Source: Rhizobiaceae bacterium
Lineage (GTDB): Bacteria; Pseudomonadota; Alphaproteobacteria; Rhizobiales; Rhizobiaceae
Direction: 5' to 3'
DNA length: 64,000 nt
NCBI GenBank assembly: GCA_965232405.1
Contig: OZ246966.1
Location: 1,417,731 to 1,481,730, forward strand
Shown: one piece after another, positions 1 through 64,000 of the stretch
How positions within the stretch are numbered: the stretch's first letter is position 1
Layout: the number at the start of each line of letters is the position of its first letter
The notes under the pieces: generated by a model
What the model was told of the DNA's origin: nothing
Database searches by the model: none
Seen by the model: only the letters and a program-made list of their open reading frames with translations
Made by a program: the position numbers and the translations under genes

Positions 1-437
1 AAGCCGATCGCGCCGGCAATCAGCGCGCCGGGAAGCGCGATCAGCGGCGCTCCAAGGACAAAGGCCACAATCGTGACAACGACGCCGACGATTGCGGAAT
101 ACACATAAAACCGCTCGATGGTTACGTTCAGACCGGCCTGGCGAAGTTGCATGCGCAATGGCGGCTTCTTGATGTTGCGGTCGCGGGCCTTCTGCCGCTC
201 GTCGAGATCCTTGAGCGAATCCTGCACCGATTTGCGCCGCTTTGCGGCCTCGGCCAACCGGTCTCGCGACGCCTTGACGACAGCCCTGTCGGTTTCGGCG
301 TTCTTCACGGTATCGAGGCGGCGCGCAGCCTTCGTCTCGTTGGTGATCGTCGTGAACATCAACGCGTAGGCAACCGCGCCTGCGCTGGTTGCAGCAAGCA
401 CGACGAAAATCAGTAACGTTGCGTCCAATCCGAACAT
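1..437 (-). CDS. tadB: TadB-like type II secretion system F family protein (5' part; runs off the window start)
   Basis: Manual translation from ATG 437: MFGLDATLLIFVVLAATSAGAVAYALMF...LRMQLRQAGL...; TM helix then TadB-like sequence, directly downstream of cpaF; not in ORF track because truncated. Confidence 0.85.
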   Translation of the reverse strand, partial: MFGLDATLLIFVVLAATSAGAVAYALMFTTITNETKAARRLDTVKNAETDRAVVKASRDRLAEAAKRRKSVQDSLKDLDERQKARDRNIKKPPLRMQLRQAGLNVTIERFYVYSAIVGVVVTIVAFVLGAPLIALPGALIAGAIG

Positions 438-459
438 CTTGCTCAGCACCCGCCCATTG

Positions 460-2004
460 TCATTGCGACTGCTTCTCCATCGCCTCGAGCGCCTGCGCGA
501 GACGATGTTCTTCATTGTAGTAGCGGGCGCGGTCCCAGAAGGCGGGGCGGCCAACGCCGGTCGAGACGTGCTTGCCCTGCAGCTTGCCGGAAGCGTCTTC
601 ACCCAAGATGTCGTACAGGACGAGGTCCTGGGTGATGATGACATCGCCTTCCATGCCGATCACCTCGGTGATGTGGGTGATGCGGCGGGAGCCGTCGCGC
701 AAGCGGGCAGCCTGGATGATGATGTCGATCGACCCGACAATGATCTCGCGCACGGTGCGCTGGGGCAGCGAGAAACCGCCCATCGCGATCATGGATTCGA
801 TACGGCTGAGGCATTCGCGAGGGCTGTTGGCGTGGATGGTGCCCATGGAGCCGTCATGGCCGGTGTTCATGGCCGACAGGAGGTCAAACACCTCCGGGCC
901 ACGCACCTCGCCGACGATGATGCGTTCAGGCCGCATGCGCAGGCAGTTCTTGACCAGGTCGCGCATTGTCACCTCGCCCTCACCTTCCAGATTGGGCGGA
1001 CGGGTCTCGAGGCGCACCACATGCGGCTGCTGGAGCTGCAGTTCGGCGGAGTCCTCGCAGGTGATGATGCGCTCGTCGCGGTCGACATAATGGGAAAGGC
1101 AATTCAGCAGTGTCGTCTTGCCGGAGCCGGTACCGCCGGAAATGACGACGTTGCAGCGGACCTTGCCGATGATCTTCAGCACTTCGGCGCCTTCCGGCGT
1201 GATGGCGCCGAAACGGACCAGCTGCTCCAGCGTCAGCTTGTCCTTCTTGAACTTGCGGATGGTCAGCGATGGCCCGTCAATCGCCAGCGGCGGCGCAATG
1301 ACGTTGACGCGCGAACCGTCGGGCAGGCGCGCGTCGCAGATCGGAGACGATTCATCGACGCGACGGCCAACCTGACTGACGATACGCTGGCAGATGTTCA
1401 GCAATTGCTGATTGTCGCGGAAACGCACATTGGTCTGCTCGGTGCGGCCTTCCACTTCGATGAAGACCTGCCGCGAACCATTGACCATGATGTCGGCGAT
1501 GTCGTCGCGCGCGAGCAGCGGCTCCAGCGGACCAAACCCCAGAACATCGTTACAGATGTCCTCGAGTATTTCCTCCTGCTCGGAGATCGACATTGCGAAA
1601 TTCTTGATCGCAATGATGTCGTTGACGATGTCGCGGATTTCCTCGCGCGCATTGTCCGGCTCGAGCTTTGCGAGCTGCGAAAGGTCGATCGTGTCGATCA
1701 GCGCGGAGAAGACCTGCGCCTTGATATCGTAGTAGTTCTCGCTCCGCTCACGAGCTGCCGGGCGTGCCGGCTTTTCCGGCGCCAGGGGCGGCGGTGCCTC
1801 GATCTTGCGTTCCACAGGCGGCTTCGGTGGGGCCTCGGTCTTCGGCTCAAGCGGCTTGTTTGGCTCCAGCGCTTCGGAACCTGGCGCCTTGATCGCCGAC
1901 ACGTCCTGTTCCGGCATCGGCTTGGGCACGTCAGCGGGCGGCGTCTCCGGCTTCGGAGCCGGGACGCTCACAGCGTTGTCGATGTTGCCTCTTTTACCGA
2001 ACAT
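460..2004 (-). CDS. cpaF: CpaF/TadA pilus assembly ATPase
   Basis: Walker [44 protein letters not shown]. Confidence 0.97.
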
Positions 2005-2082
2005 GTCCGCAGCCGTGTCCTTTGACCGTGGTTTTCGGAGACCGGCGGCGCAACGGCGTCGCGCCCACCGGTTCCCTCAACT

Positions 2083-3357
2083 CTACTTGCGCTTTAGTTT
2101 TCCCAGAATCCCGCCAAGTCCCGGCTTCTTCTTCGCCTTGGGCTCGACACGTCCGGTGAGGATGTGAGCGAGTTCCTGGACCGACTGAACCACCGCGTGC
2201 TGGGCATCCATTTCACCAAGCATGCGCCCGTTATTGGCCGCGTTGCCAAACAGCTGCGGCTCGAACGGGATGACCGCCGTCGGCTCTATCTCAAGGGGCT
2301 CGGCGAAGTCGGACACCGAGATTTCCGGCCGCTTTGGAATACCGACCTGATTGATGATCAGCTTGGGGGGCGGATCGTTCGGCCGAAGTTTCTTCAGCGT
2401 ATCGATCATGTTCTTGGTGTTGCGCAGATTTGCCAGTTCCGGCGTCGCCGTGATGATCACATCGTCGGCGCGGGCCAGAACGTTTCTGCTCCAGCCCGAC
2501 CATAGATGCGGAACGTCGAGAACCAGAAGCGGAGCGCTGCGCTGTGCGATGTCGATGATCTGGGCGAACGCCTCTGCGTCGAAATCGTAGATGCGGTCGA
2601 GTGTCGACGGCGCGGCAAGCAGCGAGAGATGTTCCGCGCACTGCGCCAGCAACCGGTCGAGATAGACCTCGTCAATGCGTTCAGGCGCAAACACGGCTTC
2701 GGCGATGCCCTGCGCCGGGTCCTGGTCGAAATTGATGTTCGCGGTTCCGAAAGCGAGATCGAGGTCGGCGACCACCACTTCGGACTGGAACAGGGTCGAC
2801 ATGGCCCAGCCGACCTTGTGCGCAATGGTCGATGATCCCACACCGCCCTTGGCGCCGATGAAGGCCAAGGCCTTTCCGATCGGCTCTGCCTCGGGGTCGA
2901 CGAAAATCTGGGCGATGACCGACACGATGTCGGCCATTGAGATCGGCGCCACGACATATTCCGATACGCCAGAGCGGATCAGTTCGCGATAGAGCCACAC
3001 ATCGTTGTAGTGGCCAATGATGATGACCTTGGTATTGGGGTCGCACACCTCGGCGAGCTGACCAAGCGACTTGAGCAGCTCCTGCGGCTCCTGCCTCGAT
3101 TCCAGCACGATCAGGTTTGGCGTCGGAGCCGACTGGTAGAACTCGATCGCCGTGGCGATACCGCCCATATGCAGCTTCAGATGCGCCTTGACCATGCGCC
3201 GGTCTTCGCCGGCCCGCTCAATCGGACTGGCGACGCTTTCGGTCTCGCAGAACGCCTGGATTGAAATCCGCGGGATCGGCCGCAGATCGGCCATCGAGGC
3301 GCTGTCGCCGTCGATCTGGCTTTCTTCCGGCGATGTCTCGTACGCTAGGTTGCTCAT
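2083..3357 (-). CDS. cpaE: CpaE/TadZ pilus localisation protein (receiver-like + MinD/ParA-like domain)
   Basis: GAKGGVGSST deviant P-loop, DLDLAFGT, position in cpa operon. Confidence 0.93.
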   Translation of the reverse strand: MSNLAYETSPEESQIDGDSASMADLRPIPRISIQAFCETESVASPIERAGEDRRMVKAHLKLHMGGIATAIEFYQSAPTPNLIVLESRQEPQELLKSLGQLAEVCDPNTKVIIIGHYNDVWLYRELIRSGVSEYVVAPISMADIVSVIAQIFVDPEAEPIGKALAFIGAKGGVGSSTIAHKVGWAMSTLFQSEVVVADLDLAFGTANINFDQDPAQGIAEAVFAPERIDEVYLDRLLAQCAEHLSLLAAPSTLDRIYDFDAEAFAQIIDIAQRSAPLLVLDVPHLWSGWSRNVLARADDVIITATPELANLRNTKNMIDTLKKLRPNDPPPKLIINQVGIPKRPEISVSDFAEPLEIEPTAVIPFEPQLFGNAANNGRMLGEMDAQHAVVQSVQELAHILTGRVEPKAKKKPGLGGILGKLKRK

Positions 3358-3380
3358 GTTCGTATCACCCGATCTGCGGA

Positions 3381-4109
3381 TCAGTAATCAACTTCAGTGT
3401 TTTCGTTGAAGGTCTCGGTGATGCCGCGTGTCTTGTATTCGTCGATGGCGGCAGCCCGGTTCTCGGGATCGATTTCCTTCAGCTTGCGCGGGCCGAGGAT
3501 GTCCATCGGGTTATCAAGCTGGGCAGCCAGGTTCTGCTGATAGGCGCAACCGAAATTGGCGTAATGCTTGTTCTCGCCGGTGTTGAGAATGTCATCCGGC
3601 CAGCGGCCGCATGGCCCGGTGCCCGCAGTCATGCGCGCATAGACAATGCGCACCGGCGCTGAGGTTTGCGGATTGGCCACCTCGTAGTGACTGACGAGGA
3701 TCAGGCCGGAATGGATGCCTTCGGCACGGGCCAGATCGGCGATCTCTTCAGCGGCGAAGGATGCCGCACCCGCATTGCGGGATCCGGTCGGCACCAGAAT
3801 GCGCAACGCCGCGCCAGAATCCTTTTCGTAGCCAGACAGATGCCCGGCAATGACCTGCCGCTGCTCGCGGTTCAGGCGGTGCGTGGAGGCTCCCACGGGA
3901 ATATCCAGCACCTTGTCGCGTTCGGCTACCACGATCGGGTGATTGGTCCGGTAGTCATCCGGCACCGAGCCGACGGTGATGTGGTGGCGCTTCGCACAGC
4001 CTGACAGCAACGCAGCCGACAATGTGACGATGACGGCAGCCGTGACCGAAGGCCTGATGGCAGCGCGCCGTGGCAAACCCGCCTGAGACATTTTTGGACT
4101 CCCGATCAC
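3381..4109 (-). CDS. cpaD: CpaD pilus assembly lipoprotein
   Basis: Lipobox LLSGC, DYRTNHPI, NFGCAYQQNLAAQ; GTG start overlaps cpaC stop. Confidence 0.92.
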   Translation of the reverse strand: MIGSPKMSQAGLPRRAAIRPSVTAAVIVTLSAALLSGCAKRHHITVGSVPDDYRTNHPIVVAERDKVLDIPVGASTHRLNREQRQVIAGHLSGYEKDSGAALRILVPTGSRNAGAASFAAEEIADLARAEGIHSGLILVSHYEVANPQTSAPVRIVYARMTAGTGPCGRWPDDILNTGENKHYANFGCAYQQNLAAQLDNPMDILGPRKLKEIDPENRAAAIDEYKTRGITETFNENTEVDY

Positions 4110-5674
4110 TTGTAAATGAACCCGACGACGCCGTGATACCGGCCATTCGGCTTGTTGGTCTGTGCGGTTCCGTAGACCCGGTTGATGCGGCCGAGCAGCA
4201 TCGAGGCGCCGTCATCGGCAGGCGTGAAATTGTCGTCAGGCCGAGCCAGGTCGTTGCGTGCCACCGGCCGCACCATGTAGGGCGTCACGATGATGACGAG
4301 TTCGGTCTCGTTGCGGACAAAGTCGCGGCTGCGGAACAGGGCTCCGAGTACCGGAATTTTCGACAGTCCGGGCAGGCCGGACGAATGCTGGCGAATGTCG
4401 TCGCGAACCAGGCCGGCAATCATCATGGAGCCGCCCGAAGGCAATTCGACAGTCGTATCGGCCAGTCGGCGACGGATTGACAGCAGGTTGGTTGAGCCCC
4501 TGCGCCCGCCGGCGCCGAGCTGGACGGAACCTTCATTGGTCGGCTCCGAAACCGATGTGCGCACCTTCAGGCTGATACGGCCGGGCGACAGCACGACCGG
4601 CAGGAACTCGAGGCCGATGCCATATTCGAGGCGCTCGGTTTCGTAGGTAATGGTGCCTGAGTCTTCGTCAACGCTCTGACCCGTGATGAGATTGAATTCA
4701 CCACCGACGCGGAACGTGGCCTTTTCGCCCGACACGGCGGTCAGGGTCGGCTCCGCCAGCGTCTTCATGACGCCGGATTGCTCCATCGCGTTGAAATAGG
4801 CGTCGATCAGGCCCGACTGGAAACTTCCGCCCGACCCCGAGATTGACTTGCCAAGCCCGGCAATCGACTCGCCCACGACGCCCCAGCTGATGCCGTTGGA
4901 GGTGTTGTTGGCCAGCAGGTTGACCGAAAGCTGCTTCATCACGTTGCGGCTGACTTCAGCCACGGTGACTTTCAGCGTCACCTGGTCTTCGCCGATAACC
5001 TTGAGCAGGTTGACGATCTGCGAGCTGCGGCGTTCCTGGTCCGGGTTGTCGATATCGACGCCACCCGACGAGCTGCCACCGGCTGCGGTTTGCGAATATT
5101 GTCCGGTCGTCGCTTCACCGCCTGTCACGAAGACATTGGCGAGTTGGGCCGCGCGTGCCGCGTCGAGCGGCGTCTGCACGGTGCCGGACAGCACGACGTT
5201 GTCGTTCAGCAGTTCGACTTCGATGTCGGAATTGGGAATGAAACGCTTCAGATATTCCTGCAGGCCCGAAACGTCGCGCTCAACCGCGAGGTCGAGACTG
5301 ACAATCTGTTCGCCATTGGCGCCAAACACGAAGATGTTCGTCTCGCCAACCTGTTTGCCAAACATGTAGATGCGGCGCGCGGTACGCGTGACCGCGTCGG
5401 CGACTTCAGGATTGGCGACCAGGATGTCATAGGCATCGGCCGGCAAGTCTACGACGATCGACTTGTTGAGGCCGAGTTTCAGCCGCTGCGTGCTTGCCGA
5501 GGAAGAGGAGATGCGAACGCCCGAGCTCTGCGCCGATGCGGTCGAGACGACATCCGGAAAGGTGGTTCCCGTCATCAGCGCGATGGCGAACAGGGATGCC
5601 CCCGTCCAGCGTCCAAGCGCGGGGATGGTCAGCGATTTCGACATCCAGTGCCGCATATTCCTGTTCCCTGTCAT
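4106..5674 (-). CDS. cpaC: CpaC/RcpA secretin
   Basis: LAEPTLTAVSGEKATFRVGGE, GLPGLSKIPVLGALFRS, ETELVIIVTPY secretin motifs. Confidence 0.96.
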   Translation of the reverse strand: MTGNRNMRHWMSKSLTIPALGRWTGASLFAIALMTGTTFPDVVSTASAQSSGVRISSSSASTQRLKLGLNKSIVVDLPADAYDILVANPEVADAVTRTARRIYMFGKQVGETNIFVFGANGEQIVSLDLAVERDVSGLQEYLKRFIPNSDIEVELLNDNVVLSGTVQTPLDAARAAQLANVFVTGGEATTGQYSQTAAGGSSSGGVDIDNPDQERRSSQIVNLLKVIGEDQVTLKVTVAEVSRNVMKQLSVNLLANNTSNGISWGVVGESIAGLGKSISGSGGSFQSGLIDAYFNAMEQSGVMKTLAEPTLTAVSGEKATFRVGGEFNLITGQSVDEDSGTITYETERLEYGIGLEFLPVVLSPGRISLKVRTSVSEPTNEGSVQLGAGGRRGSTNLLSIRRRLADTTVELPSGGSMMIAGLVRDDIRQHSSGLPGLSKIPVLGALFRSRDFVRNETELVIIVTPYMVRPVARNDLARPDDNFTPADDGASMLLGRINRVYGTAQTNKPNGRYHGVVGFIYK

Positions 5675-6492
5675 TATCGGGCCCCCACTTCGCTTACTTC
5701 GCCGGAGCGGATCATGCGGACCGTGCCGCGGCGGCCATTGCCCGACACGAGGTATTCGCCGGAGCTTTCGACCGGATCCTGTGCGTCGGCGACTGCGCGC
5801 AGCGCGAGTGTGAGCCTGTCGGCCATCTGCTGGGCGACGGTGATGATTTCGGCCTGTTGCGGAGTCAGTTCGAGTGTCGCGGTGTCGCCAACGCGAACGC
5901 GGCGACCTTCCTCGTCTTCCTGAATCGCCTGGTCGATCGCCAGAACACGAATGTTCTTCAGGATCGTCTCGGTTACGAAGCCTTCGGCTGTCGAGCCGCC
6001 GGCCGACCCGGAACGGCGGGTCATGATGACGTCGACATAGTCATTCGGCAGAATGAAACCGCCGGCGGACGTGTCGGCCGCGATCTGAGTCGCCACCGCG
6101 CGCTTGCCGCTGGGCAGGATCGACGACATGAAGCTCTGACCCTCACCGATCAGCTTTGAACGGCGCAGCGGCTCACCGGCATAGAGCGGGACGCGCGCAA
6201 TCGCGCCGGTCAGTTCCTCCAGCGCGTTCGGATCGGTCTCCTTGGTGATGAATGCTTCGCTGATGGCGTCCGATGGCCATGACTGCCAGCTCAGCGCTTC
6301 GCCAACCACAGTGCCCATGCTCACGTCGGATTCCAGAATAAGAACCTCGGCGAGTTCGATGGCTGGCTTTTCTGGCGCCTTTTCCACGATGACCTGAGGC
6401 GGCGGCGGCGTCAGCATGTTCTTTGCGACATATCCCGCGCCTATCGCCGCGACGACCGCGACCCCCAGGATAATCAAGCGCGATGTGTTCAT
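5674..6492 (-). CDS. cpaB: CpaB/RcpC pilus assembly protein
   Basis: SAF domain, GKRAVA, AGGFILPNDYVDV, TATLELTPQQAE; TAATG coupling to cpaC; ATG 6492 preferred. Confidence 0.95.
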   Translation of the reverse strand: MNTSRLIILGVAVVAAIGAGYVAKNMLTPPPPQVIVEKAPEKPAIELAEVLILESDVSMGTVVGEALSWQSWPSDAISEAFITKETDPNALEELTGAIARVPLYAGEPLRRSKLIGEGQSFMSSILPSGKRAVATQIAADTSAGGFILPNDYVDVIMTRRSGSAGGSTAEGFVTETILKNIRVLAIDQAIQEDEEGRRVRVGDTATLELTPQQAEIITVAQQMADRLTLALRAVADAQDPVESSGEYLVSGNGRRGTVRMIRSGEVSEVGAR

Positions 6493-6552
6493 TTGTCCGG
6501 ACCTCATACTCGGCGGGAACCCTGCACCGAGCCGGACAATGGACGGCCAATC

Positions 6553-6568
6553 GTCAAATTACGGTTAA
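6553..6568 (-). promoter_or_regulatory. CtrA-like box upstream of cpaB
   Basis: Minus strand TTAA-ccgtaat-TTGAC vs consensus TTAA-N7-TTAAC. Confidence 0.6.
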
Positions 6569-6682
6569 TGGACCGCTTACAATCGTGCTTAATTTAAAGT
6601 TTATGAGAATGCCGCCGGAACGGGACGCAACGCGTCGACCGGGTTGCACGGTCGGCTCACATCATTGCTACCGGTAGGGCCT

Positions 6683-7204
6683 TCAGCCTGCGGCGATGCG
6701 TTCCAGCGCCCAGCGGACGAGCTCGGTCTGCGGATAGATCATCAGACCGGCTGCGCCGAGCGCGACGCCATAAGGAATGCCGGCCTTTTCGTCAGCAAAA
6801 TGGCGAAGGAACATATTGTTCGATGAAAACGCGGCCGCCGGCGAATTGCGGAAGAAAATGATCGCAAGGGTCAGGAAGCCTCCAAGCATTGCGCCCAGCA
6901 CCAGATACTGCAGAAGCGTCATGCTGAAGCCCATCCAGACCGCGGTTGCGCTCAGAAGCTTGGCGTCACCGCCGCCCATGCCGCCAATGGCGAAAATGCC
7001 GAAGGTCACGGCCAGGACAATCCCGCCGGCGGCGAAATGCCAGCCATAGGTGGCCCAGTCCATGCCGGTCATCGGCGCCAGGATCGCGAAGGATGCGACC
7101 AGAATGATCGACACGCGGTTGGCAATGGTCATGGAGATCACGTCGGAAACCGCCGCGAACAGCATGCAGAACGGAAAGATGACGAAAATCGATGCGGCAA
7201 GCAT
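6683..7204 (-). CDS. cpaA: CpaA/TadV prepilin peptidase (A24)
   Basis: SD...MTIAN, GGMGGGDAKL, GIPYGVALGAAG. Confidence 0.95.
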   Translation of the reverse strand: MLAASIFVIFPFCMLFAAVSDVISMTIANRVSIILVASFAILAPMTGMDWATYGWHFAAGGIVLAVTFGIFAIGGMGGGDAKLLSATAVWMGFSMTLLQYLVLGAMLGGFLTLAIIFFRNSPAAAFSSNNMFLRHFADEKAGIPYGVALGAAGLMIYPQTELVRWALERIAAG

Positions 7205-7252
7205 GCGAAGGCTCCATGAGTTCAGTCGCGAGGCAAGCCTAATGGGCCAAGT

Positions 7253-7267
7253 TTAAACATTGGTTGA
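7253..7267. promoter_or_regulatory. CtrA-like box upstream of cpaA
   Basis: TTAA-acattgg-TTGA. Confidence 0.5.
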
Positions 7268-7294
7268 GTGCCGCGGATCCGGGCTGCTCAAATG

Positions 7295-7322
7295 AAAAGG
7301 CCGCCCCGAAGAGCGGCCGTTT
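7295..7322 (-). terminator. Rho-independent terminator after flp pilin
   Basis: GGCCGC/GCGGCC stem with A-run on plus strand (U-run on minus). Confidence 0.6.
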
Positions 7323-7356
7323 CAGATTTCGGCATGAGCCGACAGCTTCACGAGTA

Positions 7357-7533
7357 TTACTCGATGGTGCCGTCGAGCTTGGTCGCGATCGCCGAGAACT
7401 GGTTGCTCAGCGAGCCGCCCAGGGTCGTTGCACCAGCGGTGATCGCCAGAGCGATCAGAGCGGCAATCAGGCCGTATTCAATAGCCGTCGCACCGGACTC
7501 GTCCTTGGCGAAGCGAGCGAAAAGCTTGGACAT
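7357..7533 (-). CDS. pilA: Flp family type IVb pilin, 58 aa
   Basis: MSKLFARFAKDESG|ATAIEYGLIAALIALAITAGATTLGGSLSNQFSAIATKLDGTIE*; classic G|ATAIEY motif, GGAG SD upstream; below the ORF-track size cutoff. Confidence 0.97.
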   Translation of the reverse strand: MSKLFARFAKDESGATAIEYGLIAALIALAITAGATTLGGSLSNQFSAIATKLDGTIE

Positions 7534-7680
7534 TTGAGAGCTCCTTACTCCACGTTATGAACAGCACGTCCTTCGACGTCTTAGTGCGCCGATCGGATGA
7601 AGCGAACTTACGGGGAAGCTCTTTCAATGGGCTTAACAAACAGCCTTACCAAAACCTTTCTTGTTGCGACCGGCATCCGT

Positions 7681-7697
7681 GGTTAAGCGCGGCCTAA
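7681..7697 (-). promoter_or_regulatory. CtrA-like box upstream of pilin
   Basis: Minus strand TTAG-gccgcgc-TTAACC. Confidence 0.65.
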
Positions 7698-7742
7698 AAT
7701 ATCGACGCCGATCGTAACCACCTCGATTGAGGCGAATGCCGG

Positions 7743-8273
7743 TTATTCAACGATCGAGAATGGCAGCGAAATCACGCCCGCCTTGTCGCTGGCGATATCA
7801 CGGGTCGTGTATTCCACCACGTAGTCGCCGGGCGGTGCGCCATCCACAGTCAGGGTCAAGGTCAGCATGAATTCGCGGTTGCGCGCGCGGCTGGTGAGTT
7901 CCAGATGCTGGAAATTTTCCTGACCTCCAACGACATGCCCATCCGGCGTCTTGAGAAGCAGGTCGACGTCGAAACCGAATGTGTAGGTGCCGTCATCATT
8001 CTCGTGCCATGCGTAACCAACCGGCTCGGCATAAATGACGACCGGCTCGCCCGGCGCAAATTCGTTGTGTGCTCTCTCTATATATATACCGAAGCCTTCG
8101 GGCGGCGTATCGGCGATGATTGCAGTGCGGAATGCCAGCGGGGCCTGTTCCCAGGCTTGCACGACTGCATCCTCGGCTGCCTCGATGGCTTCGATACTCT
8201 GTGCCATCGCCTTGTTCGAAATCGCCATGATCGCTGAAATCGCCATGAATGATACGAGCGCTTGTCTCACCAT
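7743..8273 (-). CDS. Secreted hypothetical protein (~176 aa)
   Basis: Signal peptide ending AMA|QS, beta-rich body; start ATG 8273 is a judgement call. Confidence 0.75.
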   Translation of the reverse strand: MVRQALVSFMAISAIMAISNKAMAQSIEAIEAAEDAVVQAWEQAPLAFRTAIIADTPPEGFGIYIERAHNEFAPGEPVVIYAEPVGYAWHENDDGTYTFGFDVDLLLKTPDGHVVGGQENFQHLELTSRARNREFMLTLTLTVDGAPPGDYVVEYTTRDIASDKAGVISLPFSIVE

Positions 8274-8346
8274 ATCGGCGTCCCCCGGTATCAAATTCAG
8301 TAGAATTGAACGATAGCCCAACGCGACAACTACCGGAAGCGCCTAC

Positions 8347-8362
8347 TTAACGCTTGGTTCAC
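8347..8362 (+). promoter_or_regulatory. CtrA-like box
   Basis: TTAA-cgcttgg-TTCAC upstream of pilus accessory gene. Confidence 0.65.
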
Positions 8363-8407
8363 CAATCTCGTTCATGGTTCGGGAAGGTTCTGGTTCCGGA
8401 GGACGCC

Positions 8408-8848
8408 ATGGTGCGTTTCACTCGCAAATTTTCCGCGCGTATGTGTATTGCCACGTCAATCGCAGCCGCTTCGATCGTCGTTGGCGCACAGGCTCTGGCC
8501 GCGTCGGGCATCGAGGTGGTGATGAACCAGGCCAAGATCGTCAAGCTGGCGCGCCCCGCCGACACGATCGTGATCGGAAACCCCGATATCGCCGATGCCT
8601 CGGTGCAGGATGCCATGACCATTGTGCTCACCGGCAAGGGTTTTGGCGTCACCAACCTGGTGGTGCTCGATTCCGACGGCGCACCGATCGTGGACGAGCA
8701 GATATTCGTCTCCCGCAGCGCGGCCAGATCGGTCCGCGTGTATCGCCGGGCCAGCGTTCAGACACTCTCCTGCACGCCATATTGCGAAGGCGCATACAAG
8801 AGCGCTGCCGAACAGGCCTCCGACATCGAGATGAGCGCCGGCCAGTAA
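8408..8848 (+). CDS. Pilus assembly protein, secretin N-terminal-like domain
   Basis: Signal peptide; VVMNQAKIVKL...IVIGNPDIADA...GKGFGVTNLVVLD; C-terminal SCTPYC. Confidence 0.88.
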   Translation: MVRFTRKFSARMCIATSIAAASIVVGAQALAASGIEVVMNQAKIVKLARPADTIVIGNPDIADASVQDAMTIVLTGKGFGVTNLVVLDSDGAPIVDEQIFVSRSAARSVRVYRRASVQTLSCTPYCEGAYKSAAEQASDIEMSAGQ

Positions 8849-8868
8849 TCTCCAGCGCGGCCACGGGC

Positions 8869-8886
8869 GGTTAACTGTCCGTGAAC
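8869..8886. promoter_or_regulatory. CtrA-like box upstream of tadE
   Basis: GGTTAA-ctgtccg-TGAAC (minus strand TTCA-N7-TTAACC). Confidence 0.65.
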
Positions 8887-8993
8887 GACATCCAATGCAT
8901 TCTTGTCGCCTGAAAAACCGGACCGAAACCCGTTCGCGCTAATTTGTGCGCGCAATAGGCAGACGTCCGGCTGGGGTGGACCTGGGGCAAGAC

Positions 8994-9563
8994 ATGCAAG
9001 ACGGTCAGACACATAAATCCGTGCAGAAGAAGCGCTTGTCGCTGTTCGGCCGTTTCGGCCGTGACCGCGATGGCGCGGCGGCGATCGAGTTCGCAGCACT
9101 TGCGATACCGTTTGCACTGCTGGTCTTTGCCATTCTGGAAAGTTGCATCTCGTTTGCGGCCCAGCAGGTGCTGGCCAACGCGACCGACGACATCGCACGC
9201 CAACTGCGTACCGGCCAGGTCAAGGCCGCAGACGTGACGGAGACCTCGCTCAAGGAAATGGTCTGCGAACGCATCGACATCATCGTGTCGAGCAGTTGCC
9301 CGGGCCTTGAAGTCGATCTGCGCGAGTTCGACACCTTTGCCGAAGCCGCCGCCGTCAAGATTACCATCGGTTCGGACGGCGATATCGACACCTCCGATTT
9401 CGACGTCGACCCCGGCCCCTCAATGACCAAGAACATGCTTCGCGTGTTCTATCGCTGGCCGGTGATGACCGACTTCATGCGCAAGTCGATGTCGAACCTC
9501 AAGGACAACAAGACGCTGCATTTCGCTACGGCGACCTGGCAGAACGAGCCCTTCGATGACTGA
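8994..9563 (+). CDS. TadE/TadG family pseudopilin
   Basis: DG|AAAIEFAALAIPF motif, RQLRTGQ, QNEPF C-terminus. Confidence 0.92.
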   Translation: MQDGQTHKSVQKKRLSLFGRFGRDRDGAAAIEFAALAIPFALLVFAILESCISFAAQQVLANATDDIARQLRTGQVKAADVTETSLKEMVCERIDIIVSSSCPGLEVDLREFDTFAEAAAVKITIGSDGDIDTSDFDVDPGPSMTKNMLRVFYRWPVMTDFMRKSMSNLKDNKTLHFATATWQNEPFDD

Positions 9564-10224
9564 GCGGGTGGTGCGAAAGATGGCGACCGGACCAGGGGCA
9601 ACAACCTTGCTTGACAGAACACGAGGAGCCGCGGGCCGCATTGGTCGCGTCGCCAGGTGCTTCGCCAGTGCACGTTCGGGCGTTGCTGCGGTGGAGTTCG
9701 CCTTCATCGCGCCGGTGCTGCTGTCGCTCTATTTTGTCACCATGGAAGTCTCGCAGGCGATCGAGGTGAACAAGAAGGTCGGCCGCGTCGGTTCCATGGT
9801 CGCCGACCTGCTTACTCAGCAGCAGTCGATCACCAAATCGGAAGTCAACGCCATCCTCGAGATCGGCGAGTCCATCCTGCAGCCATACAACCGGTCTTCC
9901 GGCAAGATCACCGTCACCGCCATCCAGATCAGCGACGACGACAGCCCGGATGTCGAGGTCGTGTGGTCGCGCAAGCTGGAAAACGGCTCCACCGCACAGG
10001 CAGCGTCACCGGGAAGCTCGACGACCGTTCCCGAAAAGCTCAAGATCCGCGACACGTTCCTGATCCGCGTCGAGAGTGAGCTGTCCTATCAGCCGGTAAT
10101 CACCTGGTCGGCCGACCAGAAGAAGGTGCTGGGTCTATCGGCGGCTTTTGACGGGATTTCGATGAAAGAGCGCTATTACCTGCGCCCGCGCATGAGCGAG
10201 ACCGTTCCCTGCAGCGACTGCTGA
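9556..10224 (+). CDS. TadE/TadG family pseudopilin
   Basis: SG|VAAVEFAFIAP motif, YLRPR; overlaps previous gene. Confidence 0.92.
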   Translation: MTERVVRKMATGPGATTLLDRTRGAAGRIGRVARCFASARSGVAAVEFAFIAPVLLSLYFVTMEVSQAIEVNKKVGRVGSMVADLLTQQQSITKSEVNAILEIGESILQPYNRSSGKITVTAIQISDDDSPDVEVVWSRKLENGSTAQAASPGSSTTVPEKLKIRDTFLIRVESELSYQPVITWSADQKKVLGLSAAFDGISMKERYYLRPRMSETVPCSDC

Positions 10225-10233
10225 CCCCGGTCG

Positions 10234-11160
10234 TCAGCGCGAAGCAAAGCCGTCGGCGATCTGCCGGGCGACAGCATAATCCTCACCATCGACCACACTG
10301 AATCCGCCTCCCCGGTAGGGCTCCAGAAGCTCATAGATCTCCGGCTGCTGCTCATGCAGGCTGACCAGAAAACGACCAAGGCGGCCCTTCAGCTCTTCCG
10401 GCAGTTCCGAGCGCACCACGTGCGGGCCGTAGGTCAACGTACCGGACGACCAGATCACTTTCAGGTCGTCTCCGTTCACGCCGGCGGCCTTGAGGCGCGC
10501 CAGCGATCCTGATCGCACCTCCGTCCACTGCGCAGCGTGCGCAGGCTCCCAGCCGACAAGGACATCCGCGTCGCCTGCGGCAAACGACGCCTCGGCCTCG
10601 CCGTGCGACGGCGCATGGACAATCGTGCCGGCGCGGCCGGGCACACCGGCCTCGTTGACGGCGGCCAGCGCCAGCACCTGCGGGCCGAGATCGTCAGCGG
10701 GTCCCGCAACCAGACGGGCGCCGGACCATTGCTGCAGGTCGTCATAAGTGCCGCTCCGCGCGATCACGACCGCGCGCATGCCGACCACGCCGTCAACGCC
10801 CCGCGGAGCCGCAACCGGCTCGACACAGCCACAATAGGCGTCCGTCACCGCATAGGCCGTTGCGGATAAGATCGCGTAGTGGACGCGCTGCTGCGATATC
10901 GCGCGGATCAGGGAGGGATAGTCACGCGCGACAAGTATCTCGGCCGGAATGCCGGCGGCCCGTTCGAACGCAGCAGTCATCTGCTTCAGGCCGGCAACGC
11001 CGCGTCCGCCTGAAGGCGACACCATGCCGATGCGCAGCGTGCCGATCTCGTCCTGCCAGTCGGCGAGCGCAGGAGAAGCGGAGGCAAGCGCTAACCCCGC
11101 CAGAGCAAAGCCGGCGCTTTTTGCGCTGCCAAGAACCTTATTGAAGCTCCTGCCCGTCAT
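10234..11160 (-). CDS. PhnD-like phosphate/phosphonate ABC substrate-binding protein
   Basis: Signal peptide ALA|DW, LRIG, DYPSLI, GPHVVRSELPEELK. Confidence 0.75.
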   Translation of the reverse strand: MTGRSFNKVLGSAKSAGFALAGLALASASPALADWQDEIGTLRIGMVSPSGGRGVAGLKQMTAAFERAAGIPAEILVARDYPSLIRAISQQRVHYAILSATAYAVTDAYCGCVEPVAAPRGVDGVVGMRAVVIARSGTYDDLQQWSGARLVAGPADDLGPQVLALAAVNEAGVPGRAGTIVHAPSHGEAEASFAAGDADVLVGWEPAHAAQWTEVRSGSLARLKAAGVNGDDLKVIWSSGTLTYGPHVVRSELPEELKGRLGRFLVSLHEQQPEIYELLEPYRGGGFSVVDGEDYAVARQIADGFASR

Positions 11161-11290
11161 TCAAACACCCGTTACGCCACTCAAGCCCCCATAATCGGGC
11201 CAAGGCGTTGCGTTTTGGTTTCCTGTTTGCCAATCCGCCGCTTCAATTCTATCTCTGGAGATTACTTTCGAAGACCGGCAGTTCGCCCAG

Positions 11291-12523
11291 ATGGCCCGCG
11301 CATTCCTTTTTGTACTCGATTCCTTCGGCATAGGCGGCGCGCCGGACGCCGCAAAATTCGGCGACGAAGGCTCCGATACATACGGGCACATTCTGGCTCG
11401 TTGTGCCGCTGGTGAGGGCGACCGGGAGGGTTTGCGCAGCGGACCGCTGCAACTTCCCAACATGCGCCGGCTCGGCCTCGATCATGCGGCTTCGCTCGCC
11501 ACTGGCCGTGCGCCGGGGACGGACATCGTGCCCGAAGGGTTTTTCGGAGCGGCCAGCGAGATTTCCAGCGGCAAGGACACGCCGTCCGGCCACTGGGAGA
11601 TCGCGGGCGTGCCGGTCACTTTCGACTGGGGCTATTTCCCAGAGACGGTACCCACCTTTCCGGTAGAACTGACAGAGGCGGCAATCGCGGAAGGAAAGCT
11701 GCCGGGCATTCTCGGCAACTGCCATGCCTCAGGCACCGAAATCATTGCGCGGCTGGGCGAGGAGCATGTCGCGACCGGCAAGCCGATCTTCTACACATCG
11801 GCGGACTCTGTCATCCAGATTGCAGCGCACGAGACCGCGTTCGGGCTGGAGCGCCTCTACGAGCTTTGCATCCTGGTCCGCCGGCTCGCCGAGCCCTACA
11901 ATGTCGGGCGAGTGATCGCGCGACCCTTTGTCGGCGAGAGCGCAGCCGATTTCAGCCGCACCTCCAACCGCCGCGACTACGCCGTACCGCCGCCGGAGCC
12001 GACCCTGCTCGACCGCAACATCGAAGCCGACCAGCGCGTGCTGGCGGTCGGCAAGATTGGAGACATATTCGCACATCAGGGCATTTCGGAGGTGCGAAAA
12101 GCGCCGGACAACATGGCGATGTTCGGTGCTGCACTCGGTGCGATGGACGATGCGGTCGACGGCGATCTCGTCTTCGTCAATTTCGTCGATTTCGACTCGC
12201 TCTATGGTCACCGGCGCGACGTGCCGGGTTATGCCGCAGCACTTGAAGCGTTCGATCGGCGGCTGCCGGAGGCGCTGGCGAAACTCCGGACTGGTGACAT
12301 GCTGATCCTGACTGCCGACCACGGCAATGATCCGACATGGAGCGGTACCGACCACACACGCGAGCGCGTGCCGGTGATCGGCACGGGTCCGGGGCTCACA
12401 AGCGTCTCGGTGGGCGTGCGCGACACGTTTGCGGATATCGGTGAGACCGTTGCGGCACATCTCGGGCTGGAACCCGGGCCGCACGGACAGTCCTTCCGCA
12501 ACATGCTGGACGGCGATGCCTGA
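11291..12523 (+). CDS. deoB: Phosphopentomutase
   Basis: [43 protein letters not shown]. Confidence 0.96.
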
Positions 12524-13409
12524 GCTTCCGGAGGTCGAAACCGTTCGCCGAGGCCTCCAGCCGGTTATGGAAGGGGCGGTCATCGAACGGGTCGAACAGA
12601 GGCGGCCCGACCTGCGCTTCCCCTTCCCCGAGCGGTTTTCCGAACAGTTGAGCGGCCGCACCGTGACGGCCATTTCGCGGCGCGCAAAATACCTCACCTT
12701 TCACCTCGACCGGGATCCGGTGCTGATCGCACATCTCGGCATGTCAGGCTCATTTCGTATCGAGAGCGGCGATGCGTCCAACACGCCGGGAGTGTTTCAC
12801 CACGAACGTTCGAAAGAAGCCGCGCATGACCATGTGGTCTTCCACCTGCGTTCCACGGCGGGCGAAGCGTCCCGCGTCGTCTTCAACGATCCGCGCCGCT
12901 TCGGTTTCATGCTGTTTTCCGACGCCGCAACGCTGGCTGAGCATCCCATGCTGGCCGGGCTTGGCGTCGAACCGACCGGCAATACGCTCGACGGCGAACT
13001 GCTCAACAGCTTGCTGCGGGAGAAACGTGCGCCATTGAAGGCGGCCCTGCTAGATCAGCGGCTCATCGCCGGCCTCGGCAACATTTATGTATGCGAGGCG
13101 TTGTGGCGAGCCGGCCTGTCGCCAAAACGCATGGCAGGTTCGATCGCTTCGAGGCGCCGCGCCGGGACGCCGCGAACCGAACGCCTCGCCACGGCGATAA
13201 GGGAAGTGATTGCCGATGCCATCGCTGCCGGGGGATCGTCGCTCAGGGACTATGTCCATACGGACGGGTCGCTCGGCTACTTCCAGCACGCATTCAGCGT
13301 CTATGACCGCGAAGGCGAACCGTGCAGGTCCGATGGTTGCAAAGGGGCTGTGCAACGGATCGTGCAGTCGGGTCGTTCGACATTCTATTGCAGCACCTGC
13401 CAGCGCTAG
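12516..13409 (+). CDS. mutM: Formamidopyrimidine-DNA glycosylase
   Basis: MPELPEVET start, HLGMSG, GLGNIY, C-terminal Zn finger [10 protein letters not shown]. Confidence 0.97.
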
Positions 13410-13452
13410 ATAGACCCAAGGCAACAACCAGTTCCGACCGGAGGACAGCACA

Positions 13453-14226
13453 TTGGCATATGAGACCATCCTGACCGAGACACGCGGCAAGGTCGGTTTG
13501 ATCACGCTTAACCGGCCCAAGGCGCTCAATGCGCTGAACACCACCGTCATGGCGGAGGTGATCGAGGCGGCTGCCCAGTTCGACAAGGACGCCAAGGTCG
13601 GCGCGATCGTCATCACCGGTTCGGAGAAAGCGTTCGCGGCCGGCGCCGACATCAAGGAAATGCAGCCCAAGTCTTACATGGATACCTTCCTGGAGGATTT
13701 CTTTGCCGATTGGGACGCGCTGCTGCGGGTGCGCAAGCCGATCGTCGCGGCGGTGGCGGGTTATGCGCTGGGCGGCGGCTGCGAGCTTGCCATGATGTGC
13801 GATTTCATCATCGCGGCCGACAACGCAAAGTTCGGCCAGCCGGAAATCACGCTCGGCGTCATCCCGGGAATGGGCGGCTCCCAGCGGCTTACACGCTTCG
13901 TCGGAAAGGCCAAGGCAATGGACATGTGCCTGACCGGCAGGATGATGGATGCCGACGAAGCCGAGCGGTCCGGCCTGGTTTCCCGCGTCGTGCCTCTGGA
14001 CGATCTTCTGGACGAGACATTCAAGGCCGCCGACAAAATCGCCGACCTTTCCCTGCCGTCGGTGATCCTGGCCAAGGAAGCGGTGAACAGAGCCTACGAG
14101 ACCACGCTTTCGGAGGGTCTGCGCTTCGAGCGCAGGGTCTTCCATTCGCTGTTTGCGACCGACGACCAGAAGGAAGGCATGACCGCCTTTACCGAAAAGA
14201 GGTCGCCCGGATTTCAGAACCGCTGA
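13453..14226 (+). CDS. Enoyl-CoA hydratase
   Basis: [26 protein letters not shown]. Confidence 0.93.
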
Positions 14227-14254
14227 AAGTGGGCCAAAACGCCCGCAATCGGCG

Positions 14255-14283
14255 TTGACGGGCAGGGTAAGCTGGACTATAAG
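14255..14283 (+). promoter_or_regulatory. Sigma70-type promoter of rpsT
   Basis: TTGACG-N17-TATAAG. Confidence 0.75.
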
Positions 14284-14377
14284 CCGCCGCACTTGAGGCG
14301 GCCTGTGGCTGCCGTTTTGTTTTTTGGCCTGTCCGGCATGCGGAACACTGGCCAACTCAGTTCGATAGAGAGGCATC

Positions 14378-14644
14378 ATGGCCAATACGTCTTCGGCCAA
14401 GAAGGCAACGCGCAAGATTGCGCGCCGTACACTGATCAACAAGAGCAGGCGCTCGCGCGTTCGCGGATATGTCCGCAAGGTCGAGGAAGCTCTCGCAGCC
14501 GGCGACAAGGCCGCGGCCGAAGCCGCTCTCAAGGCTGCCCAGCCGGAGCTGATGCGCGCTGCGACCAAGGGCGTGATGCACAAGAACACGGCATCGCGGA
14601 AAGTCTCCAGGCTCGCTCACAGGGTTAAGACCCTTTCGAGCTGA
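14378..14644 (+). CDS. rpsT: 30S ribosomal protein S20
   Basis: [12 protein letters not shown]...[12 protein letters not shown]. Confidence 0.98.
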
Positions 14645-14673
14645 CCCGGCCCTTGCAGACCAGAATTTGATTA

Positions 14674-14703
14674 CCCGGCGTAACGCGCCGGGTTTTTCTT
14701 TTT
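14674..14703 (+). terminator. Rho-independent terminator after rpsT
   Basis: CCCGGCG-taacg-CGCCGGG followed by TTTTTCTTTTT. Confidence 0.85.
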
Positions 14704-14815
14704 GGGAGCAAGGAGTTGTGAAATTCGCCGAGGCGTCACAACGGCCGGCTCCGCTTTTCATTTGCCGGCACAAAAGGCTGCCGGAAGACCCCCAAAGCAG
14801 GCCGTCATCAAGGCC

Positions 14816-14865
14816 TGTGCATAAGTTTCGCTTCAAAAACAAATACTTGCTGAAGATTGTCCACA
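14816..14865. promoter_or_regulatory. Two DnaA boxes upstream of dnaA
   Basis: TGTGCATAA (14816-14824, = TTATGCACA) and TTGTCCACA (14857-14865). Confidence 0.6.
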
Positions 14866-15441
14866 TGCGGTCAAGGTGCCGCAGCGGCAGTACTCGCTAA
14901 GTGCAAGTCAAGCAATTTTTTTAACTATTTTTTGCCGGCGGCTGAGAAGCGGCGCATTCTGAGGAAGATTTTGATTCATAACGGTTTAGCCAAAACCGAC
15001 CCGAAATTGCGCGCTCTTTCAAGCCGGCGAAGGGCCGTGATTCGCAAAATTGCGGTCTTCGCGCCCTTGCTCTTTTGGCCGCGGGTTTTGTAAAGTCTGC
15101 CAATCGAAGGGGGCGAGCTGCGGCTCTGCCAATAAGCTAAAAAGAGACATCACGGTCGCCGTGCGTGTTTGTGCGCGGACAGGTGTCTTTTGCTCTCTTC
15201 GATAGGAACGCGAAGTAATTTTGATGTCCTGACGGATGATTGCAATCCGGGGCTCTCGCCCCGGAAGTGGGGAGTTTGTGCCTTTTTCCGGCCTGCGAAA
15301 TTTCATGCGCCAGCCGGCAACAACCAGGAGGTTTTCAATCAGTTTCCAGTGCGTGGGAACCAAAACGAGGCAAGGCGACCGCGGCGGGGTTTGCGAGGAA
15401 CCCATGGATGACGGTCGTCAAAAAAGAGAGAAACCAGGGAA

Positions 15442-16980
15442 ATGGATATGCAGAGCGGCGTCGAACGGGAAGGCAAGGCGAACCTTTCTTCGACTGAGGG
15501 AACAAGCGGGGGAACCGGCGCATCAAAAGCCGGAGACGCAAACAAGAATTTTGAACGGGTAAAGGCGCAGCTCAAGGCGCGTCTCGGCGCGGAGGTCTAT
15601 TCGAGCTGGTTCGGCCGCATGAAGCTAGCCGAGGCCTCCAAAGGCGTCGTGCGGCTTTCGGTGCCGACAGCCTTCCTGCGCTCGTGGATCAACGGTCACT
15701 ATGTCGACCTCGTTGCCGAGCTCTGGCGCCAGGGCGATCCGGACCTCCTGAAGCTTGAGATCGTCGTGCGCAGCAGCGTGCGGCCCGGGCGGGCGCTCAT
15801 AGACGAGAGCCAGCCACAGGCCGGCAGCGCGGCCGGCAAGGCGGCAATCGCTCCGCATGCGAAGGTCGCGATCAACGGACGGACCGACAAACCGTCGCGC
15901 GGGCAGACCGGGGAGTCCACGCGCAGCAATGTGCTCGGCTCGCCACTCGACGGGCGCTACACCTTCCAGTCCTTCATCGAGGGTCCCTCGAACCGTGTGG
16001 CGCTGGCGGCGGCGCGGGCGATCGCGGAATCGGGATCGAACGCGGTGCGTTTCAATCCGCTGTTCCTGCATGCATCCGTAGGCCTGGGTAAGACGCACCT
16101 GCTTCAGGCCATTGCCTCCGAGGCTTTGCGCAACAGGCCGCAGGCGCGGGTCGTCTATCTGACGGCGGAGTATTTCATGTGGCGGTTTGCAACAGCGATC
16201 CGCGACAACAATGCGCTGACGCTCAAGGAGCAGTTGCGCGACATCGACCTTCTCATCATCGACGACATGCAGTTTCTGCAGGGCAAATCGATCCAGAACG
16301 AGTTCTGCCACCTGATCAACATGCTGCTCGACAGCGCGCGTCAGGTCGTCGTCGCAGCCGACAGGCCGCCGGCAGAGCTTGAATCGCTGGAGCCACGCGT
16401 GCGCTCCCGCCTCAATGGCGGGGTGGCGCTGGAGATGACCTCGCCCGACTACGAGATGCGGCTTTCCATCCTTCAGCAGCGGCTGGCCGCGGCACAGGTG
16501 GAAGACAAGTCGCTCGACATACCGTCGGAAATACTGGAGCACATTGCGCGCTCCGTCACCGGCAGCGGGCGCGAGCTTGAGGGTGCGTTCAACCAGCTTC
16601 TGTTCCGACACTCCTTCGAACCACAGATCAGCATCGACCGCGTGGACGAGATCCTGGGTCACATCTGCCGCGCGGGCGAGCCGAAACGGGTGCGCATCGA
16701 GGACATCCAGCGTATCGTCGCGCGACACTACAACGTCTCGAAGACGGAACTTCTGTCCAACCGGCGCACGCGCACCATCGTCAAGCCAAGGCAGGTCGCG
16801 ATGTATCTGTCGAAAGTGATGACGCCGCGGTCGCTGCCTGAAATCGGCCGGCGGTTTGGCGGCAGGGATCATACAACAGTGCTTCACGCGGTCCGCAAGA
16901 TCGAGGGGCTTTCGGGCGGCGACAATACGCTGGCGCAGGAGATTGAACTGCTCAAAAGGCTGATTGCCGAGCAGGCCTGA
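15442..16980 (+). CDS. dnaA: Chromosomal replication initiator DnaA
   Basis: [40 protein letters not shown]. Confidence 0.98.
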
Positions 16981-17004
16981 GACACGACGGAGAGGGGATG
17001 CGGC

Positions 17005-17033
17005 AAGGCCGGGTGCCAGGCACCCGGCCTTTT
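17005..17033 (+). terminator. Hairpin terminator after dnaA
   Basis: AAGGCCGGGTGC-cag-GCACCCGGCCTT then TT. Confidence 0.75.
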
Positions 17034-17196
17034 CCCCAACTAGACACTTCAGGCAGCGCGTGAAAGGCCCATCGGACTTGCCTTTCGCCCGGATTTCCTG
17101 TCAGTTTGGCTCGATTCTGGCCCATTCGCGGCTGTTCGGGATCAGGCAGGTTTTCTTCTGTAGCCAATCCCGCATTCCTGATGAGACCGCCCTGTC

Positions 17197-18315
17197 ATGC
17201 GTGTAATCCTCGAACGCTCGAACCTCCTCAAATCCCTCAACCACGTGCATCGCGTGGTGGAGCGGCGGAACACGATTCCAATCCTGTCCAACGTGCTGCT
17301 CAATGCCGACGGCGCCAGCCTGGAGATGAAAGCGACCGACCTCGACCTCGAGGTCACCGAGGCGACGCCCGCCAATGTCGAACAGGCAGGCGCGACGACC
17401 GTACCGGCACATCTGCTCTACGATATCGTGCGCAAGCTGTCGGAAGGTGCGGAGGTGATGCTGAAGACCGACGAGAGCGGAAGCTCCATGTCAGTCGTTT
17501 CGGGTCGCTCGAGTTTCAAGCTTCAGTGCCTGCCGCAATCCGATTTCCCGCAGCTCAGCGCCGGTTCGTTCAGCCATATCTTCCGGCTGGATTCTACGGC
17601 GCTCAGGGCGCTGATCGAAAACACCCAGTTCGCGATCTCGACCGAAGAAACGCGCTATTATCTGAACGGCATATTCATGCACACGCATGACGAAGGCGGC
17701 ACGCTGATGCTGCGCGCTGTTGCGACCGACGGGCACCGCCTCGCGCGGGCCGAGGTCGAGGCGCCGGCCGGTTCGGAAGGCATGCCGGGCATCATCATCC
17801 CGCGCAAGACCGTCAGCGAGCTGCAGAAGCTGGTCGACGATCCCGATGTCGCGGTCACCGTCGAACTGTCGGACACCAAGATCCGCTTCACCATCGGCTC
17901 GGTCGTGCTGACCTCGAAACTGATCGACGGCACCTTCCCCGACTATGAGCGGGTGATCCCGACCGGCAATGACAAGAAGCTCATCATCGACCGGCAGACC
18001 TTCGCCAACGCCGTCGACCGCGTGTCGACCATTTCGTCGGAGCGTGGTCGCGCAGTGAAGATGTCGATTGCCGAGGGACAGGTTACGCTGGCCGTCAACA
18101 ACCCCGATTCCGGCAGCGCGACGGAAGAACTCGCGGCGGACTATGGTTCCGACCCGATCGATATCGGCTTCAACGCCAAATATCTGCTCGATGTTGCAGC
18201 CCAGCTCAGCGGCAGCGAAGCCCGCTTCATGCTGGCAGATGCCGGCTCGCCGACGATCATTCAGGACACCGCCGACGAACGCACGCTCTATGTGCTGATG
18301 CCGATGCGGGTCTAG
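17197..18315 (+). CDS. dnaN: DNA polymerase III beta clamp
   Basis: ATDLDL, ATDGHRLA, SKLIDGTFPDYERVIP, VLMPMRV. Confidence 0.98.
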   Translation: MRVILERSNLLKSLNHVHRVVERRNTIPILSNVLLNADGASLEMKATDLDLEVTEATPANVEQAGATTVPAHLLYDIVRKLSEGAEVMLKTDESGSSMSVVSGRSSFKLQCLPQSDFPQLSAGSFSHIFRLDSTALRALIENTQFAISTEETRYYLNGIFMHTHDEGGTLMLRAVATDGHRLARAEVEAPAGSEGMPGIIIPRKTVSELQKLVDDPDVAVTVELSDTKIRFTIGSVVLTSKLIDGTFPDYERVIPTGNDKKLIIDRQTFANAVDRVSTISSERGRAVKMSIAEGQVTLAVNNPDSGSATEELAADYGSDPIDIGFNAKYLLDVAAQLSGSEARFMLADAGSPTIIQDTADERTLYVLMPMRV

Positions 18316-18320
18316 GGCGT

Positions 18321-19502
18321 GTGCCCGCCGAGCCCGAAGCCTCCGCCAGCACGGCGCCGCCACAGGTCCACGTCACCCGTCTGGCGCTGAGCGATTTTCG
18401 CAACTACGCCCAGCTTTCGCTCGATCTGGCGCCGGGGGCGGTGGTGTTCACCGGCCAGAATGGTGCGGGCAAGACCAATCTTCTGGAAGCGATTTCGTTT
18501 CTGACGCCTGGCCGCGGACTGCGCCGGGCGCAACTTGCCGACGTTGCGCGCACCGGCTCGTCAAGCGGCTTCGCCGTTCATGCCTCGATAGACGGGCCGG
18601 CTGGCGACGCCGAGATCGGCACAGGAACCGCGGGCGCGAATGGCGAACCCGGCGAAGGCGGACGCAAGGTCCGCATCAACGGTGCGACCGCGCGCAGCGC
18701 CGATGCGATGCTGGAATGGCTGCGGGTGATCTGGCTCACGCCAGTGATGGACCAGCTCTTTACCGGTCCCGCCTCCGACCGCCGCCGGTTCCTCGATCGT
18801 CTCGTCATGACAGTCGACCCGGCTCACGGCCAACGCGCAATCGCGTACGAAAAGGCGATGCGCAACCGCAATCGCCTGTTTGCAGACGATGTGCATGATG
18901 AGCGCTGGTTCGAGGCTATCGAAACACAGATGGCCGAGGCGGGCACCGCAATTGCGGCAGCGCGCGCCGAACTGGTCAAGCTGATGTCGGCTATGGTCGA
19001 ACGCCAACCCGATGACAGCCCGTTCCCCCGAGCGGCACTTTCGCTGTCAGGTGTACTGGAAGCAGAGATCGGCGAAAAGCCGGCCGTAGACGTTGAAGAA
19101 GGGTTCCGTACTACACTTGCGGTCGAGCGCCACCGGGACCGCGCCGCCGGGCGCACGCTTGCCGGGCCGCATCGCACAGACCTTCTGGTGCGGCACGTGC
19201 CAAAGGATCAGGCGGCTGAACTGTGCTCCACCGGCGAGCAGAAGGCGCTTCTGGTCGGCATGGTATTGGCGCATGCGCAACTGGTGGGTGAGATCGCCGG
19301 TATGGCGCCCATCCTTTTGCTCGATGAAATTGCTGCGCATTTCGACGCCAATCGGCGCGCCGCCCTCTTTGACATCCTTGAACGCCTCAACTGCCAGTAT
19401 TTCGCCACGGGCACCGAACCCGGCCTGTTTGAGTCACTGAGCGGGCGCGCGCAGTTTCTCACCGTCGATGCGGGCCACGTCTCGCCCACCGAAGGTGCAT
19501 GA
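18321..19502 (+). CDS. recF: RecF
   Basis: FRNY, GQNGAGKTN, STGEQKAL, LLLDE. Confidence 0.96.
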   Translation: MPAEPEASASTAPPQVHVTRLALSDFRNYAQLSLDLAPGAVVFTGQNGAGKTNLLEAISFLTPGRGLRRAQLADVARTGSSSGFAVHASIDGPAGDAEIGTGTAGANGEPGEGGRKVRINGATARSADAMLEWLRVIWLTPVMDQLFTGPASDRRRFLDRLVMTVDPAHGQRAIAYEKAMRNRNRLFADDVHDERWFEAIETQMAEAGTAIAAARAELVKLMSAMVERQPDDSPFPRAALSLSGVLEAEIGEKPAVDVEEGFRTTLAVERHRDRAAGRTLAGPHRTDLLVRHVPKDQAAELCSTGEQKALLVGMVLAHAQLVGEIAGMAPILLLDEIAAHFDANRRAALFDILERLNCQYFATGTEPGLFESLSGRAQFLTVDAGHVSPTEGA

Positions 19503-19535
19503 CAAGGTCCGCTCCCGGGATTAGGTTCCACCGTC

Positions 19536-20300
19536 ATGGATGACAGGGTCATACAACTCGACGCCACCGAACTTGAGCGTTATGCGCGTCACATCGTGCT
19601 GCCGGAAATCGGCGGGCCGGGCCAGCAAAAGCTGAAACGCGCGCGTGTTCTGGTTATCGGTGCCGGCGGGCTCGGCGCGCCGCTGATTGCCTATCTCGCG
19701 GCTGCCGGCGTCGGCACGATCGGCATTGTCGATGACGACGTGGTCTCGCTCTCCAATCTGCAACGGCAGATGATCCACGACACCGAGGCGGTTGGAACAC
19801 ACAAAACGACAAGCGCTGCAAATGCTGTCGCGCGCATCAACCCGCATGTCCGGGTCGAGGAACACAGGCTCAGGATCAGCGCCGACAATGCGGCGGACCT
19901 GGTCGCAGCCTACGATTTCGTGGCCGACGGGTCCGACAATTTCGATACACGCTACGCCATGGCGGATGCGTGCGAGGCTGCCAGCAAGCCGCTCGTCTCT
20001 GCAGCCGTCGGGCGCTTCGACGGAACGCTAACCGTTCTGAAGCCGTTCGAGAAGAATCCCGCGGGCAATCTCAATCCCGGCTATCGCGACCTGTTTCCCG
20101 AGCCGCCTCCGGCCGGAATGGTGCCATCCTGCGCGGAAGCCGGCGTTCTGGGGGCGCTCACCGGCGTCATGGGCACCCTGCAGGCGATGGAGGTCATCAA
20201 GCTGGTCACCGGAATAGGCGATCCGCTGGTCGGTCGGCTCCTGATGTATGACGCGCTTGGCGCGCGGTTCGACACGGTCAGCTACAAACGCAGCAGCTGA
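19536..20300 (+). CDS. moeB: MoeB/ThiF family adenylyltransferase
   Basis: RYARHIVL, GAGGLG, SNLQRQ, SCAEAGVLG. Confidence 0.92.
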   Translation: MDDRVIQLDATELERYARHIVLPEIGGPGQQKLKRARVLVIGAGGLGAPLIAYLAAAGVGTIGIVDDDVVSLSNLQRQMIHDTEAVGTHKTTSAANAVARINPHVRVEEHRLRISADNAADLVAAYDFVADGSDNFDTRYAMADACEAASKPLVSAAVGRFDGTLTVLKPFEKNPAGNLNPGYRDLFPEPPPAGMVPSCAEAGVLGALTGVMGTLQAMEVIKLVTGIGDPLVGRLLMYDALGARFDTVSYKRSS

Positions 20301-20321
20301 GCAGAAGTCGCTCGTGCCGCA

Positions 20322-21323
20322 TCACCCACGCATGGGCAATACACGGTCAGGCGGCCGATGACCGTCGAACAGCGTGCGGATGTTGATGATCACCTTCTCG
20401 CCCATATCGATGCGGCCCTCGATCGTGGCCGACCCCATGTGAGGCAGCAGAACAACCCTGCCCTTCGCCGCCAGCTTGACGAGCTTCGGATTGACGGCGG
20501 GTTCGTGCTCGAAGACATCGAGCCCTGCGCCAGCCAGCTTGCCTTCCTGGATCAGCCGCACCAGCGCGTCTTCGTCGACAATGTCGCCACGCGCGGTGTT
20601 GACCAGGTAGGACCGCGGCTGCATCAGCTCCAGCCGGCGCGCCGACAGGAGATGAAAGGTTGCCGGCGTCGACGGGCAATGAACAGAGATGATGTCCATG
20701 CGCGCCAGCATCTGGTCGAGGCTGTCCCAATAGGTGGCCTCGAGCTCGTCCTCCACAGACGGCATCACCCGGTTTCGGTTGTGATAGTGGATCGAAAGTC
20801 CGAAGGCCTTGGCGCGGCGGGCAACGGCAGTGCCGATGCGGCCCATGCCGACAATGCCAAGGCGCTTGCCCCAAATGCGATGCCCCAGCATCCATGTGGG
20901 CGACCATCCTGACCATTTGCCGCCATCCTGCAGCAGCGCCGCGCCTTCGGTCAGCCGGCGCGGGACGGCCAGCATCAGCGCCATTGTCATGTCGGCGGTG
21001 TCTTCGTTGAGCACGTTGGGCGTGTTGGTGACGGTAATGCCCTTTTGGGTCGCAGCGGCAATGTCGATATTGTCGACGCCATTGCCGAAATTGGCGATCA
21101 GTTTGAGCTGCTCGCCGGCCTGCGAAATCAGTGCTGCGTCGATGCGGTCGGTAATCGTTGGCACCAGAACGTCAGCCTCGCGCATCGCAGCAACCAGCTC
21201 GGGCTGCGACATCGGCTTGTCGTCCACGTTCAGCCGCGCTTCGAACAGCTCGCGCATACGCGTTTCGACCTGATCGGGCAGTTTGCGCGTGATGACGACA
21301 AGGGGCTTCTTTTTGCCTGGCAT
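20322..21323 (-). CDS. 2-hydroxyacid (D-glycerate/glyoxylate) dehydrogenase
   Basis: GIVGMGRIG, VNTARG, GLDVFEHEP, LPHMGSAT. Confidence 0.93.
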   Translation of the reverse strand: MPGKKKPLVVITRKLPDQVETRMRELFEARLNVDDKPMSQPELVAAMREADVLVPTITDRIDAALISQAGEQLKLIANFGNGVDNIDIAAATQKGITVTNTPNVLNEDTADMTMALMLAVPRRLTEGAALLQDGGKWSGWSPTWMLGHRIWGKRLGIVGMGRIGTAVARRAKAFGLSIHYHNRNRVMPSVEDELEATYWDSLDQMLARMDIISVHCPSTPATFHLLSARRLELMQPRSYLVNTARGDIVDEDALVRLIQEGKLAGAGLDVFEHEPAVNPKLVKLAAKGRVVLLPHMGSATIEGRIDMGEKVIINIRTLFDGHRPPDRVLPMRG

Positions 21324-21487
21324 CGCTTCCTCAAATTGCGGGCCGTTGAGACCTCTTTAACCAGAACAGGCGACACTTCTCGGCGTTGCCGGCCTGCTTT
21401 TTGTCTACCAAGTCGGCCCGACGAAAACAAAGGAAAAGGGTTGGAGCGCGATACCGACCGCTCCCCTTTGACAGTAACGGAATTTCG

Positions 21488-22051
21488 ATGCTTTCCCGTC
21501 TCGCGTTTTGCCTATCGACCGCCGCCATTCTCGTCTTGCAGCCAGCCGCTCTCCAGATCCCGGGCGGTGGCGTCGCACAAGCAGCCGCCTCGCAGTCCGG
21601 AACGGCTGTCGGTCCCAGCGGCCTGCCCTTGCCGAGATTTGTCAGCTTGAAGGCCAGCCGGGTCAATCTGCGGATCGGCCCCGGGCTCAACTACGCAATC
21701 GACTGGATGTACCTGAAATCGGGCCTGCCGATGGAGATCATCCAGGAATATGACAATTGGCGCCGGGTTCGCGATGCCGACGGCACGGAAGGCTGGATCA
21801 ACCAGTCGTTGCTTTCGGGGAAACGCACCGCAATCGTTGCGCCTTGGCAGCGCGGCAAGCCGACAAACGTGACGCTTCGTGCAGATGCCGACGACAAGGC
21901 ACGCATCGTCGCCGAACTGGAACCGGGTGTCGTGGGAACGATCGACAGCTGCAATGGCGAGTGGTGCCGGATGGATTTCGGCCAGGCACGAGGCTGGCTC
22001 AAACAGTCGATTGTCTGGGGTGCCTATCCGGGCGAGGCTATCGCCGACTGA
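21488..22051 (+). CDS. Secreted tandem bacterial SH3 domain protein
   Basis: PSGLPLPRFVSLK, WRRVRDADGTEGW, GW...VWG. Confidence 0.88.
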   Translation: MLSRLAFCLSTAAILVLQPAALQIPGGGVAQAAASQSGTAVGPSGLPLPRFVSLKASRVNLRIGPGLNYAIDWMYLKSGLPMEIIQEYDNWRRVRDADGTEGWINQSLLSGKRTAIVAPWQRGKPTNVTLRADADDKARIVAELEPGVVGTIDSCNGEWCRMDFGQARGWLKQSIVWGAYPGEAIAD

Positions 22052-22060
22052 CGGCCCGGC

Positions 22061-22501
22061 TCAGCGCCGCTTGCGCCGCAAGCGAACGATCACATCCACA
22101 TTGGCTATCTCCATCCCTTCCGGCGGTTCGGGAAGGTTGTGGAGAGAGACGGCACCGGTGTCGATATCGACCAGCTGGTTGTCGTCTTCGATGAAGAAGT
22201 GATGATGGTCCGAGGTGTTGGTGTCGAAATAGGTTCGCGCACCCTCGACCGCCAGAATCCGCAATAGCCCGGCATCGGTAAACTGGTGCAGGGCGTTGTA
22301 GACGGTGGCCAGCGAAACGGCGACGCCCGCAGTCTGGGCTTCCTCGTGCAGTTCCTCGGCGGAGAGATGCCGGTCGCCCTTGGCGAACAGCAGTTCAGCC
22401 AGCGCGATGCGCTGCCTGGTCGGCCGAAGTCCGGCCTCCCTTACCCGTTGCTCGATCTGCGTTTCGGTCGTCATTTCCACGGCCATCGACAGTGTCACCA
22501 T
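22061..22501 (-). CDS. irrA: Fur-family iron response regulator Irr
   Basis: GLRPTRQR, HLSAEELH, SLATVYNAL, TSDHHHFF; divergent from fabA. Confidence 0.92.
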   Translation of the reverse strand: MVTLSMAVEMTTETQIEQRVREAGLRPTRQRIALAELLFAKGDRHLSAEELHEEAQTAGVAVSLATVYNALHQFTDAGLLRILAVEGARTYFDTNTSDHHHFFIEDDNQLVDIDTGAVSLHNLPEPPEGMEIANVDVIVRLRRKRR

Positions 22502-22730
22502 TCCCGTTTGCGCCCTGGCGGATACGTGCGGATTGCCGCATAAGCCGCCATATTGGGAGCCTAGGTACGATTTCTATATATTTTGTGTGTCAGGCGCGAT
22601 CAATAGCGGTGCGGCGAACTGCCCAATGCTGTTTGAAGACGCCAAAGCGGAGTTTCCAGCGGGCAAATGTCTGTGATAGGGAAATCCCGACAATAACGAC
22701 TTCCGGACGGAAGCAGGCGGCGAGGACTCC

Positions 22731-23243
22731 ATGGCGGAACGCAAATCAAGCTACGGTTACGACGATCTTCTGGCATGTGCCAATGGAGACCTGTTCGGAC
22801 CCGGCAACGCGCAGCTTCCCGCCCCGCCCATGCTCATGTTCGACCGCATTACCGAAATCACCGAAGAGGGCGGAGAGTTTGGCAAGGGCTGTGTACGTGC
22901 CGAACTCGAGATCAAGCCGGATCTTTGGTTCTTTCCCTGCCATTTCCCGGGCAATCCGGTGATGCCGGGATGCCTTGGCCTCGATGCCATGTGGCAGATG
23001 ACCGGCTTCTTCCTCGGCTGGCTCGGACTGCCCGGCAAGGGCATGGCGCTGTCGACGGGCGAGGTAAAGTTCAAAGGCATGGTCACGCCGAAGACCAAGC
23101 TGGTCGAATATGGCGTGGACTTCAAGCGCGTCATGCGCGGCCGACTGGTGCTCGGCATCGCCGACGGTTGGCTTAAGGCTGATGGCGAGGCCATATACAA
23201 GGCAACCGATCTGCGGGTCGGCCTTGCACAGCAGGAATCCTGA
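22731..23243 (+). CDS. fabA: 3-hydroxyacyl-ACP dehydratase/isomerase
   Basis: [29 protein letters not shown]. Confidence 0.97.
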
Positions 23244-23291
23244 TTTCAAACGCTTGAGGGCGGCTACAATGCCCCGCCCAGGGAGAGCAAT

Positions 23292-24512
23292 ATGAGACGT
23301 GTCGTCGTAACCGGCCTCGGTGTCGTATCCTCGATCGGCAACAATGCCTCGGAGGTTACCGATTCACTGCGCAACGCAAAGTCGGGCATCACCTTCTCCG
23401 ACGATTTTGCCGAGCACGGTTTCAAGTGCCAGGTGTGGGGCGCTCCTTCGCTCGATCCGACCGAACTGGTGGACCGGCGCGCCATGCGTTTTCTGTCCAA
23501 GGGCGGCGCGTGGAACCACGTCGCGATGGAGCAGGCGATTGCCGATGCCGGGCTCGAGGAAGGCGACATCACCAATGAGCGCACCGGCATCGTGATGGGG
23601 TCTGGCGGCCCCTCGACGCGCACGATCGTGGAAGCCGCGGCGATCACGGAGAAAAACGGCAGCCCGAAACGCATCGGACCGTTTGCGGTTCCCAAGGCGA
23701 TGTCGTCGACAGCTTCGGCAACGCTTGCGACCTGGTTCAAGATCCACGGCGTCAACTATTCCATCTCTTCGGCCTGCTCCACCTCTGCGCATTGCGTCGG
23801 CAACGCAGCCGAACTGATCCAGTGGGGCAAACAGGACATGATGTTTGCCGGCGGTCACGAAGACCTCGACTGGACGATGTCGAACCTGTTCGACGCGATG
23901 GGCGCCATGTCGTCGAAATACAACGACAAGCCATCAACGGCTTCGCGCGCCTATGACGCCAACCGTGACGGCTTCGTCATTGCCGGTGGTGCTGGCGTTC
24001 TGGTCCTGGAAGAGCTGGAACACGCCAAGGCACGCGGCGCCAAGATCTATTGCGAGATCGTCGGTTATGGCGCGACGTCGGACGGCTACGACATGGTCGC
24101 GCCCTCAGGCGAAGGCGCGGTTCGCTGCATGAAGCAGGCGCTGGCCACCGTCGACGGCGGCGTCGACTACATCAACACCCACGGCACCTCGACGCCGGTG
24201 GGCGACAGCCGCGAAGTCGGGGCAATCCGAGAGGTGTTCGGCAACGACATCCCGCATATCGCCTCAACCAAATCGCTTACCGGACACTGCCTGGGCGGCG
24301 CTGGCGTGCAGGAGGCGATCTACTCGATCCTGATGATGAAGGAAGGCTTCATCGGCGAAAGCGCTCACGTTGAAGAACTTGACCCGGAATTTGAGGGAAT
24401 GCCGATTGTTCGCAAGCGCATCGACAACGCCCAGTTCGATACGGCACTTTCTAACTCGTTCGGGTTTGGCGGCACCAACGCCACGCTTGTCATGCGCCGC
24501 TACAACGGCTGA
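23292..24512 (+). CDS. fabB: Beta-ketoacyl-ACP synthase I
   Basis: [26 protein letters not shown]. Confidence 0.96.
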
Positions 24513-24526
24513 TCGGGGCGACATTC

Positions 24527-25339
24527 ATGGACGGACTGATGAAGGGGCGGCGCGGCCTCATTACCGGCATCGCCAATGACCATTCGATTGCATGGGGCAT
24601 TGCCCGCACGCTGCATGAGCATGGCGCAGACATTGCCGTAACCTATCAGGGCGAGGCATTCGGGCGCCGGGTCAAGCCGCTGGCGGAAAAGATTGGCAGC
24701 AAGCTGGTCATGCCGTGCGATGTCGAAGACAGCGGCTCGATCGAAAGCGTCTTCAACACGATCCGTGACGAATGGGGCGGCCTCGACTTCCTTGTCCATG
24801 CCGTCGGGTTTTCCGACAAGAACGAGCTCAAGGGCCTTTACGCCGACACCAGCCGCGACAACTTCACCCGAACGATGCTGATTTCCTGCTACTCGTTCAC
24901 CGAGATGGCGCGCCATGCCGCTGCGCTGATGAACGATGGCGGCAGCATGGTCACGATGACTTATGCCGGATCGGTGCGGGTGATGCCGAACTACAATGTC
25001 ATGGGTGTCGCCAAGGCCGCACTGGAAGCAAGCGTGCGCTATCTCGCCAATGATTACGGGCCGCGCGGCATACGCGTGAACGGCCTTTCGGCAGGCCCGG
25101 TCCGCACCCTCGCCGGTGCCGGCGTGTCCGATGCGCGCTACATGTTTTCGTTTCAGCAGCGTAATTCACCGCTCAGAAAAACCGTGTCCCTGGACGAGGT
25201 CGGCGGGTCGGCTCTTTACCTGTTATCGGACCTCTCCGGCGGCGTGACCGGCGAGATCCACTATGTGGATTCTGGTTACCATATCGTTTCCATGCCGTCG
25301 CTAGATGAGCTTAAGCGCTTTGATTCAAACGATAATTAG
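24527..25339 (+). CDS. fabI: Enoyl-ACP reductase
   Basis: GIANDHSIAWG, YNVMGVAKAALE, SAGPVRT. Confidence 0.96.
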   Translation: MDGLMKGRRGLITGIANDHSIAWGIARTLHEHGADIAVTYQGEAFGRRVKPLAEKIGSKLVMPCDVEDSGSIESVFNTIRDEWGGLDFLVHAVGFSDKNELKGLYADTSRDNFTRTMLISCYSFTEMARHAAALMNDGGSMVTMTYAGSVRVMPNYNVMGVAKAALEASVRYLANDYGPRGIRVNGLSAGPVRTLAGAGVSDARYMFSFQQRNSPLRKTVSLDEVGGSALYLLSDLSGGVTGEIHYVDSGYHIVSMPSLDELKRFDSNDN

Positions 25340-25426
25340 CATTCGCTACAATTAAATTGGAATCATTGCCGGAAACCCTTTCTAAGTAGATTTCGGTTAC
25401 AGTTGCAGGCGAATGGGGCAGTTCGC

Positions 25427-26959
25427 ATGCAAGATTCTACGCAACCGTTTCGTACGCCAGTATTTCGTCTCCTGACCATCGGCGCCGCCGGCATCGGCAG
25501 CTTCATCATTGGTCTATGGGGACTGCGCTACGGCATGGGCGACCAGATCGCCGGCATGCCTGCGGAGGTAATCGGTGCGATCATCGCGTCGCTATGCGCG
25601 CTCGCGGCCGCCGGGTCGTCGATGTCGTTTTTTGCCGGCGTGGATGAATCGGCAAGCTACGTATACCGCGAGACCCAGACCGACAAGCTGACCGGGCTCA
25701 ATTCCCGAACGGCCATGATTGGCAAGATAGCGGAAGCGGCCATCGCCACGTCGCGCACCGGCAAACCGGTCTATCTCATCGACATCGAAATCGACCGCTT
25801 CAAGCACATCAACGATTCCATCGGCGACCAGCAGGGCGAAGAACTGGTCAAGCTGTTTGCCGCCAGGCTGACCGACAACATGCCTGACGACATCGAAGTC
25901 GGGCGCACGGGTGCCGGCCAGTTCTGCATTCTGCTTCCGGACGACAAGTCGCCGCTTCTGATCAACGAGTTCGTCGAGCAACTGATCGAAGCGATGATGA
26001 AGCCCTTTCCGCTGAAATCCCATCTCCAGTCGGTCAGTGTTTCGGTTGGCATCGTCGCCATGCCCAAGGACGGTCACGATCCGATTACGCTGTTGCGCCG
26101 CTCGAACCTTGCCTTGCAGCAGGCGCGCGCGCTGGGCGTGGCCAGCTGGGCCGTGTTCCACCCGGATATGGGTCGCGTTGCAGAGCACCGCCAGTGGATC
26201 GAATCCGAGCTGCATTCGGCCTTCAAGCGCGGCGATTTCGAACTGCACTACCAGCCGCAGCTCGACCTCTCCAGCCAGCGCATCGTGGGCTATGAGGCTC
26301 TTATCCGGTGGCGACACCCCACCCGCGGCATGATTACACCGATGGAGTTCATTCCGATCGCCGAGGAAACCGGCATGATCGTTCCGATCGGCGAGTGGGT
26401 GCTGCGCAAGGCCTGCACCGACGCACTGATGCTGCCGGAAGACTGTTTCGTGGCGGTGAACATCTCACCGGTCCAGTTCATGTCCAAGAACTTCATGTCG
26501 ATGGTTCGCACAGTCATGAACGAGACGCAGCTCAAGCCGTCCAAGCTGGAGCTTGAAGTGACCGAGACGGCCATGATGCAGGACAAGGAGCGCGCTGCGA
26601 AGATCCTGAAGGAACTGACCGACATGGGCATTTCGGTGGCCGTGGACGATTTCGGCACCGGCTACTCAAACCTCAGCTATCTCATCGACTTCTCGTTCCA
26701 GAAGCTGAAGATCGACCGCTCATTCGTCAGCCGCATGGAAAACGACAGCAGCACCGGCGCCGTGGTTTCCACAATTGTCGGCCTGTCGCGGGCGCTCGGC
26801 GTCCACACCATTGCCGAAGGCGTGGAAACCGAAAGCCAGGCCACGCTGCTGCGGGCAGCCGGCTGTGAGGTTGTGCAAGGCTACTTCTATGGCCGTCCCG
26901 AGCCGCTGGTTGTCAACCTTGCGCCGGAAGAGCCGAAGAAGGTCGCGAACCTCCACTAG
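25427..26959 (+). CDS. Membrane-anchored degenerate-GGDEF / EAL c-di-GMP phosphodiesterase
   Basis: Two N-terminal TM segments; GAGQF in place of GGDEF; intact EAL, DDFGTG, KIDRSF, EGVE. Confidence 0.9.
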   Translation: MQDSTQPFRTPVFRLLTIGAAGIGSFIIGLWGLRYGMGDQIAGMPAEVIGAIIASLCALAAAGSSMSFFAGVDESASYVYRETQTDKLTGLNSRTAMIGKIAEAAIATSRTGKPVYLIDIEIDRFKHINDSIGDQQGEELVKLFAARLTDNMPDDIEVGRTGAGQFCILLPDDKSPLLINEFVEQLIEAMMKPFPLKSHLQSVSVSVGIVAMPKDGHDPITLLRRSNLALQQARALGVASWAVFHPDMGRVAEHRQWIESELHSAFKRGDFELHYQPQLDLSSQRIVGYEALIRWRHPTRGMITPMEFIPIAEETGMIVPIGEWVLRKACTDALMLPEDCFVAVNISPVQFMSKNFMSMVRTVMNETQLKPSKLELEVTETAMMQDKERAAKILKELTDMGISVAVDDFGTGYSNLSYLIDFSFQKLKIDRSFVSRMENDSSTGAVVSTIVGLSRALGVHTIAEGVETESQATLLRAAGCEVVQGYFYGRPEPLVVNLAPEEPKKVANLH

Positions 26960-27001
26960 GTTATGCTTGCCGAAGGCGGCGCCTGAGCCGCCTTCCCTTT
27001 C

Positions 27002-28015
27002 CTATTTCACAGCCCACAAAACGCGGAAGCGATTGTCGCTCGCCAGTTCACCGTGCCGCGCGGCCCCGGCTGCCAGTTCCCGTTCGTAGGGAAGCCCCCG
27101 GTTGGCGACCAGAAACAGGCGGCCGCCTTTTTTCAGCGCCGCCAGCGCCACCTTGATCATCGTGACGCCGATGTCCGGTTCAGCCGCCCTGCCCTGATGA
27201 AAGGGCGGATTCATGACGATAGCGTCGTAGTGCTGCGTGACAGGCTCAGACAGCAGATCGTGCCAAAAATAGTCGCGGTCCGGCCCAGTGCCGCCGACAC
27301 CCTGCAAATTGGTCCTGGCGGCTTCGAGCGCTGTCTGCGAGGCTTCGTAGAGGTCGATCGAAGTGATGCCCTCCAGCTCCGCCAGCCTGACCGAGAGATA
27401 ACCCCATCCGGCGCCGAAATCGGCGACAGCGCCGCTAATGTCAGCCGGCAAACTGTCCGCCAGCAGGCGCGAACCGGCATCGACCTCGCCGGCGGAGAAC
27501 ATGCCGGCGCCGGTGACAAACCGATCCTCGACCAGGCCCTCGGCCGGGCGTAGAGCTTTGATTGCCGCCTCGGCGTCGGCTGGCCGTTGCAGCCAGAATA
27601 CCATGCCGTGAAATTTCGATTGTGAGCCGGCTGGCTCTATAAGAGCGCCAACGCGCTTCTTAAGGCTGGCGATACCGTCCGTCTTGCCGCCTGCCACAAG
27701 GATCAGTCCGCCGGCACGGGTCCGTGCCAGAGCTTCGGCAATCCAGCCCTCATTCTGCCTGCGGTGGCGGCCTGCCAACACGATGGTCAGATCGTAGTCC
27801 TCGCCCTCCGGCTGCGGAACGACCTCATGTCCGGTTCGTTCGAGCGGCAGAAAGAGCGGTCTCAAATCCTGTACGAGAACAAGCTCCGGCGTGAAGCCGT
27901 CGGGCCTGCGCATGTCGGGCGACGCGTTGAGGACGAGCCCACGCGCACCGGCCGCTGGCATCTCAACCAGGCCGCGCTCGAAAGGATGAAGGGCAATCGC
28001 GGTCCTGTTGTCCAT
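27002..28015 (-). CDS. RsmC/MTS-like class I SAM methyltransferase
   Basis: FSAGEVDAGSRLL, DFGAGWG, MNPPFH. Confidence 0.88.
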   Translation of the reverse strand: MDNRTAIALHPFERGLVEMPAAGARGLVLNASPDMRRPDGFTPELVLVQDLRPLFLPLERTGHEVVPQPEGEDYDLTIVLAGRHRRQNEGWIAEALARTRAGGLILVAGGKTDGIASLKKRVGALIEPAGSQSKFHGMVFWLQRPADAEAAIKALRPAEGLVEDRFVTGAGMFSAGEVDAGSRLLADSLPADISGAVADFGAGWGYLSVRLAELEGITSIDLYEASQTALEAARTNLQGVGGTGPDRDYFWHDLLSEPVTQHYDAIVMNPPFHQGRAAEPDIGVTMIKVALAALKKGGRLFLVANRGLPYERELAAGAARHGELASDNRFRVLWAVK

Positions 28016-28058
28016 TTCGCTCTCACCAACCTCGTCTGACCAGAACGGAGCCGCCTAG

Positions 28059-28088
28059 AAAAAAGGCGCGGCCATGGAGCCGCGCCTT
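28059..28088 (-). terminator. Rho-independent terminator after pnp
   Basis: AAGGCGCGGC-catgga-GCCGCGCCTT with minus-strand U-run. Confidence 0.85.
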
Positions 28089-28113
28089 CTCGTCTCGAGT
28101 CGATCCGCGTGGA

Positions 28114-30255
28114 TCAGGCGTCGGTTTCCTCGGCCTTCTTCTCGCGGGCGAGTTCCTTGCCGGTCTCCTGGTCGACGACCTTCATCGACAGGCGAACCTT
28201 GCCGCGCTCGTCAAAGCCCATCAGCTTCACCCAAACCTTGTCGCCTTCCTTGACGACATCGGTGGTCTTTCCGACCCGCTCCTGTGCGAGCTGCGAGATG
28301 TGAACCAGACCGTCCTTCGGGCCGAAGAAGTTGACGAAAGCGCCGAAGTCGGCGGTCTTCACAACCGTGCCCTCGTAGATCTCGCCCACTTCCGGCTCTG
28401 CCGTCAGCGAGTGAATCCACTTCTTGGCTGCCTCGATCTCCTTGGCGTTGGACGAGGCGATCTTCACGGTGCCGTCGTCCTCGATATTGATCTTGGCGCC
28501 GGTCTTTTCGACGATCTCGCGGATCACCTTGCCGCCGGTGCCGATCACGTCGCGGATCTTGTCGGTCGGGATGTTCATCACCTCGATGCGCGGTGCGAAC
28601 TCGCCAAGCTCCGAACGGCCCTGGGAAATAGCCTTGGCCATCTCGCCGAGGATGTGCGCGCGGCTTTCCTTGGCCTGATCGAGAGCGACCTTCATGATCT
28701 CCTCGGTGATGCCGGAGATCTTGATGTCCATCTGGAGCGAGGTGATGCCGTCGTCGGTGCCGGCAACCTTGAAGTCCATGTCACCGAGATGGTCTTCGTC
28801 GCCAAGGATGTCGGAGAGCACCGCAAAGCGCTCGCCTTCCTTGATCAGGCCCATGGCGATACCGGCAACAGGCTTGGTCAGCGGTACGCCGGCATCCATG
28901 AGCGCCAGCGAGGTGCCGCAGACCGTCGCCATCGACGACGAACCGTTGGACTCGGTGATCTCGGATACCACGCGCAGCGTGTAGGGGAACTGATCGGCAG
29001 CGGGCAGCATCGGATGGATTGCGCGCCAGGCAAGCTTGCCGTGGCCGATTTCGCGGCGGCCCGGGGAACCCATGCGGCCCGTCTCACCCACCGAATAGGG
29101 TGGGAAATTGTAGTGCAGCATGAAGGTTTCCTTGTAGGTGCCGGTCAGGGCATCCACAAACTGCTCGTCCTCGCCGGTGCCCAGCGTGGCAACGACCATG
29201 GCCTGCGTCTCGCCGCGCGTGAACACGGCCGAACCGTGGGTGCGCGGAAATACGCCGACTTCCGAAACGATCGGACGCACGGTCTTCAGGTCGCGGCCGT
29301 CGATACGGCTGCCGGTGTCGAGAATGTTCCAGCGAACGATCTTGGCCTGCAGTTCCTTGAACACGGAACCGACCTGCTCGGGGGACCATTTCGCCTCTTC
29401 GCCCTCTGCCGGGGTGAAGGCTTCCTTGACCTTGGCTTTGACCGCGTCGACAGCGGCGTAGCGGTCCTGCTTGTCGGTGATCTTGTAGGCTTCGCGCAGC
29501 TCGCCCTCGACCAGCTTCAGCATCTCGCCTTCGAGTTCCGACAGATCGGCGGGCGTGTGCTCGCGCGGTTCCTTGGCGGCTGCCTCGGCCAGCTTGATGA
29601 TCGCGTCGATCACCGGCTGGAACGATTTGTGGCCGAACATGACGGCACCGAGCATGACGTCTTCCGACAGCTCATGCGCTTCGGACTCAACCATCATCAC
29701 GGCGTCGCCGGTGCCGGCCACGACCAGGTCGAGCTTGGTCTCCGGCATTTCGTCGACCTGCGGGTTGAGCACATACTCACCGCCGATATAGCCGACGCGC
29801 GCAGCGCCGATCGGGCCCATGAAGGGGACGCCCGACAGCGTCAGAGCGGCGGAAGCCGCGATCATGGCCACAACATCGGGATCATTTTCCAGATCGTGCT
29901 GGAGAACGGTGAGAACGACCTGCGTGTCGTTCTTGTATCCGTCTGCAAACAGCGGACGGATCGGGCGGTCGATCAGGCGCGAGGTGAGCGTTTCCTTTTC
30001 GCTCGGGCGTCCCTCACGCTTGAAGAAGCCGCCCGGGATCTTGCCGGCGGCAAAGGTCTTTTCCTGGTAGTTGACGGTCAGCGGAAAGAAGTCGAAGCCG
30101 GGCTTCGGCTGCTTTTCGGAGACAACGGTGGCCAGAACCACGGTCTCGCCATAGGTGGCAAGCACGGCGCCGTCTGCCTGACGGGCGATCTTGCCGGTTT
30201 CAAGAATGAGCGGACGTCCGCCCCATTCCATCTCAACTTTGTGTTGTTTGAACAT
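28114..30255 (-). CDS. pnp: Polyribonucleotide nucleotidyltransferase
   Basis: [37 protein letters not shown] and S1 domains. Confidence 0.98.
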
Positions 30256-30429
30256 ATCCTGTCCTCAATGGAGGAAGCCTGCGCTCTCTCGGGCGCATCG
30301 CGTTCCCCTGCTTCGTTCCCGGCTGCCACAGCACAATGCGGAAGTTTCCCGCAGCCGTCTCGGCATTGCCGGTCATGGTTCGGATCTTCGACCGCGGCTT
30401 GGGTCGCCGCATCTGGAGATCCGGAACGA

Positions 30430-30506
30430 GCCACGGGCAAGACAACGGGGAGCTCCGTCTTTGGCGCCTTGCGCGCTCAGAGCTGCCTGCAATCCTGCCC
30501 CATGAC
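30430..30506 (-). promoter_or_regulatory. Long pnp leader stem-loop (probable RNase III site)
   Basis: Minus strand GTCATGGGGCAGGAT pairs with GTCTTGCCCGTGGC (G-U pairs, one bulge). Confidence 0.6.
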
Positions 30507-30580
30507 CCGGTCCTGGGGCGCGCCGTCGGGCCTTTCAACGTTCCGTTGGCGCAGGTTTGGCCGCATGAGCGGCCGGTTTA

Positions 30581-30617
30581 TCGCGATGGCGAACGGACCA
30601 GCCGCCCGCCATCGCGA
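30581..30617 (-). terminator. Hairpin after rpsO
   Basis: TCGCGATGGCG / CGCCATCGCGA perfect 11-bp inverted repeat. Confidence 0.65.
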
Positions 30618-30621
30618 CAAT

Positions 30622-30891
30622 TTAGCGGCGTATTCCGAGCTTGCCGATCAGCGTCTTGTAACGCGCGCTGTCCTTGGAATTCAGATAGTCCAAGAGACGA
30701 CGGCGCTGCGACACGAGCTTCAGAAGACCACGGCGGGAATGGTTGTCCTTTTTGTGGTCCTTGAAGTGTTCGGTCAGGTTCGTGATACGCTCCGTCAGAA
30801 TCGCAACCTGAACTTCCGGCGAACCGGTGTCGCCCTTGGCGGTTGCATATTCTTTCATGAGCTCTTGTTTCCGCTCAGCGGTAATCGACAT
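30622..30891 (-). CDS. rpsO: 30S ribosomal protein S15
   Basis: [23 protein letters not shown]. Confidence 0.98.
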
Positions 30892-30965
30892 CGGGCTTCC
30901 TTTCTAAGTGGGAGGAATTGGGTCGCCCACGGCCGGGATGTCGTCCAGCGGGGGCCGGTCAGGCA
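30892..30965 (-). promoter_or_regulatory. Putative S15 autoregulatory leader
   Basis: Compact structured 5' UTR (CCGGCCCCCGCTGGACGACATCCCGGCCGTGGGCGACCC) before rpsO; alphaproteobacterial S15 leaders are known; not verified by covariance search. Confidence 0.45.
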
Positions 30966-31044
30966 GCGTCAAGCCGCTGCGCTGCGGCGCATATAGTCGA
31001 ATTCCGCGGCAATTGCCAGTGCGATCTTCGCGCGGCGGGATGCG

Positions 31045-32118
31045 CTACAACCACCTCTTCCATCGAAACACGATCAGCAGGCCAAGCGCGATCAGCCCCA
31101 TTATGCCAAGCGCCATCGGATAGCCGTAGGGCAGATCGAGTTCCGGCATGTTCCAGGCCGAATCCTGATCGAAATTCATGCCCCAGATGCTGGCCAGAAA
31201 GCCCAGAGGTATGAAGATGGTCGAGATGATGGTCAGAACCTTCATCACCTCGTTCATCTTGGTCGACACGCTGGAGAGATAGAGGTCAAGCAGCCCGGTC
31301 GCCAGTTCCCGATAGGTCTCCGTGACGTCGATCAGCTGGATTGCGTGATCGTAGGTGTCACGCAGATATTGATGCACCTCTTTCGGAATGAGGCCGATTT
31401 CCTGCCGCGACAGCGCGGACAGCATTTCGCGCGACGGCCACAGCGCCCGCTTGACCACGAGGAGCTCGCGCTTGATGCGATGCAACCGGGTCACGTCCTG
31501 TGGCCGGGGATCAATCGAAATCCTGTCCTCGATCGCCTCGAGTTCGTCGCCAATCGTCTCAAGCAGCGGAAAGTATGAATCGAGGATCGTGTCGAGGATG
31601 GCGTAGACCAGATAAGCGGCACCGCGCTTGCGGATGCGCCCGACGGGTGACGCAAGCCGGCGGCGCACCGGGTCGAGACAATCGCCCGGACGCTCCTGGA
31701 ACGTGACGACATGCGTCTTGTTGAAGGCGATCGCGAACTGTTCCTTGGAACTGACGCTCTTGCCGTCGAACATGTGCACCACGATCAGCGGATGATGGTC
31801 GTAGACATCGATTTTGGGGCGCTGGTCGGTGTTGGCAACGTCCTCGACCGCCAGCGGGTCCATGCCGATCAATTCGCCAATGGCAGAGATGAGATCGAGG
31901 TCCGCGAGACCGATCACGTCTATCCAGAGACGATCGCCTTTCTTCATGGCCGCGCGTACATCATCGATGCTGACATCCGTCACCTCGGTGGCGAGGTCGT
32001 CGGTGATGACGGTGAGACGTATCTTCGTCGGCGATGCGTTGACATCGGGCACGAGCGTGCCGGGCGGAGCGCCCACCGGCGATCGGCGATGTTCGACCAG
32101 TCTTTTCTTCTGCGTCAT
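31045..32118 (-). CDS. corA: CorA Mg/Co transporter
   Basis: GAPPGTL, QRPKID, FQERPGD, WGMNF signature. Confidence 0.93.
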   Translation of the reverse strand: MTQKKRLVEHRRSPVGAPPGTLVPDVNASPTKIRLTVITDDLATEVTDVSIDDVRAAMKKGDRLWIDVIGLADLDLISAIGELIGMDPLAVEDVANTDQRPKIDVYDHHPLIVVHMFDGKSVSSKEQFAIAFNKTHVVTFQERPGDCLDPVRRRLASPVGRIRKRGAAYLVYAILDTILDSYFPLLETIGDELEAIEDRISIDPRPQDVTRLHRIKRELLVVKRALWPSREMLSALSRQEIGLIPKEVHQYLRDTYDHAIQLIDVTETYRELATGLLDLYLSSVSTKMNEVMKVLTIISTIFIPLGFLASIWGMNFDQDSAWNMPELDLPYGYPMALGIMGLIALGLLIVFRWKRWL

Positions 32119-32169
32119 GCGGGGAAACTGGCGCAATTTGTGCACCTGCCGCAAGCCCAAACAGCGTAG

Positions 32170-33132
32170 CTAGTCGCGGAATACACGCCTTGGATGAAAC
32201 ATGCCCGCGTCGATTGCGCCCAGAGCAACCAGCCGGCCGCGCGCCACAGCGCAGGCCTCGTCCGCCTCAACCGGCGCGCCGGCGCCGCGCACAATCGCCG
32301 GATTGCCGAGACGGACCTTGCGGGCCGCGTCGTCACTCAGCATAACCTGCGGCAGAAACGATAGTGCCGCCCCCGTATCGAGGAGCATCGCATCGAGAGA
32401 GCCGAAGCTGGCGGGCGCGGGCGGCAGCAACCGGTCGCCATCACGCTCGCGTGCGGGCGCTGCGGCCTCGAGCGCATCCAGCGTGACGAGTTGCTCAGGC
32501 GTGAACGGATCGACCTCTGTGCGGCGCAGATCGGCAATGTGGCCGTAACAGCCCAGTTCGCGCCCCATGTCGCGGGCGATGGAACGGACATAGGTGCCCT
32601 TGCCGCATTCGATCTCGAACACGGTGTGGCCGGCATCGGGCATCTCGACAATCTCAAGCCGGCCGATCTCCACTTCCCGCGCGGGAATGTCGATCTCCTC
32701 GCCCTCGCGCGCCAGGTCGTAGGCGCGTTCACCGCCGATCTTGATCGCCGAGAATTGCGGCGGGGTCTGCATCACTAGGCCGGTGAATTGCGGCAGTAGC
32801 GCGCGAATGGCGGCTTCCGAGGGCCGCAAATCAGATGTCTTTGTCGCCTCGCCCTCGCGGTCGTCGGTCGAGCGCTCCTCGCCCCACTCAACAGTAAAAC
32901 GATAGACCTTGGCGCCATCCATGACATAGGGAACCGTCTTGGTGGCGTCGCCAAGCGCGATCGGCAACATGCCGGATGCAAGCGGATCGAGCGTGCCGGC
33001 ATGGCCGGCCTTTTCGGCATTGAACAGCCATTTGACCTTGGACACGGCCTCGGTCGAGCCCATTCCGACGGGCTTGTCGAAGACCACCCAGCCTGAAACC
33101 GGACGGCCCTTCTTCTTGCGGTTGCGGGGCAC
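32170..33132 (-). CDS. truB: tRNA pseudouridine(55) synthase
   Basis: [23 protein letters not shown]. Confidence 0.97.
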
Positions 33133-33542
33133 TAGTCCTTGTCCCCCTCGCCGTCATCGTCCAGATCGCGTGCGACTTCGGGCGAGCGCAGAAGCTCGTC
33201 GATCCTGGCCATATTGTCGAAGCTGGTATCCAGCCGGAACCTGATCTCGGGCATGAATTTCATCTGGCGCAGTTCAGGCGTGACGCGGCCGCGTATGAAT
33301 TTCGCGTGGCGGTTCAATGCGTTGACGACTGCGTCATCATCGTCGGCGGCAAGCGGCGCGACAAAGGCGGTTGCGATCTTGAGGTCGGGCGACATGCGCA
33401 CTTCCGAAACGGAAATGACAGTTGCCTCGATCGCGTCGTCTCGCACGTCGCCGCGCTGAAGCACGGTAGACAGCGCATGACGCACCTGCTCGCCAACACG
33501 AAGCTGACGCTGGGACGGGCCCGAGGAAGAGAATTTCGACAC
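33132..33542 (-). CDS. rbfA: Ribosome-binding factor A
   Basis: [32 protein letters not shown]; GTG start. Confidence 0.95.
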
Positions 33543-33662
33543 TGTAAAGTCCCTGAAACCGTGCAGGACGGGATCGAACCGCCCTGCATGTTCAATTCGG
33601 CATTTTCGCTGCTGGCGGCGCGGTGGCGGCAACAGCCACCAGCCGCATCCTGTTCAATCGTC

Positions 33663-36197
33663 CTAGAGCGAGCGCGTGACCATCTCGACCCGATAGGCCT
33701 CGATGACGTCGCCCTGACGAATGTCTTCGTAATTGGCGAAGGCCATGCCGCATTCCTGGCCGGCCGGCACTTCGCCCACCTCATCCTTGAAGCGCTTCAG
33801 CGTCTTCAGCGTGCCTTCGTGGATGACGACGTTGTCACGGATCAGGCGCACGCCGGCACCACGCTCGACCTTGCCCTCGGTTACGCGGCAACCCGCGACC
33901 TTGCCGACCTTGGTGATGTTAAACACCTCCAGGATTTCGGCGTTGCCGAGGAAGGTTTCGCGCCGCTCGGGCGACAGCAGGCCCGACATGGCCGCTTTGA
34001 TGTCATCCACGAGGTCGTAGATGATGTTGTAATAGCGGATCTCAATGCCCGCCTGTTCGGCGGCGTCGCGCGCCTGCCTGTTGGCGCGGACGTTGAAGCC
34101 GATGATCACGGCCTCCGACGTTTCGGCCAGCGAAACATCGCTCTCGGTGATCGCGCCCGCGCCGGCATGAACGATGCGCGCACGCACCTCGTCGGTGCCC
34201 AGCTTGTCGAGCGCGGCCACAATGGCCTCGATCGAACCCTGCACATCGCCCTTGATGAGCAGCGGGAACTCGGAGAGTTCGCTCGTCTGCAACTGCGTCA
34301 TCATCTGCTCGAGCGATCCGCGCTGGCCGGCCTGACGGGCGACCGATTTCTCGCGGGCAAGACGCTGGCGGTACTCGGAAATCTCGCGGGCCCGGGCTTC
34401 GTTTTCGACCACCGCAAAGCGGTCGCCCGCCTGCGGCGTGCCCTGCAGGCCCAGGATCTCGACCGGCATTGACGGGCCTGCTTCCTTGATCTGGTCGCCC
34501 TTGTCGTTGACCAGCGCGCGCACACGGCCCCACTCGTTGCCGGCAACAATAATGTCGCCCGGCTTCAGCGTACCGGCCTGAACCAGCACGGTGGCGACCG
34601 AGCCGCGGCCCTTGTCCAGCTTGGCTTCGATAACCACGCCTTCGGCGGTGCGGTCCGGATTGGCCTTCAGCTCCAGCACTTCGGCCTGCAGCAGGATCGC
34701 CTCCAGCAAGCCGTCGAGATTGGTGCCCTTGATCGCGGAGACTTCGACTTCCTGAACGTCGCCGCCCATCGATTCCACGAACACCTCATGCTGCAGCAGT
34801 TCGGTGCGAACCTTCTGCGCGTCGGCTTCGGGCTTGTCGATCTTGTTGATCGCCACGATCAGCGGAACGCCGGCCTCCTTGGCGTGATTGATGGATTCCA
34901 CCGTCTGCGGCATCACCGAATCGTCGGCCGCCACCACGAGAATGGCGATATCGGTCGACTGCGCGCCGCGCGCGCGCATTGCGGTAAAGGCCGCGTGGCC
35001 AGGCGTATCGATGAAGGTGATCTTCTGGCCGTTCTGCTCGACCTGATAGGCGCCGATATGCTGGGTGATGCCGCCGGCCTCGCCGGACACGACATTGGCG
35101 TTGCGGATGGCATCCAGCAGCGACGTTTTGCCGTGATCGACATGGCCCATGATGGTGACCACGGGCGGACGCGGCTTCATGTCTTCCGGCTTGTCCTCGA
35201 TGTCGAAGAAACCTTCCTCGACGTCCGATTCCGAAACGCGCTTCACGGTGTGGCCAAATTCGCCGGCGACCAGTTCAGCCGTATCGGCGTCGATGACGTC
35301 GCCCGGCTTCATCATCTGGCCTTCCTTCATGAAGTACTTGATCACCTCGACGGAACGCTCGGCCATACGGGCGGCGAGTTCCTGAATGGTGATCGTCTCA
35401 GGCAGCACGACCTCACGGGCAATCTTCTCGCGCGGCTCCTGATGCTGGGCGCGCTTGAACTTTTCCTGCCTGCGGCGCATCGCCGAAAGCGAACGGCCAC
35501 GGCCGCCTTCGTCGCCGGACAACGCGGAATTGAGCGTCAGCTTGCCACGGCGGCGATTGTCTTCGACCTTGGGCTTCGCCGGCCGGGGCGCGGGCATCTC
35601 GGGACGCGCGGCACTGCGCTTGGCGCCACCACGCGATGCCGACTTGTCTTCCTCGTCGGCCACTTCCGGCTCAGGCGCACGACGGCGTGCCTCTTCCTCG
35701 GAACGGCGGCGTGCTTCGGCCTCGGCCTGAAGACGCGCTTCCTCTTCAGCCTGACGCTGGGCCGATTCCTCGCGTTCGCGGGCGCGGCGCTCGTCTTCCT
35801 CGGCGCGGCGCTTGGCCTCCTCGGCAGCGCGCTTGCGGTCCTCGACCTCGCGAACCTTCGCGCCCTCAAGCGCCCGGCGGCGGGCCTCCATCTCCTCGTT
35901 GGAGAGTTCGTTCAGCACAACGCAGGAACCGCCTGACGACGGCTTGGGAGCCTCGGCAGCCTTTTCAGCGGGCTGGGGTGCAGCCGGCTGGCGCGGCTTG
36001 AATACCGTCGCGGCCTCTGACTTTTCGTCGGGACGCGAGAACTTCCGCTTCTTGGTCTCAACGACGACGGACTTCGAGCGGCCATGCGAGAAACTCTGCC
36101 GCACGGTTCCCTGTTCCACGGACGGTCTTTTCAGTGTCAGCGTCTTCTTGCCGCCGACACTCAGGGTCTTGTCATCGCTCGATTTCGTATCGCTCAT
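33663..36197 (-). CDS. infB: Translation initiation factor IF-2
   Basis: [21 protein letters not shown]. Confidence 0.98.
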
Positions 36198-36844
36198 TCC
36201 ATATCCTTTGCAGGCGTCATGTCCTCAGATTCGGGTGCGATCGATGCCGGATGGTAATCCAATCCCGTCCGGTAACGGTCGAGCGCAACCACGCGCCTGA
36301 GCGCCGCCGTGCCCGCCTCCGAGGCGAGCACGGCAGCATGTATCACATTTGTTGCCCCCAATGCCAAACCCAATTCGGCTTCCGAAAAGAGTTTGAACGC
36401 CGGAATATCGGGGCCTCCGGCCAGTTTCGTCGCGCGTCGGGCCTGGGTAAGCTTGCGCACCCCATCGTCCGACGCCTCGTGTGCATGCAAAACGGCTGCT
36501 GCCTTGCCTGAGCGGACTGCGCCATCAACCTTGGATGCGCCAAGTGCCACAGCACCGGCCTTGCGGGCAAGCCCGAGAACCCCCAGCGCAGCCGAAGAAA
36601 GCAGTCCGTCGACCATCTGCCCGAGGTCGGGCGAAACCTTGACGCCGGTCTTCAGCGCGCGCGCAAATAGGTTCTTCGCCGCCGCGCGTTCTACGTGGTC
36701 ACGGTCAGCAGTGACCCAGCAACCCCGCCCCGGCAGTTTGCGCCTGATATCGGGAACGACCTGGCCATCCGGCCCCGCGACAAAACGCAGAAGCGCTTCC
36801 GGCTCCCGCGCCTGACGCGTCACGATGCATGTGCGGTCGTTCAT
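36194..36844 (-). CDS. YlxR/DUF448 RNA-binding protein with L7Ae-like C-terminus
   Basis: RTCIVTR, LLRFV, GRGCWV; between nusA and infB. Confidence 0.9.
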
Positions 36845-36892
36845 TTCTATCAAGGTCCACTCCGGACTGGGTACAGGTCGCCGGCATGACGA

Positions 36893-38506
36893 TCAGGCTA
36901 CGGACGCGGCCGTTTCGGCCTCGCCTTCGCCTTCCTCGCCGGCATCGCCAGCAAGGTCTTCCTCGGTCACCCAGCCGGCAGCCAGCCGGGCCGACATGAC
37001 CATGTGCTCGGCGTCGGCACGGGTCACGCCGAACGGTGTGAGAACGCCGTCGAAGAACTTGGTCTCGCCGTCCTTGCGCTCGCGCCAGCCGACAAGGTCG
37101 TCAACCGCGTAGCCGGCAAAATCCTCGATGGTCTTCACATCGTCTTCGCCGAGCGCAACCATCATGGCAGTGGTGATGCCGGGCACCTGGCGCAGCTCAT
37201 CTTCCACGCCGAGTTCCTTGCGCTTGGCATCCTGCTCGGCCTCGATGCGCTCCAGATATTCGCGGGCACGCGTCTGGATTTCCTCGGCCGTCTCCTCGTC
37301 GAAGCCCTCGATGGAGGCAACTTCGTCGGCATCGACATAGGCTACTTCCTCGACGCTCGAAAAGCCTTCCGAGGCGAGCACCTGACCGACCATCTCGTCG
37401 ACGTCGAGCGCTTCCATGAACAGGTTCGAACGGTCGACGAATTCCTTCTGGCGACGCTGCGATTCCTCTTCCTCGGTCAGGATGTCGATATCCCAGCCTG
37501 TGAGCTGCGAAGCCAGACGCACATTCTGGCCGCGGCGGCCGATAGCCAGCGAAAGCTGGTCGTCGGGCACCACCACCTCGATCTTTTCGGCATCCTCGTC
37601 GAGCACGACCTTGGCGACTTCCGCCGGTTGCAGCGCGTTGACGATGAAGGTCGCCGCGTTGTCGTTCCACGGGATGATGTCGATCTTCTCGCCCTGAAGT
37701 TCGCCGACCACCGCCTGCACGCGCGAACCGCGCATGCCGACGCAGGCGCCGACCGGGTCGATCGAGCTGTCGCGCGAGATCACGGCGATCTTGGCGCGCG
37801 AGCCCGGGTCGCGGGCGACCGACTTGATTTCGATGATGCCGTCGTAAATCTCCGGCACTTCCATGGCGAACAGCTTGGCCATGAACTGCGGATGGGTGCG
37901 CGACAGGAAGATCTGCGGTCCGCGCTGCTCGCGCCGCACGTCATAGACATAGGCGCGTACGCGGTCGCCATATTTGAACAGCTCGCGCGGGATCAGCTCG
38001 TCGCGGCGGACAATCGCCTCGCCACGGCCCAGATCGACAATCACATTACCATATTCGACGCGCTTGACCGTGCCGTTGACGATCTCGCCGATGCGATCCT
38101 TGTATTCCTCATACTGGCGGTCGCGCTCGGCCTCGCGCACCTTCTGCACGATGACCTGCTTGGCCGACTGGGCGGCGATGCGGCCGAAATCCATCGGCGG
38201 CAGCTGCTCGGCCAGGAAATCGCCGGGCTGGGCGTCGGGATTGCGGGTACGGGCGTCCTTCAGCGAGATCTGACGGGCCGGCTCCTCAACGTCCTCGGCA
38301 ACCTCCATCAGGCGCTGAAGCTTCATCTCGCCGGTCTGCGGATTGATGTCGGCGCGGATGTTGGTCTCCTGGCCGTAGCGCGAGCGCGCCGCCTTCTGGA
38401 TGGCGTCGGCCATCGCGTCGATAACGATCGTCTTGTCGATCGACTTCTCGCGCGCCACCGCATCGGCGATCTGCAAGAGTTCCAGCCTGTTCGCACTGAC
38501 TGCCAT
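36893..38506 (-). CDS. nusA: Transcription termination/antitermination factor NusA
   Basis: [34 protein letters not shown]. Confidence 0.98.
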
Positions 38507-38565
38507 TTTCATCTCCTTACGCGTTGCCGCCGCTCACCGGCGGGCGCTGCATTCCCTCAGTTCTG

Positions 38566-39177
38566 TTATCCGGCGTCACCGCCGGACCGTTTCTGCTTCT
38601 TGCGCTCGTCGCGCAGTTTCCTGTCATTCTTCAATGCCTCGCGCACAAGATCGTCGGTCAGCACAAGTTTGGCTTCCGAGATCGCGTCGAAGGGGATGGC
38701 GACCGTCGCTTCCTCACCCTCGCCCGGATTGTCGCGCTCGATCGTGACGCCGCTTTCGGCAGCTTCAAGAACAGTGCCTCGAAAGCGCTTGCGCCCGCCG
38801 ACCATGACCGATGTCTCGACCTTGGCGACATGGCCCACGGCGGCGGCGAAATCTTCGGCGCGTACAAGCGGCCGGTCGATGCCGGGCGAAGACACTTCCA
38901 GATTGTAGGCACGGTCGATCGGGTCCTCGACATCGAGCGCGGGCGACAGCGCGTGGCTTGCCTCTTCGCAATCCTCGATCGTCATCGTGCCGTCCGGCCG
39001 TTCGGCCATGATCTGCAGGGTCAGGCCGTTCTGGGACATCAGCCTTGCGCGCACCAGTCGCAGGCCGATCGTCTCCAGCACCGGGCCGACAATGGCCGCC
39101 ACGCGTGCGTCGACACCGCTTTCGCGGATGAAGCGATCGTCCTTGAACTGGACGCTGGTATCTGCCGATTCCGTCAA
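38566..39177 (-). CDS. rimP: Ribosome maturation factor RimP
   Basis: [28 protein letters not shown]. Confidence 0.96.
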
Positions 39178-39211
39178 ACTGTCCGGGTCCGAAACTCGGT
39201 TGCGGCCGGTA

Positions 39212-39245
39212 ACAAAAAAGAGCGGGACCGGGTGGACCCACTCTT
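39212..39245 (-). terminator. Attenuator-like hairpin in rimP leader
   Basis: Minus strand AAGAGTGGG-tccacccggt-CCCGCTCTT-TTTTGTT. Confidence 0.7.
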
Positions 39246-39272
39246 CGTCATACCGACCAAGAATTTGAAGCC

Positions 39273-39301
39273 GATATAGTCCCGAAACGCCCTCATTGCA
39301 A
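39273..39301 (-). promoter_or_regulatory. Sigma70-type promoter of rimP operon
   Basis: Minus strand TTGCAA-N17-TATATC. Confidence 0.65.
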
Positions 39302-39375
39302 GGCCCGTAACCGGGCCGTCACCGGCTGATCGCCCTGGGCGGACGCGGCATGTTCCGCATCCGCCTTCGGGTCGG

Positions 39376-41181
39376 TCAGTTGAGCGGCACCCTGACGCCT
39401 GCCTGCAGGGTGTAGCTGCGGTTGTTGCCGGCAAGGCCGCGCGCCTGCAGGGCAAGATCGATCGTCCCGCCATTGGCCAACGCGAAGGCCAGACCGGTCT
39501 CCAGATCGAGCGTGAACGCGGCCGAGGTCAGCGTGCCAAGCCCGCCGCCAAGCAGGAGGTTGCGCGCCCGCTGGGCAAAGACGTTTGCACTCACACCGAA
39601 GCGCGGCGTGATTGCGCGCACACGCTCGCCGGAGCGCAGGATCGGCCGGGCCACATTGAGCTTGCCGGTGAAGTAGAGCGTGGAGTCGCTGGTCGACGGT
39701 ACCACAAGGCCTGCAGAGTCGGTGTAGCCGCCATTGGTGACATGGTTCCACGTGCCCGACACTGCGGGCGTCACCACCCATCCACCGGCTGCGAAGGGCC
39801 GCGACAGGGCCGCCGACACCGCCCAGAAGGACGAGGTGTAGAAGCCGGTGGCGCCGCCAAGCGTGATGTTGTGGCCGCCCCATTCATGCAGGCCCGACAG
39901 GCCGAAACGGAAGCCGCTCGGCAGGTTGATCTTGGTGTAGAGGCCGACACCGCCCGCCACGCTGGTCAGGCTGCCGCCGATCGTGGCCGACTGGACCGTG
40001 CCGGTCAGGATGTGGGCAAGGAAGCCGACATCGACCGCCGGGGTTACGCCGACAACCACGCCGGCCTGCAGCGCGCCGGCAGCACCGGTCCTGCCGAGCG
40101 TGCCGTCGAGGATGGAGCCCTGCGCGCGCATCCACAGATTGGCCGGCTTGCCGCCAACCGCAAAGCCATGCTGGCTGGCGGTGCTGATCGTTGTCATGGG
40201 ATGTTTGGCATAACCCACAGCCGTCACCGGCCAGGGAACATTGCGACCAAACCGTTCGGCAACTGGGGCGTAGAGAATCCGTTCGCCATCGCCGAGTTCA
40301 TCGGGATCGTTGATCGGAGGAAGCGCGCTGCCGTTTGCTCCAGCGTTCGGGATGCCGTTTTCCTCAAGGCAGTCTCCCAATCGCTGCCGTGCTACCTTGA
40401 TATCTGAACTAATGTCCTCCAAGTCGCCGACGATTATCTCGACCCTCTTTGACATCCGATCCAGCTCCCGCTCTCGGTAGCCGATTTTGGCTGCCAGCGT
40501 CTCCCCGGGCAAGCTCTGAGTCGGGGTGTGTATCAGGTCGCCAGATCGACGCTCGATTGCTGACAGCTCAAACTCCAGCTCATCCCGTCTGGTAACCAGA
40601 TTCCCAATCCAGCGCTGGTAGGTGCCGCAGGGATCAACATCCGACGAACCTGATCCGGGCAGGTTGGTGGGATCGCTGCTGGGACGCGAGCCGGTTGTGG
40701 TGTTCTGGAGCGCATCGCGCTTGGCCGCAGCTTCATCACCGGACGTTGTCGGCGTCCCGCCACCGCCGCCACCACCGCTGCTATTGCAGGTGCCGGTCGC
40801 CGTCATGCGCGATTCGTGCACGAAAACCTCGACATTCGTCGTGACATCAGCCGCGGTTGCGTTGATGAGAACATAGTTGCCGGGCGCGACAGCGATGACC
40901 GTGACGCCGTTGAGGATCAGGTTGACAAGGGCGCCAGGTGTCAGTGCCGAGACATGGAACGACATGATCTCGCCCGGCTGCAGGGTGAGCGGATAGGTCT
41001 CGGTGTTGAAGGTCGCCGGATTGCCGTCGTTTTCTTCGATGGTCCGACCATTGACCTGATCGCAGGTCAGCGCCCAGGCGCTTTCGGCAACAAACAGCGA
41101 TACCAGAAGAGAAGCGAAGAATGCGGACTTTCGCACCAGTCCGCGCAGGCCACGGCCCGCAGCCTTAGACATCCAACCCAT
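39376..41181 (-). CDS. Autotransporter-like outer membrane protein (signal peptide, small passenger, C-terminal beta-barrel)
   Basis: Signal peptide ending AWA|LT; poly-Gly linker; alternating beta-strand pattern in the C-terminal ~280 aa; ends LQAGVRVPLN. Confidence 0.75.
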   Translation of the reverse strand: MGWMSKAAGRGLRGLVRKSAFFASLLVSLFVAESAWALTCDQVNGRTIEENDGNPATFNTETYPLTLQPGEIMSFHVSALTPGALVNLILNGVTVIAVAPGNYVLINATAADVTTNVEVFVHESRMTATGTCNSSGGGGGGGTPTTSGDEAAAKRDALQNTTTGSRPSSDPTNLPGSGSSDVDPCGTYQRWIGNLVTRRDELEFELSAIERRSGDLIHTPTQSLPGETLAAKIGYRERELDRMSKRVEIIVGDLEDISSDIKVARQRLGDCLEENGIPNAGANGSALPPINDPDELGDGERILYAPVAERFGRNVPWPVTAVGYAKHPMTTISTASQHGFAVGGKPANLWMRAQGSILDGTLGRTGAAGALQAGVVVGVTPAVDVGFLAHILTGTVQSATIGGSLTSVAGGVGLYTKINLPSGFRFGLSGLHEWGGHNITLGGATGFYTSSFWAVSAALSRPFAAGGWVVTPAVSGTWNHVTNGGYTDSAGLVVPSTSDSTLYFTGKLNVARPILRSGERVRAITPRFGVSANVFAQRARNLLLGGGLGTLTSAAFTLDLETGLAFALANGGTIDLALQARGLAGNNRSYTLQAGVRVPLN

Positions 41182-41322
41182 TACGTCCCACCCGTTGCAC
41201 GCAAATCCAAGCCGCAAGCGGACCTTAGGTCAGGTGTTTGCAGAGGGCTTGGGCTGAAGCGAATCGAATCTTGGGCTGTAACGAACTGTTAACCGCAGCT
41301 TGGCCGCTGTTGCATGAATGCA

Positions 41323-42288
41323 TCAGCCCCTGGGCTGGTTGCGCCGGTGGGCATGCCTGACATCTCCCGGCGTCATGGCATAGCGTGCGCGAAAGGCCTG
41401 ATTGAAATAGGACAGATCGCCGAAACCGCAGGAAAACGCGATCTCGCTGATATTCAGGTGGCTGGAGCCCGGATCCGCCAGCCGCGCATAGGCGCGCTCC
41501 AGCCTTTGATTGCGAACGAAATCGCGAAAGGTCGTCTCTTCCGATCTGAACAACGCCTGCAGATAGCGATGCGAAATGCCGGCTCGTTTCGCTACCAACT
41601 CCACCGTGAGATCGCGCCGGTGCAAATTGCGCAGAATATATTCCCTGATCTGCATCAGCCGTGCGGCGCGGACGCCCGAGCCGGCGTGATCTTCCTGGTC
41701 GGCTGGCTCGGTCCCCAGCGCCATGCCCAGAATATCGCAGATGTGACTGGAAGCGAGCGCTTCCAGTTCGGGCGTCAGATCAACCGCCTCATCCAGCAGC
41801 GAATGCGCATAGTTTGTGAGCAAACCAAGCGCGGGCGATGCGGGCAGGGTCGATCCGGCCTTGTCCATCGCGTCTTTCAGGGGACCGTCGAGAAGATTGC
41901 GCGGCAGTGACAATGACAGGCGGGTCATGGCCCTGTTGGCGATGTAGGATGGCTTGTCGCCCGGCATGATGACGGCTTCGCCCGGCCCGCACTGCACTTC
42001 GTTGCGACCGTGCCTGTAGTGGGCTTCTCCCGTCAAAGGCATGGAGAGCACGAGATTATCGTTGCCGTCCGCAACATGCGCGGCTGTCCGTTTCATCGAC
42101 AGTGGCGAAAGCCGCGAAATAGCGATGGTCATTCCGTTCGACATCAACCGCAACGAAGCGTCGACCTCGAGCGGGGCTCCGTCCAGACCGGCTTTTTCGA
42201 GATCGAGGACGTGGCTGAGCACCTCACTGTAGCGCGAGGAACGCCGGTCCTTGGGGTAATCCCCAGACGAAAAACGCACCAATCCCAT
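41323..42288 (-). CDS. AraC family transcriptional regulator
   Basis: GISHRYLQALF, NISEIAFSCGFGDLSYFNQAFRARYAMTP. Confidence 0.93.
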   Translation of the reverse strand: MGLVRFSSGDYPKDRRSSRYSEVLSHVLDLEKAGLDGAPLEVDASLRLMSNGMTIAISRLSPLSMKRTAAHVADGNDNLVLSMPLTGEAHYRHGRNEVQCGPGEAVIMPGDKPSYIANRAMTRLSLSLPRNLLDGPLKDAMDKAGSTLPASPALGLLTNYAHSLLDEAVDLTPELEALASSHICDILGMALGTEPADQEDHAGSGVRAARLMQIREYILRNLHRRDLTVELVAKRAGISHRYLQALFRSEETTFRDFVRNQRLERAYARLADPGSSHLNISEIAFSCGFGDLSYFNQAFRARYAMTPGDVRHAHRRNQPRG

Positions 42289-42372
42289 GGAAAGTCCCTT
42301 CCCCTACGGAAGACAGACTGCCACGAATTTGCGCAAAGCACGACCCACCGGCCGCAAAACCGCACCCGGCGG

Positions 42373-43077
42373 TTAACCGGCGACCCTGACGAAGGTGAGA
42401 TAGGCGGGGGTTCTGCCTTCCCTTATCGCCTTCGCCTCGTAGCGCGTTCCGGGCCAGCCGGGATAGGGATTGCGCCAGTCTTCGGCAGATCGGGCCATCC
42501 AGTCGAATGCCGGATGCGACCGGCAGGCCGACAGGGTCCAGTTCACGTAAGTGTCGATATCGGATGCGAAACGCAACGCGCTGCCGGGCTTCAACACGCG
42601 GGCAAAGCGGTCGAGATTTGCCTTGCTGACGAAACGCCGCTTCCAGTGCTTCTTCTTCGGCCAGGGATCGGGATAGAGCAGATCGATGCCCGACAGCGAT
42701 CCGTCGGGCAGCCAGTCGAGCAGTTGCGTGGCATCGTCGTCATAAACGCGAATGTTCGGCAGCGGATCGGTCTGCAGCGCCGACAAGAGCTTCGCCATAC
42801 CGTTGTGAAACGGCTCGACGCCGATGAACCCGCTGGCCGGCATCGACTGCGCTCGTGAAAGGAGATGCTCGCCGCCGCCGAAGCCGATCTCAAGCCGGAT
42901 ATCTTCGACATCGGCTTCAAACAGGTCATGCAGCCGCTGAGGAGACGGCGCGCCGATATCGACCTTGAGCCGGGGCAGCAGGGCGTCAAGCGCCTCCTGC
43001 TGGCCCGGCCGCAACGCCTTGCCGCGGCGGCGTCCGAAGAACGCTTCGGTCGCGCGCTTCGGACGATCGCCCGTCAT
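42373..43077 (-). CDS. trmB: tRNA (guanine-N7)-methyltransferase
   Basis: [28 protein letters not shown]. Confidence 0.96.
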
Positions 43078-43083
43078 GCAGTC

Positions 43084-44352
43084 TTAAGCGGCCTGCGCCT
43101 TGCCGGCTGCGATGGCATCCTTGAGGTCCTTCACCAGATCGGTGCGCTCCCAGGAGAACGAGCCGTCGCGGCCCGGCTTGCGGCCGAAATGACCATAGGC
43201 CGAAGTCTTGGCGTAGATCGGCTTGTTGAGGTCGAGATGGCGGCGAATGCCGCCCGGCGAAAGGTCCATCACCTTGCGGATCGCCACTTCGACCTCTTCC
43301 TCCGTCACGCCCTTGCCGGTGCCGTCGAGGTCGACATAGACCGAAAGCGGCTGTGCGACGCCAATGGCGTAGGAAAGCTGGATCGTGCAACGGTCAGCCA
43401 GCTTTGCAGCGACCACATTCTTGGCGAGGTAGCGCGCGGCATAGGCGGCCGAGCGGTCGACCTTGGTGGTGTCCTTGCCGGAGAACGCGCCGCCGCCATG
43501 CGGTGCCGCACCGCCATAGGTGTCGACAATGATCTTGCGGCCGGTCAGGCCGGCGTCGCCGTCAGGACCGCCGATAACGAATTTCCCGGTCGGGTTGATG
43601 TACCAGTTGCAATTGTCGGCAATCTTGATGTCGCCCAGCCCAAGCGCCTCGCGGATATAGGGCTCCACGACCTGGCGAACCTTCTTGTTGTCCCAGCTCG
43701 CATCCATGTGCTGTGTCGAGAGCACGATTTCGGTCACTTCGACGGGCTTGCCGTCTTCGTAGCGAACGGTGACCTGGCTCTTGGCGTCGGGACCGAGCTT
43801 GCCGGCATCGCCCTCATTGGCATGGCGGGCAGCGGCGAGCAGTTCAAGGATCTTGTGCGAATAGTAGATCGGCGCCGGCATCAGGTCCGGCGTCTCGTTG
43901 CAGGCGTAACCGAACATGATGCCCTGGTCGCCAGCACCTTCCTCGCCCTGGCGGTCGGCGGAGTTGTCCACGCCCTGCGCAATGTCCGCCGACTGCGGGT
44001 GCAGCAGAACGTCAACCTTGGCCTTCTTCCAGTGAAAACCGTCCTGCTCGTAGCCGATCTTGCGGATGGCCTTGCGCGCCGCCGACTTGAACTTCGACGG
44101 GTTGATGACCCGGTTGCCCTTGCGGTCGACCTTGAACATGGAATCGGGAACGCGAACCTCGCCAGCGATGACGACGCGGTTGGTCGTGGTCAGCGTTTCG
44201 CAGGCCACGCGCACTGACCAGGGGTCAATACCGGTTTTCTTGGCTTCGCGGTAGACAAGATCTACGATCTCGTCGGATATCCGGTCGCATACCTTGTCGG
44301 GATGGCCTTCAGAAACGGATTCGGAGGTGAAAAGGTAATTTTGTCGCGACAC
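43084..44352 (-). CDS. metK: S-adenosylmethionine synthetase
   Basis: [33 protein letters not shown]; GTG start 44352 preferred. Confidence 0.98.
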
Positions 44353-44521
44353 GGGTGTCCCCCTCTTGAACAAAAAGAACGGCGGCAGATGCTGCCGCCG
44401 AAAGGCGTACTGACTTATCCAGCGCTCCGGAGTGCGTCAAGCGCGTCCGCGCGCAAAACGGCTGAAAAGAGCACAAATTCGAGGGGTTTTTGCCGGCTGA
44501 TCGACTATCAGGACGTTCACG

Positions 44522-44932
44522 TCACCGATCGCCCGAGAGGCTTTCGACCAGTTCGACGATCTTCCTGCGGATGCCCGCGTCGGTGATCTTCACGAATGCC
44601 CTGTTGAGCCGCAGGCCTTCAGTGCTGGAGAGGAAATCGACCAGGTAGTTCGACCCGTCGGCTTCCGCAAATCCGCTATTGGCCCCCTTGTCGATACCCG
44701 GCGCGTCCTCGAAGAAAAAGGCCGGCGGCACTTCCAGGATCGAGGCAATTGCCTGAAGCCGGCTCGCGCCCACCCGGTTCGTGCCCTTTTCGTATTTCTG
44801 GACCTGCTGGAAGGTAATGCCAAGCGTTTCGCCAAGCTTTTCCTGGCTCATTTCCAGCATGTTGCGACGCAGCCTGATGCGGCTCCCGACATGAACGTCG
44901 ATAGGGTTCGGCTTCTTCTTGTTGTCGCTCAT
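44522..44932 (-). CDS. XRE family HTH regulator
   Basis: HVGSRIRLRR, GITFQQVQKYEKGTNRVGASRL. Confidence 0.93.
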   Translation of the reverse strand: MSDNKKKPNPIDVHVGSRIRLRRNMLEMSQEKLGETLGITFQQVQKYEKGTNRVGASRLQAIASILEVPPAFFFEDAPGIDKGANSGFAEADGSNYLVDFLSSTEGLRLNRAFVKITDAGIRRKIVELVESLSGDR

Positions 44933-45033
44933 GGCCCCCTGCTCACCTGCCCCCAGTGTCAGCGAATCGCCGAATGCGCAACGGCACTACTGTGCCATTC
45001 TGCACAACCAGTGGTTACATGACAACGGCTGAA

Positions 45034-46725
45034 TCAATCACGCCGCGCCGACCTCTGCGATGCCAGAAGGGCACCCATGATCAGCAGCACCACGATGCCC
45101 CAGCCGATCATGCCGGCAAACTCCAGCCTCAGCCTGTTGGCGGGCGACAGCGGCACGGCAACATCGAGAACGCCGACCGCATCCAGCGCCAGCGCGTCAA
45201 TCACCCGGCCCTTTGCGTCGACGACTGCCGAGATGCCGTTATTGGCGGCGCGGACCATTGGACGCCCCGCCTCGACAGCCCTCACCTGCGCCTGCCGGAG
45301 ATGCTGGAAGGGACCGGGCGAGCGGCCGTACCAGGCGTCATTGGTGACGTTGACGATCAGACTGGCGTCTTGCGTTTCCGACGCGATCAGGCCCGGAAAA
45401 ATGACTTCGTAGCAGATATAGGCGACAGCGCCGACGCCGGGTGCAACCTCGATCGCATGGCGGGGACCGCCGGTCGAAAAGCTGCCAGGCAGATAGACGA
45501 GCTTGGTGATTCCGATGCGCGACAACAGTTCCTCGAACGGCACGAATTCCCCAAGCGGCACCAGATGCACCTTGTCGACCGCGTCGAACATCACGCCGGC
45601 CGAGTTGATGCCTACAACCGAATTGTAGAAGCGGGCGTCAGGGTCGACGGCGCTCTCTCCCTCGATGCGCACCGCACCGGCCAGAAGCGTCTGGTCGTCG
45701 CGCACGAGTTCGCCCAACGCCGACAGCGCATCCGGCCGGTCCTGGAGGATGAAAGGAACCGAAGTCTCCGGCCACACGATCAGCTGCGCTCGCGTGCCGC
45801 GCTCTCCACTGTCCTGAGCCGACAGTTCGAGGAAGGTCTGGAATATCCGGTCGCGGACCGCACTGTTCCATTTTTCCGACTGGTCAATGGAAGGCTGGAC
45901 CAGCCGAACGGCAAGCGTTTCGCCATCGCCTTCGTCGGGCAGCGAAATCCGTGCAAAGCCGAAACCGGCGTGTAGTGCGACCAGCACCACCAGCAGCGCC
46001 ATGCCGGACCGGCGGTGTCGTTGGCCGGCAAGAAGCGCCGGCAATGCGAAAGCGAACACCGCAAGCGCATTGATGCCGGTCATGCCCACCACGCCGACCG
46101 ACTGCATCAGAAGAGGCGTCGGCATGGCTGCATAACCAATCGCGTTCCACGGAAAGCCGGTGAGCAGCATGGCGCGCAGCCACTCCGCAACGCCAAAAGC
46201 GGCGGCAAGGGCTGCAATACGGCCAATGCCATCCGACCAGAGCGGGCGCGCCAGAGCGGCGGCGAGGCCGTAGAAGACCGCGAGGATAGCCGGCAACAGA
46301 AGAACCGCAATCGGCAGCGCCCAGGCATATTGGGCCAGATCGGTCAGCATCGCATTGCCGATCCACCAAAGGCCGCCGATGAAATAGCCGAAACCGAACC
46401 ACCAGCCGGTGGCAAAGGGTGGAACAAGGCGCTTCAGCCAGTTGCCGCCTGCATCAGCGGCCGCACCGTCGAGCAGCCAGACCAAAATCGGAAAGGCGAT
46501 CAGGCAAACGGCGAAGAAGTCGAACGGCGCCTGCGAAAACGACGCCAGCCCGCCAATCAGGAAAGAAACAGCGTGACGCCGCCAGCCATAAAGCAGCAAC
46601 AGGCGCGCAGCGAACCGGCTCAGCCGGGTCTCGGAGCCTTCAGCTGGCGCCGCCCCAAACAATTGGCCGTGTGGCAGATCAGTCGATGCCGCTGGCATGG
46701 CGTCGAGGCCCCGTGCGCGAATCAC
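45034..46725 (-). CDS. lnt: Apolipoprotein N-acyltransferase
   Basis: GFPWNAIGY, VWPET, KVHLVPLGE, ICYE, NDAWY; start may be ATG 46698. Confidence 0.95.
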   Translation of the reverse strand: MIRARGLDAMPAASTDLPHGQLFGAAPAEGSETRLSRFAARLLLLYGWRRHAVSFLIGGLASFSQAPFDFFAVCLIAFPILVWLLDGAAADAGGNWLKRLVPPFATGWWFGFGYFIGGLWWIGNAMLTDLAQYAWALPIAVLLLPAILAVFYGLAAALARPLWSDGIGRIAALAAAFGVAEWLRAMLLTGFPWNAIGYAAMPTPLLMQSVGVVGMTGINALAVFAFALPALLAGQRHRRSGMALLVVLVALHAGFGFARISLPDEGDGETLAVRLVQPSIDQSEKWNSAVRDRIFQTFLELSAQDSGERGTRAQLIVWPETSVPFILQDRPDALSALGELVRDDQTLLAGAVRIEGESAVDPDARFYNSVVGINSAGVMFDAVDKVHLVPLGEFVPFEELLSRIGITKLVYLPGSFSTGGPRHAIEVAPGVGAVAYICYEVIFPGLIASETQDASLIVNVTNDAWYGRSPGPFQHLRQAQVRAVEAGRPMVRAANNGISAVVDAKGRVIDALALDAVGVLDVAVPLSPANRLRLEFAGMIGWGIVVLLIMGALLASQRSARRD

Positions 46726-46785
46726 GTTGACTTTCTACCAGTGCGGAGGTGGCGTTCCAATGCGAGACCGGGCGTTCACCCGGCC

Positions 46786-47847
46786 CTAGTCGTCGTGGCC
46801 AGCCGCCACCTTTTGCACCCGCCGTTTGCGATCGCCGGCGCGAATCTGGACAATGCGCACACGCTTGACCCGGCGCGGATCGGCGTCGAGCACGTGGAAC
46901 TCGAACCCCGGTATCGCAGGAACCACTTCGCCGCGCGCGGGCACGCGGCCGAGCGTGTTGAAGATCATGCCGCCGATCGTGTCGACATCCTCTTCGTGCT
47001 CGCTGCCCCTGAAGCCTTCGCCGATCTGATCGGCGACAACGTCAATCTCGGCGCGCGCGTCGACAACAAAGACGCCATCGCCCGCCTGCGTGATCAGCGG
47101 CTCGTCCTCGTCGTGCTCGTCCTCGATGTCGCCGACCACCATCTCGACAATGTCTTCCAGCGAAGCGAGGCCGTCGGTGCCGCCATATTCGTCGATCACC
47201 AGCGCCATCTGGATACGCGCGGCCTGCATGCGCGCCATCAGGTCTGACGCCAGCATGGAGGGCGGCACGAACAGAAGCGGCCTGATCAGATTGAGTTCGC
47301 CGATGGAGCGCGTGAGATCGACCTTGCCGAGATCGAGCGGCGCGTTGTCTGCCGCCTTCTTCTGGCCGCGGCCTTTTTTCGGCTGGCGGGACATACTCAG
47401 CAGTTGGCCGACGACGTCGCGGATGTGGACCATGCCGCGCGGGTCATCGAGCGTCTCGCCATAGACCGGCAGACGCGAATGTCCGGATTGCTCGAAGATC
47501 TGCAGCAGTTCGCCGAGCTGGGTCGAAACATCGACCGCCTCGACCTCGGCGCGCGGCACCATCACGTCTTCGACGCGCACCTCGCGCAGCCGCAGGATGT
47601 TGTGCAGCATGGCCCGTTCGCCGGGCGAGAACTCAGCCGCGTCGGCGGCCTCCGACAATGCGTCGGTCAGGTCCTCGCGCAACGAGTTCCCGTTGCGCGG
47701 GCGCAAGAAGGCGCTCACGCGCTGCAGCAATGTGGGGCGTTGGGGTGCGGATTGTCGTCCGGGTTCCGGACTTTCGCCCGCCTGTTCACCGCTGTCCGTT
47801 TCAGTATCCGGCGGAGCGGCTGTTACCTGGCTGGTGTGTTCGTTCAT
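46786..47847 (-). CDS. CorC/HlyC CBS domain protein
   Basis: GHSRLPVY, VIDEYGGTDGL, SLEDIVE. Confidence 0.93.
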   Translation of the reverse strand: MNEHTSQVTAAPPDTETDSGEQAGESPEPGRQSAPQRPTLLQRVSAFLRPRNGNSLREDLTDALSEAADAAEFSPGERAMLHNILRLREVRVEDVMVPRAEVEAVDVSTQLGELLQIFEQSGHSRLPVYGETLDDPRGMVHIRDVVGQLLSMSRQPKKGRGQKKAADNAPLDLGKVDLTRSIGELNLIRPLLFVPPSMLASDLMARMQAARIQMALVIDEYGGTDGLASLEDIVEMVVGDIEDEHDEDEPLITQAGDGVFVVDARAEIDVVADQIGEGFRGSEHEEDVDTIGGMIFNTLGRVPARGEVVPAIPGFEFHVLDADPRRVKRVRIVQIRAGDRKRRVQKVAAGHDD

Positions 47848-47876
47848 CTTCGTCTGGCAGAAAAACCGGCTTTCAC

Positions 47877-48383
47877 TTAGGCATATGGATCGGGAATCGC
47901 AAGGTGTTGCAATATTCTCCGCTCCAGCGCTTCCATCGTCTCAGCCTCTTCGTCCTCAATGTGATCATGGCCTAGCAGGTGCAAAAGACCATGCACGACC
48001 AGATGGGTGAGATGGTCAATGAATGGTTTGCCCTGCTCTTGCGCCTCGCGCGAAACCGTCTCGAAACCGAAAACGATATCGCCCAACAGGGCGGGCAGCG
48101 CATCGCCGGGGCGCAGCTCGGCAAGTGGAAATGATAACACGTTCGTCGCACGATCCTTGCCGCGCCATTCACCGTTGAGTGCTGCGATATGTGCATCGTC
48201 GGTGAAAGTCAGGCCAAGTTCGCTGTGAGGCGGTGCCGAAAATTCGACTTCGGCAAGACAGGCTTCCGTCGCGCGGCGCGCCAGAACTTCCAGCTCTTGT
48301 GCCGCAGGCCAGTCGCCGGCTTCGATTTCGACTATGAGATCAAGCCAGGCCGCAGTGGCCTGGGCTTTCTTCGCCGCGTTCAC
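47877..48383 (-). CDS. ybeY: rRNA maturation RNase YbeY
   Basis: TNVLSFP, HGLLHLLGHDH. Confidence 0.96.
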   Translation of the reverse strand: MNAAKKAQATAAWLDLIVEIEAGDWPAAQELEVLARRATEACLAEVEFSAPPHSELGLTFTDDAHIAALNGEWRGKDRATNVLSFPLAELRPGDALPALLGDIVFGFETVSREAQEQGKPFIDHLTHLVVHGLLHLLGHDHIEDEEAETMEALERRILQHLAIPDPYA

Positions 48384-49432
48384 AGCTCCGGCTTGCGTCC
48401 CTTGCCCGCCGGCGCGGGGCCGGAGCCCGCGCGGTCATAGGCCGCCACGATCTCAGCCACCAGCGGATGGCGCACAACGTCCTTGTCGTTGAAGCGCACC
48501 GTCACGATGCCCGGCACGTCGGACAATACCTGAAGCGCCTCGACCAGCCCCGACTTGGTGTTGGGCGGCAGATCGATCTGGCTGGGATCGCCGGTAACGA
48601 TCATGCGTCCGCCCTCGCCCAGACGGGTGAGAAACATCTTCATCTGCATCGGCGTGGTGTTCTGCGCCTCGTCGAGAATGATCGCCGCGTTGTGCAGCGT
48701 GCGTCCGCGCATGAAGGCGAGCGGCGCAATCTCGATCACGTCCGCCGCAATGGCGCGTTCCACCTTGTCGGACGGGATCATGTCATGCAGCGCGTCGTAG
48801 AGCGGGCGCAGATAGGGATCGACCTTCTCCTTCATGTCGCCCGGCAGGAAGCCCAGCCGCTCGCCGGCCTCGACGGCGGGGCGCGACAGGATGATCCTGT
48901 CCACCATTCCGCGTTCCAGCAGCATCGCCGCATAGGCGACGGCGAGATAGGTCTTGCCCGTGCCCGCGGGCCCGACGCCGAAAACCAGTTCGGAGCGTTC
49001 GAGCGCCCGCATATAGGCGTCCTGATTGACCGAACGGGCGTGAATCGTCTTCTTGCGGGTCGAAAACTGTGCTGCGGCCACCTTGCCCTTGCTCTCCATG
49101 GTCGGCAGGCTCAGCTGGTCATCGGCGGCCACCGCCATGCGCACCGCGCCGTCGACATCCGACTGCGCGAGCTGCGAGCCCTTCTGGAGCAGATCGTAGA
49201 GGTAATCCAGCGCGCGCCGCGCCTGTTCGGCAACGGTCGCCTCACCCTGAATGGAGAGCTGGTTTCCCTTCGAACTGATGTCCACGCCGAGCTTCTGCTC
49301 GATGCGGGCGAGGTTTTCGTCGAACTGCCCGTATAGCGCACTGGCATGCCTGTTATTGTCGAAGGTCAGTACGATATGCGCCATGTCCGACGCCCCGGAG
49401 GACGGCTTCTTCAATTCGGTGGCGGCGCTCAA
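48380..49432 (-). CDS. PhoH-like ATPase
   Basis: GPAGTGKT, RLGFLPGD, MRGRTL, DEAQN. Confidence 0.95.
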   Translation of the reverse strand: MSAATELKKPSSGASDMAHIVLTFDNNRHASALYGQFDENLARIEQKLGVDISSKGNQLSIQGEATVAEQARRALDYLYDLLQKGSQLAQSDVDGAVRMAVAADDQLSLPTMESKGKVAAAQFSTRKKTIHARSVNQDAYMRALERSELVFGVGPAGTGKTYLAVAYAAMLLERGMVDRIILSRPAVEAGERLGFLPGDMKEKVDPYLRPLYDALHDMIPSDKVERAIAADVIEIAPLAFMRGRTLHNAAIILDEAQNTTPMQMKMFLTRLGEGGRMIVTGDPSQIDLPPNTKSGLVEALQVLSDVPGIVTVRFNDKDVVRHPLVAEIVAAYDRAGSGPAPAGKGRKPEL

Positions 49433-49462
49433 TAAAGGCTCCTCACGATTATCGCGGTTTCC

Positions 49463-50836
49463 CTAGAGTACATCGGCAAACAGGCTGTTGGTGCCCGTGT
49501 GCGTGATTCGTACCGGTACAATGTCACCGATTCCGCCGGCTTTTTCATCAACAATCACCGGCTGCAGCCAGGGCGATCGACCGATCATCTGGCCGGTGTG
49601 GCGCCCGGGCTTCTCGATCAGCAATTCGATGTCGCGTCCGACCAGGCTTTCAGCGAAGGCATGCTGCTGCTCGGTGAGCAAAGCCTGCAACCGCTGCAGG
49701 CGTTCGTCCATCACCTCGACGGATACCTGATTGCCGCGGTCCGCCGCCGGCGTGCCGGGGCGGGGCGAATATTTGAACGAGAACGCCTGTGCGTATTCGA
49801 CCTCGCGGACGATGCGCATCGTGTCCTCGAAGTCGGCATCCGTCTCGCCCGGAAAGCCGACGATGAAATCGCCCGACATGGCGATGTCCGGCTGCGCGGC
49901 GCGGATGCGCTCGATCAGCCGCAGATATTCGTCCGCCGTGTGCTTGCGGTTCATCGCCTTGAGGATGTGGTCCGAACCCGACTGAACCGGCAGATGCAGA
50001 TAGGGCATCAGCGCGGGGAGATCGCGGTGGGCGGCAATCAGCGCGTCATCCATGTCGCGCGGATGGCTGGTCGTGTAGCGCAGGCGGGCAATGCCCGGAA
50101 CCTCGGCCAGCCGGAACAGCAATTCGCCCAGGCCCCACTCACGGCCGTCGGGTCCAGCGCCATGCCATGCGTTGACGTTCTGGCCAAGCAGTGTGAGTTC
50201 GCGCACGCCGGCATCGGCCAGACGCTCGGCCTCGGCGACGATCTGCGAAACCGGGCGCGAGACCTCGGAGCCACGAGTATAGGGCACTACACAGAAGGTG
50301 CAGAACTTGTCGCAGCCTTCCTGCACGGTGAGAAACGCCGTCACGCCACGAGCCCTGACCGCCTTGGCCTGCTGGCCCGGCAGATGCGCGAACTTGTCCT
50401 CGATGGCGTATTCGGTCTCGACCACCTTCTCGCCGCCCCGCGCCTTCTTCACCACGTCAGGAAGACGGTGATAGGTCTGCGGGCCGATGACGAGATCGAC
50501 GACCGGCGCCCGGCGAATGATCTCCTCGCCTTCAGCCTGCGCCACACAGCCCGCAACGCCGATCAGCGTTTCGCGGCCATCCTTCTCGCGCTCGGCCTTG
50601 ATGCCGCGAATGCGGCCAAGCTCGGAATAGACCTTCTCGGCGGCCTTTTCGCGAATGTGGCAGGTGTTGAGCAGGACGAGATCGGCATCCTCCATCGCCT
50701 CGGTGGCGACGTAGCCTTCGGCTGCCAGCGCATCGGCCATGCGCTGACTGTCATAGACATTCATCTGGCAGCCATAGGTCTTGACGAAGACCTTCCTGGC
50801 TGTGGCCGTTTCGTGATCGGCGACGATTTCGTTCAT
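49463..50836 (-). CDS. miaB: tRNA methylthiotransferase MiaB
   Basis: [22 protein letters not shown] radical SAM motif, TRAM domain. Confidence 0.97.
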
Positions 50837-50908
50837 TGGCGGCTAATTAGAACAACCGGACGTCAAAAAACAGTCGGTTTCGCGACATTTGGGTAACAGC
50901 TTGTGACG

Positions 50909-51715
50909 CTATTTCTCACCGCTCTTGATCGGGTGGCTGATCGCGTCGTTGAACATCTCGGTTACCCGGCGCTCAACGATCCGCGCAACCTCCTTGCGCT
51001 TGACGCCCGGCCGGTACTCGACCGGCTCGCCGAAATGCAGTTCGACATCCACTGCGCCTTCCTTGAGGAGCTGGATGATGTGCGGCCCCAGAAGCCTGTC
51101 GCCGATCCATGCCGCATGGGTGCGGTGGATACGGCCCATCGGCATGCCGTGAAAGCGCGTGTAGGCGATGGTGAGCGGCTGGATGAAAACGTGGTCCGTC
51201 TCGCCCCGGTCCACGGCCATCGAGGCCGCACCGAACAGCGTCGACTTGAATGGCAGAAGCAAATTGCCGTCCGCGGTCATGCCTTCGGCGAACAGCAGCA
51301 TGGGGTCGCCGTCATTCATGCGTTGCGCGATCTCGCCCGCCTGATCGCCGGATTTGCGCCTGTTCTCCCGCTCAACGAAAACGGTGCGCTGCAATTTGGA
51401 CAACACGCCGATCGCCGGCCAGCCGGACACTTCCGACTTGGCGATGAAGTTCACCTCGGCCACCGCACCCACCACCATGATATCAGTCCATGAGATATGG
51501 TTGGCGGCGATCAGTAGCGGCCGCTTGTCGGACATCTGTCCGCGCACATGAAGCCGGAAACCGAGAACGAACAGCACAAAACGGTGCCACTGACGCGGCA
51601 GGAAACGCTCATTGCCGATGCCGGTTTTCAGGATGAAAATCTGCGCCAGCGCCATGGTCGGCGTGACCAGCACAACCAGAAGCAACATGAACGACACACG
51701 TATCCAGCCGAGCAT
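50909..51715 (-). CDS. Lysophospholipid acyltransferase (PlsC/OlsA-like)
   Basis: NHISWTD, FIAK, FAEG. Confidence 0.9.
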   Translation of the reverse strand: MLGWIRVSFMLLLVVLVTPTMALAQIFILKTGIGNERFLPRQWHRFVLFVLGFRLHVRGQMSDKRPLLIAANHISWTDIMVVGAVAEVNFIAKSEVSGWPAIGVLSKLQRTVFVERENRRKSGDQAGEIAQRMNDGDPMLLFAEGMTADGNLLLPFKSTLFGAASMAVDRGETDHVFIQPLTIAYTRFHGMPMGRIHRTHAAWIGDRLLGPHIIQLLKEGAVDVELHFGEPVEYRPGVKRKEVARIVERRVTEMFNDAISHPIKSGEK

Positions 51716-51854
51716 GCTCTCCCGCCCTCCAGCCAAGCCGTCGTTGGCTATAACATTTTGCAGTCAGGTGGCATCACCTGACGTCCGCACAAATGCGGAA
51801 AACAAACAAACAGATAGAGCGTCCTATTATGCGTCCGAACAAACGCACGGCGCT

Positions 51855-52349
51855 CTAGCGAAGATCACGGCGCATAACAAGCGCGCTGGTCTTGCGGCCG
51901 TCACGGGACGAATAATAGCCTTCGCGGCGACCGACATCGTGAAAGCCGAGCCGCCGGTAAAGGCCGACCGCCGGCACGTTCGTTTCGTCGACTTCCAGAA
52001 ACAGGGCCTCGGCGCGCTCCGCATGCAGGTAACGCAGAACCGCGTCCATCAGCATCCGGCCAAGGCCGTGCCGCCTGTATGATCGCGACACCACGATGGT
52101 CAGTATCTCCGCCTCGCCAGCGGCCATACGCGCCAGAACGAAGCCCTGAATGGGCGGCTTGCCGCTCTTGCCGAGCGGGCGCACGGCATAACCGAACACC
52201 GGCTCCTGCACCAGCAGCGCCTCGAACTCCTCCTCCGACCAGGGGCGCGCGAAATGATCGGCATGAAGCCCCGCCATCGCAGCCGTGTCGTCAAGCGTCA
52301 GATCGCGAACGACATATTCGCGCGCGCCGGAAACGAAAGGAATGCGCAT
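51855..52349 (-). CDS. rimI: RimI-like N-acetyltransferase
   Basis: EAEILTI, RRHGLG, FLEVDETN, RREGYY. Confidence 0.9.
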   Translation of the reverse strand: MRIPFVSGAREYVVRDLTLDDTAAMAGLHADHFARPWSEEEFEALLVQEPVFGYAVRPLGKSGKPPIQGFVLARMAAGEAEILTIVVSRSYRRHGLGRMLMDAVLRYLHAERAEALFLEVDETNVPAVGLYRRLGFHDVGRREGYYSSRDGRKTSALVMRRDLR

Positions 52350-53026
52350 CAGCTTTCCTTTCGGGCGACGGCAAACCCTTCCTGCGGCTTTGCGTCGGCG
52401 TCGCGCAAATAGAGCGGGCGAGGCGGGGCGGCCTCCGCGTCCTGCCGTGCAGCCAGATACGCATAGGTCGCAATGTCGGCGGTCGCCGCGCGGGCGGCTA
52501 TGTCCACCGGTCGCCCCAGAGCTTCGGCGATCATGTCCGCCGCGCTGCCGGCAAGCACCATATCCTTGCCGCCGATTTCACCCACCGTGTCCGCGAGCGT
52601 TGCGATGGCCGGTCCGCTCAGTCGCCCGCCATTCGCGTCAAAGCCGGCGACATAAAGCTGATCGCGGCGCGCATCGATTGCAGCGAGGATTTCGCGGCCG
52701 GTAAACGCGATGCGGGCCTCATGCGCCAGTGCGTCGAGCGTTGTCACACCGACGGAAGGAATGTCCAGCGCCAGCGCCAAACCCCGCGCGGCAGCGACGC
52801 CGACGCGGATACCTGTGAAAGAACCCGGACCGACCGAAACGCCAATCAGGTCGAGATCGCCATAGGTCGAGCCGGCCGATTTCAGCGCGTCGTCGATGAC
52901 TGCCATCAGATGCTCGGCATGGCCCTTGCCGAGATCCAGCATGGCGCGGCCAAGTTCGCCAGTTTCCGTGTCGAAAAGGCAGGCCGCGCACAAATTTGCG
53001 GCGGTGTCGATTGCAAGGACTTTCAT
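52349..53026 (-). CDS. tsaB: t6A biosynthesis protein TsaB
   Basis: LAIDTA, GPGSFTGIRVG, IDARR. Confidence 0.95.
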   Translation of the reverse strand: MKVLAIDTAANLCAACLFDTETGELGRAMLDLGKGHAEHLMAVIDDALKSAGSTYGDLDLIGVSVGPGSFTGIRVGVAAARGLALALDIPSVGVTTLDALAHEARIAFTGREILAAIDARRDQLYVAGFDANGGRLSGPAIATLADTVGEIGGKDMVLAGSAADMIAEALGRPVDIAARAATADIATYAYLAARQDAEAAPPRPLYLRDADAKPQEGFAVARKES

Positions 53027-53056
53027 CGATGGTTCGGCGATCGCCCGCCGTGTCCC

Positions 53057-55222
53057 TTATCCCGCGTGGTCACGCGCTTTCAGCTCCAGCCGGCGCGCAT
53101 GCAGGATCGGTTCCGTGTAACCGCTCGGCTGCTCGCGGCCCTTGAAGATCAGGTCGCACGCCGCCTGAAAAGCGATCGAGCCGTCGAAATCTGCGGCCAT
53201 CGGGCGATAAAGCGGATCGCCCGCGTTCTGGCGATCGACGACCGCCGCCATGCGCTTCATCGTCTCCATCACCTGTTCTTCGCTGCAGACGCCGTGATGC
53301 AGCCAGTTGGCGATATGCTGGGAGGAAATGCGCAGCGTGGCGCGGTCTTCCATCAGGCCGACATCGTTGATGTCCGGTACCTTGGAGCAGCCGACGCCCT
53401 GATCGACCCAGCGCACGACGTAACCAAGAATGCCCTGGGCATTGTTGTCGAGTTCCTTCTGGATCTCCTCCGGCGTCCAGTTGGGGCGCGGGGCGACCGG
53501 GATCGACAGTATGTCCGACAGCTTGGCGCGCTCACGCGATTTCAGCTTGGCCTGTACCTCGGCGACATTGACCTGATGATAATGCGTGGCATGCAGCGTG
53601 GCGGCCGTCGGCGAGGGCACCCATGCAGTGTTGGCGCCGGCCTTCGGGTGGCCGATCTTCTGTTCCAGCATGGCATGCATCAGGTCGGGCATCGCCCACA
53701 TGCCCTTGCCGATCTGGGCACGGCCTGAAAGTCCGCATGCGAGGCCGATATCGACATTCCAGTTCTCGTAAGCGTTGATCCAGGCCGCCTGCTTCATGTC
53801 GCCCTTGCGGATCATTGGACCGGCTTCCATCGAGGTGTGCATCTCGTCGCCGGTACGGTCGAGGAACCCGGTATTGATGAAGACCACGCGCTCCTGCGCA
53901 ACGCGGATGCACTCCTTGAGGTTGACCGTGGTGCGGCGCTCCTCGTCCATGATGCCCATCTTGATCGTGTTGGGCGCCATGCCGATGGCCGCTTCGACCC
54001 GGCCGAAGATCTCCACCGCGAAGGCCACTTCCTCGGGCCCGTGCATCTTGGGCTTCACCACATACATGGAGCCGGCGCGGCTGTTGGCGCGCCGGCCGTT
54101 CTGACCGATGTCGTGAAGGGCGATCGTTGCCGTCACGAAAGCGTCCATGATGCCTTCGGGAATCTCGTTACCGTCCCTGTCCATGATCGCCGGATTGGTC
54201 ATCAGGTGACCGACATTGCGCACCAGCATCAGCGAGCGTCCGGGCAGCGTGAACGGCTTGCCGTCCGGCGCTGTCAGCCGGACATCGTCGGCCAGATCGC
54301 GGGTAACCGTCTTGCCGCCCTTCTCAAAAGTCTCCTTGAGATCGCCCTTCATAAGTCCGAGCCAGTTTCGGTAGACGACAATCTTGTCCTCGGCATCGAC
54401 GGCCGCGACCGAATCCTCGCAATCCTGAATGGTGGTGAGCGCCGATTCCAGCATGACATCGGAGATGCCGGCCTTGTCGGTCTTGCCGATCGGGTGATCG
54501 CGGTCGATGACGATGTCGATATGCAGGCCGTTGCGAACGAGCATGATCTCGTCGAGCTGGTCGGGCGCGTGGCCATAAGCCACGAACTGCCACGCGTCCT
54601 TCAGGCCGACCTGCCCCGAACCGGTCGATACGGTCAGCGTGCCCCCGTCCACCGAAAAGCCGGTGACGTCGGACCAGCTTGCACCATCGAGCGGCGCGCT
54701 CTTGTCCAGGAAGTCCTTCGCCCATGCGATCACGCGCGCGCCACGCTCGGCATCGTAACCGCCGGGCTTTGGCCGGTCGCCCAGCGCGTCGGTGCCGTAG
54801 AGCGCGTCATAGAGCGAACCCCAGCGCGCATTGGCGGCATTGAGCGCGAAGCGGGCGTTCATGATGGGAACGACGAGCTGCGGGCCGGCGATGGAGGCGA
54901 TCTCGGCATCTACATTGGCCGTCGAGACCTGGAAGTCGCCGTTCTCCGGCAGCAGATAGCCGATGTCGCGCAGAAACTGCTCGTAGACAGCGAGATCGGA
55001 AGGCGCGCCGTTTTCGCGGTGCCAGGCATCGATCTTGGCCTGCAATTCGTCACGGCGGGCCAGCAATGCGCGGTTCTTCGGCGCCAGATCGTGAACGATC
55101 TGCGCAAGCCCGCTCCAGAACGCATCGGTTTCGACCCCGGTGCCGGGCAATGCCTCGTCATTGACGAAGTCATAGAGCTCGCGGGCGACCTTCAGGCCGT
55201 TGGTTTCGATGCGTTCTGACAT
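53057..55222 (-). CDS. glcB: Malate synthase G
   Basis: [44 protein letters not shown]. Confidence 0.98.
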
Positions 55223-55314
55223 GAACATACCCCTTGATGCGACAATCGACGGCAGCTTTCACCACGGGCGGGGCGCGGGGTCAATTCATCTTCGGTCGGG
55301 GCCCGCGTCGGGGC

Positions 55315-57462
55315 CTATGCCGCCGCGTCACCGGCAACGCGCGGCCTGCCCTGAGCGGTGGCGAGAATGCGCGCCTCGACGAACTGACGCCGATCCTCGA
55401 CTGTCGCGGCGTCGATGCTGGTTTCCACGTCGACGAAACAGTCTCCTGCGCCGGCGAGCCGGGCGCTCACCAGAGCCTGTTCGCGCGCCATGCGTGTCGC
55501 CGTCTCCACCGCTTCATCTTCGGCCCCGAAGTCCTCGACATGATCCCCGACAACAAGCCGGAAGCAGCCCTCGTCCGGCTGGGTAACGACAGCCTCGACG
55601 CCGATGCGAACCTGGCCGACCACCGCGCCCACGGCGTTGGCGACATCGGCATGAGCGGGCAGGATGCAATCACTGCCGACGAGCGGGCCAAGCGCCGCAT
55701 AGTGCAGCGGTGCCGATGCGCCGAGCCCGATGACCGGACGGTCGAGGCTCATGGCGAGCTGCGCGAAACGGGACTTGCCGTCGAGCGTGCGCTGGACCAG
55801 CGCGTGAGAGACAGCAGCCTCGGCGTCGTGGCCATCCTCGGCGAGTGCTGTTTCCAGTATCGCCTCGGCCGATCTGCGTGTGAGTAGCGCCAGCACGCGT
55901 TCCGACAGGGCTTCTCCGGACTGCGCAATGCGGTTTCCCTTGAGGTCGCGCCTCAGTGCGACAAGTTCCGCGCCGAGGCGGGCGGCTTTCGCATCCCAGT
56001 TGGACTGGCGGCCAAGCACGTGGGCGGCGTCGGATGGCGTGAAGCCGCATATCAGAACCAGACCCCGGGCAACGAGCCGGGCGAGCACGGCGGTCTGCGA
56101 ACCGCCCGTCAGCAGCCGGTCGAGCGGGATTGGTGTTTCGGGAATGTCGGCGAAGAGCCGCGCCTCGATCGAAGTCAGGCCGGCTGCGAAACGCTCGGGC
56201 AGGCCGGCGCGCATGGCAAATCGGCCGTCGAGACGGCCGGGATTGGCCGCACCCGCCTGACGCTCCAGCGGGCCGGTGATCGCATCGCCATGCAGCTTCG
56301 AGGCCAGCGACAGCGGCACCAGGCGGCGGGGACCAAGGCGCAGTCCGGCTTCGAGCCGGCTATCGTCGACAGCCACTTCGGAATCGCCGCCCAGCCCGAA
56401 GGTGCGCATGGCGACGGCTTCCACATGGGTGCGCATGCCGCCGACGCGGGCGCCTTCGGGATCGAGGCGCGGACGACCACCGTCCAGCAGTGCGACGTCG
56501 GTCGTGGTGCCGCCGATGTCGGAGACGAAGGCGGCGTCGAGACCGGTGAGATGGCGCGCGCCGATGATGGAAGCAGCGGGGCCGGACAGGATGGTCTCGA
56601 TGGGCCGCTGGCGGGCGAAGGCTGCCGAGACCAAAGCGCCATCGCCACGGACGACCATGAGGGGTGCGCGTATTCCTCGCGCATCCAGAAACCCTTCCGT
56701 TGCGGCGATGAGGCGGTCGATCAGGCCGACAAGGCGGGCATTGAGAAGTGTGGTCAGCGCCCGGCGCGGACCGCCAAGCTTGGCGGAGAGTTCGTGGCTT
56801 GCGGTGACCGGCAGACCGGTCGTTTCGCGGATCAGATCAACGGCTGCGATCTCGTGGGCAGGGTTGCGGACGGCGAAATAGGCGCAGACGGCAAAACCGG
56901 TGACGGTTTTGGCCAGCTTCGGCAGCGCCTGTTCGAGCGGCGAAAGGTCCAGCGGCCTGGGGTTGCCGTGCCCGTCATGCCCGCCGGGCACGAACACCAC
57001 CGGGTCTTCGCCGAGTGCTGTCTTCAGCCCGTCGCGGTCGAGATCGGCCTCGCCGAAGCCGATCATGACGAGCGCGGCGCGCCCGCCCTGCCCCTCCACA
57101 ATGGCGTTGGTCGCCAGTGTGGTGGACATGGAGACCAGCGCTACCTTGGCCGGGTCGGCTTTTGCCTCGGCCAGAACCGCATCCGCCGCGTCGGCGATGC
57201 CCACCGCCAGATCGTGTCGGGTGGTCAGGGCCTTGGCCTTGGCGACGACCTCGCCGCTCCCCTGCCCTCCGCTAGGGCTCCGGGCGTTCGTCGCTTCAAT
57301 CGACAAATCGTTGTCGATTGACCGGCCTCCGGCCGACCGCTCCTCACCCTTGGCAACGACCTCGCCGCTGCCCGAACCGTCTCGGTACAGAACCGCGTCG
57401 GTGTAGGTGCCGCCGGTGTCGATGCCGAGCATCAGCGGGGCGGAAGGCGTCCTGGCGTGCAT
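55315..57462 (-). CDS. Hydantoinase/oxoprolinase N-terminal family protein, carrying a 37-aa insertion
   Basis: GIDTGGTYTD, SGPAAS, DIGGTTTD, GLGGDS. Confidence 0.9.
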   Translation of the reverse strand: MHARTPSAPLMLGIDTGGTYTDAVLYRDGSGSGEVVAKGEERSAGGRSIDNDLSIEATNARSPSGGQGSGEVVAKAKALTTRHDLAVGIADAADAVLAEAKADPAKVALVSMSTTLATNAIVEGQGGRAALVMIGFGEADLDRDGLKTALGEDPVVFVPGGHDGHGNPRPLDLSPLEQALPKLAKTVTGFAVCAYFAVRNPAHEIAAVDLIRETTGLPVTASHELSAKLGGPRRALTTLLNARLVGLIDRLIAATEGFLDARGIRAPLMVVRGDGALVSAAFARQRPIETILSGPAASIIGARHLTGLDAAFVSDIGGTTTDVALLDGGRPRLDPEGARVGGMRTHVEAVAMRTFGLGGDSEVAVDDSRLEAGLRLGPRRLVPLSLASKLHGDAITGPLERQAGAANPGRLDGRFAMRAGLPERFAAGLTSIEARLFADIPETPIPLDRLLTGGSQTAVLARLVARGLVLICGFTPSDAAHVLGRQSNWDAKAARLGAELVALRRDLKGNRIAQSGEALSERVLALLTRRSAEAILETALAEDGHDAEAAVSHALVQRTLDGKSRFAQLAMSLDRPVIGLGASAPLHYAALGPLVGSDCILPAHADVANAVGAVVGQVRIGVEAVVTQPDEGCFRLVVGDHVEDFGAEDEAVETATRMAREQALVSARLAGAGDCFVDVETSIDAATVEDRRQFVEARILATAQGRPRVAGDAAA
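57237..57369. repeat. Palindromic insertion flanked by 22-bp direct repeats inside the hydantoinase gene
   Basis: CCTTGGC(g/a)ACGACCTCGCCGCT at 57237-57258 and 57348-57369; inner palindrome TCAATCGACAA-atcg-TTGTCGATTGA at 57296-57321. Confidence 0.85.
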
Positions 57463-57531
57463 TATGCGGCAGAACAAGAGAGCGGGGACATCATCCCCGC
57501 CCTTTAGCGTGGGCAGATGCGCGGCGGAAGA

Positions 57532-57906
57532 CTACTCGATCAGATTGATCTCTTCCGTCATGCCGCCCTGGCAGACATAACAGCAGGTCTCGCAGCCATC
57601 GACATCGCCGGGGCCGACGCCCCAATAGGTGCCGGGATCGCCGGACACCCAGGCGCCGTAGCAGATCGTCTCGCCCTCCTCGCAGGCGAGCGGCAGCGCC
57701 TTGGTCTCGCCGTCGTCGAGGTAAAACACGTTGCCGTTGCCCGGCCAGATGTGGTCGCGGTCCTGGCTGTAGAGCTCCACCTCAACGGCGAACTCATGAT
57801 GGTTGTTCATCAGGAAGGTGACGTCGCCGGCCGAGGCCGCGCCAAGCGAAAGAAAAAGGGCCGCCAGAGCGGCAGCGGCGCCGCGCGCCATCGCGTTGAT
57901 TGTCAT
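57532..57906 (-). CDS. Small secreted Cys-rich hypothetical protein (124 aa)
   Basis: Signal peptide ending ASA|GD, six Cys (C-x6-C, C-x2-CC-x2-C); ATG 57906 preferred over the longer ORF call. Confidence 0.8.
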   Translation of the reverse strand: MTINAMARGAAAALAALFLSLGAASAGDVTFLMNNHHEFAVEVELYSQDRDHIWPGNGNVFYLDDGETKALPLACEEGETICYGAWVSGDPGTYWGVGPGDVDGCETCCYVCQGGMTEEINLIE

Positions 57907-58101
57907 TGTTGTTCCCCAAAACTCCCGAACGGCCATTCCGGCCGCACAGCGGATATTCGCATGGCGGCGGGTGGAAGTGTAGCGGGCGCTAATGGAATAT
58001 TTGTGCGGTTCAAGGTGGGCGCTGCGCGGCGGCGGGGAGCGGAGGGCAGGCTTTGGACTAAGTCGCAATTCCTGATGCGAGGCGGCCTTCGCAACCGTTC
58101 T

Positions 58102-58267
58102 GGCATGGATCCCCCGGGTCAAGCCCGAGGATGACGACCGGGAGGGGGCCACCGCAAATCATCAGCCGCAGAGAGTTCCATCAAGCGGCGATTTCGGCAC
58201 GGCGATGGAGACTGGCGGAATGCATATCCACTTCGTCATCCTCGGGCTTGACCCGGGGATCCATGCC
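58102..58267. repeat. Inverted pair of REP-like palindromes
   Basis: GGCATGGATCCCCCGGGTCAAGCCCGAGGATGACG (58102-58136) and its reverse complement with one C fewer (58234-58267). Confidence 0.85.
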
Positions 58268-58304
58268 TGACCGTCGCCGCTTCACCTGCATATCAGTCAC
58301 TCGC

Positions 58305-58766
58305 GCTTCATCGTTGCCACGCCCGCCGAAGCGTCTGGCCGTTGCACAGCGCCGTTTCGCGAAGATCGCTGCGCGATCTCGCGGGGCGCTTTCGCGACGA
58401 TCACTGCGTGATCGCGCTATCGCCAGAACCCTATGGGGTTCGGCGTAGGAAGACGGGCGGCCGTTCAGTCGCTCATCTGTAGGTTACGCGCGACCAAAAG
58501 GCCGCCCGTCCGGTGTTCTTGCCCCGAGTACCTCTTTCGAGGTCACCTGACCGCCTTATGTCAGGATATTGTCCGCTCGTGGCTCTCCGCAGCTTTCGCC
58601 TCAGAGGCCGGGCTGGCCACCAATCAAGAGGCCAAGACACAGCTACCCGTGGGCCCGGAGCTGGGGGCTCATCGCCCAGCAGCACCACCGTAGTGCTGCC
58701 GATCCGGCACCGTCCCTGCCACGCTCGCCCGGTTCGCGACCCGCGTTCCCGTGCAGGAGATGAAGC
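58305..58766 (-). ncRNA. Candidate large structured non-coding RNA or non-autonomous repeat element (~460 nt)
   Basis: At least 7 hairpins, GAAA and cUUCGg loops and G-U pairs all favour the minus strand; termini GCTTCATC/GATGAAGC pair; TATCCT just upstream. Confidence 0.6.
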
Positions 58767-59179
58767 AAGGATAAGGGAGATTCAGAGGGCGGGGATAGAT
58801 TTTTTTGGAGGGGCGCGGGAAGACTCGCGAGAGAGATCGAGTGTCCCCTTGGGGAAGGCATTACGCAGCAGTCACCTACGGAATCGCCAACACTATGGCA
58901 TAATGACATATTTATATCTGAAATTTGCAATAATGTCAGTATAGTAGACCCATTCTGCAGTGCAGCGAGAATCGGTTGCGCTGCAATATTTGCAAATGGC
59001 AAAGAATCGGCTTAATGATTGATGCCAGTGGTGCCTGAATGCTGAGTTCAATGCCACTGGGAGGATAGTAGTAAGTTATTGATTTTTAAGAATGTTTTTG
59101 GCGCTCGGTAAATTGAAGCTTTCCGGGCGGGGAGTATTTCTTGACTCCGGTTTCTACTTAGCCCATCAGACAAATGTCC

Positions 59180-59325
59180 AAACAAAGAAACCGCCGCGAA
59201 GCTGGCGAGCCGGCGACGGTTTCCACGTTGACACCCGCACAGACTGAGCGTCGGGCGCGGGCGTATGGCTTTGTAGTACACTGATGTTGAATCAGAATAG
59301 CACGCTATGGTCAAGCCCGACGGTC
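59180..59325 (-). ncRNA. Candidate sRNA or structured leader divergent from the DUF1508 gene
   Basis: Minus-strand 11-bp hairpin GAAACCGTCGC/GCGGCGGTTTC + TTTGTTT, plus a CCCGCGC/GTGCGGG stem. Confidence 0.4.
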
Positions 59326-59353
59326 GCTAACGCCAAGTAAGGGAGATACCCCA

Positions 59354-59563
59354 ATGGCACAGCGTACCTTTCCTTCGTACTGGTTGTACAAGGACAATCG
59401 TGGCGAGTGGCGATGGAGCTACGAAGCCAGTAACGGCAGAACCATCGCTGTAAGTAGCGAAAGCTACAAACGTCGTGTCGATGCCGAACGCAGCATCGAG
59501 ATCATGCGGGAGTCGGCCAACAGTCCGACTTGGTATCCTGCAGATCTTGAGAACGCGGCTTAG
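59354..59563 (+). CDS. YegP/DUF1508 (UPF0339) family small protein, 69 aa
   Basis: YKDNRGEWRW...ASNGRTIAVSSESYKRRVDAERSI motif; SD GGGAG. Confidence 0.88.
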   Translation: MAQRTFPSYWLYKDNRGEWRWSYEASNGRTIAVSSESYKRRVDAERSIEIMRESANSPTWYPADLENAA

Positions 59564-59577
59564 GCCGCTCCTGGGGA

Positions 59578-59601
59578 TAGGTCGGTCGTTAGACCGGCCT
59601 A
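59578..59601 (+). terminator. Intergenic hairpin between DUF1508 gene and downstream ORF
   Basis: TAGGTCGGTC-gtta-GACCGGCCTA then TTT. Confidence 0.55.
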
Positions 59602-59632
59602 TTTCAGCGTGTTCCTAATCGAGAGAAAACCA

Positions 59633-60301
59633 ATGCCAAACTTCGGAATATCCGCATTCTTGCGGATCGTTCATATGAACGTTCGGCCCCAAAGGACTGA
59701 GCTGCGGAAACGAAGTGAGCCGCGCGACGGAGGTGGTTATGATTTCCACAATAGCCTTCGTCGCTTGGCAAATCGGATGATTATCGAAGGTGTACCCTTG
59801 GATGAGGTCCTAGCTGACGCGGCTCTTATTGTTAAGGAAGCGGAACGAAATTCTGCACGGCAAGGCTTGAGGCGCCTAAGCGCCTGGAGCGCCGAGAATG
59901 CAGGTGAGATTCTTAACTTTCAAAGTGTTTCGGTCCAAAGCCCCGATCGTCGTTTCTCGGTGACATATAAGCCAAACTTTGGACTGCGTTTCGGCCGAGA
60001 GGCAATTGCTATACATATTTGGAACACGGCAAGGCCGCGACTCGAAAATCGCATCGTCCGTGCTGTTCTCTCTCAATTTGCCGAGAGTTATCGCGATGCT
60101 GAGACAGCGCCCGATGATATCGCCGTGCTCTGCCTCCGAACGATGAGACTTATTCGGTTGGGTAATTCTGCTGAGTTTGCCGACCTAGGCCGGCTGATCA
60201 TGACGCACACAGATCAGACCCTTGCCGAAATCGCGAGCGACGACGGGCACCCGCCAGTACCTCCAGATGATCGGCCCGGCATACGGCCGCCCGGAGAATA
60301 G
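59633..60301 (+). CDS. Uncharacterised 222-aa protein
   Basis: Clean ORF with GAGAG SD before ATG 59633 in an AT-richer islet; no confident family. Confidence 0.8.
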   Translation: MPNFGISAFLRIVHMNVRPQRTELRKRSEPRDGGGYDFHNSLRRLANRMIIEGVPLDEVLADAALIVKEAERNSARQGLRRLSAWSAENAGEILNFQSVSVQSPDRRFSVTYKPNFGLRFGREAIAIHIWNTARPRLENRIVRAVLSQFAESYRDAETAPDDIAVLCLRTMRLIRLGNSAEFADLGRLIMTHTDQTLAEIASDDGHPPVPPDDRPGIRPPGE

Positions 60302-60370
60302 AAATTGGCTACCAGCCATCCATGTTAGACAATGACCGAATCGACGCCCTCCGCGCTTGAGTCGCGAGTA

Positions 60371-60478
60371 TGGGCACGCTGGCGGGACTTGAACCCGCAT
60401 CTCTCCGCTTGTACATTCACGATGTTCAGACGTGATGCCTTAGTGAAACAGAGGCTCTTCCAATTAAGCTACAGCGCG
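60371..60478 (-). ncRNA. tRNA-like RNA (108 nt) with canonical acceptor/D/T arms, encoded CCA and 39-nt anticodon loop
   Basis: Acceptor CGCGCTG/CAGCGTG+C+CCA; U8 A9; D arm GCTT-AATTGGAA-GAGC; anticodon stem TCTGT/GCGGA; variable GAGAT; T arm GCGGG-TTCAAGT-CCCGC. Confidence 0.85.
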
Positions 60479-60904
60479 TTTCCTTTGTGACTGTCGGATT
60501 AGGTAATCAACATCGGTTTCCGCAAGTTTCGATAGCTTGATGACGAGCGGATTTGGGTCAAGATAAGTTGCACCATCGGGCGCCTTAACGGGCGCCAACA
60601 ACTTAAGGTGCTCAAGCTGGGCAATGCTCCTTTGAACGGTACGCGGACTTGTTCCCATGCGTTTTGCGATAATCGACGAGCGCGGAAAGGGCTTTTGTTC
60701 CGCGTACCACCAGTGCATGAGCACATTAAGCAAGACAACCAAGTCCGTAGCCGACAACTCAAGCGTCTTTTGATGCTTCAAAAGTAAATCTGGAACGGCT
60801 TGGAACCCGGCATCTGCCGCCTTTCCCCACTTTTCGGAAATGCGCGGACCGCCGGATTCAATCTTTGCCGAGCCCAACTCGCTATTTGGATCAATCGATT
60901 TCAT
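60464..60904 (-). CDS. Winged helix-turn-helix protein (DnaD-N/HTH_36-like, mobile-element type), 146 aa
   Basis: GFQAVPDLLL, VLLNVLMHWW, PFPRSSIIAKRMGTSPRTVQRSIAQLE HTH. Confidence 0.85.
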   Translation of the reverse strand: MKSIDPNSELGSAKIESGGPRISEKWGKAADAGFQAVPDLLLKHQKTLELSATDLVVLLNVLMHWWYAEQKPFPRSSIIAKRMGTSPRTVQRSIAQLEHLKLLAPVKAPDGATYLDPNPLVIKLSKLAETDVDYLIRQSQRKRAVA

Positions 60905-60949
60905 ACCAAAATATTAACAGAACCGATTACCAAAATCAAGATATCTGTT
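60904..60949 (-). promoter_or_regulatory. Putative leaderless sigma70 promoter of the wHTH gene with flanking inverted repeat
   Basis: TTGATT-N17-TAATAT-tttggt-ATG; no SD; AACAGA/TCTGTT inverted repeat at 60916-60921 and 60944-60949. Confidence 0.55.
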
Positions 60950-61036
60950 TAACAACGCGGCGCCTGTGTCGCTTTTTCTGACGTACACGACATTTCGATC
61001 AAGAGTCGTCGGCTTGCCTAGGCGTACCCAGCGGGC

Positions 61037-62842
61037 CTAATCGCCCATCTTCAGCGCTTCGATGAACGCCGCCTGGGGGATTTCCACGCGGCCGAACTGG
61101 CGCATCTTCTTCTTGCCCTCTTTCTGCTTCTCCAGCAGTTTTCGTTTACGCGTCACGTCGCCGCCATAACATTTGGCAGTGACGTCCTTCCTGAGGGCCG
61201 CGATGGTTTCGCGCGCGATGACCTTGCCGCCGATCGCCGCCTGGATCGGGATCTTGAACATGTGGCGGGGGATAAGGTCCTTCAGCTTCTCGCACATGGC
61301 GCGGCCGCGCTTTTCCGCCGCCTGGCGATGGACCAGCATGGAGAGCGCATCGACCGGCTCCTCGTTGACGAGGATCGACATCTTGACGAGGTCGCCCTCG
61401 CGGTAGCCGGTGAGCTGGTAGTCGAAGCTGGCGTAACCGCGTGAGATGGACTTCAGCCGGTCGTAGAAATCGAACACCACCTCGTTGAGCGGCAGATCGT
61501 AGGTGAGCATGGCGCGGGCGCCGGCATATGACAGGTCGTGCTGAATGCCGCGGCGCTCCTGGCAGAGCGTGAGGATGGAGCCCAGATAATCGTCCGGCGT
61601 GAGGATGGTGGCGCGGATCCACGGCTCCTCGATCGAGGCGATCTTGACCACGTCGGGCATGTCGGCCGGGTTGTGCAGCTCCAGCGTGGAGCCGTCGGTC
61701 ATCAGCATGCGGTAGACGACGGAAGGCGCGGTGGCGATCAGGTCGAGGTCGAACTCGCGCTCCAGCCGTTCCTGGATGATCTCCAGGTGAAGCAGGCCGA
61801 GAAAGCCGCAGCGGAAGCCGAAGCCGAGCGCTGCCGAGGTCTCCATCTCGAAGGAGAAGCTGGCGTCGTTGAGCCGCAGCTTGCCCATCGCGGCGCGCAG
61901 ATCTTCGAAATCGGCGGCATCGACGGGGAACAGGCCGCAGAACACCACCGGCTGGGCCGGCTTGAAGCCCGGCAGCGGCGTGGTGGTGGGGCGGCGCTCG
62001 TCGGTGATGGTGTCACCCACGCGCGTGTCGGCTACCTCCTTGATGGAGGCGGTGATGAAACCCAGCTCGCCGGGGCCGAGCTCGCCGGTCAGCACCATTT
62101 TGGGCGTGATCACGCCGACGCGGTCGACAAGATATTTGGCGCCGGTGCCCATCATGCGGATCTGCTGACCCTTTTTCAGCTTGCCGTCGACGATGCGGAC
62201 CAGAACGATGACGCCGAGATAAGAGTCGTACCAGCTGTCGACCAGCATGGCCTTCAGCGGGGCGTCAGCGTCGCCCTCCTTCGGCGGCGGCAGCTTCTTG
62301 ACGATTGCTTCCAGCACGTCGGGGACGCCCTTGCCGGTCTTGGCCGAGATCATCACCGCGTCGGACGCGTCAAGGCCGATGACGTCCTCGACCTGCTCCT
62401 TGATGCGCTCGGGCTCGGCGGCGGGCAGGTCGACCTTGTTCAAGACGACCACGATCTCGTGGTCGGCATCGAGCGCCTGATAGACATTGGCCAGCGTCTG
62501 CGCCTCGACGCCTTGGCTAGCGTCGACCACCAGCAGCGAACCCTCGCAGGCGCGGAGCGAGCGGGAGACCTCATAGGCGAAGTCGACATGGCCGGGCGTG
62601 TCGATGAGGTTCAGCACATAATGCTCGCCGTCGGCGGCATCATATTCGAGGCGCACGGTGTTGGCCTTGATGGTGATGCCGCGCTCGCGCTCGATGTCCA
62701 TGGCGTCGAGCACCTGCTCCTTCATCTCGCGCTCTTCCAGCGAGCCGGTCATCTGGATGAGCCGGTCGGCCAGCGTCGACTTGCCGTGGTCGATATGGGC
62801 AACGATGGAGAAGTTGCGGATGTTTTTGAGAGGCGTGGTCAT
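61037..62842 (-). CDS. lepA: Elongation factor 4
   Basis: [42 protein letters not shown]. Confidence 0.98.
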
Positions 62843-62899
62843 GGGGCGCGCATCTAGCAGGCCGGGCGCATTAGGCAAAGCGGGAAATGCGGCGGCGGA

Positions 62900-63499
62900 T
62901 TAGCGCGGCTGGGCGCGCCAACCGCGCGACGAGAACCGGCGCTGCTGCCAGCGGCGGAAGGGCACGAGGTTGTGCGGGAAGGTGGGCGCGGGCTCGGCGA
63001 TCTCGTTGGCCCGCGCGCGGCGGCGATGTACCTCGGCCTGCATCATGCGCGACAGCCGGCGCACCGCCCAGATGTGGTTCCAGACGAAGACCGGATGCAG
63101 CGCGCGGGTGAAACGGCGCACCCAGGGATGAACGACATCGACCTTCCAGTCGAATGTTGCGGCGAGACGGCCCGCTTCGTCCGGCTCGACCGACATGAAC
63201 CCCTTGCCGACGAAGTCGCCATAAACGTCGAACGCGATCCAGCGATGCGGATCGAGCGCCGTCACCTTGCCGCCGAAGAAGAACGAGTGCGGCAGGAAGC
63301 CCTTGGTGTGGACCTCGATCTCCATGCCCATACCGTCGGCCCCGCCGCGGTTCACCACCTTGCAGGCCATGAACACCGTGGTCGCCCATTTCGATACGAT
63401 GGCAGGATCGAGCAGTATGTCCGTCAGTTCTTCTGGGCGGGCCTCCAGATTCCAATGGGTGATGATGTCGAAATCGGTGCGGCGCGGCTGGCGGGTCAT
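62900..63499 (-). CDS. SRPBCC/polyketide cyclase-like protein
   Basis: START-like helix-grip pattern (DILLDPAIVSKW, GDFVGKG, WNHIWAV); translationally coupled to upstream gene. Confidence 0.7.
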   Translation of the reverse strand: MTRQPRRTDFDIITHWNLEARPEELTDILLDPAIVSKWATTVFMACKVVNRGGADGMGMEIEVHTKGFLPHSFFFGGKVTALDPHRWIAFDVYGDFVGKGFMSVEPDEAGRLAATFDWKVDVVHPWVRRFTRALHPVFVWNHIWAVRRLSRMMQAEVHRRRARANEIAEPAPTFPHNLVPFRRWQQRRFSSRGWRAQPR

Positions 63500-64000
63500 C
63501 AGCGTTCTCCTCCGGCGCGGTCCGTCACCAGTTCGCCGGCGTCGGCCTCATCCGGTGACGGCGCGCCAAGACGTAGCGCCGCGCCTACGCCAAGCAGCGC
63601 CAATGGCAGCATGGTCGTGGCGGTGAGAAACGCTACACTGGCGAAAATCTCCATGACCGGCACGCCGGCGCCCTCGATAAGGACGGTGTCGGCGCGGTCG
63701 GCAAGCAGCGGGTTCAGAAGATATTCGCCGGCAAAGGCGGTCCACACAAGCGGCACGGAAAGCCAGTAGAGCCTGCGGCCGCCGGCGGGCAGCTGTCTGG
63801 CGGGCCGTTCGGGTCGCGCCGCCACGATCAACGCGAAGACCTGGAACATGATCCATGTGACGAAGGCCCAGCCGAAGAAGTTGGCCACCGGCACGCCGAA
63901 ATGCGGGCCGCCGTCGAGCCAGATCCAGCGACCTTCGACCGTTGCGCGCAGCGGGTCCATCGACAGGTCCCACACAACCATGAGCATAGCCGCGATAACC
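63499..64000 (-). CDS. DUF422/CruF-like carotenoid-biosynthesis membrane protein (3' part; runs off the window end)
   Basis: WDLSMDP, W-W-DGG-HFGVPVANFFGW. Confidence 0.75.
   Translation of the reverse strand, partial: VIAAMLMVVWDLSMDPLRATVEGRWIWLDGGPHFGVPVANFFGWAFVTWIMFQVFALIVAARPERPARQLPAGGRRLYWLSVPLVWTAFAGEYLLNPLLADRADTVLIEGAGVPVMEIFASVAFLTATTMLPLALLGVGAALRLGAPSPDEADAGELVTDRAGGER

What the first reader, a model, noticed from the sequence alone, without database searches (positions are those of the whole stretch)
57237..57369. In-frame palindromic element adds 37 aa to a hydantoinase-family protein
A 22-bp direct repeat (21/22 identical, encoding SGEVVAK twice) is spaced by exactly 111 nt. 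It encloses a perfect 11-bp hairpin (57296-57321) and a small GGCC/GGCC hairpin. The frame is preserved, giving GEERSAGGRSIDNDLSIEATNARSPSGGQG just after the DTGGTYTD motif. This parallels Rickettsia palindromic elements that create new protein sequence, here with an apparent target duplication.
Basis: partly seen in the sequence, partly recalled or inferred. Interest (0 to 1): 0.65.

Follow-up and report, generated by a model that had tools for sequence, protein, structure and literature searches.

The report
In-frame repeat insertion in hydantoinase gene
An 89-base hairpin-forming repeat element, common in Mesorhizobium-like bacteria, has landed inside a hydantoinase-family gene together with a 22-base duplication that keeps the reading frame; it adds a floppy 37-residue loop, a bacterial example of "junk" DNA becoming protein sequence.

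Summary
The gene at 55315-57477 (minus strand) carries 111 extra bases: an 89-bp element (57259-57347) flanked by a 22-bp direct repeat (21/22 identical). All 119 closest orthologues and all nine congeneric genomes lack the segment and have the 22-mer region once.

The element belongs to a real interspersed family:
- three copies in this genome, and 1-31 copies in 54 of 121 sampled genera of the same GTDB family (Mesorhizobium, Aminobacter, Pseudaminobacter, Aliihoeflea and others);
- a conserved 5' block, an 11-bp hairpin with compensatory changes at 10 of 11 pairs, a second variable hairpin, and a conserved 3' block;
- no Rfam match, no terminal inverted repeats, and no co-occurring Y1/RAYT transposase.

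About 30% of copies sit exactly at a gene's end and supply its TGA stop (GGG-TGA-GGAG).

Of 84 copies examined, only this one has a flanking duplication. Because 89 is not divisible by 3, the 22-bp duplication is what restores the frame. The insert falls in a naturally length-variable turn between two beta strands and is predicted to be disordered. dN/dS shows no relaxed selection.

This is a new example of a known phenomenon (Rickettsia palindromic elements, intragenic REPs) involving an apparently undescribed element family.

The parts
55315..57477 (-). Hydantoinase/oxoprolinase-family gene (720-codon ORF from TTG; the 715-aa product starts at the ATG at 57462), host of the insertion
   Evidence: ORF list. 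Pfam PF05378 E=3e-31 and PF01968 E=7e-27. Orthologues are 66-82% identical and 664-692 aa long. dN/dS is 0.16-0.17, the same as between relatives.
57348..57369 (-). Direct-repeat copy at the 5' side in gene sense (AGCGGCGAGGTCGTTGCCAAGG; encodes the first SGEVVAK, residues 32-38 of the 715-aa protein)
   Evidence: In the structure model this copy lies in the disordered loop.
57259..57347 (+). 89-bp interspersed repeat element. The covariance-model match is 57262-57349 on the + strand, so the gene reads the element's reverse complement. It encodes GEERSAGGRSIDNDLSIEATNARSPSGGQG.
   Evidence: Model R1 scores 103 bits, the second best of all copies. It is 88% and 85% identical to the two other copies in the genome. 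It is absent from all orthologues.
57237..57258 (-). Direct-repeat copy at the 3' side in gene sense (AGCGGCGAGGTCGTCGCCAAGG; encodes the second SGEVVAK, which continues into strand beta3, EVVAKAKAL)
   Evidence: Relatives have this segment only once.
57296..57321 (.). Hairpin 1: 11-bp perfect stem with a 4-nt loop. This is the family's covarying helix.
   Evidence: I4. Across 45 distinct copies, 10 of 11 pairs show changes on both sides, 98% of cells are paired, and 0 of 500 shuffles reach the observed values.
57323..57335 (.). Hairpin 2: CGGCC-TCC-GGCCG. Its sequence varies between copies but it always forms a hairpin.
57264..57291 (.). Conserved 5' block of the element (GCCCTCCGCTAGGGCTCCGGGCGTTCGT), which includes the small GCCCT/AGGGC stem
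   Evidence: These columns are invariant or nearly invariant in alignment A2. Fold.
57336..57349 (.). Conserved 3' block (ACCGCTCCTCACCC). Its reverse complement, GGGTGAGGAGCGGT, supplies the TGA stop codon of upstream genes in about 30% of family copies. Here it is read one frame over, as G-GGT-GAG-GAG.

Best explanation
A member of an interspersed, hairpin-forming repeat family was copied into the hydantoinase-family gene of this lineage after it split from its sequenced congeners.

The family. It is about 86-89 bp long, found in Mesorhizobium-like Rhizobiales, and normally sits just 3' of genes. It is oriented so that the mRNA reads GGGUGAGGAGCGG-hairpin-hairpin-...GGAGGGC.

The event. The insertion was atypical for the family because it also duplicated 22 bp of target sequence. 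An 89-bp insert alone would shift the frame (89 mod 3 = 2). The 22-bp duplication brings the total to 111 bp, or 37 codons. The element happens to be open in the frame used, one base off the frame in which it normally provides a TGA stop. The insertion therefore survived purifying selection.

Effect on the protein. The 37 extra residues (the first SGEVVAK copy plus 30 element-encoded, hydrophilic residues) loop out as a disordered excursion. They emerge from the turn between strands beta2 and beta3 of the N-terminal actin-like ATPase domain, just after the DxGGT phosphate-binding motif. This position tolerates loops of 8-18 residues in orthologues. The second SGEVVAK copy rebuilds beta3, so the enzyme most likely still works.

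Mechanism of insertion (inferred, not shown). The genome has no Y1/RAYT transposase, no reverse transcriptase and no related integrase. No other copy has a target duplication. The most likely route is therefore a one-off host replication or repair event. This could be a template switch to another element copy followed by re-priming 22 nt upstream, or fill-in of a staggered break. It is less likely to be dedicated transposition.

Prediction. The 22-bp repeats flanking a palindromic insert should allow precise excision by replication slippage.
For: Shown directly:
- The insert and the duplication are present in the sequence.
- All 119 best orthologues have loops of 8-18 residues, against 48 here.
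- Nine congeneric genomes have the uninterrupted site, with the 22-mer region present once.
- The element is a family member: three copies in the genome; matches in 54 of 121 family genomes, 1-31 copies each; named hosts are Mesorhizobium, Aminobacter, Pseudaminobacter, Aliihoeflea, Nitratireductor and others.
- Hairpin 1 covaries strongly.
- Only 1 of 84 copies, this one, has a flanking direct repeat longer than 9 bp.
- It is the only local direct repeat in the genome that encloses a dispersed repeat.
- 25 of 84 copies, plus 6 of 10 copies in named Mesorhizobium, abut a high-GC3 gene that ends in the element's GGG-TGA. The hydantoinase gene reads the element in that same direction.
- The AlphaFold model has mean pLDDT 84 and pTM 0.81. 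Residues 31-68 have pLDDT 24-34 with no secondary structure, lying between strands 20-27 and 71-79.
- The closest solved homologue, 6yra, aligns the site to a short turn.
- dN/dS is 0.16-0.17 for pairs that include this gene, against 0.15-0.20 among relatives.
- No PF01797 (Y1 transposase) in this genome or in the four highest-copy genomes. No PF00078 reverse transcriptase. No homologue of the plasmid integrase that carries a copy.
Against: - Assembly support, expression and retention in the protein are therefore untested.
- The insertion is known from one genome only. The protein cluster has one member, and a junction scan of metagenome contigs found nothing.
- The template-switch mechanism is inferred from the absence of alternatives. 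No donor copy with matching flanks exists in the genome: the two other copies are only 85-88% identical. Junction microhomology is only 2-3 nt.
- Pairwise dN/dS averages over the whole branch, so it cannot exclude recent inactivation.
- The model's low confidence in the loop could simply reflect the lack of homologous rows for that stretch in the alignment.
Confidence: 0.75

Rival explanations
1. Classical transposition. The element is a non-autonomous transposon, and the 22-bp repeat is a true target-site duplication made by a transposase that cuts the target with a 22-nt stagger.
For: The duplication abuts the element on both sides. The two other copies in this genome are also absent from relatives' orthologous sites, so the family has been mobile in this lineage. 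A filled/empty polymorphism is seen in Mesorhizobium. From my own knowledge, not tested here: some IS groups make long duplications, for example IS1634-like elements and part of the IS1202 group.
Against: None of 83 other copies has a flanking repeat longer than 9 bp, which matches the null expectation from mismatched flanks. The element has no terminal inverted repeats. There is no Y1 transposase in this genome or in the high-copy genomes, and no homologue of the integrase found next to plasmid copies.
Confidence: 0.13
2. The gene is already dead. The insertion disrupted folding or ATP binding, and the open frame is a recent accident rather than the result of selection.
For: The insert lies only about 10 residues after the DxGGT phosphate-1 motif. 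The insertion is younger than the species split, because the repeat copies differ at only 1 of 22 positions while dS to relatives is 0.6-0.7. Relaxed selection might therefore not yet be visible.
Against: The 720-codon frame is intact and conserved along its full length. dN/dS is not elevated. The site is a length-variable turn. The second repeat copy rebuilds strand beta3 in a confident model. The only difference between the two repeat copies is synonymous.
Confidence: 0.08
3. Assembly or consensus artefact: the 111 bp were introduced by mis-assembly through a repeat.
For: Reads could not be inspected. The insertion is seen in only one genome.
Against: The genome is a single 3.87-Mb contig. 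The insert differs by 12-15% from the other two copies in the genome, so it cannot be a collapsed or copied repeat. It is flanked by an imperfect (21/22) duplication and leaves the gene in frame. Mis-joins do not produce this pattern.
Confidence: 0.03
4. Adaptive gain: the element-encoded loop or its mRNA hairpins have acquired a function, such as a new interaction surface or translational or mRNA-stability control of this gene.
For: The element scores as a fully intact family member (103 bits). The gene reads it in the same direction as the family's usual placement in 3'-UTRs.
Against: It is present in a single lineage. The peptide is hydrophilic and predicted to be disordered. No conservation data can exist for a unique event.
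Confidence: 0.04

Closest known systems
Rickettsia palindromic elements (RPE-1 and relatives)
   Same: Both are interspersed palindromic repeats of about 100 bp that occur both between genes and, in frame, inside genes that are probably still functional, where they add surface peptide segments.
   Different: This is an unrelated sequence family in free-living or plant-associated Rhizobiales. Most copies here are extragenic and sit at gene 3' ends, and the in-gene case is rare: one clear case among roughly 94 copies examined. This insertion also carries a 22-bp flanking duplication.
REP/BIME elements, including intragenic REPs (Di Nocera et al. 2013, PMC3733652)
   Same: Both are GC-rich hairpin repeats found mainly downstream of genes and probably transcribed. 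Their ends often provide the stop codon of the upstream ORF, and occasional copies lie inside ORFs. Combination with other repeat modules into mosaics is seen here too.
   Different: This element is longer (86-89 bp, with two hairpins plus conserved single-stranded blocks). It has no GTAG or CGTC tag directly at the stem. No RAYT/Y1 transposase is present in this genome or in the high-copy genomes. Copy numbers are low (1-31 per genome).
Rhizobium-specific intergenic mosaic elements (RIME1/RIME2) and the Sm-repeats of Sinorhizobium meliloti
   Same: Both are roughly 100-bp intergenic palindromic mosaic repeats in Rhizobiales of unknown function.
   Different: Identity could not be tested, because the original paper and its sequences are not held. 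A blastn search of 72,556 plasmids, which include the Sinorhizobium megaplasmids, found only Aminobacter, Mesorhizobium, Indioceanicola and R. lentis records. The named genome hits are overwhelmingly of the Phyllobacteriaceae type.
Bacterial MITEs that insert into genes (e.g. Coxiella QMITEs, PMC5896051; reviews PMC10969869, PMC2229807)
   Same: Both are small non-coding mobile repeats that can be read through and add peptide segments.
   Different: MITEs are defined by terminal inverted repeats and short, constant target duplications. This family has neither.

Membership tests
Rickettsia palindromic elements (RPE) | Sequence similarity to an RPE family and occurrence in Rickettsia/Rickettsiales | tested here: not met
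   The taxonomic half was tested and not met: surveys find the family only in Rhizobiales genomes. No direct sequence comparison with RPE consensus sequences was possible with the collections at hand.
Rickettsia palindromic elements (RPE) | Palindromic repeat inserted in frame in an otherwise conserved gene (functional analogy) | tested here: met
REP / REPIN (RAYT-mobilised) | A cognate RAYT (Y1 transposase, PF01797) in genomes that carry the repeats | tested here: not met
   No PF01797 match in this genome or in G091, G099, G062 and G083, which carry 16-31 copies. Matches occur only in G068, G124 and in G049, which has no copies.
REP / REPIN (RAYT-mobilised) | A 20-40-bp palindrome tagged by GTAG or CGTC at one end, typically in inverted pairs | tested here: not met
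   The unit is 86-89 bp, with two different hairpins and asymmetric conserved flanks. A CGTC lies 3-4 nt before hairpin 1 but is not at the stem.
REP-like behaviour | Location just downstream of genes, with the element's end providing the stop codon | tested here: met
   25 of 84 copies, plus 6 of 10 in named Mesorhizobium. Empty orthologous sites end in GGG-TAG or GGG-TGA.
MITE | Terminal inverted repeats | tested here: not met
   The ends GCCCTCCGC... and ...CGCTCCTCACCC are not inverted copies of each other. No terminal inverted pair was reported.
MITE | Constant-length target-site duplication at most copies | tested here: not met
   Only 1 of 84 copies has a flanking repeat longer than 9 bp. 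Duplications shorter than 6 bp were not assessed.
RIME1/RIME2 | Sequence identity to the published RIME consensus | not testable with these tools
   PMC177356 is not held. There are no Sinorhizobium hits among the plasmids.
Any Rfam RNA family | Covariance-model match | tested here: not met
   No hit on the element at E up to 10 in the window, or at E up to 5 in five other copies.
Hydantoinase/oxoprolinase family (host gene) | Hydant_A_N and Hydantoinase_A domains above the Pfam cut-offs | tested here: met
   109 bits and 95 bits, against cut-offs of 25 and 23. The closest solved structure is 6yra, a 5-oxoprolinase, at E=3e-23.

The most novel reading that the evidence does not exclude
The element may belong to an undescribed class of structured repeat in Phyllobacteriaceae-type Rhizobiales that has no transposase and no terminal inverted repeats. 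It would spread by homology-assisted or template-switch capture at sequences resembling its own end (GGGTGA, that is, at stop codons) and act in mRNA 3' ends. The hydantoinase copy would then be a rare capture inside a gene. Its 22-bp flanking repeats around a palindrome would make it a reversible, slippage-excisable 37-residue module, so the population could switch between two enzyme forms.
Probability: 0.2. Interest if true: 0.6.

Novelty: new member of a known kind. Interest (0 to 1): 0.42.

Why it matters
The finding is a clean, datable example outside the obligate intracellular bacteria of a non-coding palindromic repeat being turned into protein sequence. It also shows how such an event can pass selection: a co-occurring 22-bp duplication fixes the frame and regenerates the interrupted beta strand, and the insert lands in a loop that already varies in length.

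The work also documents a widespread repeat family in Mesorhizobium and its relatives. This family hugs stop codons and has a strongly covarying hairpin, yet it has no Rfam entry and no obvious mobilising enzyme. It affects gene-end annotation in these genomes, through element-encoded stops and C-terminal tails, and it is a candidate 3'-UTR regulatory or stabilising element.

Tried and rejected
- Rfam on the window copy and on five other copies: no match.
- Earlier-findings look-ups: nothing relevant to this element.
- Literature search by conserved 11-mers: only chance hits. The RIME paper is not held.
- RAYT/IS200 mobilisation: rejected, because there is no Y1 transposase in this genome or the high-copy genomes.
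- Retroposition, which would explain a variable-length duplication: disfavoured, because the genome has no PF00078 reverse transcriptase.
- Mobilisation by the tyrosine recombinase that carries a copy on Aminobacter and Mesorhizobium plasmids: no homologue in this genome.
- Using the nearby copy in relative G008 (1.4 kb upstream of its hydantoinase gene) as donor or empty-site comparison: that region is rearranged and rich in repeats, so it was uninformative.
- Exact junction mapping of this genome's copies B and C: the intergenic flanks are too diverged. Only the 3' junctions could be read; copy B overlaps a native TCACCC.
- A microhomology model for both junctions: only 2-3 nt are shared at the junctions. 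A 6-nt CTGCCC/GGGCAG match between the target and the element end exists but was not used in the product (my reading).
- Metagenome scan for the left junction: 0 hits.
Full report
**1. The observation**

The window sequence shows the following features.
- CCTTGGCGACGACCTCGCCGCT lies at 57237-57258 and CCTTGGCAACGACCTCGCCGCT at 57348-57369. They are 21/22 identical with a spacing of 111.
- They enclose 89 bp that contain a perfect 11-bp hairpin (57296-57306 and 57311-57321) and a CGGCC-TCC-GGCCG hairpin (57323-57335).
- The stretch lies inside a minus-strand ORF, 55315-57477. Pfam identifies it as a hydantoinase/oxoprolinase-family protein (PF05378 and PF01968).
- In gene sense the region reads ...DTGGTYTDAVLYRDGSG-SGEVVAK-GEERSAGGRSIDNDLSIEATNARSPSGGQG-SGEVVAK-AKALTTRHD...
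- The folds are more stable than dinucleotide shuffles, with z from -2.8 to -5.7.
- The whole genome has only 27 local direct repeats of at least 20 nt. This is the only one that encloses a dispersed repeat.

**2. It is an insertion specific to this lineage**

- The 8000 scored homologues include only one protein with the segment, the window's own. The next best are 78-66% identical and 664-692 aa long, and they show a clean gap.
- Among 119 orthologues, the loop between DTGGTYTDAVL and AKAK is 8-18 residues long. Here it is 48.
- Nine genomes of the same genus have the uninterrupted site at the DNA level, with the 22-mer region present once.
- The two repeat copies differ by one synonymous change, whereas dS to the nearest species is 0.6-0.7. 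The event therefore postdates the species split.

**3. The 89 bp are a member of a real repeat family**

- The genome has two more copies, 88% and 85% identical. One lies between an SDR gene and an aldehyde dehydrogenase gene. The other lies between ybgC and tolQ. Both are missing from the orthologous sites of congeners.
- I built a covariance model from 19 copies. It finds 1-31 copies in 54 of 121 genomes sampled one per genus across the same GTDB family, sometimes in tandem.
- An exact 23-mer scan names the hosts: many Mesorhizobium species, Aminobacter, Pseudaminobacter, Aliihoeflea, Nitratireductor, Chelativorans, Paramesorhizobium, Oricola and Ahrensia, plus single hits in Brucella thiophenivorans and Afipia.
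- The anatomy is as follows:
  - a conserved 5' block, GCCCTCCGCTAtGGCTCCGGGCGTTCGTCGCT;
  - hairpin 1, whose sequence differs between subfamilies but which always pairs;
  - a variable hairpin 2;
  - a conserved 3' block, ACCGCTCCTCACCC.
- In hairpin 1, 10 of 11 pairs show changes on both sides, 98% of cells are paired, 0 of 500 shuffles reach the observed values, and the slid controls collapse.
- Many copies are joined to other repeat modules, such as a CCCCGCAAGGGGAGAG hairpin. The elements therefore form mosaics.
- No Rfam family matches. There are no terminal inverted repeats.

**4. How the family normally sits in genomes**

- Read as the reverse complement of my model, the element begins GGGTGAGGAGCGG.
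- In 25 of 84 copies, a long high-GC3 ORF ends exactly at that TGA (or TAA). A few further genes run 20-73 nt into the element.
- Six of ten copies in named Mesorhizobium species do the same...VTHG*...GIAG*...KERG*.
- At one Mesorhizobium locus, filled and empty alleles coexist across species. The empty alleles end in GGG-TAG, or in GGG-TGA-GG, so they already resemble the element's end.
- The same holds for copy B in this genome, where relatives have a native TCACCC at the junction.
- A consensus fold of the reverse-complement strand is more stable (-32.9 against -28.4 kcal/mol). It tolerates G-U pairs (34) more often than A-C pairs (11).

Together these results suggest an element that lives in mRNA 3' ends, much as REP/BIME elements do. 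Di Nocera et al. report that REP ends provide stop codons and that occasional REPs lie inside ORFs.

The hydantoinase gene reads the element in this same direction but one base out of register, as G-GGT-GAG-GAG. This avoids the TGA. That frame is open through this copy, as it is in about 40% of copies.

**5. The 22-bp duplication**

- I compared the flanks of 84 copies. Only the window copy has a flanking direct repeat longer than 9 bp. The rest match the null distribution from mismatched flanks. The duplication is therefore not a family signature.
- Its consequence is arithmetic: 89 mod 3 = 2 and 22 mod 3 = 1, so 111 bp = 37 codons. Without the duplication the gene would be frameshifted at codon 39.
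- The duplication also regenerates the start of strand beta3.
- I therefore read the duplication as the reason this particular insertion could survive inside a gene. This is an inference from selection and ascertainment.

As for how it arose:
- the genome has no Y1/RAYT transposase, and nor do the genomes with the most copies;
- it has no reverse transcriptase;
- it has no homologue of the integrase that carries a copy on plasmids.

A host replication or repair accident is the most economical explanation. This could be a template switch into another copy followed by re-priming 22 nt upstream, or fill-in of a staggered break with captured filler. It is not demonstrated: junction microhomology is only 2-3 nt, and no donor with matching flanks survives.

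**6. Consequence for the protein**

- An AlphaFold2 model built with a 120-sequence alignment is confident overall (pLDDT 84, pTM 0.81). It places strands at residues 10-16, 20-27 and 71-79.
- Residues 31-68 have pLDDT 24-34 and no secondary structure.
- The first SGEVVAK copy and the 30 element-encoded residues therefore form a disordered excursion. The second copy forms beta3.
- The closest solved homologue, 5-oxoprolinase 6yra, has a short turn at this position.
- dN/dS for this gene against four congeners is 0.16-0.17, indistinguishable from the values among the congeners themselves (0.15-0.20). The gene is most likely still functional.

**7. Comparison with known systems and novelty**

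- The phenomenon, an interspersed palindromic repeat read through in frame, is known from Rickettsia RPEs, intragenic REPs and gene-borne MITEs.
- This case is not a member of those families. It has no TIRs, no regular target duplication, no RAYT and a different taxon.
- Identity with the RIMEs of Sinorhizobium and Rhizobium could not be tested. The plasmid and genome hits are of the Phyllobacteriaceae type, not Sinorhizobium.
- I rate it a new member of a known kind. Two features are of some interest: the frame-restoring duplication, and the stop-codon-hugging habit of an apparently uncatalogued family.

**8. Limits**

- The insertion is known from a single genome.
- An artefact is nevertheless unlikely. 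The insert differs by 12-15% from the other copies in the genome, it is flanked by an imperfect duplication, and it leaves a 720-codon frame intact in a single-contig assembly.

Noticed in passing
L021 2498-2583 (Aminobacter sp. NyZ550 plasmid pMET3, NZ_CP114193.1); also L016 1499-1584 (G002:C1): A copy of the same element lies, in the opposite reading direction, inside the annotated N-terminal ~100 residues of a site-specific (tyrosine) integrase next to repC. Four of the seven plasmid records with a hit (three Aminobacter, one Mesorhizobium) show this arrangement. It is either a second case of in-frame capture or an over-extended start annotation.
   Followed up: partly
L118 (G115:C18:196841-198325), element at 701-785: An element copy plus companion repeat modules lies between PaaC-like and PaaD-like phenylacetate-CoA oxygenase genes with no stop codon in frame. 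This gives a single 467-codon ORF that would fuse the two proteins through about 100 repeat-encoded residues. The genome is a 73%-complete MAG.
   Followed up: no
L182 6343-6428 (Mesorhizobium amorphae NBRC 102496): A 174-codon, high-GC3 ORF runs into the element in the same frame as the hydantoinase insertion and ends ...LGEERSAQRTKSQRFGFSSDERPEP*. Its C-terminal tail is therefore encoded by the element.
   Followed up: no
G000:C1:1042529-1042616 (outside the window; locus L012 1502-1589): Copy B of the element supplies or overlaps the TGA stop of an aldehyde dehydrogenase gene (...TIVFNHG*). It fills the short gap before the next gene, an SDR oxidoreductase. Relatives lack the element there.
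   Followed up: yes
G000:C1:1806599-1806740 (outside the window): A 35-bp perfect direct repeat (TCGAGGCAGGGGATGACACGGGATTTGAGGGTCAT) with a spacing of 107 encloses 72 bp of unique sequence. It may be another local duplication or insertion event.
   Followed up: no
L013 / L024 (G008:C12:75270-75353), and window 57532-58152: In the congener G008, an element copy sits 1.4 kb upstream of the orthologous hydantoinase gene, in a repeat-rich region. There the 206-aa Cys-rich secreted-protein gene (window 57532-58152) is present in two tandem, diverged copies.
   Followed up: partly
Flanks of many copies, e.g. L046-L051, L040, L049: A recurrent companion module follows the element: CTCACCCC-(G/A)CAA/CAGG-GGGGAGAG-ATNGG, a short hairpin. 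A CCCCTCTGTCCTGCCGGACC block precedes it in several genera. The mobile or repeated unit is therefore often a larger mosaic.
   Followed up: no
window 57532-58448: ORFs on opposite strands both translate to ...SSSSGLTRG... (57532-58152 minus strand; 58131-58448 plus strand). This points to an inverted pair of another short repeat just upstream of the hydantoinase gene, next to the structured-RNA region noted by an earlier finding.
   Followed up: no

Follow-up and report, generated by a model that had tools for sequence, protein, structure and literature searches.

Large bacterial RNAs with an elaborate structure that is supported by covariation are rare, and those known from the past have proved to act as ribozymes, as ribonucleoprotein machines or as guides of mobile elements; RNase P, group II introns, OLE and the HEARO/IscB omega-RNA are such RNAs. 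OLE is a single-copy RNA of about 600 nt that occurs in Firmicutes and has membrane-protein partners, and HEARO RNAs are tied to an ORF for an IscB/HNH-RuvC nuclease and to IS200/605 ends. REPINs, palindromic doublets of DNA with a length of about 100 nt, are mobilised by a HUH Y1 transposase. Autoregulatory leaders are single-copy and shorter than 200 nt, while the cuckoo RNAs are formed by tandem hairpins of about 70-100 nt located downstream of an ORF. The element described here resides on the minus strand at about 58304-58797 of the window, the term that we use for the whole stretch of 64,000 nucleotides that was analysed. Its assignment to a new class of large structured RNA is, in our assessment, robust. 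We further lean, at somewhat better than even confidence, towards a view in which the window carries an orphan copy of a pseudoknotted RNA class that serves as the leader, and as the partner, of a small protein with four conserved cysteines, referred to below as Cys4.

The element proved slightly larger than the segment from 58305 to 58766 to which an earlier note, made from the letters of the DNA, had drawn attention, and a possible upstream module would stretch it to about 58885. Each of the seven stems listed in that note was refolded, and all of them form on the minus strand: 58358-58383 (10 or more bp with a single bulge, -15.2 kcal/mol), 58398-58414 (7 bp), 58452-58510 (a perfect 11-bp outer stem, -39.6 kcal/mol), 58530-58543 (with a GAAA loop), and, folding just as had been claimed, 58421-58445, 58546-58565 and 58679-58699. 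The strand on which the tetraloops occur was likewise correctly given, with four GAAA and one CUUCGG on the minus strand and neither of them on the plus strand. Relative to dinucleotide shuffles, the minus-strand fold (-247 kcal/mol) reaches a z-score of -4.96, and the plus strand one of -2.89. Other features singled out in the earlier note are present in the window copy but do not characterize the family. The terminal pair GCTTCATC/GATGAAGC is found at the claimed positions but is peculiar to this copy, and the two copies of TGCCACGCYCGCC are placed as described but belong to unrelated helix strands (the 3' strands of P2 and P9). The hexamer TATCCT, which had been read as a -10 element, sits within a conserved, probably transcribed C/U-rich segment and is no family feature either. 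The region can be called free of ORFs only in the sense that none is conserved among the copies; mechanical ORFs of 64-143 aa overlap it, as is usual for DNA with 65% GC.

When the minus strand is followed from its 5' end, the element begins with a conserved motif, TATCCCCGCCCTC (58785..58797), whose family consensus is TTATCCAC(G/A)CCC and which is kept in all copies; the 5' end of the transcript is probably located at or near this position. The C/U-rich segment CUCCCUUAUCCU (58768..58779) is predicted to be single-stranded and is unpaired in the consensus folds; it is similar to the anti-Shine-Dalgarno sequence and is conserved across genera in a form resembling CCUCCC(U/G)(U/C)AUAAU. Helix P2 (58713..58762) encloses the hairpin P2a (58723-58742) and GGGAA (58746-58750), the 5' strand of a candidate pseudoknot. 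It is followed by the 5' strands of two long-range helices, P3 (CGGUG, 58708-58712) and P4 (CCGGAU, 58702-58707), by hairpin P5 (58677-58701), by the nearly invariant hairpin P6 (CUGGG-CGAUGAG-CCCCCAG, 58661-58679) and by the 3' strand of P4 (CUCCGG, 58655..58660). The variable P7 region (58521..58654) forms several hairpins in the window copy, two of them with GAAA loops; its length and content vary by copy, and it is a single hairpin in short members of the family. A conserved junction, AAGAA, and the 3' strand of P3, CACCG(G), together occupy 58510..58520 and lead into P8 (58453..58509), which consists of a 12-bp outer helix, an inner helix and a loop of about 15 nt. The candidate 3' strand of the pseudoknot, CUUCCU (58447..58452), is followed by a variable insert of three hairpins (58345..58446) that is missing from family members of 273-330 nt in our alignments. 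The element ends with the terminal hairpin P9 (58315..58344), CAACGGCCAGAC-(CGC-UUCG-GCG)-GGCGUGGCA, and with the purine-rich 3' tail ACGAUGAAGCG (58304..58314), where the homology between copies stops. The P8 loop (58472-58490 in the window, and its homologues) is hypervariable, G-poor and rich in A, C and U, and its flanks are conserved as AC(G/A)U ... GAUGAGCG; a role as a recognition or seed loop, or as an ARN site of the Hfq type, is conceivable.

Upstream of the 5' motif, positions 58798..58885 (minus strand) weakly resemble a module of about 100 nt in other copies, with the layout GTGGAYAAA...CCAACCCCTTG...heptamer repeats, and might form a promoter or regulatory module. Three to four tandem heptamers of the type TAYTCRC precede the TATCC(A/C)C motif, for instance CTACTCAC-TATTCGC-TACTCAC-TACACGC. 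Such runs are found in the upstream modules of three copies from the same genome (C, D and E, see below) and of the copies of genome G308 (L159-L166), though not in all genera, and they may be protein-binding repeats. A promoter and terminator scan on the strand of the element returned no consensus promoter and no intrinsic terminator, and manual searching of the upstream module yielded no fixed -35/-10 pair, with inconsistent spacing.

The surroundings of the window copy comprise a gene for a secreted protein on one side and a low-GC islet on the other. This gene-poor stretch (58800-59340) lies directly upstream of the element; beyond it, at 59354-59563, is a 69-aa ORF beginning MAQRTFPSYWLYKDNRGEWRW, which has a DUF1508/YegP-like appearance. 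Beside the islet, a 105-nt sequence (60374-60478, minus strand) scores as a tRNA with Rfam (41.3 bits at a gathering threshold of 29); it is an over-long tRNA-like sequence that ARAGORN does not call as a tRNA. A separate palindrome of about 180 nt (58094-58274), with arms GGATCCCCGGGTCAAGCCCGAGGATGACG and further copies in the genome, is the source of a spurious match to a plant miRNA (MIR1858). This REP-like repeat is a frequent neighbour of the RNA element but lies outside of it.

The conserved core of the family comprises P2/P2a, a multi-helix junction formed by P3, P4, P5, P6 and P7, P8, and P9. Compensatory base changes support at least six of these helices (P2, P3, P4, P5, P8 and P9) as well as the candidate pseudoknot, and they maintain the core both between paralogues and between genera. 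In an alignment of the 5' domain (31 sequences, 111 nt), 97.6% of the cells are paired, with double changes at 14 of the 30 pairs; none of 500 shuffles attained the observed value in any of five measures, and slid partners pair in 31-54% of the cells. Changes on both sides affect six of the eight pairs of P2 and seven of the eight pairs of P5. For the outer helix of P8, 96.6% of the cells are paired compared with 78.7% in shuffles, the covariation score is 0.466 versus 0.178, and seven pairs have changed on both sides. P3 and P4 each carry several independent compensations across genera: CGGUG/CACCG is replaced by CGGCG/CGCCG, CGAUG/CAUCG or CGGCG/CGUCG, and CCGGA/UCCGG by CCGGG/CCCGG, CCUGG/CCAGG, CCAGG/UCUGG or CGGGA/UCCCG. 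The outer stem of P9 differs by subtype (GCCA/UGGC versus CCCG/CGGG), and its inner stem-loop, in which GAAA and UUCG tetraloops are swapped, appears as CCG-GAAA-CGG, CGC-UUCG-GCG, CGGC-GAAU-GCCG and CGC-GAAA-GCG. Hence, the conserved secondary structure shows the statistically supported covariation by which structured non-coding RNAs are generally recognized. Since G·U pairs, which would become A·C mismatches on the opposite strand, make up about 14% of the helix cells (roughly one in seven), the structure exists only on the minus strand of the window.

The pseudoknot between GGGAA in P2 and UUCCC behind P8 is likely but not proven, as it rests on few independent compensations. GGGAA:UUCCC has changed to GGGAG:CUCCC in two lineages (the copies of genome G006, and L136), and the pairing is lengthened to GGGAAGCC:GGCUUCCC (8-9 bp) in two genera (L145, L147); in a permutation test on the longest complementary run, the G/C-rich strands paired in many registers. 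A closing helix P1 formed by TATCC(A/C)CGCCC and GGGCGTGG was considered and abandoned. Changes in the 5' motif are not compensated in the 3' motif, which is invariant, and this leaves the 5' motif unproven as a helix strand; the extreme 5' and 3' motifs are only partially complementary and do not covary, and a better account of GGGCGTGG is that it forms the 3' strand of P9. The length of complete elements varies from 273 to 562 nt, with the short forms defining the core, and copies differ by entire hairpin insertions; the extra hairpins of the window copy are found at two permissive sites. In three elements from other genera (L133, L139, L135), the inserted hairpins themselves represent copies of CTCATCCTGAGCTTGTCGAAGGATG, a palindrome that is common in rhizobial intergenic regions. 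Evidently, the RNA accommodates inserted repeats at two defined positions.

With the Rfam 15 models at their gathering thresholds, a cmscan of the whole window reported only the tRNA-like sequence at 60374-60478. When E-values of up to 10 were admitted for 57900-59400, four eukaryotic or archaeal miRNA and snoRNA matches appeared far below their gathering scores, none of them on the element as such; cuckoo-type RNAs did not score in this region. The element was equally without an Rfam match at the master loci of four other genomes, and ARAGORN detected neither a tRNA nor a tmRNA. The earlier note had been unable to equate the element with tmRNA, RNase P, 6S, SRP or group I/II introns, and the Rfam and ARAGORN searches bear this out; HEARO, OLE (which matches neither in sequence nor by model), GOLLD, ROOL, raiA, and cobalamin and other riboswitches were likewise dismissed for want of an Rfam match. 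Group II introns are recognized by six domains, a GUGYG 5' end, a domain V and an AY 3' end. We rejected an ORF-less intron of this type, as the ends of the element read TATCCCC... and ...GATGAAGC, the minimum of about 273 nt is too small, and there is no Rfam match. Type III toxin-antitoxin systems combine a tandem-repeat RNA antitoxin with a downstream endoribonuclease toxin (ToxN/AbiE-like); here the RNA is free of tandem repeats, and Cys4 has no match in the Pfam and NCBIfam libraries that were searched. In the searchable literature we found nothing relevant on the element. The proposal in the earlier note of an undescribed, strand-specific large structured RNA is supported by the Rfam null result, the covariation and the strand bias of the G·U pairs. 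That note had also named ways of checking its proposal, and four of these turned out in its favour: no Rfam or IS family matches, covariation among homologues is strong, genomes carry several copies, and an empty orthologous site exists.

The genome from which the window derives (3.87 Mb, a single contig) contains, as judged by BLAST, five full copies and at least one fragment. Copy A is the orphan in the window, copies B, C and D are positioned at 1.06, 1.72 and 2.22 Mb, and copy E, at 3.36 Mb, is 69% identical to copy A. A fragment with part of the P2 region (C1:3360870-3360990) lies just upstream of copy E, beside a REP-like repeat. Copies, often at contig ends, were detected in each of the 12 species of the genus (Borborobacter and relatives). 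With R1, a covariance model of the 5' domain that matches the window copy at 58651-58762 with 97.9 bits and that was used for the distribution and linkage searches, the element was detected in 51 of the 301 genomes sampled from the same GTDB family and in 30 of the 135 genera sampled, with one to at least 12 copies per genome; in about 290 genomes from other families of the order, R1 detected no element. A pattern scan of 185,579 species genomes recovered Borborobacter arsenicus CB3, 'Mesorhizobium' sp. Z1-4 and Rhizobiaceae MAGs; the three matches outside this genus (Solirubrobacterales, Gemmatimonadales and one unclassified MAG) gave no model score and were discarded as chance. Further hosts are 'Mesorhizobium' sp. 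DCY119 and M. zhangyense. Collectively, these data confine the class to a single clade of Rhizobiaceae sensu GTDB with about 30 genera, including several species labelled 'Mesorhizobium'. None of the plasmids in PLSDB carries a copy. According to a crude GC3-based gene call, the element is preferentially found downstream of a co-oriented gene (24 versus 9) and shows no bias with respect to its downstream gene (17 on the same strand, 19 on the opposite one). The genes downstream of orphans are unrelated to each other, and orphan loci are syntenic between species, the locus of copy A corresponding to loci in three other species (L025, L029, L037).

One gene, by contrast to these varied neighbours of the orphans, is firmly linked to the RNA. 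Each of the 17 genomes tested, which represent at least 11 genera, has an R1 match on the same strand as, and within a few hundred bases upstream of, the gene for Cys4, a protein of 85-120 aa with an invariant C-x4-C-x5-C-x9-11-C motif between two long helices. The gene is essentially single-copy per genome. Each genome thus has one master module of RNA plus Cys4, as well as orphans whose number varies and can reach a dozen or more; these are devoid of the Cys4 gene and end in the P9 hairpin, as does the window copy. The master in its genome is copy E, with Cys4 encoded at 3361673-3361936. In several genera, a Shine-Dalgarno sequence and a start codon follow no more than about 60-100 nt past the 3' strand of the pseudoknot. 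Apart from the RNA-Cys4 linkage, no synteny is common to the genera. A SAM_alpha riboswitch (L150 1420-1497, 75.9 bits), situated a few kb from the master module of genome G073, is unrelated to the element. Searches with the Cys4 sequence gave no match in Pfam, NCBIfam, PHROG or the PDB, its AlphaFold model matched no fold, and it contains no nuclease, transposase or HUH motif. A profile search for Cys4 had no match in genomes G006 and G221 despite their many RNA copies (at least 12 in G221); in these, the protein may have diverged, or the RNA may exist and work without it.

As evaluated from sequence and linkage, the most likely mechanism would be a partnership between RNA and protein, modelled on OLE RNA with its Oap proteins, in which the Cys4 mini-protein would bind the RNA. 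At the master locus, Cys4, or whatever it senses, would act on the folded leader and thereby control its own synthesis. The orphan copies would be transcribed as stable RNAs that present the same protein-binding fold in trans, as a scaffold or a sponge. The adjacency of RNA and gene, taken by itself, would also fit a purely cis-regulatory leader. With respect to expression, RNA sequencing runs labelled with the species of the organism (X22-24) are polyA libraries with 0 reads at the locus, and a dataset termed a metatranscriptome (X6) was set aside as RNA evidence, since it contains a 235-kb contig and is evidently DNA-like. Many metatranscriptomes from soil, ice and compost yield short contigs of the conserved core, all of them unstranded and derived from copies of relatives. 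Two soil cDNA runs (X51, X52) contain short contigs consisting of the element only, at a k-mer depth of about 13-45; although unstranded and from relatives, this depth is far too high for contamination with the DNA of a minor soil taxon, and it constitutes indirect evidence for transcription.

Several observations on the copies speak for a quite different view, an RNA-dependent non-autonomous mobile element whose upstream module and RNA would be copied together via an RNA intermediate or an RNA-guided step, by a host enzyme or by the Cys4 protein of the master locus acting in trans, and whose fold would be kept for mobility; ORF-less group II introns, HEARO/omega-RNA elements and REPINs mobilised by a single RAYT gene would be its parallels. 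Copy numbers differ between genomes from one to at least 12, and the arrangement of one single-copy gene and dispersed gene-less copies has a RAYT/REPIN-like layout. Several genomes contain groups of copies with identical model scores, near-identical copies occur within genomes G308 and G090, and the aligned copies of G308 have a common upstream module of about 100 nt. The locus of copy C, between an SDR gene and cmk, is filled in two genomes (G000, G004) and empty in four (G011, G003, G002, G006). Such near-identical copies, together with the empty orthologous site, indicate that the element has spread recently, and a plain housekeeping ncRNA would have no need of this. Many copies also sit at contig ends in draft assemblies, and copies frequently adjoin other small palindromic repeats; we propose duplication, recombination between flanking repeats, or an RNA-mediated process as possible routes. 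The machinery expected of a mobile element, on the other hand, did not come to light. All-against-all clustering of the ORFs within ±2.5 kb of 45 loci produced no recurrent transposase, integrase or reverse transcriptase, the clusters consisting only of spurious ORFs inside the element and of syntenic neighbours. Eight G308 copies, most of them near-identical, have boundaries (CTGCGGGACA ... GGCGATGATGRAGC) without terminal inverted repeats or target-site duplications, and, in place of an autonomous partner with a transposase, the only linked gene encodes the family-less Cys4 protein with neither a nuclease or transposase motif nor a known fold; on both grounds, an IS element or MITE was rejected. 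Moreover, the 5' and 3' motifs do not covary, orphan loci stay syntenic across species, and plasmids are devoid of copies. We consider such an RNA-dependent mobile element unlikely. Rather unlikely is a bolder version, a selfish or domesticated, self-folding RNA gene that carries its own promoter, spreads free of a transposase and depends on, or is controlled by, the Cys4 mini-protein in analogy to RAYT and REPINs, its fold (possibly catalytic) being the unit of selection.

Improbable to a still greater degree is a riboswitch-like leader of the Cys4 gene, whose core would recognize a small molecule or a metal and thereby regulate how the mini-protein is translated, and whose orphans would be decaying or re-used duplicates, for instance ligand-controlled sRNAs. 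Aptamers typically have a compact junction of several helices, a pseudoknot and highly conserved joining nucleotides, as this core does, each of the 17 Cys4 genes is directly preceded by the RNA, with the ribosome-binding site close behind the fold at master loci, and the four conserved cysteines suggest a metal-related protein. Yet the minimum of about 270-300 nt exceeds the size of almost all riboswitch aptamers, the scan revealed no expression platform such as a terminator, and orphans outnumber the master up to twelve-fold, with a structure that is kept by compensation and retained across species. For about half of the orphans, the gene downstream is convergent, so that these copies cannot be cis-regulators. 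A repeat acting as DNA, be it a mosaic of the REP/MITE type or clustered protein-binding sites such as the DnaA-box-like TTATCCAC motifs, with no function as RNA, is very improbable. It would account for the intergenic, multicopy occurrence, often beside palindromic repeats such as that at 58094-58274, and for an inverted copy of the 5' motif found about 90 nt upstream in many copies. The motif TTATCCAC(A/G) resembles the consensus of a DnaA box; as a DnaA box or inverted repeat, the pair TTATCCAC / GTGGATAAA is suggestive in some genera but not general, genome G308 having GCGGGACA. A DNA repeat is at odds with the strand-specific fold and its abundant G·U pairs, pseudoknot, long-range helices and GNRA/UUCG swaps: palindromic DNA would look alike on both strands, and no helix-like covariation would be expected of protein-binding sites. 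The high depth of the core in metatranscriptomes, unstranded and from relatives as these data are, also speaks against it.

The partnership of a folded RNA with Cys4, which we favour, can be compared with several known systems. Like OLE with OapA/B/C, the window family is a large, ornate, covariation-supported bacterial ncRNA that is abundant in RNA libraries, and its gene lies directly beside that of a small partner protein. Unlike OLE, it measures 270-560 nt, is multicopy with dispersed orphans, belongs to the Rhizobiales and has a soluble-looking, helical Cys4 mini-protein as its candidate partner. With HEARO/IscB omega-RNA and the IS200/IS605-linked RNAs, it has in common multiple, sometimes near-identical, structured copies, including gene-less ones, whereas no nuclease ORF of the IscB type is present near its copies and the HEARO model of Rfam does not match. 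REPIN-RAYT systems offer the same picture of an element-flanked single-copy gene and many dispersed gene-less intergenic copies; the RNA is three to five times longer than REPINs, shows strand-specific covariation of the RNA type and a pseudoknot, and its linked protein lacks a HUH motif. At the master locus, it resembles ribosomal-protein leaders and trans-acting riboswitches as a structured 5' leader directly before the gene for a small basic protein, and we know of no autoregulatory leader with a dozen structurally maintained orphan paralogues. Cuckoo/CcsR RNAs and their DUF1127 mini-proteins are also alphaproteobacterial and multicopy, with a tiny protein gene and C/U-rich (CCUCC-like) motifs, but the RNA studied here precedes its ORF, measures 300-500 nt and folds into a pseudoknotted core of several helices.

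This family offers a handle on the roles of orphan ornate RNAs and on the multiplication of RNA genes without a recognisable transposition apparatus, and it is experimentally appealing, since it involves only one protein gene and a few RNA loci in an alphaproteobacterium that can be cultured. OLE/Oap, HEARO/IscB and REPIN/RAYT each have one or two traits in common with it, and the whole combination is present in none of them: an unusual trio of a core of about 300 nt with a candidate pseudoknot in about 30 genera, up to a dozen or more structurally maintained copies per genome, and a fixed link of one copy to Cys4.

What the first reader, a model, noticed from the sequence alone, without database searches (positions are those of the whole stretch)
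60371..60478. tRNA mimic with intact elbow but a 39-nt anticodon loop
All elbow determinants are present: 7-bp acceptor (one G-U), U8, A14, A15-U48, G18G19, A21, 4-bp D stem, G53-C61, UUCAAGU T-loop, 5-nt variable loop and encoded CCA. The anticodon stem (two G-U) closes 39 nt, 32 more than normal, containing its own stem CATCACG/CGTGAATG. Removing 32 nt gives UU-UAC-AA or UU-CAC-AA, Val either way; the first has a U|...G| junction like group I introns but is far too short to self-splice. C1-G72 with C73 does not fit usual Val identity (A73). Best reading: a non-decoding tRNA mimic (decoy, RNase P substrate or protein scaffold) or a tRNA with an unknown mini-intron.
Basis: partly seen in the sequence, partly recalled or inferred. 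Interest (0 to 1): 0.92.

Follow-up and report, generated by a model that had tools for sequence, protein, structure and literature searches.

The report
Arginine-tRNA-shaped RNA fused to regulator gene
The 108-base element is real and belongs to an apparently undescribed, anciently conserved family of arginine-tRNA-derived RNAs that carry an extra hairpin beside the anticodon and sit against the end of a small DNA-binding-protein gene on plasmids, phage-like contigs and defence islands; its function is still unknown.

Summary
On the minus strand at 60371-60478 lies a complete tRNA cloverleaf (Rfam tRNA, 41.3 bits) whose anticodon stem encloses 39 nt containing a hairpin.

It is neither a chance match nor a decaying pseudogene. 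I found 17 more members: S. meliloti plasmid pRm1132f, an Aureimonas conjugative plasmid, Devosia, Haliea, MAGs, metagenome contigs and two viral contigs.
- In an alignment of the window copy with 16 of them, 90% of stem cells pair, against 43-50% when partners are slid, and 15 of 22 pairs show double changes.
- A model built without the window copy scores it 73.6 bits, against 48.9 for the best ordinary tRNA in its genome.

The Val reading is wrong. The family derives from tRNA-Arg: A20, U34 and C35 are invariant, and the triplet is UCU or UCG in 15 of 17 (UCA here).

The 'loop' is really a 4-7-nt bulge displaying the anticodon, plus a covarying hairpin inserted at 37/38.

Sixteen of the 18 members directly follow a DnaD-N-like winged-helix gene. 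That gene's stop codon lies inside the RNA in eight, including this copy.

The family is rare (3 of 401 alphaproteobacterial genomes) and lies in mobile elements and defence islands. The genome already has all Arg and Val tRNAs and no RtcB.

Best reading: a functional, non-decoding tRNA-Arg mimic coupled to the regulator gene. No RNA data could be found, so function and processing are inferred.

The parts
60371..60478 (-). tRNA-Arg-derived tRNA-like RNA, 108 nt including the encoded C73-CCA
   Evidence: Rfam tRNA 41.3 bits. Family model R1 97.7 bits. Leave-one-out model R2 73.6 bits.
60472..60478 (-). Acceptor stem 5' strand (RNA positions 1-7). It also encodes the wHTH C-terminal residues R-A-V.
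   Evidence: Sequence. Acceptor pairs covary in the family: 6 of 7 pairs have double changes.
60454..60469 (-). D arm (positions 10-25) with G18, G19 and A20. A20 is the main ArgRS determinant.
   Evidence: A20 is invariant in all 17 aligned members. Arg identity rules from PMC9976931.
60448..60452 (-). Anticodon stem 5' strand UCUGU (positions 27-31)
   Evidence: All six anticodon-stem pairs covary in the family.
60438..60447 (-). 5' bulge UUCACUAAGG holding the anticodon-like U34-C35-A36. Family consensus is U-U-C-[U/G]-A.
   Evidence: Member arms folded. Alignments.
60414..60437 (-). Inserted hairpin ('helix II'): CAUCACG, 9-nt loop UCUGAACAU, CGUGAAUG
   Evidence: MFE fold. Every member has a hairpin here. 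In most members it starts directly after position 37 and its first base pairs differ in sequence between members. In the window copy about 5 unpaired nt (UAAGG) intervene.
60404..60413 (-). 3' junction UACAA plus anticodon stem 3' strand GCGGA
   Evidence: A semi-conserved (G/A)UA motif lies at this junction across members.
60382..60398 (-). T arm GCGGG-UUCAAGU-CCCGC
   Evidence: 100% of cells paired in the family, and 3 of 5 pairs have double changes.
60371..60381 (-). Acceptor 3' strand CAGCGUG, discriminator C73, encoded CCA
   Evidence: N73-CCA is encoded in 8 of 18 members.
60464..60904 (-). Winged-helix gene (146 aa, HTH_36 / DnaD_N). Its last five codons, including the stop, are RNA positions 1-15.
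   Evidence: ORF. Pfam. Profile match to the DnaD N-domain structures 2vn2/2v79, E 1e-8, over nearly the whole length. More than 186 homologues.
60464..60466 (-). wHTH stop codon UAA, equal to U13-A14-A15 of the tRNA-like RNA
60306..60318 (-). Weak terminator-like hairpin 53 nt downstream of the CCA end
   Evidence: Consensus scan only. pRm1132f and Aureimonas have clear terminators at the equivalent place.
58804..61038 (.). About 2.2-kb variable islet holding the module, between a repeat element and the lepA 3' end
   Evidence: No DNA match in any of 11 same-genus genomes, while both flanks match. Lower G+C, 0.56-0.58.

Best explanation
The element is a functional, non-decoding tRNA-like RNA descended from tRNA-Arg. 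It forms a conserved two-part module with the DnaD-N-like winged-helix (wHTH) gene immediately upstream. The module is carried by mobile elements and defence islands.

Proposed working:
1. The gene and the RNA are made as one transcript (inferred from a gap of +16 to -42 nt in all 16 wHTH-linked members, and from terminators after the RNA).
2. The RNA folds into a normal tRNA L-shape (shown by covariation and by retention of U8, A14, G18G19 and the T-loop).
3. Its anticodon arm is prolonged by a hairpin inserted at position 37/38. The triplet U34-C35-N36 is therefore displayed as a short bulge on a long rigid arm, not in a 7-nt loop (shown comparatively).
4. Such an arm cannot work in the ribosomal decoding site (inferred).
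5. RNase P would cut at position 1, releasing the RNA (inferred; not testable here).
6. In this copy that cut removes the last five codons of the wHTH mRNA, including its stop. Release of the RNA and completion of the protein from one transcript would then exclude each other, and the cut mRNA would be a trans-translation substrate (inferred).
7. The family keeps A20, U34 and C35 invariant and alternates only between the two Arg triplets UCU and UCG. This suggests the released RNA is recognised as 'tRNA-Arg' by ArgRS or another tRNA-Arg-specific protein. It would act as a mimic (decoy, sensor or cofactor) rather than an adaptor (inferred, weakest step).
For: Family and structure:
- The same module occurs on S. 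meliloti plasmid pRm1132f.
- 17 further long members were found.
- Cloverleaf counts over the window copy and 16 of them: 90.1% of cells paired against 43-50% with partners slid; 15 of 22 pairs with double changes; 0 of 500 shuffles reach the observed values.
- The leave-one-out model scores the window copy 73.6 bits, against 48.9 for the best ordinary tRNA of the genome.

Arg origin:
- 27 of 28 best ordinary matches are tRNA-Arg(UCU).
- The own-genome ranking is Arg tct, tcg, cct, ccg.
- A20, U34 and C35 are invariant; position 36 is U or G in 15 of 17.
- Arg identity rules are A20, C35, U/G36 and A/G73 (PMC9976931).

Architecture:
- A bulge plus a hairpin with differing, complementary first pairs in each member.

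Linkage to the wHTH gene:
- The wHTH stop lies from -16 to +42 relative to RNA position 1. It is the UAG formed by U8-A9-G10 in six members.
- wHTH and RNA divergence are correlated: Mantel r = 0.54, 0 of 5000 permutations reach it, with proteins down to 14% identity.
- The RNA type is spread over all major wHTH clades.

Not needed for decoding:
- The genome has a full tRNA set including five Arg and three Val genes.

Context:
- Mobile-element or defence surroundings in the other loci.
- The islet is absent from 11 congeners.
Against: - No transcript, end-mapping or aminoacylation data could be obtained for any member. Expression, RNase P cleavage, CCA status and charging are all inferred.
- The window copy departs from the family consensus where it matters most for the Arg-mimic idea. 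Its bulge is UUCAC-UAAGG (A36, C37) and its discriminator is C73, not the A/G73 of tRNA-Arg. This copy may not be an ArgRS ligand.
- In 8 of the 16 wHTH-linked members the stop codon lies 5-16 nt upstream of the RNA. The 'non-stop mRNA' coupling therefore cannot be the family's general mechanism.
- Two members (L109, L177) lack the wHTH gene.
- The closest wHTH relatives of this copy carry a different 3' RNA structure instead.
- No sigma-70-type promoter was found.
Confidence: 0.6

Rival explanations
1. It is a true tRNA-Arg gene interrupted at position 37/38 by a short protein-spliced (or otherwise excised) hairpin intron. After removal, a normal 7-nt anticodon loop would form and the tRNA would decode AGA or CGA for the mobile element.
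For: - In most members the hairpin starts exactly after A37, the canonical archaeal/eukaryal intron site. Deleting it leaves U32-U33-U34-C35-[U/G]36-A37-N38.
- Tails consistent with tRNA 3' ends (N73-CCA) are encoded in 8 of 18 members.
- Phage tRNA arrays hold many tRNAs with 20-76-nt inserts in the anticodon region.
- 'Enigmatic introns' have been reported in Lak megaphage tRNAs (bioRxiv 10.1101/356790).
Against: - There is no bulge-helix-bulge motif: one 5' bulge only, with the hairpin stacked directly on the stem.
- It is too short for group I, and Rfam gives no intron match.
- The genome has no RtcB ligase.
- The window copy would give UUCAC.. with C37 and anticodon UCA, which is not a usable Arg loop.
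- The triplet switches between codon boxes (UCU and UCG) without any matching shift of AGA/CGA use in the linked gene.
- The host already has tRNA-Arg UCU and UCG.
Confidence: 0.15
2. The family is functional, but this particular copy is a relic. The islet is a remnant of a mobile element, and the RNA here has begun to lose the features the family needs (bulge consensus, A37).
For: - The islet has no integrase, relaxase or replication gene.
- The bulge deviates from U-U-C-[U/G]-A, and the 3' junction has extra unpaired bases.
- No promoter-like site and only a weak terminator.
Against: - All four tRNA stems, the tertiary-contact nucleotides and the hairpin are intact.
- The wHTH ORF is intact and 63-69% identical to its best homologues.
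- The leave-one-out score of 73.6 bits is in the range of other members.
- Another member (Haliea) also has UCA.
Confidence: 0.15
3. It is an anti-defence or defence component: a tRNA-Arg-shaped pseudo-substrate that binds (and blocks, or reports on) an anticodon nuclease or other tRNA-Arg-directed enzyme. This is a specific version of the mimic idea.
For: - Neighbours in other loci are defence genes: Shedu plus a BsuBI-type restriction enzyme, HEPN, SIR2, DndB/GmrSD-N, Gabija-like OLD plus UvrD, BamHI R-M, AAA_21.
- Other carriers are plasmids and viral contigs.
- U34-C35 is displayed in a bulge next to the 38/39 region, which tRNA-Arg-specific nucleases such as colicin D are known to cut (from my own knowledge, not tested).
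Against: - No conserved nuclease or other partner besides the wHTH gene.
- PADLOC has no model matching the window's wHTH protein or its islet neighbours.
- Defence islands collect many unrelated genes, so the context is weak evidence.
Confidence: 0.12
4. It is an ordinary decaying tRNA pseudogene, an integration scar (att site remnant) or a chance cloverleaf.
For: - ARAGORN does not call it by default.
- The fold z-score is only -1.6.
- It lies in a variable islet next to a repeat element.
Against: - Compensatory changes occur in 15 of 22 stem pairs across 17 aligned members.
- It co-diverges with the adjacent gene down to 14% protein identity.
- A complete copy sits on a free plasmid.
- There is no partial repeat of it elsewhere in the genome.
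Confidence: 0.02

Closest known systems
Bacterial tRNA-Arg (UCU/UCG isoacceptors)
   Same: - D arm GUAGCUCA..GGAUAGAGC with A20.
- U33-U34-C35-[U/G]36-A37.
- T arm, 5-nt variable region, often an encoded CCA.
- The family models rank tRNA-Arg first among ordinary tRNAs.
   Different: - A 25-45-nt hairpin after position 37 turns the anticodon loop into a bulge.
- The discriminator is mostly C73 instead of A/G73.
- Pair 1-72 is often mismatched.
- The gene overlaps or abuts a protein-coding gene.
'Enigmatic introns' in tRNAs of Lak megaphages and other large phages (Devoto et al., bioRxiv 10.1101/356790)
   Same: - Short non-group-I inserts in the anticodon region of tRNA genes carried by mobile genomes.
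- The mechanism is unknown.
- I saw many such genes in IMG/VR tRNA arrays.
   Different: - Those sit in tRNA arrays, affect many isotypes and have no wHTH gene nearby.
- One large group shares an ACAGCAA motif that is absent here.
- The present family is one Arg-derived lineage tied to one gene family.
RNase P-processed regulatory RNAs of mobile elements (P4 CI RNA; P1/P7 C4 antisense RNA)
   Same: Works-like analogy only: small RNAs of phage-plasmids cut out of longer transcripts by tRNA-processing enzymes (from my own knowledge).
   Different: - Those act by antisense pairing. No local antisense target was found for this insert.
- They are not full cloverleaves.
tRNA-like domains of tmRNA, bacterial Y RNA (YrlA) and plant-virus TLS; pseudo-tRNAs such as B. 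cereus tRNA-Other
   Same: tRNA mimicry used for something other than ordinary decoding, with elbow determinants retained.
   Different: - tmRNA has a tag ORF and Ala identity. The genome's own two-piece tmRNA is elsewhere.
- YrlA is permuted and linked to Rsr.
- TLS elements are viral 3' ends with pseudoknotted acceptors.
- None has an Arg anticodon bulge or a wHTH partner.
arfA mRNA of E. coli (stop codon removed by RNase III; product controlled by trans-translation)
   Same: Possible analogy for the eight members whose stop codon lies inside the RNA. Processing would create a non-stop mRNA (from my own knowledge).
   Different: - The processing enzyme here would be RNase P.
- The coupling is absent in about half of the family.
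- Nothing is tested.

Membership tests
Canonical tRNA (Rfam RF00005) | Score at or above the curated gathering threshold with the full cloverleaf | tested here: met
   41.3 bits against 29, model positions 1-71.
Canonical tRNA (Rfam RF00005) | 7-nt anticodon loop closed by a 5-bp stem | tested here: not met
   39 nt lie between the stem strands. ARAGORN default gives no call.
   The homologous triplet is UCU/UCG/UCA. The discriminator is C73. No Val tRNA is among the seven best-scoring ordinary tRNAs of the own genome under R2; four of those seven are Arg, the others Met, His and Pro.
tRNA-Arg | A20 in the D loop | tested here: met
   Invariant in 17 of 17 aligned members, including the window copy. 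Rule from PMC9976931.
tRNA-Arg | C35 with U36 or G36 | tested here: inconclusive
   C35 is present in 17 of 17. U/G36 is present in 15 of 17, but the window copy has A36.
tRNA-Arg | Discriminator A73 or G73 | tested here: not met
   C73 in the window copy and in most members.
tRNA-Arg | Arginylation by ArgRS | not testable with these tools
   Needs an in vitro charging assay or acid-urea gels.
Group I intron in a tRNA anticodon loop | Ribozyme core (P3-P9), usually 200 nt or more; Rfam Intron_gpI match | tested here: not met
   The insert is about 32 nt. No Rfam match other than tRNA.
Archaeal/eukaryal protein-spliced tRNA intron | Bulge-helix-bulge (3-4-3) or relaxed equivalent at the splice sites | tested here: not met
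   A single 5' bulge, with the hairpin stacked directly on the anticodon stem, in most members.
Archaeal/eukaryal protein-spliced tRNA intron | RtcB-type ligase available in the host | tested here: not met
   PF01139 is absent from the own genome; the control rang in 10 of 14 reference genomes. Other ligases were not searched.
tmRNA | Tag reading frame and Ala-type acceptor (G3-U70) | tested here: not met
   ARAGORN finds the genome's tmRNA elsewhere. The pair here is C3-G70.
wHTH-linked tRNA-Arg-like RNA (family defined here) | Scores above ordinary tRNAs with a model built without it | tested here: met
   R2: 73.6 bits against 48.9 or less.
wHTH-linked tRNA-Arg-like RNA (family defined here) | Lies directly 3' of a DnaD-N/HTH_36 gene (gap of 16 nt or less, or overlap) | tested here: met
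   The stop codon is at RNA positions 13-15. The protein is homologous to the partners in the other loci.
wHTH-linked tRNA-Arg-like RNA (family defined here) | Bulged U34-C35 followed by a hairpin between position 37 and the 3' stem strand | tested here: met
   This copy is a variant: a longer 5' bulge and 2-5 unpaired nt at the 3' junction.
tRNA pseudogene | Stems decay at random in homologues | tested here: not met
   90% of cells paired and 15 of 22 pairs with double changes.

The most novel reading that the evidence does not exclude
The module is a new kind of RNA-protein switch of mobile elements. A tRNA-Arg mimic is carved by RNase P out of the 3' end of a regulator's mRNA. Synthesis of the DnaD-like wHTH protein then depends on the state of the cell's tRNA-processing and trans-translation machinery. 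The released mimic, with its Arg anticodon shown as a bulge next to A20, engages ArgRS or a tRNA-Arg-directed nuclease. That would make it a built-in sensor of, or decoy for, attacks on tRNA-Arg.

A neighbouring possibility that is also not excluded: the hairpin is the first protein-spliced (non-group-I) tRNA intron type in Bacteria.
Probability: 0.15. Interest if true: 0.88.

Novelty: new variant of a known kind. Interest (0 to 1): 0.72.

Why it matters
tRNA mimicry is known from tmRNA, viral 3' ends and Y RNAs. An old, structurally constrained tRNA-Arg derivative that shows its anticodon as a bulge, and that is physically fused to the end of a regulator gene on plasmids, viral contigs and defence islands, is not in Rfam. 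I could not find it in the literature.

It gives a concrete and small experimental system: pRm1132f is a 7.2-kb plasmid of a laboratory rhizobium. Three questions become testable:
- what expanded-anticodon-arm tRNAs of mobile elements do
- whether bacteria can excise short tRNA inserts
- whether tRNA processing can gate the expression of a neighbouring gene

A sister clade of the same gene family carries a second, unrelated conserved RNA structure at the same place. This suggests that the 3' RNA, whatever its form, is integral to how these genes work.

Tried and rejected
- **RNA evidence.** The three RNA runs I laid that share the species label held no read on the stretch, and only the DNA assembly run holds it. 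No RNA run holds the TARA or Aureimonas members.
- **Paralogue origin.** No related tRNA or partial copy exists in the own genome.
- **att-site or scar idea.** There is no repeat of the 3' half, and a complete copy sits on a free plasmid.
- **Antisense target near the module.** The longest complementarity of the insert to 1.5 kb on either side is 7-11 nt, no better than shuffles.
- **Codon link.** AGA/CGA use in the wHTH genes does not follow UCU versus UCG.
- **Conserved neighbours.** None beyond the wHTH gene.
- **Defence-system models.** PADLOC, PHROGs and NCBIfam give nothing specific for the wHTH protein or the islet ORFs.
- **Same-genus synteny.** The islet is absent from all 11 relatives.
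- **Literature.** Searches on pRm1132f, tRNA-like/HTH, pseudo-tRNA and phage tRNA introns found only the Lak-phage report. Barran et al. 2001 on pRm1132f is not held.
- **Structure prediction of the wHTH protein.** I did not repeat it, since the sequence profile already matches the DnaD N-domain.
Full report
**1. What is there**

The window comes from a 3.87-Mb single-contig genome that looks alphaproteobacterial: it has a two-piece tmRNA with tag ANDNYAEARLAA.

- a 7-bp acceptor stem (G2-U71), with C1-G72, C73 and an encoded CCA
- U8, A14, A15/U48, G18G19 and A21
- a 4-bp D stem, G53-C61, T-loop UUCAAGU and a 5-nt variable region
- a 5-bp anticodon stem that encloses 39 nt containing the hairpin CAUCACG/CGUGAAUG

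Rfam's tRNA model matches it end to end at 41.3 bits (threshold 29), with the extra bases treated as an insertion in the anticodon loop. ARAGORN ignores it by default. In intron mode it gives an arbitrary reading, 'SeC(uca)' with a 34-nt intron.

The genome has 49 ordinary tRNA genes, including Val CAC/GAC/UAC and five Arg isoacceptors. There is no paralogue or partial copy of this element elsewhere in the genome.

**2. It belongs to a conserved family**

A blastn search of plasmids hit only S. meliloti pRm1132f, a 7.2-kb rolling-circle, MOBV plasmid. There a helix-turn-helix gene is followed after 3 nt by a 108-nt tRNA-like sequence, also with a ~33-nt insert in the anticodon loop. The upstream proteins of the two loci are homologous: 38% identity, E 1e-16.

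I then searched outward from the protein family, which has more than 186 homologues, mostly alphaproteobacterial. Sources were species-representative genomes, metagenomes and IMG/VR, plus a covariance model (R1).

This gave 17 further long members of 106-123 nt:
- pRm1132f and an Aureimonas phyllosphaerae conjugative plasmid
- a Devosia MAG and Haliea (a gammaproteobacterium)
- several soil MAGs and marine contigs
- two anonymous alphaproteobacterial genomes
- two viral contigs

On a plain MAFFT alignment of 17 members:
- 90.1% of stem cells form standard pairs, against 43-50% when the partners are slid by 1-3 columns
- 15 of 22 pairs show changes on both sides
- none of 500 shuffles reaches the observed values

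G-U pairs are common on this strand, so the structure is strand-specific, as expected for an RNA.

A model built from 17 other members without the window copy (R2) scores the window copy 73.6 bits. The best ordinary tRNA of the same genome scores 48.9.

**3. It is Arg-derived, not Val**
- Under R1, 27 of the 28 best-scoring ordinary tRNAs in 400 other alphaproteobacterial genomes are tRNA-Arg(UCU).
- Under the independent R2, the four best ordinary tRNAs of the own genome are Arg tct, tcg, cct and ccg.
- The D arm GUAGCUCA..GGA(U)AGAGC matches the host's tRNA-Arg genes, not its tRNA-Val genes.
- A20 is invariant in all 17 aligned members. A20 is the main determinant for bacterial ArgRS (PMC9976931).

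Directly after the 5' strand of the anticodon stem the members read U-U-C-U-A, U-U-C-G-A or, in one subgroup, A-U-C-G/U-N. U34 and C35 never vary. Position 36 is U or G in 15 of 17 and A in two: the window copy (UUCAC) and Haliea (UUCAA).

UCU and UCG are both Arg anticodons but belong to different codon boxes. That pattern fits selection for 'being recognised as tRNA-Arg' better than selection for reading one codon. AGA and CGA usage in the linked genes does not track the triplet. Against a simple ArgRS story, the discriminator is mostly C73 rather than A/G73.

**4. The '39-nt loop' is a bulge plus a hairpin**

I folded the arm of every member. They share one architecture:
- a 6-7-bp anticodon stem, usually including a 32-38' pair
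- a 4-7-nt bulge on the 5' side holding U33-U34-C35-N36-A37
- a second helix that in most members starts right after position 37 and ends right before the 3' strand of the anticodon stem, capped by a variable loop

The first pairs of that helix differ between members while staying complementary: CGUA/UACG, CGGU/AUCG, CAUG/UAUG, CGAC/GUCG, GUGU/AUAC, GGUG/UACC.

One subgroup (pRm1132f, L043, L045, L053, L054) has GAA opposite AGUA inside the helix. By eye this resembles a loop-E/sarcin-ricin motif; I did not test it.

The window copy is a variant. It has a longer 5' bulge (about 5 unpaired nt, UAAGG, before the hairpin), 2-5 unpaired bases at the 3' junction, and an 8-bp hairpin with a 9-nt loop. 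An anticodon held in a bulge on a prolonged arm should not fit the ribosomal A site, so the RNA as transcribed is very unlikely to decode.

**5. It is part of a module with a DnaD-like winged-helix gene**

In 16 of the 18 members the RNA directly follows a 104-188-aa gene carrying HTH_36 and DnaD_N. The family profile matches the DnaD N-terminal domain structures 2vn2 and 2v79 over almost its whole length, E 1e-8.

The stop codon lies between 16 nt upstream of RNA position 1 and 42 nt inside the RNA:
- in six members it is the UAG formed by U8-A9-G10
- in the window copy it is UAA at positions 13-15
- in one member it is a UGA at positions 40-42
- in eight members it lies 5-16 nt upstream

No other neighbour is conserved.

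Protein divergence and RNA-body divergence are correlated: Mantel r = 0.54, with 0 of 5000 permutations as high. Proteins reach 14% identity while the RNA bodies stay at 55-93%. On a protein tree the tRNA-like type occurs in all major clades. The association is therefore old.

Two members lack the wHTH gene:
- L109, where a DndB-like gene ends 7 nt upstream and, as in the window, lepA is the next gene
- a viral contig, L177

**6. A second RNA type at the same place**

The closest protein relatives of the window's wHTH (63-69% identity) have no tRNA-like element. Across nine loci, the 3' end of the ORF is instead embedded in another structure:
- a closing stem GGAGA/UCUCC
- two hairpins with GUCCA(A/C)A loops
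- the stop codon between the hairpins
- a terminator after the structure

In an alignment of eight of them, 18 of 32 pairs show compensatory changes. Rfam has no match. On the tree this type forms a derived cluster next to the window copy. Whatever the RNA does, a structured RNA overlapping the end of the gene appears integral to this gene family.

**7. Context**

In the window, the module lies in a ~2.2-kb lower-GC islet (58804-61038) next to the lepA 3' end. All 11 same-genus genomes lack it, while both flanks are conserved. The islet has no integrase or relaxase. Its other ORFs are a DUF1508/HVO_2922-type small protein and unknowns.

Elsewhere the module sits in:
- a TrwC/TraG/ParA conjugative plasmid
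- positions next to a relaxase or a coupling protein
- positions next to IS3 transposases
- positions beside Shedu plus a BsuBI-type enzyme, HEPN, SIR2 with a phage terminase, or AAA_21 plus DUF927

wHTH relatives with the second RNA type sit between a Gabija-like OLD/UvrD pair and a BamHI R-M system.

The family is rare: 3 of 401 sampled alphaproteobacterial genomes.

**8. Mechanism**

Shown:
- a conserved L-shape-compatible cloverleaf
- an Arg-type D loop and triplet
- the bulge-hairpin arm
- tight linkage to, and co-divergence with, the wHTH gene

Inferred:
- co-transcription, supported by terminators after the RNA in pRm1132f and Aureimonas and a weak one here
- RNase P cleavage at position 1
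- 3' maturation and CCA
- recognition by ArgRS or another tRNA-Arg-specific protein

In the eight overlapping members, an RNase P cut would strip the stop codon from the wHTH mRNA. This resembles the way arfA is controlled through trans-translation, but it cannot be general. I found no local antisense target for the insert.

The intron alternative is not excluded for the family. The hairpin sits at the canonical 37/38 site, and short inserts are common in phage tRNA arrays (Lak phages). Four things count against it here:
- there is no bulge-helix-bulge motif
- the genome has no RtcB
- the window copy would give a poor loop
- the host already has the tRNAs

No RNA-seq could be brought to bear.

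**9. Novelty**

Rfam 15 has only the generic tRNA match. Literature searches found nothing on this family. The nearest published observation is the 'enigmatic' tRNA introns of Lak phages.

Earlier notes of this scan describe other phage-borne tRNA-shaped RNAs with replaced anticodon arms. They are unverified leads, but they suggest a wider class.

I rate this a new variant of a known kind (tRNA mimics). Its existence, conservation and ancestry are well supported. Its function is open.

Noticed in passing
L181:2924-3068, L182:2918-3062, L183:2915-3059, L184:1262-1406, L042:6367-6511, L051:6382-6526, L046:6416-6560, L055:6301-6445: A second conserved RNA structure overlaps the 3' end of wHTH genes that lack the tRNA-like element. 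It has a closing stem GGAGA/UCUCC, two hairpins with GUCCA(A/C)A loops, the stop codon between the hairpins, and then a terminator. In this eight-sequence alignment 18 of 32 pairs have compensatory changes (a ninth, divergent copy is in L041), and Rfam gives no match.
   Followed up: partly
L116-L180 (IMG/VR), e.g. L123:30-483, L138:9854-10102, L142:9566-10314, L150:6586-12614: Large-phage tRNA arrays hold many tRNA genes of different isotypes with 20-76-nt inserts in the anticodon region. One big group shares an ACAGCAA motif. No wHTH gene is nearby. These probably correspond to the 'enigmatic introns' reported for Lak phages.
   Followed up: partly
L119:1994-2096(-), L127 (arm ACUGC-CUUCUCAUUCC...GAGAGAA-GCAGU): Phage tRNA-Arg(UCU) genes with a 24-26-nt insert that base-pairs with the anticodon itself. 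This architecture differs from the bulge-plus-hairpin family.
   Followed up: no
L109:4988-8284 (anonymous alphaproteobacterial genome G376): A family member lies 7 nt after a DndB/GmrSD-N-like gene instead of a wHTH gene, and abuts the 3' end of lepA. lepA is also the neighbour in the window, so the lepA 3' flank may be an insertion hot spot.
   Followed up: no
window 58233-58803: An ORF-poor stretch of about 460-570 nt is a dispersed repeat. There are at least four further copies in the same genome at 69-83% identity, and copies in congeners. It forms the inner border of the islet.
   Followed up: partly
window 57261-57352: An element of about 90 nt inside the hydantoinase-family gene is also a dispersed repeat, with copies elsewhere in this genome and in congeners at 80-92% identity.
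   Followed up: no
own genome G000:C1:1110900-1111307 (outside the window): A tight cluster of tRNA genes (Gly-UCC, Arg-UCG, Gln-UUG, Pro-UGG) plus a fifth Rfam tRNA match at 1110900-1110972 (63.9 bits) that ARAGORN does not call.
   Followed up: no
window 59354-59563 (+) and 59609-60301 (+): A small DUF1508/HVO_2922-family protein is followed by a 230-aa protein with no family match. The pair converges on the tRNA-like RNA inside the same islet.
   Followed up: partly
A4 alignment columns 1/120: Pair 1-72 of the acceptor stem is mismatched in 7 of 17 members. Two members (Aureimonas, and viral L177 from the A7 alignment) share A1xC72 and G2xA71. The true 5' ends may differ from the tRNA convention.
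   Followed up: no

What the first reader, a model, noticed from the sequence alone, without database searches (positions are those of the whole stretch)
60464..60478. The wHTH stop codon lies inside the tRNA-like RNA, so processing would create a non-stop mRNA
tRNA positions 1-15 (CGC GCT GTA GCT TAA) are exactly the last codons R-A-V-A-stop of the wHTH gene, with position 1 at a codon boundary. RNase P cleavage at +1 would leave an mRNA ending ...AGG AAA with no stop, which established trans-translation would tag for degradation. Conversely, a terminating ribosome would melt the acceptor and D stems. RNA maturation and protein output would then be mutually exclusive, a regulatory coupling I do not know to be described.
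Basis: partly seen in the sequence, partly recalled or inferred. Interest (0 to 1): 0.85.

Follow-up and report, generated by a model that had tools for sequence, protein, structure and literature searches.

The report
Stop codon inside a tRNA-like RNA
A small DNA-binding (replication-type) gene ends inside a tRNA-shaped RNA, and this gene-plus-RNA pair recurs in over 20 mobile-element loci of Alphaproteobacteria, so RNA processing and completion of the protein may be coupled, though no experiment has tested this.

Summary
The minus-strand ORF 60904..60464 (146 aa, DnaD_N/HTH_36 winged helix) ends CGC GCT GTA GCT TAA. These 15 nt are positions 1-15 of a 108-nt tRNA-like RNA (60478..60371). The RNA scores 41 bits on Rfam tRNA. 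It has canonical acceptor, D and T arms and a CCA end, but a 51-nt elongated arm replaces the anticodon stem-loop.

It is not a one-off. The same tRNA-Arg-derived long-arm RNA lies directly 3' of a homologous wHTH gene in at least 21 independent alphaproteobacterial loci (plasmids, ICEs, defence islands).
- In 11 loci, a paraphyletic deep grade (mostly one deep clade), the stop codon lies inside the RNA. In 10 of these it is U8-A9-G10 read as UAG.
- In the sister clade the stop lies 6-18 nt upstream.
- Some close homologues have swapped the tRNA-like for another structured 3' element.

Covariation supports the extra arm. The genome has RNase P RNA, tmRNA and SmpB.

The proposed link (RNase P cut, then non-stop mRNA, then tmRNA tagging) is plausible for the overlap clade. 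It cannot be the universal role of the RNA and is untested; no RNA-seq was available. The principle has precedents in arfA and lacI.

Verdict: a real, conserved, apparently undescribed cassette. Its mechanism is inferred.

The parts
60464..60904 (-). wHTH gene, 146 aa: DnaD N-domain-like / HTH_36 winged helix, Rep-like
   Evidence: ORF. Pfam HTH_36 32.5 bits and DnaD_N 31.4 bits, both above cut-off. PHROG 8102, replication initiation protein. More than 186 homologues. AF2 model pLDDT 79.8, with Foldseek top hits to the DnaD N-domain.
60464..60478 (-). 15-nt overlap: tRNA-like positions 1-15 = codons R-A-V-A-stop (CGC GCT GTA GCT TAA)
   Evidence: The TAA exists because position 13 is U; 22 of 23 family members have C13.
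60371..60478 (-). 108-nt tRNA-like RNA derived from tRNA-Arg, including discriminator C (60374) and CCA (60373-60371)
   Evidence: Rfam tRNA 41.3 bits. Own model R1 94.2 bits. Fold. Nearest canonical relatives are tRNA-Arg.
60472..60478 (-). Acceptor stem, 5' strand (pairs with 60375-60381)
   Evidence: Acceptor pairs 2-7 covary across 23 sequences.
60454..60469 (-). D arm (GCUU AAUUGGAA GAGC), holding the stop codon UAA at 60464-60466
   Evidence: The D stem is paired in 100% of the family.
60403..60453 (-). Elongated arm replacing the anticodon stem-loop: basal stem 60446-60453/60403-60410, internal loop, distal hairpin 60413-60438 with loop UCUGAACAU
   Evidence: Across the family the basal stem is 95.7% paired with 5 of 5 pairs compensatory, and the distal hairpin has 5 of 5 pairs compensatory.
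60382..60398 (-). T arm GCGGG UUCAAGU CCCGC
60296..60318 (-). Terminator-like hairpin plus U-rich tail about 55 nt after the CCA. Likely end of the wHTH + tRNA-like transcript, shared with the convergent ORF.
   Evidence: Consensus scan only; weak evidence.
58806..61038 (.). 2.2-kb low-GC islet (about 50% vs 65% GC) in a variable hotspot just 3' of lepA. It contains the cassette plus two convergent ORFs.
   Evidence: Composition. Homology to four same-genus genomes stops at 58805 and 61038/9. The relatives carry HSDR_N / GmrSD_N-like genes at this site.
59354..60301 (+). Convergent cargo: DUF1508 protein (59354-59563) and a 230-aa ORF with no family hit (59609-60301). Not conserved with the cassette elsewhere.

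Best explanation
**What it is (shown).** This is the local copy of a conserved two-part cassette of alphaproteobacterial mobile DNA. One part is a DnaD-N/HTH_36 winged-helix gene, probably a replication or regulator-type DNA binder. The other, on the same strand and immediately following it, is a 105-117-nt tRNA-Arg-derived RNA. The RNA keeps the acceptor stem, D arm, T arm, elbow nucleotides and usually CCA. Its anticodon stem-loop is replaced by a long covarying arm: a basal stem, a GAA//AGUA-type internal loop and a distal hairpin.

In one deep clade (7 of the 8 overlap loci in the tree, including the window) the ORF runs through the acceptor 5' strand. It ends on the tRNA's invariant U8-A9-G10, read as UAG. 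In the window the frame differs and a unique C13-to-U change supplies UAA. In the sister clade the stop lies 6-18 nt before position 1.

**How it most likely works (inferred).**
1. Gene and RNA are one transcript.
2. RNase P cuts at position +1 and releases a stable tRNA-shaped RNA.
3. The same cut leaves the wHTH message without a stop codon (overlap clade), or with the stop at an unprotected 3' end (sister clade).
4. Processed messages are then dead-ended and handled by tmRNA-SmpB.
5. Full-length wHTH is completed only on unprocessed transcripts.
6. Conversely, a ribosome terminating within 18 nt of, or inside, the acceptor stem melts the fold that RNase P needs.

The net effect would be a post-transcriptional limiter on a dosage-sensitive DNA-binding protein, coupled to production of the RNA. 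The RNA's own role remains unknown.
For: - **Overlap and fold:**
- **Conserved linkage:**
  - Aureimonas locus: Rfam tRNA 43 bits, overlapping the ORF stop.
  - Eight genome loci found by a T-arm pattern all have a wHTH gene upstream.
  - Metagenome loci show the same.
  - G207 adds one more.
- **Protein-first test, unbiased for the RNA:** short C-terminal tails (...xTA/xAA/xVA) predicted the RNA in 4 of 4 loci, and long tails predicted its absence in 6 of 6.
- **Stop position:** tRNA positions 8-10 in 10 loci, positions 13-15 in the window, and -6 to -18 in 10-11 loci.
- **Only conserved neighbour:** the wHTH gene alone is conserved next to the RNA.
- **Tree:** the linkage is ancestral, the overlap state is old, and the RNA was lost or replaced once or twice.
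- **Covariation:** supports the acceptor stem, the basal stem and the distal hairpin.
- **Origin:** tRNA-Arg.
- **3' end:** by eye, CCA sits at positions 73-76 in at least 15 of 23 sequences.
- **Host machinery:** RNase P RNA, SmpB and tmRNA are present.
- **Precedent:** processing-made non-stop mRNA used as regulation, in arfA (PMC3989581).
Against: - No transcript data exist. Co-transcription, RNase P cleavage and tagging are all inferred.
- In the sister clade the stop is kept upstream of the cut, so non-stop formation is not universal.
- Six close homologues do without the tRNA-like.
- One tRNA-like (L085) has no wHTH gene upstream.
- The window copy is atypical within the family: different reading frame, U13.G22, and a divergent arm lacking the GAA//AGUA motif. 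It sits in a 2.2-kb remnant without mobility genes, so it could be decaying.
- With coupled transcription-translation, most protein could be made before processing, which would make the overlap neutral.
Confidence: 0.42

Rival explanations
1. Neutral compaction. The tRNA-like is an independent RNA gene with its own, unknown job, placed tightly against the wHTH gene in compact mobile DNA. The ORF ends in it only because any ORF entering a tRNA in that frame meets U8-A9-G10 = UAG. The overlap has no regulatory consequence.
For: - The UAG is an invariant tRNA feature, so the stop comes for free.
- The sister clade works with the stop upstream.
- The last two residues simply follow acceptor-stem covariation: AA, TA, AV, MM, AM.
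- The C-terminal tail differs freely among homologues.
Against: - The gap never exceeds 18 nt in about 21 loci.
- The overlap persisted mostly through one deep clade with branch lengths over 1 substitution per site.
- In the window, after a frame change, a new stop arose by a structure-preserving C13-to-U change (G.U wobble) rather than by loss of the overlap.
- tRNA-less homologues also bury their stop codon in a conserved helix.
Confidence: 0.3
2. The RNA is a functional partner of the wHTH protein. Candidates are an RNA cofactor, a decoy, or a primer/origin element of a Rep-type initiator; the 3'-OH left on the upstream RNA by RNase P could prime DNA synthesis. It might also be an aminoacylatable tRNA-Arg mimic. 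The overlap would be secondary.
For: - The wHTH gene is the only conserved neighbour.
- The DnaD-N fold and PHROG replication-initiator hits fit an initiator role.
- A homologue is one of only two CDS on a 2.8-kb E. coli plasmid.
- The long arm, with its conserved internal-loop motif and covarying hairpin, looks like a protein-binding surface.
- By eye, CCA and the Arg-type nucleotides A20 and C35 are retained in most members.
Against: - No iterons or repeats flank the cassette.
- Close homologues function without the RNA.
- No binding or charging data exist.
- C35-U36-A37 may be conserved only because they pair in the arm.
Confidence: 0.15
3. Integration-site relic. The tRNA-like is what remains of a tRNA-Arg gene used as an attachment site by the element that carries the wHTH gene.
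For: - It derives from tRNA-Arg.
- Two chromosomal loci have canonical tRNA-Arg genes 0.6-2 kb away.
- L070 has two tandem copies.
- The flanks are mobile or defence cargo.
Against: - No direct repeats of its 3' end occur in the genome or in the loci examined.
- No integrase is conserved nearby.
- It is a full-length cloverleaf with a conserved, covarying 35-45-nt insertion, not a 3' fragment.
- In the window it lies in the middle of the islet, not at its border.
Confidence: 0.06
4. A real, decoding tRNA-Arg whose 35-45-nt insertion is removed as an intron.
For: By eye, after the basal stem most members keep a heptamer resembling an Arg anticodon loop (UUUCUAC, UUCCUAC, UUUCGAG, UGACGAA), with anticodons UCU, CCU, UCG or ACG. 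A20 and CCA are also retained.
Against: - From general knowledge, bacteria have no known machinery for such short tRNA introns.
- The window copy reads UCA followed by C37.
- The host already has all tRNA-Arg isoacceptors.
- The insertion has its own conserved structure.
- Pair 1-72 is broken in 14 of 23 members.
Confidence: 0.04

Closest known systems
arfA regulation in E. coli (RNase III cleavage inside the ORF makes a non-stop mRNA; tmRNA tags the product)
   Same: A structured RNA element overlaps the 3' end of an ORF. Endonucleolytic processing would remove the stop codon, and output then depends on trans-translation (PMC3989581).
   Different: There the nuclease is RNase III acting on a plain hairpin, and the gene is a ribosome-rescue factor. 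Here the presumed nuclease is RNase P acting on a tRNA mimic, the by-product would be a stable tRNA-shaped RNA, and the gene is a DNA-binding protein of mobile elements. Nothing here has been tested.
Bacterial mRNA-tRNA co-transcripts processed by RNase P (e.g. secG-leuU, tufB operon; from general knowledge)
   Same: A tRNA-type fold lies on the same strand next to a protein gene, and RNase P would separate the two.
   Different: In those cases the tRNAs are genuine decoders and lie clear of the coding sequence. Here the RNA cannot decode, and it overlaps or abuts the stop codon within 18 nt in every locus.
Mitochondrial tRNA punctuation with incomplete or overlapping stop codons (from general knowledge)
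   Same: tRNA excision defines the mRNA 3' end at or inside the stop codon.
   Different: Mitochondria complete the stop by polyadenylation. No such repair is known in bacteria, where the result would be a non-stop mRNA.
MALAT1-mascRNA / MEN-beta 3' tRNA-like elements
   Same: A tRNA-like fold at the 3' end of a longer transcript is cut by RNase P to yield a small tRNA-like RNA.
   Different: That system is eukaryotic and non-coding. Rfam RF01684 scores only 14.8 bits here against a cut-off of 42.5.
tmRNA and other bacterial tRNA mimics (YrlA)
   Same: tRNA-derived acceptor/T-arm module with a CCA end.
   Different: tmRNA lacks a D stem and has G3:U70, pseudoknots and a tag ORF. In YrlA the tRNA-like part has a different topology. 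Neither is fused to an ORF end.
DnaD N-terminal domain / MarR-type winged-helix proteins
   Same: Matching fold and Pfam hits.
   Different: A 146-aa stand-alone protein of mobile elements in Proteobacteria. No DnaD C-terminal domain is present.

Membership tests
Canonical tRNA (Rfam RF00005) | Covariance-model score above the gathering threshold | tested here: met
   41.3 bits against 29.
Canonical tRNA (Rfam RF00005) | 5-bp anticodon stem closed by a 7-nt loop with an anticodon | tested here: not met
   A 37-nt insertion sits in the loop. ARAGORN finds no tRNA. The fold shows an 8-bp stem, an internal loop and a hairpin.
Canonical tRNA (Rfam RF00005) | Elbow nucleotides (U8, A14, G18G19, A21, T54 T55 C56, A58) and a 3' CCA | tested here: met
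   Columns are invariant or nearly invariant across 23 sequences. The window has CCA at 60373-60371.
Canonical tRNA (Rfam RF00005) | Needed for the decoding set of the genome | tested here: not met
   The genome has 49 tRNAs covering all 20 amino acids, including five Arg isoacceptors. The element is absent from 60 relatives.
arfA-type control by a processing-made non-stop mRNA | Structured RNA element overlapping the 3' end of the ORF so that cleavage removes the stop codon | tested here: met
   The stop lies at tRNA-like positions 13-15 and the presumed RNase P site at +1. The same holds in 10 further loci.
arfA-type control by a processing-made non-stop mRNA | Demonstrated endonucleolytic cleavage and tmRNA tagging of the product | not testable with these tools
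   No RNA reads on the locus and no RNA runs for relatives. Only the machinery is shown to be present.
tmRNA | Tag reading frame, pseudoknots, G3:U70, no D stem | tested here: not met
   The D stem is canonical, the wobble pair is G2.U71 rather than G3:U70, and the RNA is only 108 nt. The genuine two-piece tmRNA lies elsewhere in the genome.
tRNA-gene attachment site of an integrative element | Direct repeat of the tRNA 3' end at the other island border, and an adjacent integrase | tested here: not met
   No repeat in the genome or window, nor in L103/L104. No conserved neighbour other than the wHTH gene. The islet borders lie at 58805 and 61038, away from the RNA.
mascRNA/menRNA (RF01684) | Rfam gathering score | tested here: not met
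   14.8 bits against 42.5.
DnaD_N / HTH_36 winged-helix proteins | Pfam domain score above cut-off and a matching fold | tested here: met
   PF13730 32.5 bits against 25, and PF21984 31.4 against 27. Foldseek hits 9a5c_B and 2v79 at E 1.5e-4 to 4e-4.
Known anti-phage defence proteins (PADLOC) | Match to a PADLOC model | tested here: not met
   No hit for the wHTH protein, the 230-aa ORF or the DUF1508 protein.

The most novel reading that the evidence does not exclude
This would be a previously undescribed RNA family: tRNA-Arg-derived, CCA-bearing tRNA mimics with a helix-extended, anticodon-less arm, hard-wired to the 3' end of a Rep/DnaD-like winged-helix gene of alphaproteobacterial plasmids, ICEs and defence islands.

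RNase P maturation of the mimic and completion of the protein would be mutually exclusive, because the ORF's stop codon is the tRNA's own U8-A9-G10. The dose of the DNA-binding protein would then be set by competition between translation and RNase P, with tmRNA clearing the losers.

The released mimic, which may be recognised by ArgRS through A20/C35, would carry a second, trans-acting function.
Probability: 0.2. Interest if true: 0.85.

Novelty: new variant of a known kind. Interest (0 to 1): 0.72.

Why it matters
If RNase P processing of a 3' tRNA mimic turns a bacterial mRNA into a non-stop message, three housekeeping systems (RNase P, the ribosome, tmRNA) would be linked into one gene-dosage switch used by mobile elements. 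That would be a new post-transcriptional control route for plasmid or ICE replication and regulator proteins.

Independently of mechanism, three results stand:
- The work defines a structured RNA family that current tools file only as an odd tRNA hit.
- It shows how a tRNA-Arg gene was remodelled by a covarying helical insertion.
- It gives a simple sequence signature (ORF ending ...GCG GCG TAG CTC AA...) to find further members.

The idea is directly testable in cultivable carriers: Aureimonas phyllosphaerae, Roseomonas rosea, Shimia, Mesorhizobium.

Tried and rejected
- **ARAGORN on the window:** no tRNA called.
- **Repeated element or copy of a host tRNA:** rejected. It is single-copy, and the best host match is only a partial match to tRNA-Arg(UCG).
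- **Vertical conservation:** absent from 60 relatives. Among 400 alphaproteobacterial genomes, only G000 and G207 carry this family. G376 has a different long-insert tRNA with no wHTH gene.
- **The search for related loci with the protein:** nothing found.
- **Viral contigs:** no match.
- **Transcript evidence:** the listed RNA runs carry the same species label but hold no reads on the locus. No runs exist for Aureimonas, Mesorhizobium or Roseomonas loci.
- **att repeats or iterons:** none found.
- **Conserved gene neighbours other than the wHTH gene:** none found.
- **PADLOC and NCBIfam naming:** nothing useful.
- **Literature:** no description of this cassette found.
- **Considered and set aside:** tRNA-Sec (no 8/5 or 9/4 stems, no long variable arm), tmRNA and YrlA.
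- **Antisense pairing between the distal loop and the wHTH RBS:** not tested, because start codons in most loci are uncertain.

Full report
**1. The observation.** On the minus strand the window reads ...CAA AGG AAA CGC GCT GTA GCT TAA TTG G.... ORF 60904..60464 encodes 146 aa ending RKRAVA*. It hits Pfam HTH_36 and DnaD_N above their cut-offs.

Rfam's tRNA model matches 60478..60374 at 41.3 bits (gathering score 29) from model position 1 to 71. It places a 37-nt insertion in the anticodon loop. This is the only Rfam hit in the whole 64-kb window. ARAGORN calls nothing.

The MFE fold is a cloverleaf with these parts:
- acceptor stem 60478-60472 / 60381-60375, with G2.U71
- D arm 60469-60454, with U13.G22
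- T arm 60398-60382, GCGGG-UUCAAGU-CCCGC
- discriminator C and CCA at 60374-60371
- instead of an anticodon stem-loop, an 8-bp basal stem, an internal loop and a distal hairpin (60453-60403)

Positions 1-15 are therefore exactly the last four sense codons plus TAA, with position 1 on a codon boundary.

**2. Genomic setting.** The genome is a single 3.87-Mb contig from an alphaproteobacterium. It has 49 tRNAs covering all amino acids and a two-piece tmRNA with tag ANDNYAEARLAA. It also has RNase P RNA and SmpB.

The tRNA-like is single-copy and is not a near copy of any host tRNA. It lies in a low-GC stretch, about 50% against 65%. Comparison with four same-genus genomes shows homology stopping at 58805 on one side and at 61038/9 on the other, right after the lepA stop. 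The 2.2-kb islet is therefore strain-specific and sits in a variable hotspot. Relatives carry HSDR_N-nuclease and GmrSD_N-like genes at that site.

The islet holds four features: the wHTH gene, the tRNA-like, and two convergent ORFs (a DUF1508 protein and a 230-aa ORF with no family hit). There is no integrase, no flanking repeat and no iterons. A weak terminator-like hairpin follows the tRNA-like at 60318-60306.

**3. The cassette is conserved.** The wHTH protein has more than 186 homologues at 50-70% identity.

*First relative.* The first one looked up was Aureimonas phyllosphaerae, in an ICE-like context with TrwC and ParA. It has an Rfam tRNA hit of 43 bits that overlaps the ORF's stop codon.

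*DNA-first searches.*
- An exact scan of one genome per species with the shared T-arm 21-mer returned 31 loci. The eight alphaproteobacterial ones with a long-insert tRNA all had a wHTH homologue immediately upstream.
- A gapped pattern on metagenome contigs added about a dozen more.
- A covariance model built from nine members (R1) found the long form in only 2 of 400 other alphaproteobacterial genomes. One of these, G207, belongs to this family. The cassette is therefore rare and patchy, as expected for mobile DNA.
- None was found in viral contigs.

*Neighbours.* All-against-all comparison of flanking ORFs showed the wHTH gene is the only conserved neighbour. The other flanks are variable:
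- Abi_C, a reverse transcriptase, Abi_2/HEPN and a resolvase
- relaxases and T4SS genes
- Mrr, IS elements and canonical tRNA-Arg genes

**4. Position of the stop codon.** In class A the stop lies inside the RNA. Ten loci beside the window show this:
- L028/L003 Aureimonas
- L030 Aestuariivirga
- L024 Roseomonas
- L080, L073, L088 and L070
- L103, L104 and L105 (Shimia)

In these the ORF ends at tRNA-like positions 8-10, the invariant U8-A9-G10 read as TAG (TAA in L070).

The window is the eleventh overlap case but uses another frame. Its U8A9G10 is out of frame (GTA GCT), and termination relies on TAA at positions 13-15. That TAA exists because position 13 is U. In 22 of 23 family members it is C. 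The change keeps the D-stem pair as a G.U wobble. Without it, the sequence shows the ORF would run eight codons further, to TAA at positions 37-39.

In class B (10-11 loci: L019 Mesorhizobium, L031 Methyloceanibacter, L016, L039, L023, L079/L089, L086, L087, L084, L096) the stop lies 6-18 nt upstream of position 1. In every locus the gap is at most 18 nt.

One tRNA-like (L085) has no wHTH gene upstream. Three lie at contig ends and cannot be judged.

**5. A protein-first, RNA-blind test.** Six close homologues (59-69% identity) carry no tRNA-like. They have a longer C-terminus (...RRRDGEE.GP.QHPPG*). They also have a different conserved structured 3' element that ends in a GC-rich terminator hairpin. 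In that element the stop codon again sits inside a predicted conserved helix.

Among the 120 listed homologues, about 38 have short tails ending xTA, xAA or xVA. That is what an acceptor strand such as ACG GCG TAG would encode. I predicted these carry the RNA and tested three. All three have it, with the stop at positions 8-10. Their T stems differ from my search pattern. Tail type thus predicted presence in 4 of 4 loci and absence in 6 of 6.

**6. Phylogeny.** An ML tree of 24 wHTH proteins gives class B as one clade (support 87/81). Class A is a paraphyletic deep grade. The tRNA-less genes nest within its crown, beside the window, Aureimonas, and L080/L073. L103-L105 were found afterwards and are not in the tree.

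The linkage to the tRNA-like is therefore ancestral. The overlap state is old, persisting over branches longer than 1 substitution per site. The RNA was lost or replaced once or twice.

**7. The RNA.** On a 23-sequence alignment (A2) my specified structure has 88.6% of cells paired, against 81.0% in shuffles (0 of 500 as high). Eighteen pairs show double changes.
- The basal stem of the extra arm is 95.7% paired, and all five of its pairs show compensatory changes.
- The distal hairpin also has five of five pairs compensatory.
- Acceptor pairs 2-7 covary, but pair 1-72 is unpaired in 14 of 23 sequences.
- The D arm and the T-loop elbow nucleotides are invariant.

The model's best canonical matches across Alphaproteobacteria are tRNA-Arg(UCU). 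The D arms are identical. After the basal stem most members keep an anticodon-loop-like heptamer (UUUCUAC, UUCCUAC, UUUCGAG and similar). A 30-40-nt insertion follows it, usually with GAA on one strand and AGUA on the other, a loop-E-like pattern as judged by eye. Then comes a hairpin whose loop often reads YUGACAA.

By eye, CCA is at positions 73-76 in at least 15 of 23 members. The window's arm departs from this consensus.

The element is thus a tRNA-Arg remodelled into a long-armed mimic that cannot decode. It keeps everything that, from general knowledge, bacterial RNase P uses: a 12-bp acceptor/T stack, the elbow, and RCCA.

**8. The protein.** The AF2 model has pLDDT 79.8. Its best Foldseek matches are the DnaD N-terminal domain (2v79, 9a5c), followed by MarR-type repressors. 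The C-terminal helix, residues 132-145, runs to the last residue.

PHROG hits are replication-initiation proteins. Homologues occur on many small plasmids, including a 2.8-kb E. coli plasmid with only two CDS. A Rep-like or regulator role is plausible but not shown.

**9. Mechanism.**

*Shown:*
- the anatomy of the overlap and the fold
- the conservation of the cassette
- covariation in the extra arm
- the presence of the host machinery

*Inferred:*
- Gene and RNA form one transcript.
- RNase P cuts at position +1.
- In class A this yields a non-stop wHTH message handled by tmRNA-SmpB.
- In class B it yields a message ending 3-15 nt after its stop, exposed to 3' exonucleases.
- A ribosome terminating so close to, or within, the acceptor stem must unfold it. 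Translation and maturation therefore compete.

It cannot be the reason the RNA exists, given class B and the tRNA-less homologues. The principle is also not new: arfA uses RNase III to make a non-stop mRNA whose product is tmRNA-tagged (PMC3989581), and from my own knowledge lacI is a second case. I found no report of an RNase P / tRNA-mimic version or of this cassette.

*Rivals:*
- neutral compaction
- the RNA as a partner, primer or chargeable mimic for the wHTH protein
- an att-site relic (no repeats, no integrase, and the RNA is not at the islet border)
- an intron-bearing tRNA-Arg (no known machinery)

**10. Limits.**
- No transcript data could be obtained.
- The DNA-pattern searches fixed the T arm, so invariance of the T arm in those sequences is uninformative. 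The link to the wHTH gene, the D arm and the long arm were not part of the patterns.
- The three protein-first loci are free of that bias.
- The window copy is a somewhat atypical member in a small remnant islet and could be decaying.

**Verdict.** The feature is real and conserved. It is best described as a new variant of mRNA-linked tRNA-like elements. The non-stop coupling is a credible, testable hypothesis for one deep grade of the family (mostly one deep clade). It is not established.

Noticed in passing
L006:5500-5625, L008:3062-3187, L093:3292-3420, L094:5066-5200 (also L090, L091): wHTH homologues without the tRNA-like share another conserved structured 3' element. The stop codon (GGG TAG CG) sits inside a predicted helix, followed by a hairpin and a GC-rich terminator (GGCCCCGGCG...CGCCGGGGCC). 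The ORF end is buried in RNA structure here too.
   Followed up: partly
L070:4742-4969 (-): Two tandem long-arm tRNA-likes (69.5 and 95.5 bits with model R1). The wHTH ORF stops at TAA, positions 8-10 of the first copy.
   Followed up: partly
L009:3996-4531 (-), Leptolyngbyaceae MAG: Array of four head-to-tail tRNA-like elements of about 126 nt, each with a 50-60-nt insertion in the anticodon region. No wHTH gene nearby. This is a different, cyanobacterial kind of long-insert tRNA.
   Followed up: no
L072:659-781 (same in L074, L075, L082); L095:4125-4234: Other long-insert tRNA-like genes (123 nt in soil metagenomes; 110 nt in a low-GC alphaproteobacterium, G376) without a wHTH neighbour. Their nature is unknown.
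   Followed up: no
window 58806-61038 and L097, L098, L099, L100: The site just 3' of lepA is a hypervariable hotspot in this genus. Each of four relatives carries different DNA of about 2.3-4 kb there, including an 822-aa HSDR_N nuclease-like protein and a GmrSD_N-like protein.
   Followed up: partly
window 59354-60301 (+): The DUF1508 (HVO_2922-like) small protein and the 230-aa ORF without any family hit are convergent with the cassette. They are not found next to the cassette in other loci. Their function is unknown.
   Followed up: partly
L101 (E. coli plasmid pB379_4, 2809 bp): A 2.8-kb non-mobilizable plasmid has only two annotated CDS, one of them a wHTH homologue (43% identity). This suggests the family can act as a plasmid replication protein.
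   Followed up: no
L103:5384-5460 and 10846-10921; L104:3945-4021: Canonical tRNA-Arg(UCG) and tRNA-Arg(UCU) genes lie within 0.6-4.5 kb of the cassette in two chromosomal loci. They share no 3'-end repeats with the tRNA-like.
   Followed up: partly
alignment A2, columns 1 and 118: Pair 1-72 of the tRNA-like is unpaired in 14 of 23 members. By eye, several of these (L089, L079, L076, L085, L019) read C1 opposite A72, which, from general knowledge, resembles bacterial initiator tRNA. Its significance is unknown.
   Followed up: no
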